DNA of 21,239 nucleotides from Elainellaceae cyanobacterium (lineage in GTDB: Bacteria; Cyanobacteriota; Cyanobacteriia; CAZCXK01). Position numbers and translations under genes: made by a program. This document shows, piece after piece, positions 1-21,239 of this stretch. Location of the stretch: assembly GCA_051117555.1 (NCBI GenBank), contig JBNPEG010000161.1, positions 1 to 21,239 of the forward strand. Direction: 5' to 3'. How positions within the stretch are numbered: position 1 is the stretch's first letter; the number at the start of each line of letters is the position of its first letter. Under the pieces are notes generated by a model. It made no database searches. It saw nothing but the letters and a program-made list of their open reading frames with translations, and was not told the DNA's origin.

Positions 1-49
1 TTCTAATCAGTGAAATATTCTCTAAATTCTCACTACTTAAGACTGTTAG

Positions 50-247
50 CTATTTCTTTTTACCTCGTCCAGCGGTTGCATCGACTGGTTCAATTTCTGA
101 CAAATTAAACGTAACGAGCTTGTCCCAGTTACCCCCTTCAAATAAGACGGCTGCCTTGCCATCGCTGACGCGCTGCACAAGCCCTTGGAACCCGTAGTAA
201 GTATCATCAAGATTTACAACTCGAACTGCCGAACCAGGAAAGATCAT
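50..247 (-). CDS. ndhS: NAD(P)H dehydrogenase (NDH-1) subunit S
   Basis: 65 aa; IFPGSAVRV...[31 protein letters not shown] is the recognisable cyanobacterial NdhS (SH3-like) sequence. Confidence 0.95.
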
Positions 248-403
248 ATTACTATTCCCTACTTTAACGACGGGGATTAATTAAACCCCTAGACTCAATC
301 TAGAAACCGAACTTAATTTAAGAGTAAAACATTGGCGGATCAGATGAGGCAGCATTTGACATGCCCAGCCATTACTCTTACTGATGCCTCATACAAGCAT
401 GGC

Positions 404-1660
404 TTAAAACCTCAATCGATGACGAAAGTTGGCGACAGATTCGACTAAACCAATGGCGATGAAGTTAGTTAATAAAGCCGATCGCCCATAACTGACCCAG
501 GGCAGAGGAATACCAGTCACCGGAGCCAGACCAATCGTCATACCAACGTTTACTGTCACTTGGAACACAATCATCGACAGTACTCCAATTGCCAGCAAAG
601 ATCCGAAATTATCCTTGGCATTTTGAGCAATGATGACCAGTCGCAGGCAAATCAACCAAAAAACAACCAGCACTGTAAAACAGCCGATGAAGCCTAATTC
701 TTCACCAATAGCTGAAAAAATAAAATCGGTATGCTGTTCTGGAATGAAGTTGAGCTGAGTTTGAGTCCCTTGATTTAATCCCCTACCCCAGAGCTCTCCT
801 GCACCGATTGCGATGCGAGATTGAATCAGATGATATCCACCGCCTAGCGGATCTTTATCAGGATCGAGAAATAAAATGAGGCGATCTTTTTGATAATCTT
901 TCAGCAATCCCCAAAAGATTTTCCCCAATTCTCCCGAAATCAGATTGATGACTGCCGCCCCTAATGCACCAATCCATTTCCAGGGCAAGCTGATCCAGGC
1001 GATCGCCACTATGATTGATAGCCAAATAAACCACCCTGGCAAAAATAAGCTAAACAAAATCGCAGACACTAAAGGAGATATCAGCAAAATTAGCCAGCCT
1101 GGATTTGCATTTGCCCAATAGAGCATGCCTAGAGTAATCGCCCCAAACACAAGTGAGGTGCCCAAATCAGGCTGCAGAAAGACTAACCCCCACGGCAAGG
1201 CCGTTATCGCAAGAGCTTTGAGTACGGATGGAATCCTAGACGCGGTGCTTTCATGTAGAACACCAGCCAGAGTTATAATAAGCCCTAACTTGGCAAACTC
1301 TGACGGCTGAACGTTAAACCCGAATAGGGTAATCCAGCGCTGTGCGCCCAGTGCATCAGTCCCCACAAACATCACTGCCAAGAGCGACGCGTTGGTAATG
1401 CCATAGATGATCCAGTGCCAACTGATTAGATTCTCATATCGCCAGCGGGCAACAATTAGAGCAATGCCTAGCCCGATTCCGCCCAAAATCCAATGCTGGA
1501 GCCAATAGCCTTCCAATCCTTGATTTAGCTCAGTGCTGCGGATCATTAAACCGCCTAAGGCTGTTAACCCGATTAGCAACACCAGCAAAAACCAATCGAT
1601 TTCTTCCCAGGCTTGGAGAAGAGATTTCCAGGTGATGCGACTCAGTGATCGTTGAAGCAT
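404..1660 (-). CDS. rodA: Rod shape-determining SEDS peptidoglycan polymerase RodA
   Basis: Multi-TM protein with GAQRWI, QPSEFAK, LQPDLGT, GYHLIQSRIAIGAG, PEQHTDFIF, PVTGIPLPWVSYGRS motifs; ATG at 1660 preferred over the upstream start at 1735. Confidence 0.93.
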   Translation of the reverse strand: MLQRSLSRITWKSLLQAWEEIDWFLLVLLIGLTALGGLMIRSTELNQGLEGYWLQHWILGGIGLGIALIVARWRYENLISWHWIIYGITNASLLAVMFVGTDALGAQRWITLFGFNVQPSEFAKLGLIITLAGVLHESTASRIPSVLKALAITALPWGLVFLQPDLGTSLVFGAITLGMLYWANANPGWLILLISPLVSAILFSLFLPGWFIWLSIIVAIAWISLPWKWIGALGAAVINLISGELGKIFWGLLKDYQKDRLILFLDPDKDPLGGGYHLIQSRIAIGAGELWGRGLNQGTQTQLNFIPEQHTDFIFSAIGEELGFIGCFTVLVVFWLICLRLVIIAQNAKDNFGSLLAIGVLSMIVFQVTVNVGMTIGLAPVTGIPLPWVSYGRSALLTNFIAIGLVESVANFRHRLRF

Positions 1661-1795
1661 AGAAAAAGGATAGAGAAGGAAAAACTTAGGGGAAAGCCGG
1701 GAAGAGAGGGATGAGCACTGCAACTTAACCAGCAAAGCTACTCAATATTGAATCCTTCTATCCTTTCACCTAACCCCTAGTATTAATATCTTCGC

Positions 1796-2869
1796 CTATG
1801 CTAACGCTGCAACAGAAACTTGTGCGGCAACTTTTTGGGCGATCGCCTTCAAGGATTTTGCAGATGCCGAATCAGGGCGATCAATCACAATCGGCACGCC
1901 ACTATCCCCACCTTCTCTCAGCGGAATTTCTAGTGGAATGCAGCCTAAGAGCGGCAAGTTTAATTCCTGAGAAGTCTTCTCACCCCCACCCGATCCAAAA
2001 ATATCGTATTGGCGATCGGGCAAATCCGGCGGAATGAAATAGCTCATATTCTCAACAATCCCCAACACAGGCACCTGTAACTGCTGGAACATTCGCAGCC
2101 CGCGACGAGAATCAAGCAACGAAACATTCTGAGGCGTCGTCACAATCACAGCACCGGCCATCGGCACGGCCTGCGCCATAGTTAGTTGAGCATCCCCTGT
2201 TCCTGGAGGCATATCAACAATCAGATAATCGAGTTCGCCCCAGTTCACCTGATAGAGAAACTGACGGATGATGCCATTCAACATCGGACCTCGCCAAACG
2301 ACGGGTTGATCTGGATCGATGAGAAACCCCATTGAAACCAGCTTCACGCCGTAATTGAAGGCGGGCTCTAAAATTTGTCCCTGCGAACCTTCTTGTACGG
2401 TCACGTTAGCGTTTGCCAAACCCAGCATGGTTGGCACATTCGGACCATAAATATCTGCGTCAATCATGCCCACCGATGCGCCTGCTTCAGCTAGGGATAC
2501 GGCAATATTGACGGCAACGGTGCTTTTTCCGACGCCACCCTTACCACTCGAAATCGCCACTATATTTTTGACACCCTCAATTCCCTGGCGATCGGGTAGC
2601 GACTTTTGTTGAGGCGTTTCGGCAGTCACCTCAATATCAACAGTTTCAACGCCAGGCAACGTTCGGACTGCCTTTTCGCAATCTTCAACAATAAATTCTC
2701 GCAGTGGACACGCAGGCGTCGTTAAAACGAGCGTAAAGCTCACTTTACCCTCATCGATGCCAACATTTCGAATCATGTTCAGATCGACAAGGCTTTTTTG
2801 AAGTTCTGGATCTTGGACAGGACGCAGTATGTCTAAAACGGAACGAATATCAAGAGTATTAGCCGTCAT
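1796..2869 (-). CDS. mrp: Mrp/ApbC/NBP35 family Fe-S cluster carrier ATPase
   Basis: N-terminal DUF59-like segment (VQDPEL, LTTPACP), SGKGGVGKST Walker A, DADIYGP, WRGPM, DMPPGTGD, GIVENMSYF. Confidence 0.93.
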   Translation of the reverse strand: MTANTLDIRSVLDILRPVQDPELQKSLVDLNMIRNVGIDEGKVSFTLVLTTPACPLREFIVEDCEKAVRTLPGVETVDIEVTAETPQQKSLPDRQGIEGVKNIVAISSGKGGVGKSTVAVNIAVSLAEAGASVGMIDADIYGPNVPTMLGLANANVTVQEGSQGQILEPAFNYGVKLVSMGFLIDPDQPVVWRGPMLNGIIRQFLYQVNWGELDYLIVDMPPGTGDAQLTMAQAVPMAGAVIVTTPQNVSLLDSRRGLRMFQQLQVPVLGIVENMSYFIPPDLPDRQYDIFGSGGGEKTSQELNLPLLGCIPLEIPLREGGDSGVPIVIDRPDSASAKSLKAIAQKVAAQVSVAALA

Positions 2870-3006
2870 AAAAAAATTTCCTTGCCACCAATGTCAAGGT
2901 TCCTGTCCTCATCTTATCGTTAGCTCATGTAAGTTCAGGGTTTGTAATATCTATATACGTTTCAACACACGATACGGCGCGAGGCAACGTGCGATCGCCC
3001 CTAATC

Positions 3007-3603
3007 TCATATCAACCCCTGCCCTACCGTAAAAACCACAATAATCGTACCCAGCAGATCTTGAAAGTTGCTTTTGACAAACTTTGGACGCTCGCCGCAT
3101 TCAGGTTGATTTTGCTGGGCAGCATGTTCAGCAGCATGGGCAAGCTTGGCAGGCACCTTAGCGGCATACCCTCGAATCACAGACCAAATCAAAGGCGAGA
3201 GCCATCCACGAAGGGTCACTGAATACGATACCCGTGCGCCGCATACCGCCGATTCAATGCGGTAAATCACCCGCTCTTCAACCCCAGGAATTGCCATAAT
3301 TCGAATACTGAGAAGCTCCATGGGGCGAACACGTTCAACAAAAATACGAATGGGAATTGGCCCCAATCGCGTCATGGCCTGATAAATCAATCCTGGCTTA
3401 GGAATTAAACCGTTTGGCACATTGGTACTGGAAATCAGCGGATGCCAAGAGACATCTGCCAAATTTACAATTTTGCGCCACAACTCATCAACTGATGCTG
3501 AACTGACGGCTTGATACGTTCCTGCCAGTGGGCGAAACCAGCCTATTGGTTGCCAGCCTATTCGTTTATTGAGGTGACTAAATTTAAACCAGCAGCCCAG
3601 CAT
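3007..3603 (-). CDS. SRPBCC/START-like family protein
   Basis: 198-aa ORF; SASVDELWRKIVNLADVSWHP and a C-terminal long helix fit the SRPBCC pattern; GGAAGGAGG SD-like sequence upstream. Confidence 0.7.
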   Translation of the reverse strand: MLGCWFKFSHLNKRIGWQPIGWFRPLAGTYQAVSSASVDELWRKIVNLADVSWHPLISSTNVPNGLIPKPGLIYQAMTRLGPIPIRIFVERVRPMELLSIRIMAIPGVEERVIYRIESAVCGARVSYSVTLRGWLSPLIWSVIRGYAAKVPAKLAHAAEHAAQQNQPECGERPKFVKSNFQDLLGTIIVVFTVGQGLI

Positions 3604-3842
3604 AGTGACCCTCCTTCCCTTCCGTAGCCAGTATCGAAAACGGGGAATTGATGCGATTAACCGTTTATCTTATCTAGGCTACATCGTTCAGACCTATCAG
3701 TTTAATTCAATTTCATACGAGCCCCCTTAACTCAAAGCCAGAGAGCAGACTGGGATTTCATTAAGTTCGTTGACCTGTTTGACTCAGCCGAATCAGATTC
3801 AAGATAGGCTAGATGCTGGCTGAAACGTAAGTAAACGAGGCT

Positions 3843-4871
3843 ATGGCTAATTCTTCTACTTCTGAGACAACAGCATCTAATACACTCCCTCCCGCAGATT
3901 CGCGACAGCGGGTGAGCGAGTTCTTAAAAAATCTTCAAGATAAAATTTGTCAAAAGCTAGAAGACATCGATGGACATACCCCCTTCCAAGAAGATTCTTG
4001 GGAGCGTGAAGAAGGAGGAGGAGGTCGCTCCCGCGTGATGAAAGGCGGAGATCTTCTCGAACAAGGGGGGGTTAATTTTTCTGAGATTTGGGGTAAGAAT
4101 TTACCGCCTTCTATTTTGGTTCAGCGTCCTGAAGCGGCAGGGCACACCTTCTATGCAACCGGCACGTCAATGGTGTTGCATCCGCGTAATCCTTACGTTC
4201 CAACGGTTCATTTAAATTATCGCTATTTTGAGGCAGGTCCTGTTTGGTGGTTTGGAGGCGGCATTGATCTCACGCCTTACTACCCATTTGCGGAAGACGC
4301 AGCCCATTTCCACAAAACCCTGAAACAAGTCTGTGATGCTCACCATCCTGAGTATTATCCAACCTTTAAGCATTGGTGCGATGAGTATTTCTACATCAAA
4401 CACCGTCAAGAAATGCGAGGGGTCGGTGGACTATTTTTTGATTATCAGGATGGCACACGAGGTCGCCTCTATCGCGGACCGGATGAGAATGGACCTGCCG
4501 CACACCACAGCAATTCTGTCGGTGATATTGAGCCTCGGTCTTGGGAGCAGCTCTTTGCTTTTGTACAGGACTGCGGACACGCCTTTTTACCCTCCTATAT
4601 CCCCATTGTTGAAACACATAAAGATAAGGACTATGGCGATCGCCAACGCCAATTCCAGCTTTACCGTCGGGGGCGCTATGTTGAATTTAATCTCGTGTAT
4701 GACCGGGGAACCATATTCGGTTTGCAGACTAACGGACGCACCGAGTCTATTCTCATGTCCTTACCGCCCCTAGTCCGTTGGGAATATGGCTACCAGCCTG
4801 AACCCAATACTCCCGAATCAGAACTCTATGAAGTTTTCTTGAAACCTCAAGATTGGGCACACTGGACATAG
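3843..4871 (+). CDS. hemF: Oxygen-dependent coproporphyrinogen III oxidase
   Basis: [76 protein letters not shown]. Confidence 0.97.
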
Positions 4872-5247
4872 AACCCCCATAAAATCTGGCGAGGTCTGTC
4901 GTCGATAATCACGAGTTCATGAGCAGAAATGTTCGTGTGAGCGGGCTAGCCAAGCTTTGGCAAGCTCAGTTGAGATGAGTTAAGCTACAGCGTAAGTCTG
5001 TAAGATAAACCGTTCGCCTTGATTGGAACCCTCCCATGCAAGGTGGGCTATTCGCCACTGCGACCAGCACATATGACCAGCAATATATTTAATGCATGCG
5101 ATTAGGCAGAGTTTATTCTTTACACCCCATTAGCGGCTCTCAGTGTGGGGTCGGGGTTGTGTAAGCTCGAATAATGGTTCGAGAAATGCTCTAAAAATTA
5201 GCGTGTGTAAGCCGCTTTTTCCGGTAAGGGGAGGTTTAAAAGTTTAC

Positions 5248-5607
5248 ATGGATCAGAAGACATTTACGACTCCTGATGGCAGAACTGTCATTGTCTTGAC
5301 TCCGACAGGGCGTTTAGACATTACAACAGCATGGCAATTTCGCCTGAAGCTGCAAGAATGTATTTCTAACGTGAGCCCTCACATTGTAGTAAACCTGGGT
5401 CAGGTAAACTTTATTGATAGTTCTGGGCTAACGTCACTCGTTGCGGGAATGAGAGATGCGGACAAGGTGAAAGGCAGTTTCCGTATCTGTGATGTTCATC
5501 CAGAAGCAAAGCTCGTCTTTGAAGTCACCATGATGGATTCTGTATTTGAGATTTTTGATACTGAAGAAGAAGCCTTAAGTACTCTGCCTCGCAGCATTGC
5601 TGGATAA
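5248..5607 (+). CDS. STAS-domain anti-sigma factor antagonist
   Basis: GRLDITTA and VNFIDSSGL (phosphorylatable Ser motif); GGAGG at about 5230; ATG 5248 preferred over the GTG at 5143. Confidence 0.9.
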   Translation: MDQKTFTTPDGRTVIVLTPTGRLDITTAWQFRLKLQECISNVSPHIVVNLGQVNFIDSSGLTSLVAGMRDADKVKGSFRICDVHPEAKLVFEVTMMDSVFEIFDTEEEALSTLPRSIAG

Positions 5608-5681
5608 GCATTCGTAATCTCTATCTTGGCAAACTGCTCTCTAAGCGAGACAATGAGATCACGTGATCTTCAAAATCTCTT

Positions 5682-6407
5682 GTGAATACTATCCGCACTG
5701 TTTCAGACACCAAGCGAGCCTTCTATACCATTCACACTCGACCTATCAATTCTATTTACCGTCGAGTGGTCGAAGAATTGATGGTAGAAATGCACCTGCT
5801 GTCCGTCAATGTGGACTTTCGCTATGACCCCATCTACGCTCTTGGGGTCACCACAACATTCGATCGGTTCATGAAAGGGTATCGCCCTGAACATGACCGA
5901 GACTCGATCTTTAACGCACTGTGTCGTGCGATCGAGCATGACCCGCAGCAGTATCGGCATGATGTAGACCATGTCAGAGCTGAAGCAAGCAACTTGACGG
6001 TGGATGAGTTTCTATCCAGCGTAGAGAATCTTGGAGATTCAGAACCGCAAGGAGTATTTGCGATTCTCAAGGGCATCCAGGAGAACTCCAGTTTCAAATA
6101 CAGCCGTCTGTTTGCGATTGGCTTATACACCCTGCTAGAAATCATTGACGCTGATCTGGTTAACAACGAGACACGTCGAGACGAGGTTTTCGAGAAGGTC
6201 TGCTCAGCCATCCAGATTTCTGCCGAAAAGGTTCAGAAGGATTTAGAACTATATCGCAGCAATCTGGAAAAAATTTCTCAGGCTCAGGCGGTTCTTGAGG
6301 ATGTTCTCAAGGCCGATCGGAAAAAGCGTGACCAGCAGGCTCAAGAGAGTCAAAAAGAGACAGAAGCGGTCGCTACGCCACCCGATGATTCGTCTGACGC
6401 ATCTTGA
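5682..6407 (+). CDS. psb29: Psb29/Thylakoid formation 1 protein
   Basis: RTVSDTKRAFY, RPINSIYRRVVEELMVEMHLL, FKYSRLFAIGL, KDLELYRSNLEK; GTG start. Confidence 0.95.
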   Translation: MNTIRTVSDTKRAFYTIHTRPINSIYRRVVEELMVEMHLLSVNVDFRYDPIYALGVTTTFDRFMKGYRPEHDRDSIFNALCRAIEHDPQQYRHDVDHVRAEASNLTVDEFLSSVENLGDSEPQGVFAILKGIQENSSFKYSRLFAIGLYTLLEIIDADLVNNETRRDEVFEKVCSAIQISAEKVQKDLELYRSNLEKISQAQAVLEDVLKADRKKRDQQAQESQKETEAVATPPDDSSDAS

Positions 6408-6439
6408 CGCACCGTTGGACGGGGTTGCCGATCGCCCTC

Positions 6440-7393
6440 TCATTGATTTCGCTCATCTAAAAACTTGAGTTGATGATATAGCATCTCAATGCGAAGAGCT
6501 GCCACCCCCGCTTGACGGGCTAGCTGCAATGGGTGACCTACGATTGCCTCTATTTCTAAGGGGCGATGTTCGTCGTAGTCGATCTTCATACTGGTGCGAT
6601 AGGGCGTCATAGCATCGGTGTGATCGATCATCTTCTGCACAAATTCATCTGAGATAGGGCGACCATACGCGTTGGCGATATCGGCTACTTCGCCCATCAG
6701 CTGCTGCGCTAATTTACGAGAACTTGGATTTGCCATCATCTCTTGCGTCGTGGCGTCGAGCACAACGGATAGACCGTTAAACGGAATATTCCACACGAGC
6801 TTTTTCCAACGGGTCAGCAGTAGATCGGGCGATAGGTCAATGGGAATATCGGCACGGTTGAAGTCTTGGGCGATGGCGCTCATGCGATCGCTGATGCCAC
6901 GCGATTCATAGTTGGGCGCATATTCTCCTAGGGCGATCGCCTTGTAGTCCAGATGTCGAATATGTCCTGGACCCACTTTATTAGAACAGATGAAGCAGAC
7001 TCCTCCGATGACTCGATGCGCCCCGACGATATCCGCGACGCGATCTTCAATTCCTAACCCGTTCTGCAAGACCAGCACGACGCCATTCTCATCAAGAACG
7101 GGCCCCAATAAATCAGGAAGCAAATTATTTTGAGTGGTTTTGAGCGCCACGATGACCACGTCACACGGGGGCATATCGCTGACATGACGATACGCGTGAA
7201 CATGGGGTAACACGAAATTGCCATCTGGAGAGTCAACTGCTAGCCCATGCTGGCACACATGCTCATAGTCACCCCTCAACAGGAAATGGACCTCTGCTCC
7301 TGCCTGCTGCAATCGCGCTCCATAAAAGCCTCCAAGAGCGCCTGTTCCCAGAATGGCGTAGCGACGAGAATTTAACCGGGATGTATCAGCCAT
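6440..7393 (-). CDS. panE: Ketopantoate reductase family (PanE/ApbA) protein
   Basis: GTGALGGFYG Rossmann motif, LQNGLG, RWKKLVWNIPFN, TSMKIDY, PLEIEAIVG; exact substrate not provable from sequence. Confidence 0.85.
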   Translation of the reverse strand: MADTSRLNSRRYAILGTGALGGFYGARLQQAGAEVHFLLRGDYEHVCQHGLAVDSPDGNFVLPHVHAYRHVSDMPPCDVVIVALKTTQNNLLPDLLGPVLDENGVVLVLQNGLGIEDRVADIVGAHRVIGGVCFICSNKVGPGHIRHLDYKAIALGEYAPNYESRGISDRMSAIAQDFNRADIPIDLSPDLLLTRWKKLVWNIPFNGLSVVLDATTQEMMANPSSRKLAQQLMGEVADIANAYGRPISDEFVQKMIDHTDAMTPYRTSMKIDYDEHRPLEIEAIVGHPLQLARQAGVAALRIEMLYHQLKFLDERNQ

Positions 7394-7554
7394 GACCGCT
7401 ATTTCAATTCACTGCCAAATTTGAATTAAATTGTATAGCCTGACGCTCTCAGGTTAGGACATCGAACGTGTGCAGAGCTCCAGCGCGGAGTTCTACACAA
7501 AAATCCACGCCCGTACGCTATATCGATGCGTCCTGTTTGATTTGAGCCCTAAGC

Positions 7555-7563
7555 TGATAAGCT
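7555..7563 (+). promoter_or_regulatory. Extended -10 element upstream of the cobalamin riboswitch
   Basis: TGATAAGCT (TGnTAnnnT) ends about 7 nt before the riboswitch P1 strand. Confidence 0.5.
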
Positions 7564-7569
7564 AGAACG

Positions 7570-7764
7570 GATCGGCTCCAGTGGGGAACAGCCACTGGAC
7601 GTGAGGGGGAAAGTTCGGTGTAAGTCCGACGCTGTCCCGCAACTGTGATCAAGGTCAAGGATCTACAGCGATATGGCGGTTTTCCGTTTTTATTCCTTGC
7701 TTGTCAGTCAGAATGCCCGCCGACACTGCTGAAACTTTATTCTTCATCTGCGAGGTACGGATGA
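7570..7764 (+). ncRNA. Cobalamin (B12) riboswitch with RBS-sequestering hairpin
   Basis: TCGGC...GCCGA P1; TCCAGTGG/CCACTGGA stem; GGGAAagttcGGTGtAAgtCCGacGCTGtCCCGCAACTGT; B12 box AGTCAGAAtgCCCGCC; hairpin TCATCTG-CGAGGTA-CGGATGA (7744-7764) whose loop can kiss CCCGC; upstream of cobW. Confidence 0.95.
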
Positions 7765-8157
7765 TGGTCACATTCCATCAAACTTTTTTCACATTAATTT
7801 AGGTTGTGCTGTGGACATTTGCTTTGCAGCAAAGCAAGCCTCCGCTCAGCCCTTTCGAGTATCTGAATGCCCCCATCTGAGACGATGGACGTTCGCTAAA
7901 CAAGCCATCGATTCAGATAGGCAAGACGTCTGCCCCGCACTCGTTGGCTCCGACCATTGAATTCTGGATGGACGAGGTCGACTTGGGTCAGTTGTTCAAC
8001 CGCTCGTGGCGATCGCCCAATGTCAGCATTCCTCGGATCAGCTCAACAGAAATGAGTGTGAGCTACTGAGTTGATTTGGGTCAACGAGGTTTATCACACC
8101 ACTGCTATCCCCAATCCCGTTGAAAATATCGAATCAATTCTCAACTCAAGAGCACCT

Positions 8158-9261
8158 ATGCATAAAATTCCCGTGACCGTGATTACCGGATTTCTTGGCG
8201 CAGGCAAAACGACCCTCGTGCGTCACCTATTGCAAAATGCTGAAGGGCGACGTATCGCCGTTTTAGTCAATGAATTTGGCGAAGTTGGCATCGATGGCGA
8301 CCTGCTTCGATCATGCCAAGTATGTGACGATGACCCCAGTACTACCGATTCGATCCCGTCGTCCAACTCGACGATTCAACCCAGGATTGTAGAACTAACC
8401 AATGGATGTTTGTGCTGCACGGTTCAGGAAGAATTTTTGCCCACGATGCAAATCCTATTGGAGCGACGCGATCAGCTTGACTGTATTGTGATTGAAACCT
8501 CCGGTTTAGCTCTGCCTAAGCCGCTGGTGCAAGCCTTTCGCTGGCCTGAAATTCGTAATGGTGCAACCGTGGATGGAGTCATTACCGTGGTTGATTGCGA
8601 GGCGATCGCCCACGGCACATTTGTGAGCGATGTCGAATCTCTCGATGCTCAACGGCAGGCTGACCCAAACCTAGACCACGATACCCCCATCGAAGAACTG
8701 TTTGAAGACCAGCTTGCCTGCGCTGACTTAGTGCTATTGACCAAAACTGACTTAGTAGAGGGTGAAACTCAGGCAGCCGTTCGGCAACAGCTTCATGACC
8801 AGCTTCCAAGCAGCGTCAAAGTGGTCGCATGCGATCGCGGAACAATCAGCCCAGATGTACTGCTGGGGTTCAATGCTGCGGTTGAAGACCAAATTGATCA
8901 GCGCCCCAGTCACCACGACCATGACGATGACCACGACCATGATGACTCCATCACCGCCGTGCAAATTCTGCTTGACCAGGCCTTTGATCCGGGTCGGCTT
9001 GTTCAATGCCTGCAATCCTTAGTCCAAGACTGTGACATCTATCGTATTAAAGGATTCGTTGCCGTTCCCAATAAACCTATGAGACTGGTGCTCCACGGCG
9101 TTGGGAAACGGTTCGATCATTTCTACGATCGCCCCTGGCAGGCGTCCGAGACTCGCCAGACAAAACTTGTATTCATTGGGCATAATTTAGATCAGGCTCT
9201 GATTGAAGCCGCTATTAGTGCTGCTCGTGCAGAAACAATTGAGGCGATCGCATCATCATAA
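8158..9261 (+). CDS. cobW: CobW (COG0523 G3E metallochaperone GTPase)
   Basis: KIPVTVITGFLGAGKTT, VNEFGEVGIDG, ELTNGCLCCTV, IETSGLALP, His/Asp tract HHDHDDDHDHDD, IYRIKGF; downstream of a B12 riboswitch; ATG 8158 preferred over TTG 8071. Confidence 0.93.
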   Translation: MHKIPVTVITGFLGAGKTTLVRHLLQNAEGRRIAVLVNEFGEVGIDGDLLRSCQVCDDDPSTTDSIPSSNSTIQPRIVELTNGCLCCTVQEEFLPTMQILLERRDQLDCIVIETSGLALPKPLVQAFRWPEIRNGATVDGVITVVDCEAIAHGTFVSDVESLDAQRQADPNLDHDTPIEELFEDQLACADLVLLTKTDLVEGETQAAVRQQLHDQLPSSVKVVACDRGTISPDVLLGFNAAVEDQIDQRPSHHDHDDDHDHDDSITAVQILLDQAFDPGRLVQCLQSLVQDCDIYRIKGFVAVPNKPMRLVLHGVGKRFDHFYDRPWQASETRQTKLVFIGHNLDQALIEAAISAARAETIEAIASS

Positions 9262-9320
9262 ATTCGCTTGATGTCTAACTGTTTCGAGCTAGCCCGTTGT
9301 AGTTCACACATTGTTACGTT

Positions 9321-9725
9321 ATGACTCAGACTCCCGTAATCTCCACGATTGATGTCAATGCATTAACAACCCTTGACAACGAGCTTTCAAATCGCCATAT
9401 CGACCTTGACCCAGCCGGATATTTCATCATCTATCTCGATCGCGATGCGGGGCTAATTTGTGCAGAACACTATACCAATGCCATCAATGACGACGGATTA
9501 GCGGTCGATCCTGAAACTGGGAAGCCCCTGGCATGTAAAGGAAGCCTCAAACGAATGCCCACCGTCGTTTTTAAGGGGCGTACTGCTAAAGAAATCGGCA
9601 TGCTGATTACCGAAAAGGCAGTTCCTCGACCCTTGAGTCGGTTAGATCATGCCCTGTATTTAGGGCGAGAATTTGTCAGGGCTGAACTGGCATTGATTAC
9701 TGGGAAAGAGTACATCCAAGACTGA
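9321..9725 (+). CDS. DUF4346-domain protein
   Basis: LDPAGYFII, GRTAKE, RLDHALYLGREFVRAELAL..GKEYIQD match my recollection of the cyanobacterial DUF4346 family. Confidence 0.8.
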   Translation: MTQTPVISTIDVNALTTLDNELSNRHIDLDPAGYFIIYLDRDAGLICAEHYTNAINDDGLAVDPETGKPLACKGSLKRMPTVVFKGRTAKEIGMLITEKAVPRPLSRLDHALYLGREFVRAELALITGKEYIQD

Positions 9726-9919
9726 CGTTCATTTGGCTCTAAGAGCCTAATGCCGCTGTGCCTGGCACCTACCATGCTGGCGGTGTAGAGTTCTGTAAAG
9801 TGTTGTCGGCTATGCCTGATGAAATATGGCATTCTACGAAATTAGTCAGTAGGATGGCAGGGATGCGTGCATGTTAGGGTGGAATGCGGCGGTATGGCTC
9901 AGGTTCTGAGGAGTGAGGC

Positions 9920-11923
9920 ATGGTTAGAGGCAAACAACCAGAACGGTATCCACAACACCCAAGACGTCAACCTTCTCAAGGTTCTTCGTCAAACCGAACA
10001 CCTCACACGATTGCTAAGGGGTATTCTCAGGAAAACCTGACAGTATCTCAGCGGGGTTATCCGCCATCTGACCCATCGAGACGCGCCCCTCGCTCATTTC
10101 CGGGCTCAAAACTTGTCAAGACGTGGCAGTTTTGGACAATTTTTGGAATGGCGTTCATTACTGGCATCGGCGGTTTCTCTGCTGCTTTACTCTTTAAGAT
10201 TCCAGCCTTACCCAACTGCCCGTCTATTTTTTGGCCCACTGCCTCAGCCTCGCTCCGGATTTACTGTGCCGAACTCGCAGCCAATAAAGACACGGTAGAT
10301 GATCTGTTGCGGGCGATCGCCCTCGTTGATGGGCTTCCCAGCGATCATCCCTTGCGTTCTGACATTAATCGCAACATCGAAACCTGGTCGAATCAAATTC
10401 TCGACCTAGCTCAACAGACATTCCATGAGGGCGATTTAGACAGCGCCGTTCGCATGAGCCGCCGTATTCCTGCGAGCACGCCTGCGTATTCAGTCGTGCA
10501 AGAGCGAATCGAACGCTGGCAATCGATCTGGGCAGAGGCGGAGCGCATTTACCAAAACGCTGAAACCGCTATTTTCAATGAAGATCTAAAAGGTGCATTT
10601 TCAACGGCTGTGCAGTTGCTAGCGGTAGGCAATCGCTATTGGGAAACCACTCGCTATGAAGAACTCATCGCCCTGATTAATACATCACGAGAAGAAAGTG
10701 AGGTATTAACTCAGGCTCGCAGATTGGCACGACGGGGAGGACTATCCAACCTATTAGAAGCCATTAAGCTGGCAAAGAAAGTTGATCCTGAAAGCCATCT
10801 CTACCCAGTAGCTCAGCGAGCGATCGCAGAGTTTGGTAAAGACCTGTTTACATTAGGTATCGGGGCTCTTGATCGCTATGATTATGATTTAGCCCTTTCG
10901 GTGGCGCGGCAAATTCCGCCAGATATTGACCTGCGAGCCGAAGCGCGAGATTTGACCGAGCTTGCTCTCGCCCAGCGGCAAGCCTCCTACGGCACTATTT
11001 CTGACCTTGAGTCTGCCATCATTCAAGTTCAACGGCTCGGGCGCGATCGCCCCCTTTACAGCGAAGCGCGACAGCTTGTCCGCCGATGGCAGCTTGAAAT
11101 TCAGGATGTGAGCCGTTTGCAAATGGCACGTCGGATTGCAGAACCCGGAATGGTCGATGACTTAAGAGCGGCCATTGCCGAGGCAGAATTAATTCCTAGA
11201 AACAATCCTCGCGGCGACGAAGCTCAAGAGGCGATCGCCAAGTGGACGACCGAAATCCAAACCACTGAAGACCAGCCCTATCTCGACCGTGCCAACGAAC
11301 TCGCTCGGGGTGGCGGTGTGGTTTCCTTAGAGGCGGCTATCGAAGAAGCTAGTCGCATTCGAGAGGGGCGGGTTCTCTATCCGCAAGCTAATCGCCGCAT
11401 TACGGAATGGCAAGCCGAAATCCAGCGCATTCAAGACCGTCCGTATCTCGTCGAAGCGCGGCGGCTTGCCAATCAAGGTAATTTGACCGAGGCGATCGCC
11501 ACTGCTGAGCAAGTTCAGCCAGGACGTGCCCTATCGGAGGACGCTCAAAATGAGATTAGCCGCTGGCGTTCCCAGGCCCAAGGGGATGCTCAGCTTCAGC
11601 GTGCCTACGAAGCGGCCACTATTCCAACCCCGGCATCGTTAGTATCCGCCATTCGCCTCGCCGATCAGGTGCCATCTGACAGCCCGTCGCGAGCTGAAGC
11701 AAATCGCATGATTAACTTCTGGAGCCAGAATATTCTAGATGCCGCTCGGAGCATGGCAAGTCAAGACTTGGAGCAGGCGATCGCCGTTGCCGAAATGGTG
11801 CCAACTCGCACAGACGCCTACGCAGCTGCTCAACTGCAAATTGAGAGTTGGAGCGGGCAGTTAAATCCAAATCCGGTCATTCCAACCGTCGAAAACTCGG
11901 TGACTCCGACTCCAGAAAGGTAA
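9920..11923 (+). CDS. Conserved cyanobacterial single-pass membrane protein with helical repeats (often loosely annotated chromosome segregation ATPase)
   Basis: GAGG SD; disordered basic N-terminus, TM helix (WQFWTIFGMAFITGIGGFSAALLF), PNCPSIFWP..RIYC, repeated LA..G.L..AI..A....PLY..A...I..W units; no Walker A seen. Confidence 0.75.
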   Translation: MVRGKQPERYPQHPRRQPSQGSSSNRTPHTIAKGYSQENLTVSQRGYPPSDPSRRAPRSFPGSKLVKTWQFWTIFGMAFITGIGGFSAALLFKIPALPNCPSIFWPTASASLRIYCAELAANKDTVDDLLRAIALVDGLPSDHPLRSDINRNIETWSNQILDLAQQTFHEGDLDSAVRMSRRIPASTPAYSVVQERIERWQSIWAEAERIYQNAETAIFNEDLKGAFSTAVQLLAVGNRYWETTRYEELIALINTSREESEVLTQARRLARRGGLSNLLEAIKLAKKVDPESHLYPVAQRAIAEFGKDLFTLGIGALDRYDYDLALSVARQIPPDIDLRAEARDLTELALAQRQASYGTISDLESAIIQVQRLGRDRPLYSEARQLVRRWQLEIQDVSRLQMARRIAEPGMVDDLRAAIAEAELIPRNNPRGDEAQEAIAKWTTEIQTTEDQPYLDRANELARGGGVVSLEAAIEEASRIREGRVLYPQANRRITEWQAEIQRIQDRPYLVEARRLANQGNLTEAIATAEQVQPGRALSEDAQNEISRWRSQAQGDAQLQRAYEAATIPTPASLVSAIRLADQVPSDSPSRAEANRMINFWSQNILDAARSMASQDLEQAIAVAEMVPTRTDAYAAAQLQIESWSGQLNPNPVIPTVENSVTPTPER

Positions 11924-11937
11924 ACATCCCCAAGGTT

Positions 11938-11978
11938 GAAAAATCGTACAATACAGGCTGTCGGCAGCGCCCTATGCT
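11938..11978 (+). promoter_or_regulatory. Putative AraC-family site plus -10 box (araC promoter)
   Basis: GAAAAATCGTACAATAC-N18-TATGCT; a second copy with identical spacing lies at 12844-12884. Confidence 0.55.
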
Positions 11979-12017
11979 TTGGGGAGAAGCATAGAGTTGC
12001 AACAGGAGAGCCAGACC

Positions 12018-12872
12018 TTGAAATGCATATCCCCTGATGAACAAGCAAAACTCTGGCGCGATCCGATTATTCAGAATCTCGAACTGCTTCGTGCGACGTA
12101 TGTTACCCATTCTTTCTCACGCCACGTGCACGAAGGATTTGGAATCGCCATTTTAGAAGAAGGAGCAATGGAGTTTACCTGTCGCGGCGCGACCCATGTC
12201 GCCCCAGCCGGCAGTGTCGTTATTGTTCATCCAGACGAGGTCCACACCGGGCACGCCGCATTTGAAACCGGATGGACGTACCGAACTCTGCTGCCTGGCG
12301 CTGAGCTATTGCAGCAAGCTGCCTCAGAATTGAGCGATCGCCCGATCTCAGTGCCGTACTTTCCAGATCCAGTCATTCAAGATCCGAAACTCAATGATTG
12401 CCTGCTGAGGCTCCACATCGCTCTAGAAACCTCAGATTCACCGCTAGAGCGAGAATCTCGACTGCTGTGGAATTTGGCACGGTTGATTATTGCCCATGCG
12501 AGCGATCGCCCTTTAGTGAGCGCAGTCAGTCAAGAAACGCGCGCCGTTGAGCGTGTCCGCGACTATTTGCTTGAACATTTTGATCAAAATATTTCGCTAC
12601 ATGACCTAGCAACGATGGTCAACTTGAGCTCATTGCGGCTACTGCGAGTATTTCGGCGGCACATTGGGCTACCGCCTCACGCCTTTTTGACTCAAGTTCG
12701 CATCCACCACGCCAAAAAACTATTATCAATGGGCTGGACGGTCGCTCAAGTTGCTTTAGAAACAGGCTTCACTGACCAAAGCCACCTAAGCCGCCACTTC
12801 AAACGCATGGTTGGAGTTCCACCGGGGCGCTATGCTCACGGCTGCAAGAATGTACAAGATTTTCGCTCATAA
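12018..12872 (+). CDS. AraC-family transcriptional regulator (cupin ligand domain + double HTH)
   Basis: FSRHVHEGF, HPDEVHTG, LRVFRRHIGLPPH, VALETGFTDQSHLSRHFKRMVGVPPGRY; AGGAG at 12004-12008 supports TTG 12018 rather than 11979. Confidence 0.93.
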   Translation: MKCISPDEQAKLWRDPIIQNLELLRATYVTHSFSRHVHEGFGIAILEEGAMEFTCRGATHVAPAGSVVIVHPDEVHTGHAAFETGWTYRTLLPGAELLQQAASELSDRPISVPYFPDPVIQDPKLNDCLLRLHIALETSDSPLERESRLLWNLARLIIAHASDRPLVSAVSQETRAVERVRDYLLEHFDQNISLHDLATMVNLSSLRLLRVFRRHIGLPPHAFLTQVRIHHAKKLLSMGWTVAQVALETGFTDQSHLSRHFKRMVGVPPGRYAHGCKNVQDFRS

Positions 12873-12884
12873 CCCATCTACGCT
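12844..12884 (+). promoter_or_regulatory. Putative AraC-family site plus -10 box for azlCD, overlapping the araC 3' end
   Basis: GCAAGAATGTACAAGAT-N18-TACGCT; 11/17 identical to the upstream copy with the same spacing. Confidence 0.55.
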
Positions 12885-12903
12885 AAAGAAAACCCAGACC
12901 AAT

Positions 12904-13027
12904 CTAGTGTTGTGACATGCCTAAAATAGTGCAAATTATTAAAAGGCTGAAACTCTTGAGATCGGTGCGTTATGCTGCGCTAACAGCACCCTACCAATGC
13001 ATTATTTTAGCTGTGCCACTCCACTAG
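12904..13027. mobile_element. 124-bp MITE-like element with imperfect terminal inverted repeats and CTAG at both ends
   Basis: Left CTAGTGTTGTGACATGCCTAAAATAGTGCA vs reverse complement of right CTAGTGGAGTGGCACAGCTAAAATAATGCA: 23/30 identical; too short for a transposase. Confidence 0.75.
12964..12994 (-). repeat. GTAG-type REP-like palindrome inside the MITE
   Basis: Minus strand GTAG-GGTGCTGTTA-GCGCAGCA-TAACGCACC: GTAG followed directly by an imperfect hairpin. Confidence 0.7.
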
Positions 13028-13034
13028 GTTTGTG

Positions 13035-13066
13035 AATCCAAAATCCAAAATCCAAAATCCAAAATC
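13035..13066 (+). repeat. Heptamer short tandem repeat (STRR-type) (AATCCAA)x4.5
   Basis: Directly visible AATCCAA AATCCAA AATCCAA AATCCAA AATC. Confidence 0.95.
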
Positions 13067-13140
13067 GAGAAATGGTGTAGCCCTCATATTCGTAGAGACA
13101 AAGGTTAAACCATCCCCCCAATTCAGGATGCCGATGAACT

Positions 13141-13908
13141 ATGGTATACAACCATCAAAGCAAATGGAGACACCCGCAGACAGCCGAGACGCGATCGCCC
13201 AAAACAGAATTTTGGACGGGAGTACGGGACATGATTCCGCTTGTGATCGGTGCAATTCCCTTTGGCATTATCTTTGGAACACTAGCAACCAGTAACGGAC
13301 TATCCAATGGGGCAACCCTGGCGATGTCGGCCTGTGTGTTTGCCGGGTCGTCTCAGTTTATCGCCGTTGGCATGATTGCGGTCGGAACCAGCGTGCCGCT
13401 GATTGTATTCACTACCTTCGTTGTCAACGTGCGTCACCTGCTGTATGCGGTGAGTTTAGTGCCCTATGTCAAAGCATTGCCCCAGAGATGGAAATTGCCG
13501 CTCAGCTTTTGGTTGACCGATGAAGCATATGCGATCGCCATTCGTCGATACCAGGCACCTGATCCGTCCCCTCACAAGCATTGGTATTACCTAGGAGCAG
13601 CCCTGGTAATGTATTTCAACTGGCAGCTTTGTACCTACGTTGGCATCACCCTCGGACAGCGGATTTCTGATGCAGCAGAGTGGGGGCTCGATTTTGCCAT
13701 GTCTGTCACCTTTATTGGCATGGTCATTCCCTATCTCAAAACTAAACCCATGTGGCTCGCAGTTGCAGCGGCAGGCGGCGTAGCGCTTGTGGCCTATCCC
13801 CTCCCCCATAAGCTTGGGCTAGTGGCAGCGTCACTTGCCGGGATTGGTGCCGGAATATGGAGCGAGCAGCGGATTACAGTGACGACAAAGCGAGACATTC
13901 AATCATGA
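13141..13908 (+). CDS. azlC: AzlC family branched-chain amino acid exporter, large subunit
   Basis: [45 protein letters not shown]; start codon somewhat uncertain. Confidence 0.92.
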
Positions 13909-14237
13909 GTGAATTTTTTTTGATTGCAGGCATGGCGATCGCCACCTTTAGCATCCGGTATGTCATGTTTGCTCTCAGCGGATGCATTCGCCTCTCTGAC
14001 CCGCTGCTTCGGGCACTCCACTACGTGCCGCCCGTTGTCCTCACGGCCATTGTGGTTCCAGAAGTCTTGATGCCCGATGGCAATCTGAGCCTAAGTTATA
14101 TGAATGCCAGACTCATTGGGGCGATCGCCGCATTTGGGGTGGGCTGGTTCACTAAAAACTTGCTCTTGACAATCACGCTCGGAATGCTGGGATTTTTTGG
14201 CTGGCAGTGGGTATTGGGAATGATGATTGCGTCATAA
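13905..14237 (+). CDS. azlD: AzlD family exporter, small subunit
   Basis: ATGA overlap with azlC stop; [40 protein letters not shown]. Confidence 0.9.
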
Positions 14238-14329
14238 CCAGTAGGATGACCGCCCAACTGCGATAATGGAGCTAGACTCATGGAAAATGGCTGTAGGTCA
14301 TCTGAAGAATGAAGTGAGCTTAAGACTCC

Positions 14330-15163
14330 GTGAAGAAAACTGCTGCTTACCTGCTGAGCAAAAAGCAAAACCGACAAACCATTGTTGCTCTGACATGTTA
14401 TGACTATCCCACCGCTGTATTAGAGCAAGAAGCGGGGGTGGATGTCATCTTCGTGGGCGATAGCGTTGGCACCAACGTGCTGGGGTATGACGATGAGACC
14501 CAGGTCACGATGGACGATATCGTTCACCATCTGAAGGCAGTCTGTCGGGGCGCACATGATCCGTTTATTCTTGCAGATCTTCCCTATGCCACCTATGAAA
14601 CGCCTGCGATGGCACTCGCAAATGCTCAGCGATTAGTTCACCACGGAGCCGACATCGTTAAATTAGAGGGCGATCGCCCCGAAATCGTGTCGAATCTGGT
14701 CAAACACGGCATCAGCGTGTGTGCTCATCTCGGCTTGCAGCCCCAAACTCAACACACGAAAGCCGTACAAGGCAAGCACTTCGATCAGGCAAAAGCGTTG
14801 ATCGAGGCAGCACTCAGACTTGAGCAAGCAGGCATCACCATGCTGCTGTTGGAGCTGATTCCTGAAGAATTGGGCAAGCTGATGACCGAAACGGTTCATG
14901 TGCCGACAATTGGCATTGGTGCGGGTCGGTTTACTGATGGGCAGGTTCTCATCGTCAACGATATTTTGGGCATTACCCCCCGCAAACTCAAGCTAGCGAC
15001 TCGCTATCTCGATTACCAAACGTCTACGCTAGACGCGATTCGTCGATATAAGCATGAAGTCGAGCACCACGTTTTTCCTGCTGACGAACACGTCCGCCAT
15101 ATGGCAGATGAAGAACGTCAGCCGATGCTGGATTGGGCAAATGCCCATCTGCGATCGCCCTAG
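14330..15163 (+). CDS. panB: 3-methyl-2-oxobutanoate hydroxymethyltransferase family (divergent PanB)
   Basis: LTCYDY, VGDSVG, ADLPY, VKLEG, HLGLQPQ, LLLELIP, PTIGIGAG, DGQVLIVNDILG; GTG start. Confidence 0.9.
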   Translation: MKKTAAYLLSKKQNRQTIVALTCYDYPTAVLEQEAGVDVIFVGDSVGTNVLGYDDETQVTMDDIVHHLKAVCRGAHDPFILADLPYATYETPAMALANAQRLVHHGADIVKLEGDRPEIVSNLVKHGISVCAHLGLQPQTQHTKAVQGKHFDQAKALIEAALRLEQAGITMLLLELIPEELGKLMTETVHVPTIGIGAGRFTDGQVLIVNDILGITPRKLKLATRYLDYQTSTLDAIRRYKHEVEHHVFPADEHVRHMADEERQPMLDWANAHLRSP

Positions 15164-15195
15164 AGAGAGGGGGACAGCCCCTTATTGATTTGTTT

Positions 15196-15672
15196 TTACG
15201 ACACATTTCCAAAGCGATCGCGAAAATCGGCTGCCAGCATATCCCCCGCTGCTTCGACTAATTTTCCGACAATCGGATGCACCACGACGCTAGTGACAGC
15301 CCCCGCAAACGTCGGCATGTGGTTTGTGAACCAAGCTTTGACTGACTCCATGGTGGCGAGATCGGGTTGCCCCGTTTCGATCGCATCTTCGAGCTCATCG
15401 ATTTTTTCGAGTGCCTCCGTTTTTTGCTCCGTCGGCGCTGCGGCTGCAATTTGGGCCCTAAGACCTGCAAAGATGCGCTGCAACACAGCTAAATCAGACT
15501 CAGCGACTGGAGCACGATTCTGATACAGCGATTGATGATGCCCCCGACCTCCCAAAGTGAGATTTAAGCCGTGGACATTGTCAATTTGCATGTTGTGGCT
15601 GCCAACCGCAACTCGGTTATTCTGAGACTGGGTGAAATTAAACGTATTGCCATTCGATTGAGAAGGGTTCAT
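15196..15672 (-). CDS. Small hypothetical protein: N/Q-rich RHIM-like N-terminal motif + alpha-helical C-terminal domain
   Basis: 158-aa ORF, AGGA SD 9 nt upstream, co-oriented and 111 bp downstream of the STAND gene; shares its N-terminal motif with that gene. Confidence 0.85.
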   Translation of the reverse strand: MNPSQSNGNTFNFTQSQNNRVAVGSHNMQIDNVHGLNLTLGGRGHHQSLYQNRAPVAESDLAVLQRIFAGLRAQIAAAAPTEQKTEALEKIDELEDAIETGQPDLATMESVKAWFTNHMPTFAGAVTSVVVHPIVGKLVEAAGDMLAADFRDRFGNVS

Positions 15673-15783
15673 GGGGGGCGTTCCTGGTTGAGAGTATTTG
15701 AGTGCGTGAAGTCTTCAAAAGAAATCTGTTAAGGGACGATGCCCCCTGATTTGGGTGATGACGCGATTTGCCTAACTCAGATA

Positions 15784-18700
15784 TTAGATAGGACCTTGAT
15801 TGCCGTCAGGCTGAACGATCACAGTAATCGTCGCGGTCGCTGCCTGACTGCCATCGCTGACGGTATAGCGGAAACTATCCTGCCCTGAGAATCCGCGATT
15901 GGGAGAATACACAACAGCAGTGCCGCTGATGGTGGCAGACCCATTTTGAGGAGCCGTCAAATCGATGATCGTGAGGCGATCGCCATCTGGATCATCATCA
16001 TTACTCAACACATTTACGGAAACTGGCTGAAAATAGGGTGTCGTAACCTGATCATCTTGGGCGTTCGGCGGACGGTTTGCGGGGGGGTCGACCGTGACGG
16101 TGACGGTTGCCGTATCCGTTCTGCCGAGAGCATCGCTCAGCGTATACTGGAACGAATCTTGCCCAGAGAATCCCGGGTTAGGGGTGTAGATGATTGAATT
16201 GCCGCTGATGGTTGCCGTTCCGTTGGCAGGAGAGGTGGCATCAGAAACGGTTAGGCGATCGCCACTCGGATTCTGGTCATTGCTGAGAACATCGATAGAC
16301 ACTCGCGTTTCATAGGGCGTAGTGGCCTGGTCATTGCGAGCCGATGGTGGAGTAGATGCGGTGACGGTCACTGACACCGAACCGGTTGCGGTGCGTCCTT
16401 GAGGATCTCTCACCGTATATTGAAACCGATCGCGTCCTGAAAACCCCTGTCGGGGCTGGTAGATGGCAACCCTGCTTGAGGTTAGTTCAACTGAACCATT
16501 CTGCGGTGGTGTTGAAATAGTAACGCTCAGGTTGTCTAAATTAGGATAAGAATTGTTTCGCAGTAGGTCGAGGCGGGCGGCCTCTCCCGACCCCGTTTCT
16601 AGGGTGTAATCGGGCGCTGTGGGCGCAGGTGATGTGACCTCAACGGTGACAGTGCCCGTGGCGGATTGGCCTTGGTTGTCACGAATTTGATAGGTGAAGC
16701 GATCGCGTCCTGCAAAGTTCTCGTTTGGGGTATAGACGATCGTGCTGCCGTTGGCGGGCTGAGCCGTTCCGTTTTGTGGTGAATTCTCGACTCGAATCAC
16801 CAAATTGCCCGGATCGGGATACGGATTATCTCGCAGCACATTGACCTGGACGGGGGAGTTGATTTGCGTTGAGGCTTGATAGTCGCGCGCAGTCAGGCGA
16901 GGAGCCGCCATTTGAATCGTCACGGTGCCTGTGGCGGTCTGCCCAGATGGCGCTGTCAATCGATACTGGAAGCGATCGCTGCCTCCAGAAAATTGCTCGC
17001 TGGGAGTATAGGTAATCGTGTTGTTAGAGTTGACGGTTGCTGTGCCCCGCTGAGGCTCTGCGGCAATGCTTACCGACAGGCGGTCGCGCCCTGGAGACGG
17101 ATTTTCAGCCAGCACATTCAGGGTCGTTGGCGTTCCGTAGCGAGTCTCATAGGTGAGGTCAGCCGCCGAAAGCTGGGGCGGATTGACGGTAATCGTCACC
17201 GTGCCTGTGGCCATGCCGCCTTGGCGATCGCTAACCGTATAGGTCAACTGGTCTTGTCCAAAAAATCCGGTATTGGGCGTATAGTTGATGATCTGTCCAT
17301 TTCGGCTGACGTCTGCCGCTCCATTCTCTGGAGGGGTTTCGAGGGTGACGGTCAGCTCATCGCCGTCTGGGTCGCGATCGTTTTCTAAGACGGCAATCTG
17401 AGTTGGCGTATTGTATGCAGTTGACGCCGTGTCATTTGCTACCTCTGGCGCCGTATTTTCACTTTGATCAGGACGCACAATCACGGTCACCGTAGCGCGA
17501 TCGCGATTTCCTGCACTATCTTCAACTAAATAGGTAAACTGATCGATGCCAGAAAAGCCCGGTTCTGGCCCATAAAACACCGTGCCATTTTCGATGAATG
17601 CGGTGCCGTGGCGAGGTTGAGATACCTCTAACAAAGTAAACTCTCCCGCAACGGGCGTTTGATCATTGGCTAAGACATCAATCTCAACGGGCGTAAATGA
17701 TTCCGACGAATCATCAATCATCATTTCGTCATCGTTTGCGGTGATCGTCGTGCCCAGTTGCGGCCTAGCCATCGTGAACCAAATGACGGCACCAGCGATC
17801 GCCCCACCGATGATTAACGGCAGCAAAAATATGAACCACCGAAGCGCTGCTGGCTTGCGAGGCGGGGGTTGCGCTTCGTCTTCCCAATGCATCCCCGAAA
17901 TGACTTGGGTCGCAGATGGAGGTGGCACGACTTCTGCGGGAACGAGTTCACCTGATTCGGTAGCGTCTGGCAAATGTGGCGCAGGCAGATCGATCGGAGC
18001 GGGATCGTCAGGGGCATCAACTGGAAGCAGCACCAAATTTAAGTTGTGGCGCGTTACCGCAGCCCCGACCTGATCACCCAACCGCTCTCGAATTTCGAGC
18101 GCTTGAGAAAGATAGGTATACGCTGCATCCCCGTCTTCAAGGCACAGCGCTCGGCTGCCTAATTCGTGCAACGCCCAGGCTTCTATAGCAGAATCTGAAA
18201 GCGATCGCCCGGCCAGCAGTGCCCAGTCTAACGCCGTTGCCCACAGCCCCCATCGCTTGCTCAGCGCCAACGATGGCTCAATCAGCTTAATAAGCCGCAG
18301 CGCCTCGATCCATCGCCCTGATTTCACGGCCCAGTCGAGGCAATAAAACAACCCGTCTGCCTCTTCCAAAACGAGATCCGCCGTTAGAGGAGTCTGCTCA
18401 GCCCAAGTGGTGTATTGAATCAGCGTTTGCGATCGCGCTGGGTCGAGATTCAGCCCTTCTGCTAATACGGTTGATAATGAGTCATGAACTCCGTATCGCT
18501 GACCGTCGCTGACCACCACGTTACGCTCAACCAGCGACGCTAAATCAAGCTCTAAGTCAGACTGATGAGTCATCGCTGCGACCCATCGTGCCAATAACGC
18601 AATTCCTGGAACCGCTGACAAGGTTGCAAGCACCAGTCGCTGAGGCTTTGAAAGCCGTGACCAGATGTGCTGGATGAGTGACTTACGGGGAGCGGATGAC

Positions 18701-19569
18701 TGAATTGTTTGAATGATTTCGTCAAACGACACGCCGTCGACTTTGATGTGCCCAGTCGCATAGAGCAGGTCTTGAGGATGCCCCTCTAGCAGGTGCCATA
18801 GCGTTTCAGCCGCAGGAATTTCATCATCGGAAATCGATCGCCGCAGGTCTTGTTCCATGAGGGCGATCGCATCATTGAGCGACACCCCCCGCAGCGGCAT
18901 CGAGTTGCCCTCGCCCCAGAGATAGCGACGGGGCGATGCAAGCAAAAAGACGCAATCAGGCACCGCATTCATCAACGACTCTAAATCGTGGCGGTGTGAG
19001 TCGGTCGCTTCACCATCCCGATGCGGCTGATCGTCGAGCAAAATCAAGGCTCGTTTAGACTGTAGATAGTGACGAATCTGCTCAACAGTGGGCTTGTAGG
19101 CTGGGTCGCTGTCATAGAAAGCGTCAAACAGCGATTGCAGCCGATCTGGCGTCGTTTGATGGGGTGAATCCAGATGCACTGCCCCCGCAGCAAAGGACGC
19201 CGTCACCTGCGGCTGATATGCTAAGTGTCGCAGCAACACCGATTTGCCTAGCCCAGACGCACCGTAGAACTCAACCGACTGTCCTGATTCGATGCTGGCG
19301 ATCGCCTCGTTAATTTCATCGCGTCGCCCAACCAGGTGAAGAAACGGACGGGGAAGCAGCATAACAGGCAGAGGACGAGGCTGCGCCAGATCTTGGTCTG
19401 CCGTGTGAATATTAATCTCGCCGCCATGAATAGAGCCGATCTGGATGTTGTAGTGACCGACGATGAGATGATTATTGGCCCCAAGAGACTGCGTTCCGTT
19501 GTCGTGAACGGGATGAGACTGGCGATCGTCTTGAGTCATACGAGCATCATTTTGAATCTGGTGAGGCAT
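15784..19569 (-). CDS. Membrane-anchored STAND/NB-ARC-like ATPase with TPR, TM helix and seven cadherin/Ig-like (Big_9-type) repeats
   Basis: LVGRRDE, Walker A GASGLGKS (aa103-110), Walker B ALILLDD, GHP (GxP), TPR-like AWALHELG..YLSQALEIRERLGD, Pro-rich linker, TM about aa578-600, 7 repeats of about 92 aa with Y.P..GF.G.D.F.Y...ATVTVTV. Confidence 0.88.
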   Translation of the reverse strand: MPHQIQNDARMTQDDRQSHPVHDNGTQSLGANNHLIVGHYNIQIGSIHGGEINIHTADQDLAQPRPLPVMLLPRPFLHLVGRRDEINEAIASIESGQSVEFYGASGLGKSVLLRHLAYQPQVTASFAAGAVHLDSPHQTTPDRLQSLFDAFYDSDPAYKPTVEQIRHYLQSKRALILLDDQPHRDGEATDSHRHDLESLMNAVPDCVFLLASPRRYLWGEGNSMPLRGVSLNDAIALMEQDLRRSISDDEIPAAETLWHLLEGHPQDLLYATGHIKVDGVSFDEIIQTIQSSAPRKSLIQHIWSRLSKPQRLVLATLSAVPGIALLARWVAAMTHQSDLELDLASLVERNVVVSDGQRYGVHDSLSTVLAEGLNLDPARSQTLIQYTTWAEQTPLTADLVLEEADGLFYCLDWAVKSGRWIEALRLIKLIEPSLALSKRWGLWATALDWALLAGRSLSDSAIEAWALHELGSRALCLEDGDAAYTYLSQALEIRERLGDQVGAAVTRHNLNLVLLPVDAPDDPAPIDLPAPHLPDATESGELVPAEVVPPPSATQVISGMHWEDEAQPPPRKPAALRWFIFLLPLIIGGAIAGAVIWFTMARPQLGTTITANDDEMMIDDSSESFTPVEIDVLANDQTPVAGEFTLLEVSQPRHGTAFIENGTVFYGPEPGFSGIDQFTYLVEDSAGNRDRATVTVIVRPDQSENTAPEVANDTASTAYNTPTQIAVLENDRDPDGDELTVTLETPPENGAADVSRNGQIINYTPNTGFFGQDQLTYTVSDRQGGMATGTVTITVNPPQLSAADLTYETRYGTPTTLNVLAENPSPGRDRLSVSIAAEPQRGTATVNSNNTITYTPSEQFSGGSDRFQYRLTAPSGQTATGTVTIQMAAPRLTARDYQASTQINSPVQVNVLRDNPYPDPGNLVIRVENSPQNGTAQPANGSTIVYTPNENFAGRDRFTYQIRDNQGQSATGTVTVEVTSPAPTAPDYTLETGSGEAARLDLLRNNSYPNLDNLSVTISTPPQNGSVELTSSRVAIYQPRQGFSGRDRFQYTVRDPQGRTATGSVSVTVTASTPPSARNDQATTPYETRVSIDVLSNDQNPSGDRLTVSDATSPANGTATISGNSIIYTPNPGFSGQDSFQYTLSDALGRTDTATVTVTVDPPANRPPNAQDDQVTTPYFQPVSVNVLSNDDDPDGDRLTIIDLTAPQNGSATISGTAVVYSPNRGFSGQDSFRYTVSDGSQAATATITVIVQPDGNQGPI

Positions 19570-19878
19570 GACGTTGCTCTTGCAAAATTAGGGTCGCGGG
19601 TGATCCCCAATTGCCGTAGCCCCCACAGAGAAACCCGGATATTAAGAAATATGGTAAAGATCACCCTTTTGGCTATTTTCATCGTCTGACATCCCTGCTC
19701 CGGATAGTTTTGAAACTGTGCCACTTTATACAGTGTTCTAGAGCCATCTGGCTCCTGGTTGTGAACCATCGCCTCTCAATTTCAAAATTTCATGCAAAGT
19801 AAACCGTGCGTCTATTCCCTTGGGTAACTAAAGTTAAACTAAACGGAGTAAAACTCAGAAATCATTAAACAGTTCTCC

Positions 19879-20628
19879 ATGGTCAGGACAGGCACCGCTC
19901 AGTCCCAGCTTCCGCTTCATCTCACTATCTCCGAGAAGCTCCGCGAACAGATTTTTGATGGTCAGTATGCACCCGGTGAGCAGCTCCCCAGTGAACATCA
20001 GCTGATGGAGCACTTTGAGGTCAGCCGTATTACAGTGAGACGGGCGATCGCCAATTTAGTCAGTCAGGGGTTGGCGGTTGCTCAGCGAGGTCGCGGAGTA
20101 TTTGTCAAAGAACAGCAAAAAGTCAGGCGATCGCTCTCCAATCCGCTGATTTTTTTTGATGAGGATATTTCGCGGCAGGGTGTCATGCCATCGATTCGCA
20201 GCCTATCGTTTGCGACTGTTCCAGTACCTGCGGATGTGCGCCTCAAGCTGAAAATTGTTGATGCGGTCGAGAAGATTTATTGTCAGCGAAAAATCATTCT
20301 TACCGATCAAGTCCCCGTCGCGCTCGATATCACCTACATTCCGCTGGATATCGGCAACGCTTTCTCAAAGGCACTCCAATCGAGCTTGATTTATCCGACG
20401 CTTGACCAAAATGGGGTCTCCATTGAGCGCGTTGAAACGACCTTGGAATGCACCCATGCCACTCACCGAATCAGCGAACACCTTGAGATTCCGCTTGGGG
20501 CACCGCTCTTGGTCAATCGCTACACGACCTACACGACGCAAAATCGCCCAATCATCTGTGGTGAAACCCTGTCCCGAGGCGATCGGTTGAGCTATTCGGT
20601 CGTGCTGACCAAACACGGAACTCCTTAA
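19879..20628 (+). CDS. GntR family regulator, HutC/UTRA subfamily
   Basis: PGEQLPSEHQL..F.VSRITVRRAI..L...G....RGRGVFV wHTH; C-terminal UTRA-like SLIYPTL, LEIPLGAPLL, RGDR. Confidence 0.92.
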   Translation: MVRTGTAQSQLPLHLTISEKLREQIFDGQYAPGEQLPSEHQLMEHFEVSRITVRRAIANLVSQGLAVAQRGRGVFVKEQQKVRRSLSNPLIFFDEDISRQGVMPSIRSLSFATVPVPADVRLKLKIVDAVEKIYCQRKIILTDQVPVALDITYIPLDIGNAFSKALQSSLIYPTLDQNGVSIERVETTLECTHATHRISEHLEIPLGAPLLVNRYTTYTTQNRPIICGETLSRGDRLSYSVVLTKHGTP

Positions 20629-20695
20629 TTGAATCAACGAATGACGCTACGCTTGATGTGATAGGTTTCCCGATTTCGCAACCATTCATCCTGTG

Positions 20696-21163
20696 ATGTC
20701 AGATCCGTCTGCGTTGCCAAACTCATGCCAACTCCGACCTGCCTGCGTCGATGATAGTTGGCAGATTCGCAAGCTTGTGTTGTTTGCTAAGCTCGACCCG
20801 ACTCAACTTCGCTGGTCGCAGTTTTGGGTGATTGAATGCGACCAAACTGTCGTTGCCTGTGGTCAACTCCGTAGTTTTGAGAATGCCCAAGAGTTAGGAA
20901 GCTTAGTGGTATCTCGGTCTTGGCGCGGCAAGGGATTCGGACGGTTGCTCACGCAGCATTTGATCGACATCGCCACCCAACCGCTTTATTTAGAATGTCT
21001 GGGCGATCGCCTCTTTCGGTTTTATGCTCAATTTGGCTTTGTGCTCGTCAACTGGGACGATCTGCCCGATTCGCTCAAACGCAAATTTGGTCTGTCAAAA
21101 CTGGCGACTCGGATATTTCGCATTCCGCTGCACATCATGGCCTATGAACCCTCGCTGAAATGA
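20696..21163 (+). CDS. GNAT family N-acetyltransferase
   Basis: ELGSLVVSRSWRGKGFG acetyl-CoA motif A, FYAQFGF motif B; start ATG 20696 or GTG 20693. Confidence 0.88.
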   Translation: MSDPSALPNSCQLRPACVDDSWQIRKLVLFAKLDPTQLRWSQFWVIECDQTVVACGQLRSFENAQELGSLVVSRSWRGKGFGRLLTQHLIDIATQPLYLECLGDRLFRFYAQFGFVLVNWDDLPDSLKRKFGLSKLATRIFRIPLHIMAYEPSLK

Positions 21164-21239
21164 GAGCGATCGCTGAGGATAACCTAACTCACCCCATCGA
21201 GAATGGTTAAACCGATGCTGATTTAGGCTCGGCGATCGC

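Follow-up and report, generated by a model that had tools for sequence, protein, structure and literature searches.

Small prokaryotic effectors that share a motif with an adjacent NLR are among the closest described counterparts of the locus analyzed here. Bell and Bab proteins carry their helical domain at the N-terminus and the motif at the C-terminus, as far as these systems are described (10.1101/2020.01.06.895854; Bab/Agp, 10.1101/2024.11.07.622273). In a published figure example, the effector gene is located upstream of the NLR gene. BASS motifs have a reported compositional bias, being rich in G, N, Q, V and I and poor in K, P and L (Dyrka et al., 10.1101/2020.01.06.895854). "Transmembrane STAND ATPases" have been named, in passing within one sentence and a figure, as sensors fused to Pepco-associated proteases (10.1101/2025.11.14.688446).

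The window, i.e., the whole stretch of DNA analyzed, comprises 21,239 nt from an Elainellaceae cyanobacterium. It codes for a STAND protein which, together with a 158-aa protein, forms a two-gene unit:

15784..19569, minus strand: STAND gene, whole ORF (ATG start, 1261 aa), coding for a transmembrane NB-ARC/TPR protein with a Big_9 ectodomain
15673..15783, minus strand: intergenic spacer of 111 nt between the stop of the STAND gene and the start of the small gene (from the coordinates)
15196..15672, minus strand: small partner gene (158 aa), directly downstream of the STAND gene

From the N- to the C-terminus, the STAND protein consists of a short beta-motif, an NB-ARC/Apaf-1-like STAND module, about eight TPR-like helices, a linker, a hydrophobic helix and Big_9/cadherin-like repeats. 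We read it as a receptor-like bacterial NLR with N-in/C-out topology, which would be linked through its N-terminal motif to a small helical effector, in a way akin to amyloid signalling but with the order of the parts reversed. The probability of this reading is roughly 0.5, while the architecture, topology and family membership described below are assigned with high confidence. An earlier note on this DNA had the gene layout right but was incomplete, having overlooked the conserved N-terminal motif and the downstream gene that shares it.

The cytoplasmic half

18454..19335, minus strand: NB-ARC-type NTPase module (NBD, helical domain and winged helix), aa 79-372 (AF2 pLDDT >90, Foldseek)
19240..19263, minus strand: Walker A, GASGLGKS, aa 103-110 (sequence and family alignment)
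19030..19050, minus strand: Walker B, ALILLDD, aa 174-180, with LILLDD at aa 175-180 (sequence and family alignment)
18028..18444, minus strand: short TPR-like helical array, aa 376-514 (eight helices in the AF2 model)
17851..18027, minus strand: disordered Pro/acidic linker, aa 515-573 (composition and AF2)

The Pfam NB-ARC model (PF00931) matches weakly (E 9.1e-5, 22.3 bits versus a cutoff of 23.5). This cutoff is exceeded in relatives (e.g., P0249 with 40.9 bits and P0230 with 38.9 bits). The fold is clearer. An AlphaFold2 (AF2) model of aa 1-623 (pLDDT 84.8, pTM 0.78) retrieved Apaf-1 (3sfz, E 3.3e-11) and the archaeal STAND-TPR protein PH0952 (6mfv, E 8.9e-11) upon a Foldseek search, with NRC2 and CED-4 also among the matches, which bears out the earlier assignment of the N-terminal half as a STAND module. 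For the NB-ARC module, a profile search against the PDB also led to 6mfv (E 3.4e-6). The NB-ARC-like motifs pointed out before are intact, and G106, G108 and K109 of Walker A as well as D179 of Walker B are invariant in the family alignment (A2, 61 sequences). GHP (aa 263-265, with P265 invariant in the 61-sequence alignment) and VHD (aa 361-363, but with RYSL as the family consensus) are located at what we take to be the positions of the GxP and MHD-type motifs, respectively.

Pfam assigns only a single weak TPR_12 domain to the following region (aa 464-510). The array matches the TPR of LGN/GPSM2 (E 1.3e-5) and is the best-conserved region of the STAND protein, with 72.7% sequence identity to the relative P0122, compared to 59.5% for NB-ARC. 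The "about two" TPR-like repeats previously counted are too few because the model has eight helices, which is nearer to three or four hairpins. The linker was described as having about 60 residues; it has 59, including 15 Pro, 6 Asp and 5 Glu, and is disordered in the model (pLDDT 40-55).

Membrane topology and exchange of the ectodomain

17770..17838, minus strand: single predicted transmembrane helix, aa 578-600 (hydropathy and model helix)
15787..17742, minus strand: seven Big_9/cadherin-like repeats, aa 610-1261 (Pfam, NCBIfam and repeat boundaries)

The transmembrane assignment is based on hydropathy and on the AF2 model. Residues 578-600 form the sole strongly hydrophobic window of the protein (Kyte-Doolittle (KD) 19-aa mean 2.39), and a helix is modelled at 574-600. 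Three K/R residues occur in the 15 preceding positions and one in the 15 following ones. The N-terminus is polar and leads into the folded ATPase, and there is no signal peptide. One transmembrane helix preceded by basic residues, and the absence of an N-terminal signal peptide, had already been noted and are in agreement with these data.

The cytoplasmic half retrieved 891 cluster representatives (E<=1e-30), 151 of which were examined for a transmembrane segment by hydropathy. In 140 of them, one hydrophobic segment is located just past the TPR, and 48 of 50 STANDs that adjoin a small-family gene have a single transmembrane segment. The 140 segments follow the positive-inside rule, with a mean of 1.81 K/R on the N side and 0.79 on the C side (N>C in 92 relatives, N=C in 27 and N<C in 21). 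The N-in/C-out topology proposed earlier is thus also predicted from the family, and the best reading of these sequence features is a single-pass membrane protein with a cytoplasmic ATPase half.

For the part beyond the membrane, seven cadherin/Ig-like repeats had been reported, and seven Big_9 stretches are indeed found by Pfam (E 9.2e-130), with a period of about 92 aa over aa 610-1261. The NCBIfam tandem-95 repeat (NF012211) also matches (E 8.3e-95), and repeats 2, 6 and 7 contain an ND.DPDGD-type or ND.NPSGD-type motif. This rod would lie in the cyanobacterial periplasm.

Homologs with the same N-terminal half and swapped ectodomains, the search for which had been suggested, are abundant. 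Among 100 scanned representatives out of the best 150, the ectodomain is of the ASH/HYDIN/Cep192-type Ig (PapD/ASH-like) kind in 20, LysM in 10, Big_9 in 7, FN3 in 4, CARDB in 2 and CBM96 and PD40 in one each; one representative has a TIR domain and lacks a transmembrane segment, and in 54 of the 100 no named ectodomain was detected. Six PASTA domains are present in a STAND that adjoins a small gene (L030). LysM and PASTA are typical extracytoplasmic peptidoglycan-binding domains. The protein is therefore not a singular fusion to an "adhesin", as it had first appeared, but belongs to a large family whose ectodomains are of many kinds, the Ig array being just one of them. What lies past the membrane is an exchangeable module, while the cytoplasmic cassette is constant and consists of the N-terminal beta-motif, the NB-ARC STAND NTPase and the short, highly conserved TPR. 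This family with swapped outer domains is large and barely described. In one relative (P0207), a trypsin-like peptidase (Trypsin_2) is fused N-terminally, followed by NB-ARC and FN3, which argues that the N-terminus is the effector end.

The partner gene and the common motif

19399..19500, minus strand: N-terminal beta-motif of the STAND protein, aa 24-57, with the core NNHLIVGHYNIQIGSIHGGEINIH (common to the downstream small protein)
15553..15639, minus strand: N-terminal motif of the partner, aa 12-40, with the core NNRVAVGSHNMQIDNVHG (alignment with the STAND motif)
15211..15501, minus strand: five-helix domain of the partner, aa 58-154 (AF2 and invariant columns)

The partner belongs to no family named in Pfam, NCBIfam or PADLOC, and 153 homologs were found. 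Its N-terminus is disordered (pLDDT <50 for aa 1-53), and AF2 places helices at 58-78, 81-99, 105-118, 120-130 and 133-154. The hydrophobic segment H132-P-I-V-G-K137 is invariant. The most hydrophobic window of the protein reaches a KD value of only 1.48. With the helical domain as the query, Foldseek returned nothing at E<=1e-3, and VIA returned generic bundles (Z<=7.7), with known pore-formers unmatched.

The two proteins have a motif of about 20-25 aa in common (13 of 31 residues identical, BLASTP E 9e-5), which forms short strands in the model of the STAND protein (pLDDT about 68-75). The divergent variant found here is restricted to these two proteins within the 6.06-Mb genome. Across the family, aligning each STAND locally with its small protein gives the motif as the best match in 45 of 50 pairs. 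Compared to the whole proteins, it is enriched in G (16.8%), N (7.5%), Q (8.8%), V (18.4%) and I (10.0%) and depleted in K (1.1%), P (0.3%) and L (1.8%), a count with some circularity, as a regular expression was used to choose the segments.

Seen from the small gene, the pairing is tight. A STAND homolog ends just before it, on the same strand, in 48 of the 52 loci with at least 3 kb of upstream sequence, and these 48 span seven phyla (taxa as given by the records). In related pairs, the two genes are for the most part 9-22 nt apart. Orphan small genes, with no STAND, were encountered at three loci (L002, L043 and L074). The reverse pairing is weak, with a partner within 3 kb in only 8 of 41 STAND-seeded loci. 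These eight are among the 22 loci where the STAND has the motif, versus none of the 19 where it does not. The partner is absent genome-wide from three of the six STAND-bearing cyanobacterial genomes (G013, G017 and G019, which are 99-100% complete). The two motifs are of the same sub-type in 42 of 50 pairs, and none of the pairs combines different types, while the distances of the STAND cytoplasmic module correlate with those of the small-protein C-domain (Mantel r 0.858 for 44 pairs, a value that none of 2000 permutations attained), both results being confounded by shared ancestry. On balance, we lean towards a coupling of the two proteins through the motif. The 14 motif-bearing STANDs without an adjoining partner imply that the motif must have a further role that does not depend on the partner; it could, for example, be a structural hairpin at the STAND's own N-terminus.

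Proposed mechanism and alternatives

A cue received by the ectodomain (candidates are the state of the envelope or peptidoglycan, cell contact or an incoming particle) would be passed on via the transmembrane helix and the TPR. Nucleotide exchange by the NB-ARC module would follow, and then oligomerisation in the plane of the membrane. The N-terminal motifs, once clustered, could then draw in the corresponding motif of the small protein or act as a template for it, by homotypic beta-pairing that may be amyloid-like, as it is in NLR/BASS signalling. The helical domain of the small protein would be the output, most likely acting on the membrane. The odds that the trigger is extracytoplasmic are about even. 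Cell death or defence as the output is less likely than not, and templating of the amyloid type between the motifs is rather doubtful. Several results speak against the reading as a whole, among them the many STANDs with no adjoining partner, the orphan small genes, the lack of short-range divergence of the ectodomain, a helical domain that matched no known pore-former, the absence of a PADLOC match and a neighbourhood of housekeeping genes.

Taken to its full extent, this reading becomes an "outside-in" NLR. A ligand or a mechanical disturbance of the periplasmic rod (LysM, PASTA or FN3 modules taking its place in relatives) would cause a resistosome-like assembly of the NB-ARC modules at the membrane, followed by prion-like templating of a new type of helical membrane executioner, i.e., a transmembrane amyloid-signalling death switch. 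This full version is speculative and, with all its parts, unlikely. If true, it would merge the logic of a surface pattern-recognition receptor with that of an NLR, which are two separate receptor classes in eukaryotes.

The ectodomain might instead be an anchor or positioning device, attached to peptidoglycan, the outer membrane or septa, while a cytoplasmic or membrane-proximal trigger, such as a phage protein at entry, is read by the TPR and NOD in an Avs-like manner. LysM, PASTA, CBM and Ig-type domains bind walls or surfaces, and the TPR is present as the most conserved region of the STAND. To our knowledge, those STAND proteins of bacterial defence that have been characterized detect phage proteins in the cytoplasm. 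Short-range hypervariation of the ectodomain is not seen, as between close orthologs it has diverged no further than the cytoplasmic portion (91% versus 88% sequence identity), so that there is no arms-race signature at short range. However, the TPR, with about 140 aa, is short and hardly varies within the family, unlike the variable ligand-binding arrays of Avs, and extensive swapping is the pattern expected at the sensor end. A PADLOC scan of the STAND protein gave no defence-system match, the best hits being DndF (E 0.0014) and a TPR model (0.03). We consider an anchor unlikely, though the least so of the alternatives.

It is less probable still that the protein works from the inside out, with ATP-driven oligomerisation of the STAND clustering or activating the surface Ig/cadherin-like arrays for adhesion, filament or aggregate formation or envelope organization, and with the small protein as a regulator. 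The repeats are adhesin-like, and models of the BapA/LapF and CshA types match below their cutoffs (for the adhesin model NF045619, 79.8 bits, far under the cutoff of 180). The family occurs in filamentous or aggregate-forming organisms (Leptolyngbya-like cyanobacteria, Chloroflexota, Streptomyces and Nocardia; taxa as given by the records), and the neighbourhood of the locus consists of housekeeping genes. In a diderm, however, an array that faces the periplasm and is held in the inner membrane would have to cross the outer membrane before it could reach other cells, and ectodomains of the LysM, PASTA and PD40 types are not adhesins. Trypsin or TIR domains in relatives, which are typical of conflict systems, and the patchy distribution (6 of 41 related genomes) also speak against this option.

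Equally improbable is a role of the small protein as a negative regulator or cap, its motif mimicking the N-terminal hairpin of the STAND and blocking self-association until released. A degenerate version of the motif persists in STANDs from genomes that lack the partner altogether, and the motif is also present at the 14 partnerless loci mentioned above, which suggests that it is primarily a STAND-intrinsic element copied by the small protein. Yet the small protein is most conserved in its C-terminal helical domain, with the HPIVGK segment invariant, which argues for an activity beyond capping, and orphan small genes persist without a STAND.

Apart from the unusual architecture, nothing favours an artefactual merger of a cytoplasmic STAND gene with a secreted adhesin gene through an assembly or frameshift error, and this case of two separate genes, which the earlier note had allowed for, is refuted in practice because the fused frame is conserved, being uninterrupted (no stops) in one relative (G002, 1270 aa) and full-length in another (L001, 1264 aa), while the layout is equivalent in 140 of 151 relatives and the C-terminal half lacks a separate signal peptide.

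Comparison with known systems

Apaf-1, CED-4, plant NLRs and PH0952 likewise have a P-loop NTPase with a helical domain and a winged helix, and then helical repeats, and Walker A and B are intact here. The known members, however, are soluble cytoplasmic proteins which bind their ligand with long repeat arrays, whereas the cyanobacterial STAND has a short conserved TPR, after which come a transmembrane helix and a large predicted extracytoplasmic domain.

Adhesins of the BapA/LapF class and the CshA type have the same type of repeat as the ectodomain. The STAND protein differs in being devoid of a signal peptide or secretion signal and in having its repeat array C-terminal to a transmembrane helix and a cytoplasmic ATPase.

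The layout of receptor kinases of the PknB/StkP type is alike, with a cytoplasmic enzyme, a juxtamembrane linker, a single transmembrane helix and wall-binding repeats outside. PASTA domains, which these kinases carry, are found in the STAND family in L030, with LysM in ten relatives. There is no homology, and the cytoplasmic enzyme of the STAND is an NTPase switch rather than a kinase.

With the Pepco-linked proteins, STAND ATPases bearing a transmembrane segment have already been noticed in Actinobacteria and cyanobacteria (10.1101/2025.11.14.688446), and P0207 may be of this kind. The cyanobacterial STAND has no protease, and the portion of that report available to us describes neither ectodomain diversity nor an N-terminal motif or a 158-aa partner.

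In the Bell/BASS-NLR pairs, too, collinear adjoining genes code for an NLR and a small helical protein, with a beta-prone motif of 20-25 aa common to the latter and the NLR N-terminus. The motif of the STAND pair is likewise rich in G, N, Q, V and I, and the taxa overlap (Cyanobacteria, Actinomycetota and Chloroflexota, as given by the records). This likeness is one of layout and composition as described for Bell/BASS. The NLRs described with Bell/BASS are not transmembrane proteins, unlike this STAND, and the order in the partner is reversed, with the motif N-terminal (aa 12-40), the helical domain C-terminal (58-154) and the gene downstream of that for the STAND.

Architecture of the STAND protein

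The window is the full length of contig C225 in a cyanobacterial assembly of 6.06 Mb. It codes for a protein that belongs, by fold and motifs, to the NB-ARC clade of STAND NTPases and carries an array of Big_9 repeats beyond a membrane helix. The locus is surrounded by Thf1, HemF, PanB, PanE and FtsW-type genes (Pfam). The relevant features are:

15784..19569, minus strand: gene for the STAND protein, 1261 aa
17770-17838, minus strand: the single strong hydrophobic segment (aa 578-600, by hydropathy)
aa 515-573 of the STAND protein: linker of 59 aa with 15 Pro and 11 acidic residues
15196..15672, minus strand: gene for a partner protein of 158 aa, which starts 111 nt downstream of the STAND gene on the same strand

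Pfam assigns seven Big_9 repeats (E 9.2e-130), and NCBIfam detects a tandem-95 repeat. The Pfam match to NB-ARC is weak (E 9.1e-5, 22.3 bits, with a cutoff of 23.5), as are those to nSTAND6 (E 2.5e-4) and TPR_12 (E 0.0021). Three K/R residues precede the hydrophobic segment and one follows it. The earlier note had described this gene as an NLR-like ATPase fused across the membrane to an adhesin-like array, and this observation is confirmed as a whole. All listed elements were found except for the number of TPR-like repeats. TPRs are present, but "two" is an undercount because the AlphaFold2 model has eight helices at aa 376-514.

That the N-terminal half is a STAND module, as had been proposed, is supported by structure prediction. 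The AlphaFold2 model of aa 1-623, built from a 61-sequence alignment, has a pLDDT of 84.8 and a pTM of 0.78. Foldseek ranks full-length Apaf-1 (3sfz) first (E 3.3e-11); next come PH0952 (a STAND-TPR protein from an archaeon), NRC2 from tomato, and CED-4. A family profile searched against PDB sequences also retrieves PH0952, at E 3.4e-6, along with an NB-ARC protein from a plant. Residues G106, G108, K109, D179 and P265 are invariant in the alignment.

The protein was also considered as a secreted adhesin, which was dismissed because an export signal is absent. Assignment to a known defence system was dropped, as a PADLOC search gave no support. A promoter and terminator scan yielded counts at or below the shuffled expectation.

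Two further genes of the window are mentioned here. The product of the gene at 8071-9261 (plus strand) is a GTPase of the CobW/G3E family, whose insert rich in His and Asp (HHDHDDDHDHDD) is typical of metallochaperones; this gene adjoins that for a pterin-binding DUF4346 protein. The gene at 9920-11923 (plus strand) has a product of 667 aa, in which a single hydrophobic segment (near aa 70-90) and a long stretch of helical repeats were noted. Pfam assigns it to no family above the cutoff and gives only a weak PLU-1 match.

A family with exchanged ectodomains

When aa 1-577 were compared with 1.84 billion cluster representatives, 3601 matches were obtained at E<=1e-3, of which 891 remain at E<=1e-30. 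Fusion of the NLR across the membrane is thus not a unique case, the family being large (at least 891 sequence clusters). The best 150 representatives range from 494 to 1649 aa in length, and their matches cover approximately aa 33-530. Together with the query (n=151), they were surveyed for membrane helices. A segment with KD>=1.6 occurs within 160 aa past the TPR region in 140 of the 151 proteins, and the tail past the helix has a median length of 366 aa. The positive-inside rule is obeyed, with a mean of 1.81 K/R on the N-terminal side of the segment versus 0.79 on the C-terminal side (more on the N-terminal side in 92 proteins, the same number on both sides in 27, fewer in 21).

Homologues with the same N-half but swapped ectodomains, which the earlier note had envisaged, do exist (Big_9, Ig-type, LysM, FN3, CARDB and others).

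Table. Domains past the helix in 100 of the best 150 representatives (Pfam; our own tally)
Big_9/cadherin: 7 of 100
ASH/HYDIN/Cep192/DUF1573-type Ig: 20 of 100
LysM: 10 of 100
FN3: 4 of 100
CARDB: 2 of 100
CBM96: 1 of 100
PD40 propeller: 1 of 100
TIR, no TM segment: 1 of 100
Nothing named past the helix: 54 of 100

One STAND protein encoded next to a partner gene (locus L030) has six PASTA domains. Domains of the LysM and PASTA types bind the cell wall on the extracytoplasmic side. Because they lie opposite a folded ATPase, and given the positive-inside bias, the proposed topology with the N-terminus inside and the C-terminus outside is supported as far as sequence allows. Hypervariation of the ectodomain was considered and dropped: among close orthologues, identity is 91% in the ectodomain versus 88% elsewhere in the protein. 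With ectodomain conservation on a par with that of the remaining protein, diversity is attributed to domain swapping rather than to local hypervariation.

Several family members have additional domains. Six proteins (P0140, P0147, P0161, P0185, P0209 and P0215) have N-terminal double zinc ribbons (DZR, Zn_Ribbon_1, DUF7577) ahead of the N-terminal motif described below. P0207 (1633 aa) has a trypsin-like peptidase at its N-terminus and also contains FN3 repeats in addition to the STAND core. P0167 (641 aa) has a C-terminal TIR domain and is devoid of a TM segment. These two may be "all-in-one" effector versions. The STAND proteins of the Streptomyces and Nocardia loci (L037-L076) are about 700-830 aa long, with an ectodomain of about 200 aa that has no Pfam match at E<=1e-8.

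A small partner protein with a shared motif

The downstream gene for the 158-aa partner was missing from the gene picture of the earlier note. Its product has no named family in Pfam (E<=0.01), NCBIfam or PADLOC. At E<=1, Pfam reports a weak DUF4404 match in 66 of 90 family members (best 1.1e-4, under the cutoff). An identity as TCAD2 (Atlas score 0.91) was not reproduced by Pfam and was rejected.

The partner shares a short N-terminal motif with the STAND protein, its aa 12-40 aligning to STAND aa 24-54 (13/31 identical, E 9e-5). There are 153 homologues of about 140 aa each. They consist of the N-terminal motif (consensus I.A.I.GDVSGQVAVG..I.Q), a helical middle part and an almost invariant C-terminus (GAVTSVVVHPIVGKLVEAAGD...EFR.RFG.). 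In the AF2 model (pLDDT 65), aa 1-53 are disordered and five helices span aa 58-154. This fold had no Foldseek match in the PDB at E<=1e-3, a wide VIA-align search returned only generic helical bundles (Z<=7.7), and the family profile matched PDB sequences only as coiled-coil noise. Complex prediction for the partner with STAND aa 1-380, which extends to the start of the TPR region (aa 376-514), scored 0.02 and speaks neither for nor against a contact.

A search for longer fused forms of the partner found none, which is weak evidence. Homologues of 211 aa (P0006, P0012 and about 30 others) have an extra N-terminal coiled-coil of about 70 aa before the motif. Another cyanobacterium (L083, G007:C20) codes for a 620-aa multi-TM pentapeptide-repeat protein (1465-3327, minus strand). 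It ends in a G/N/S-rich beta-type stretch followed by a helical region; this terminal part as a whole weakly matches the partner profile (E 1.9e-6). Therefore, the motif-plus-helix cassette may be modular.

Linkage of the two genes

Contigs were scanned for the partner gene at one genome per species, resulting in 76 loci.

Table. Taxonomic distribution of the 76 partner-gene loci (from record titles; our own phylum assignment)
Actinomycetota: 27
Chloroflexota: 22
Cyanobacteria: 13
Gemmatimonadota: 6
Pyrinomonadaceae: 4
Bacteroidota/Rhodothermales: 2
Dadabacteria: 1
Without group assignment: 1

At least 3 kb upstream of the partner gene was available for 52 loci, including the window. A STAND homologue on the same strand ends right before the partner gene in 48 of these; gaps are mostly 9-22 nt in related pairs. 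In the exceptional locus L035, the STAND frames are fragmented, while L002, L043 and L074 are orphans. The orphans have no adjacent STAND gene and have housekeeping neighbours (Na/H exchanger, glyoxalase, FMN reductase, arginine decarboxylase, NAD kinase, Rrf2).

A TM segment is found in 48 of 50 STAND proteins encoded next to a partner gene. In 45 of 50 pairs, the motif is the best local alignment between the partner N-terminus and the STAND region preceding Walker A; in the other five, the STAND frames are truncated or fragmented. Motif sub-types (canonical, actinobacterial VVVG..N.V, a type with a two-residue insertion and two cyanobacterial types) are concordant in 42 of 50 pairs, and cross-type pairs do not occur. 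The window variant (..VG..N.QI..[VI]HG) is found in exactly two frames genome-wide, the STAND protein and its partner. The distance matrices of the two proteins are correlated (Mantel r 0.858 for 44 pairs after six were dropped as truncated; reached by 0 of 2000 permutations). Because related genomes share all labels, this concordance reflects co-inheritance and does not prove co-evolution.

Linkage was also analyzed from the STAND side, with an outcome that points in the opposite direction. The N-half retrieved 80 metagenome loci, 41 of which cover the complete STAND frame plus 500 bp or more of downstream sequence. A partner gene is present within 3 kb in eight, and all eight STAND proteins have the motif. 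The motif occurs without a partner in 14 loci, and 19 have neither. Among 41 related cyanobacterial genomes, six code for the STAND family (G000, G002, G013, G017, G019 and, with two copies, G039) and four have a high-scoring partner gene (G000, G002, G003, G039). Thus, three complete genomes have a STAND protein without partner and one, G003, has a partner without STAND (none found genome-wide at E<=1e-20). The partnerless proteins from G019, G013 and the second G039 copy (L165, L167, L168) start with an additional domain (about 120 aa, of the type LLAAARRGD..AIA.L..), followed by a degenerate motif (.Q[IV]A[IV]G.LMTY). As STAND proteins exist without a partner, some keeping the motif, the partner is an accessory confined to a single sub-group, and the motif must be important for the STAND protein itself as well.

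Proposed mechanism and significance

The finding thus extends to a large family of receptor-like NLR proteins and to a partner that shares their motif in one sub-group. What the data show are the architecture, the conservation of the TM segment, the exchange of ectodomains, the pairing of the two genes and their common motif; the steps that follow are a proposal. A cue at the ectodomain would be passed through the TM helix and the TPR region and would trigger NB-ARC oligomerisation. This would cluster the N-terminal motifs, which may recruit or template the partner, so that its helical domain could act.

The prevailing view of NLR/STAND receptors is that they sense signals inside the cell. In this family (at least 891 sequence clusters), the NOD module would reside behind the membrane, with interchangeable wall-binding and Ig-like domains outside. 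The NLR principle would extend to extracytoplasmic surveillance, and the family would provide a tractable model for a signal that crosses a single TM helix and switches a STAND ATPase.

Comparison with known systems

In the literature searched, we found one passing mention: "transmembrane STAND ATPases" are named among the sensors fused to Pepco-associated proteases in the part of the preprint that was available (10.1101/2025.11.14.688446). Ectodomain diversity, motif and partner family were not described there or elsewhere in the search, though bioRxiv supplements may list members. A string search for the motif and for HPIVGK retrieved no paper. Available parts of Aravind-group papers report fusions to TM segments and cadherins for NTPase systems different from the present one, and those of a 2026 STAND survey mention TM solely in a figure legend.

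The pair would work like the amyloid-signalling pairs Bell/BASS-NLR and Bab/Agp, as far as these are described in the accessible text of two preprints (10.1101/2020.01.06.895854, 10.1101/2024.11.07.622273). The motif is enriched in G (16.8%), N (7.5%), Q (8.8%), V (18.4%) and I (10%) and depleted in K (1.1%), P (0.3%) and L (1.8%), a count that is partly circular; the same bias is reported for BASS motifs in the accessible text of the former preprint. However, the order of motif and helical domain in the partner is opposite to that described for Bell/BASS and Bab/Agp, and the gene order is also reversed relative to one example in a figure. Since the domain order is a defining BASS/Bell feature, the pair was not filed as a member. 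The motif-sharing partner would represent a second, reversed NLR-to-effector layout. The layout of the STAND protein parallels that of PASTA receptor kinases.
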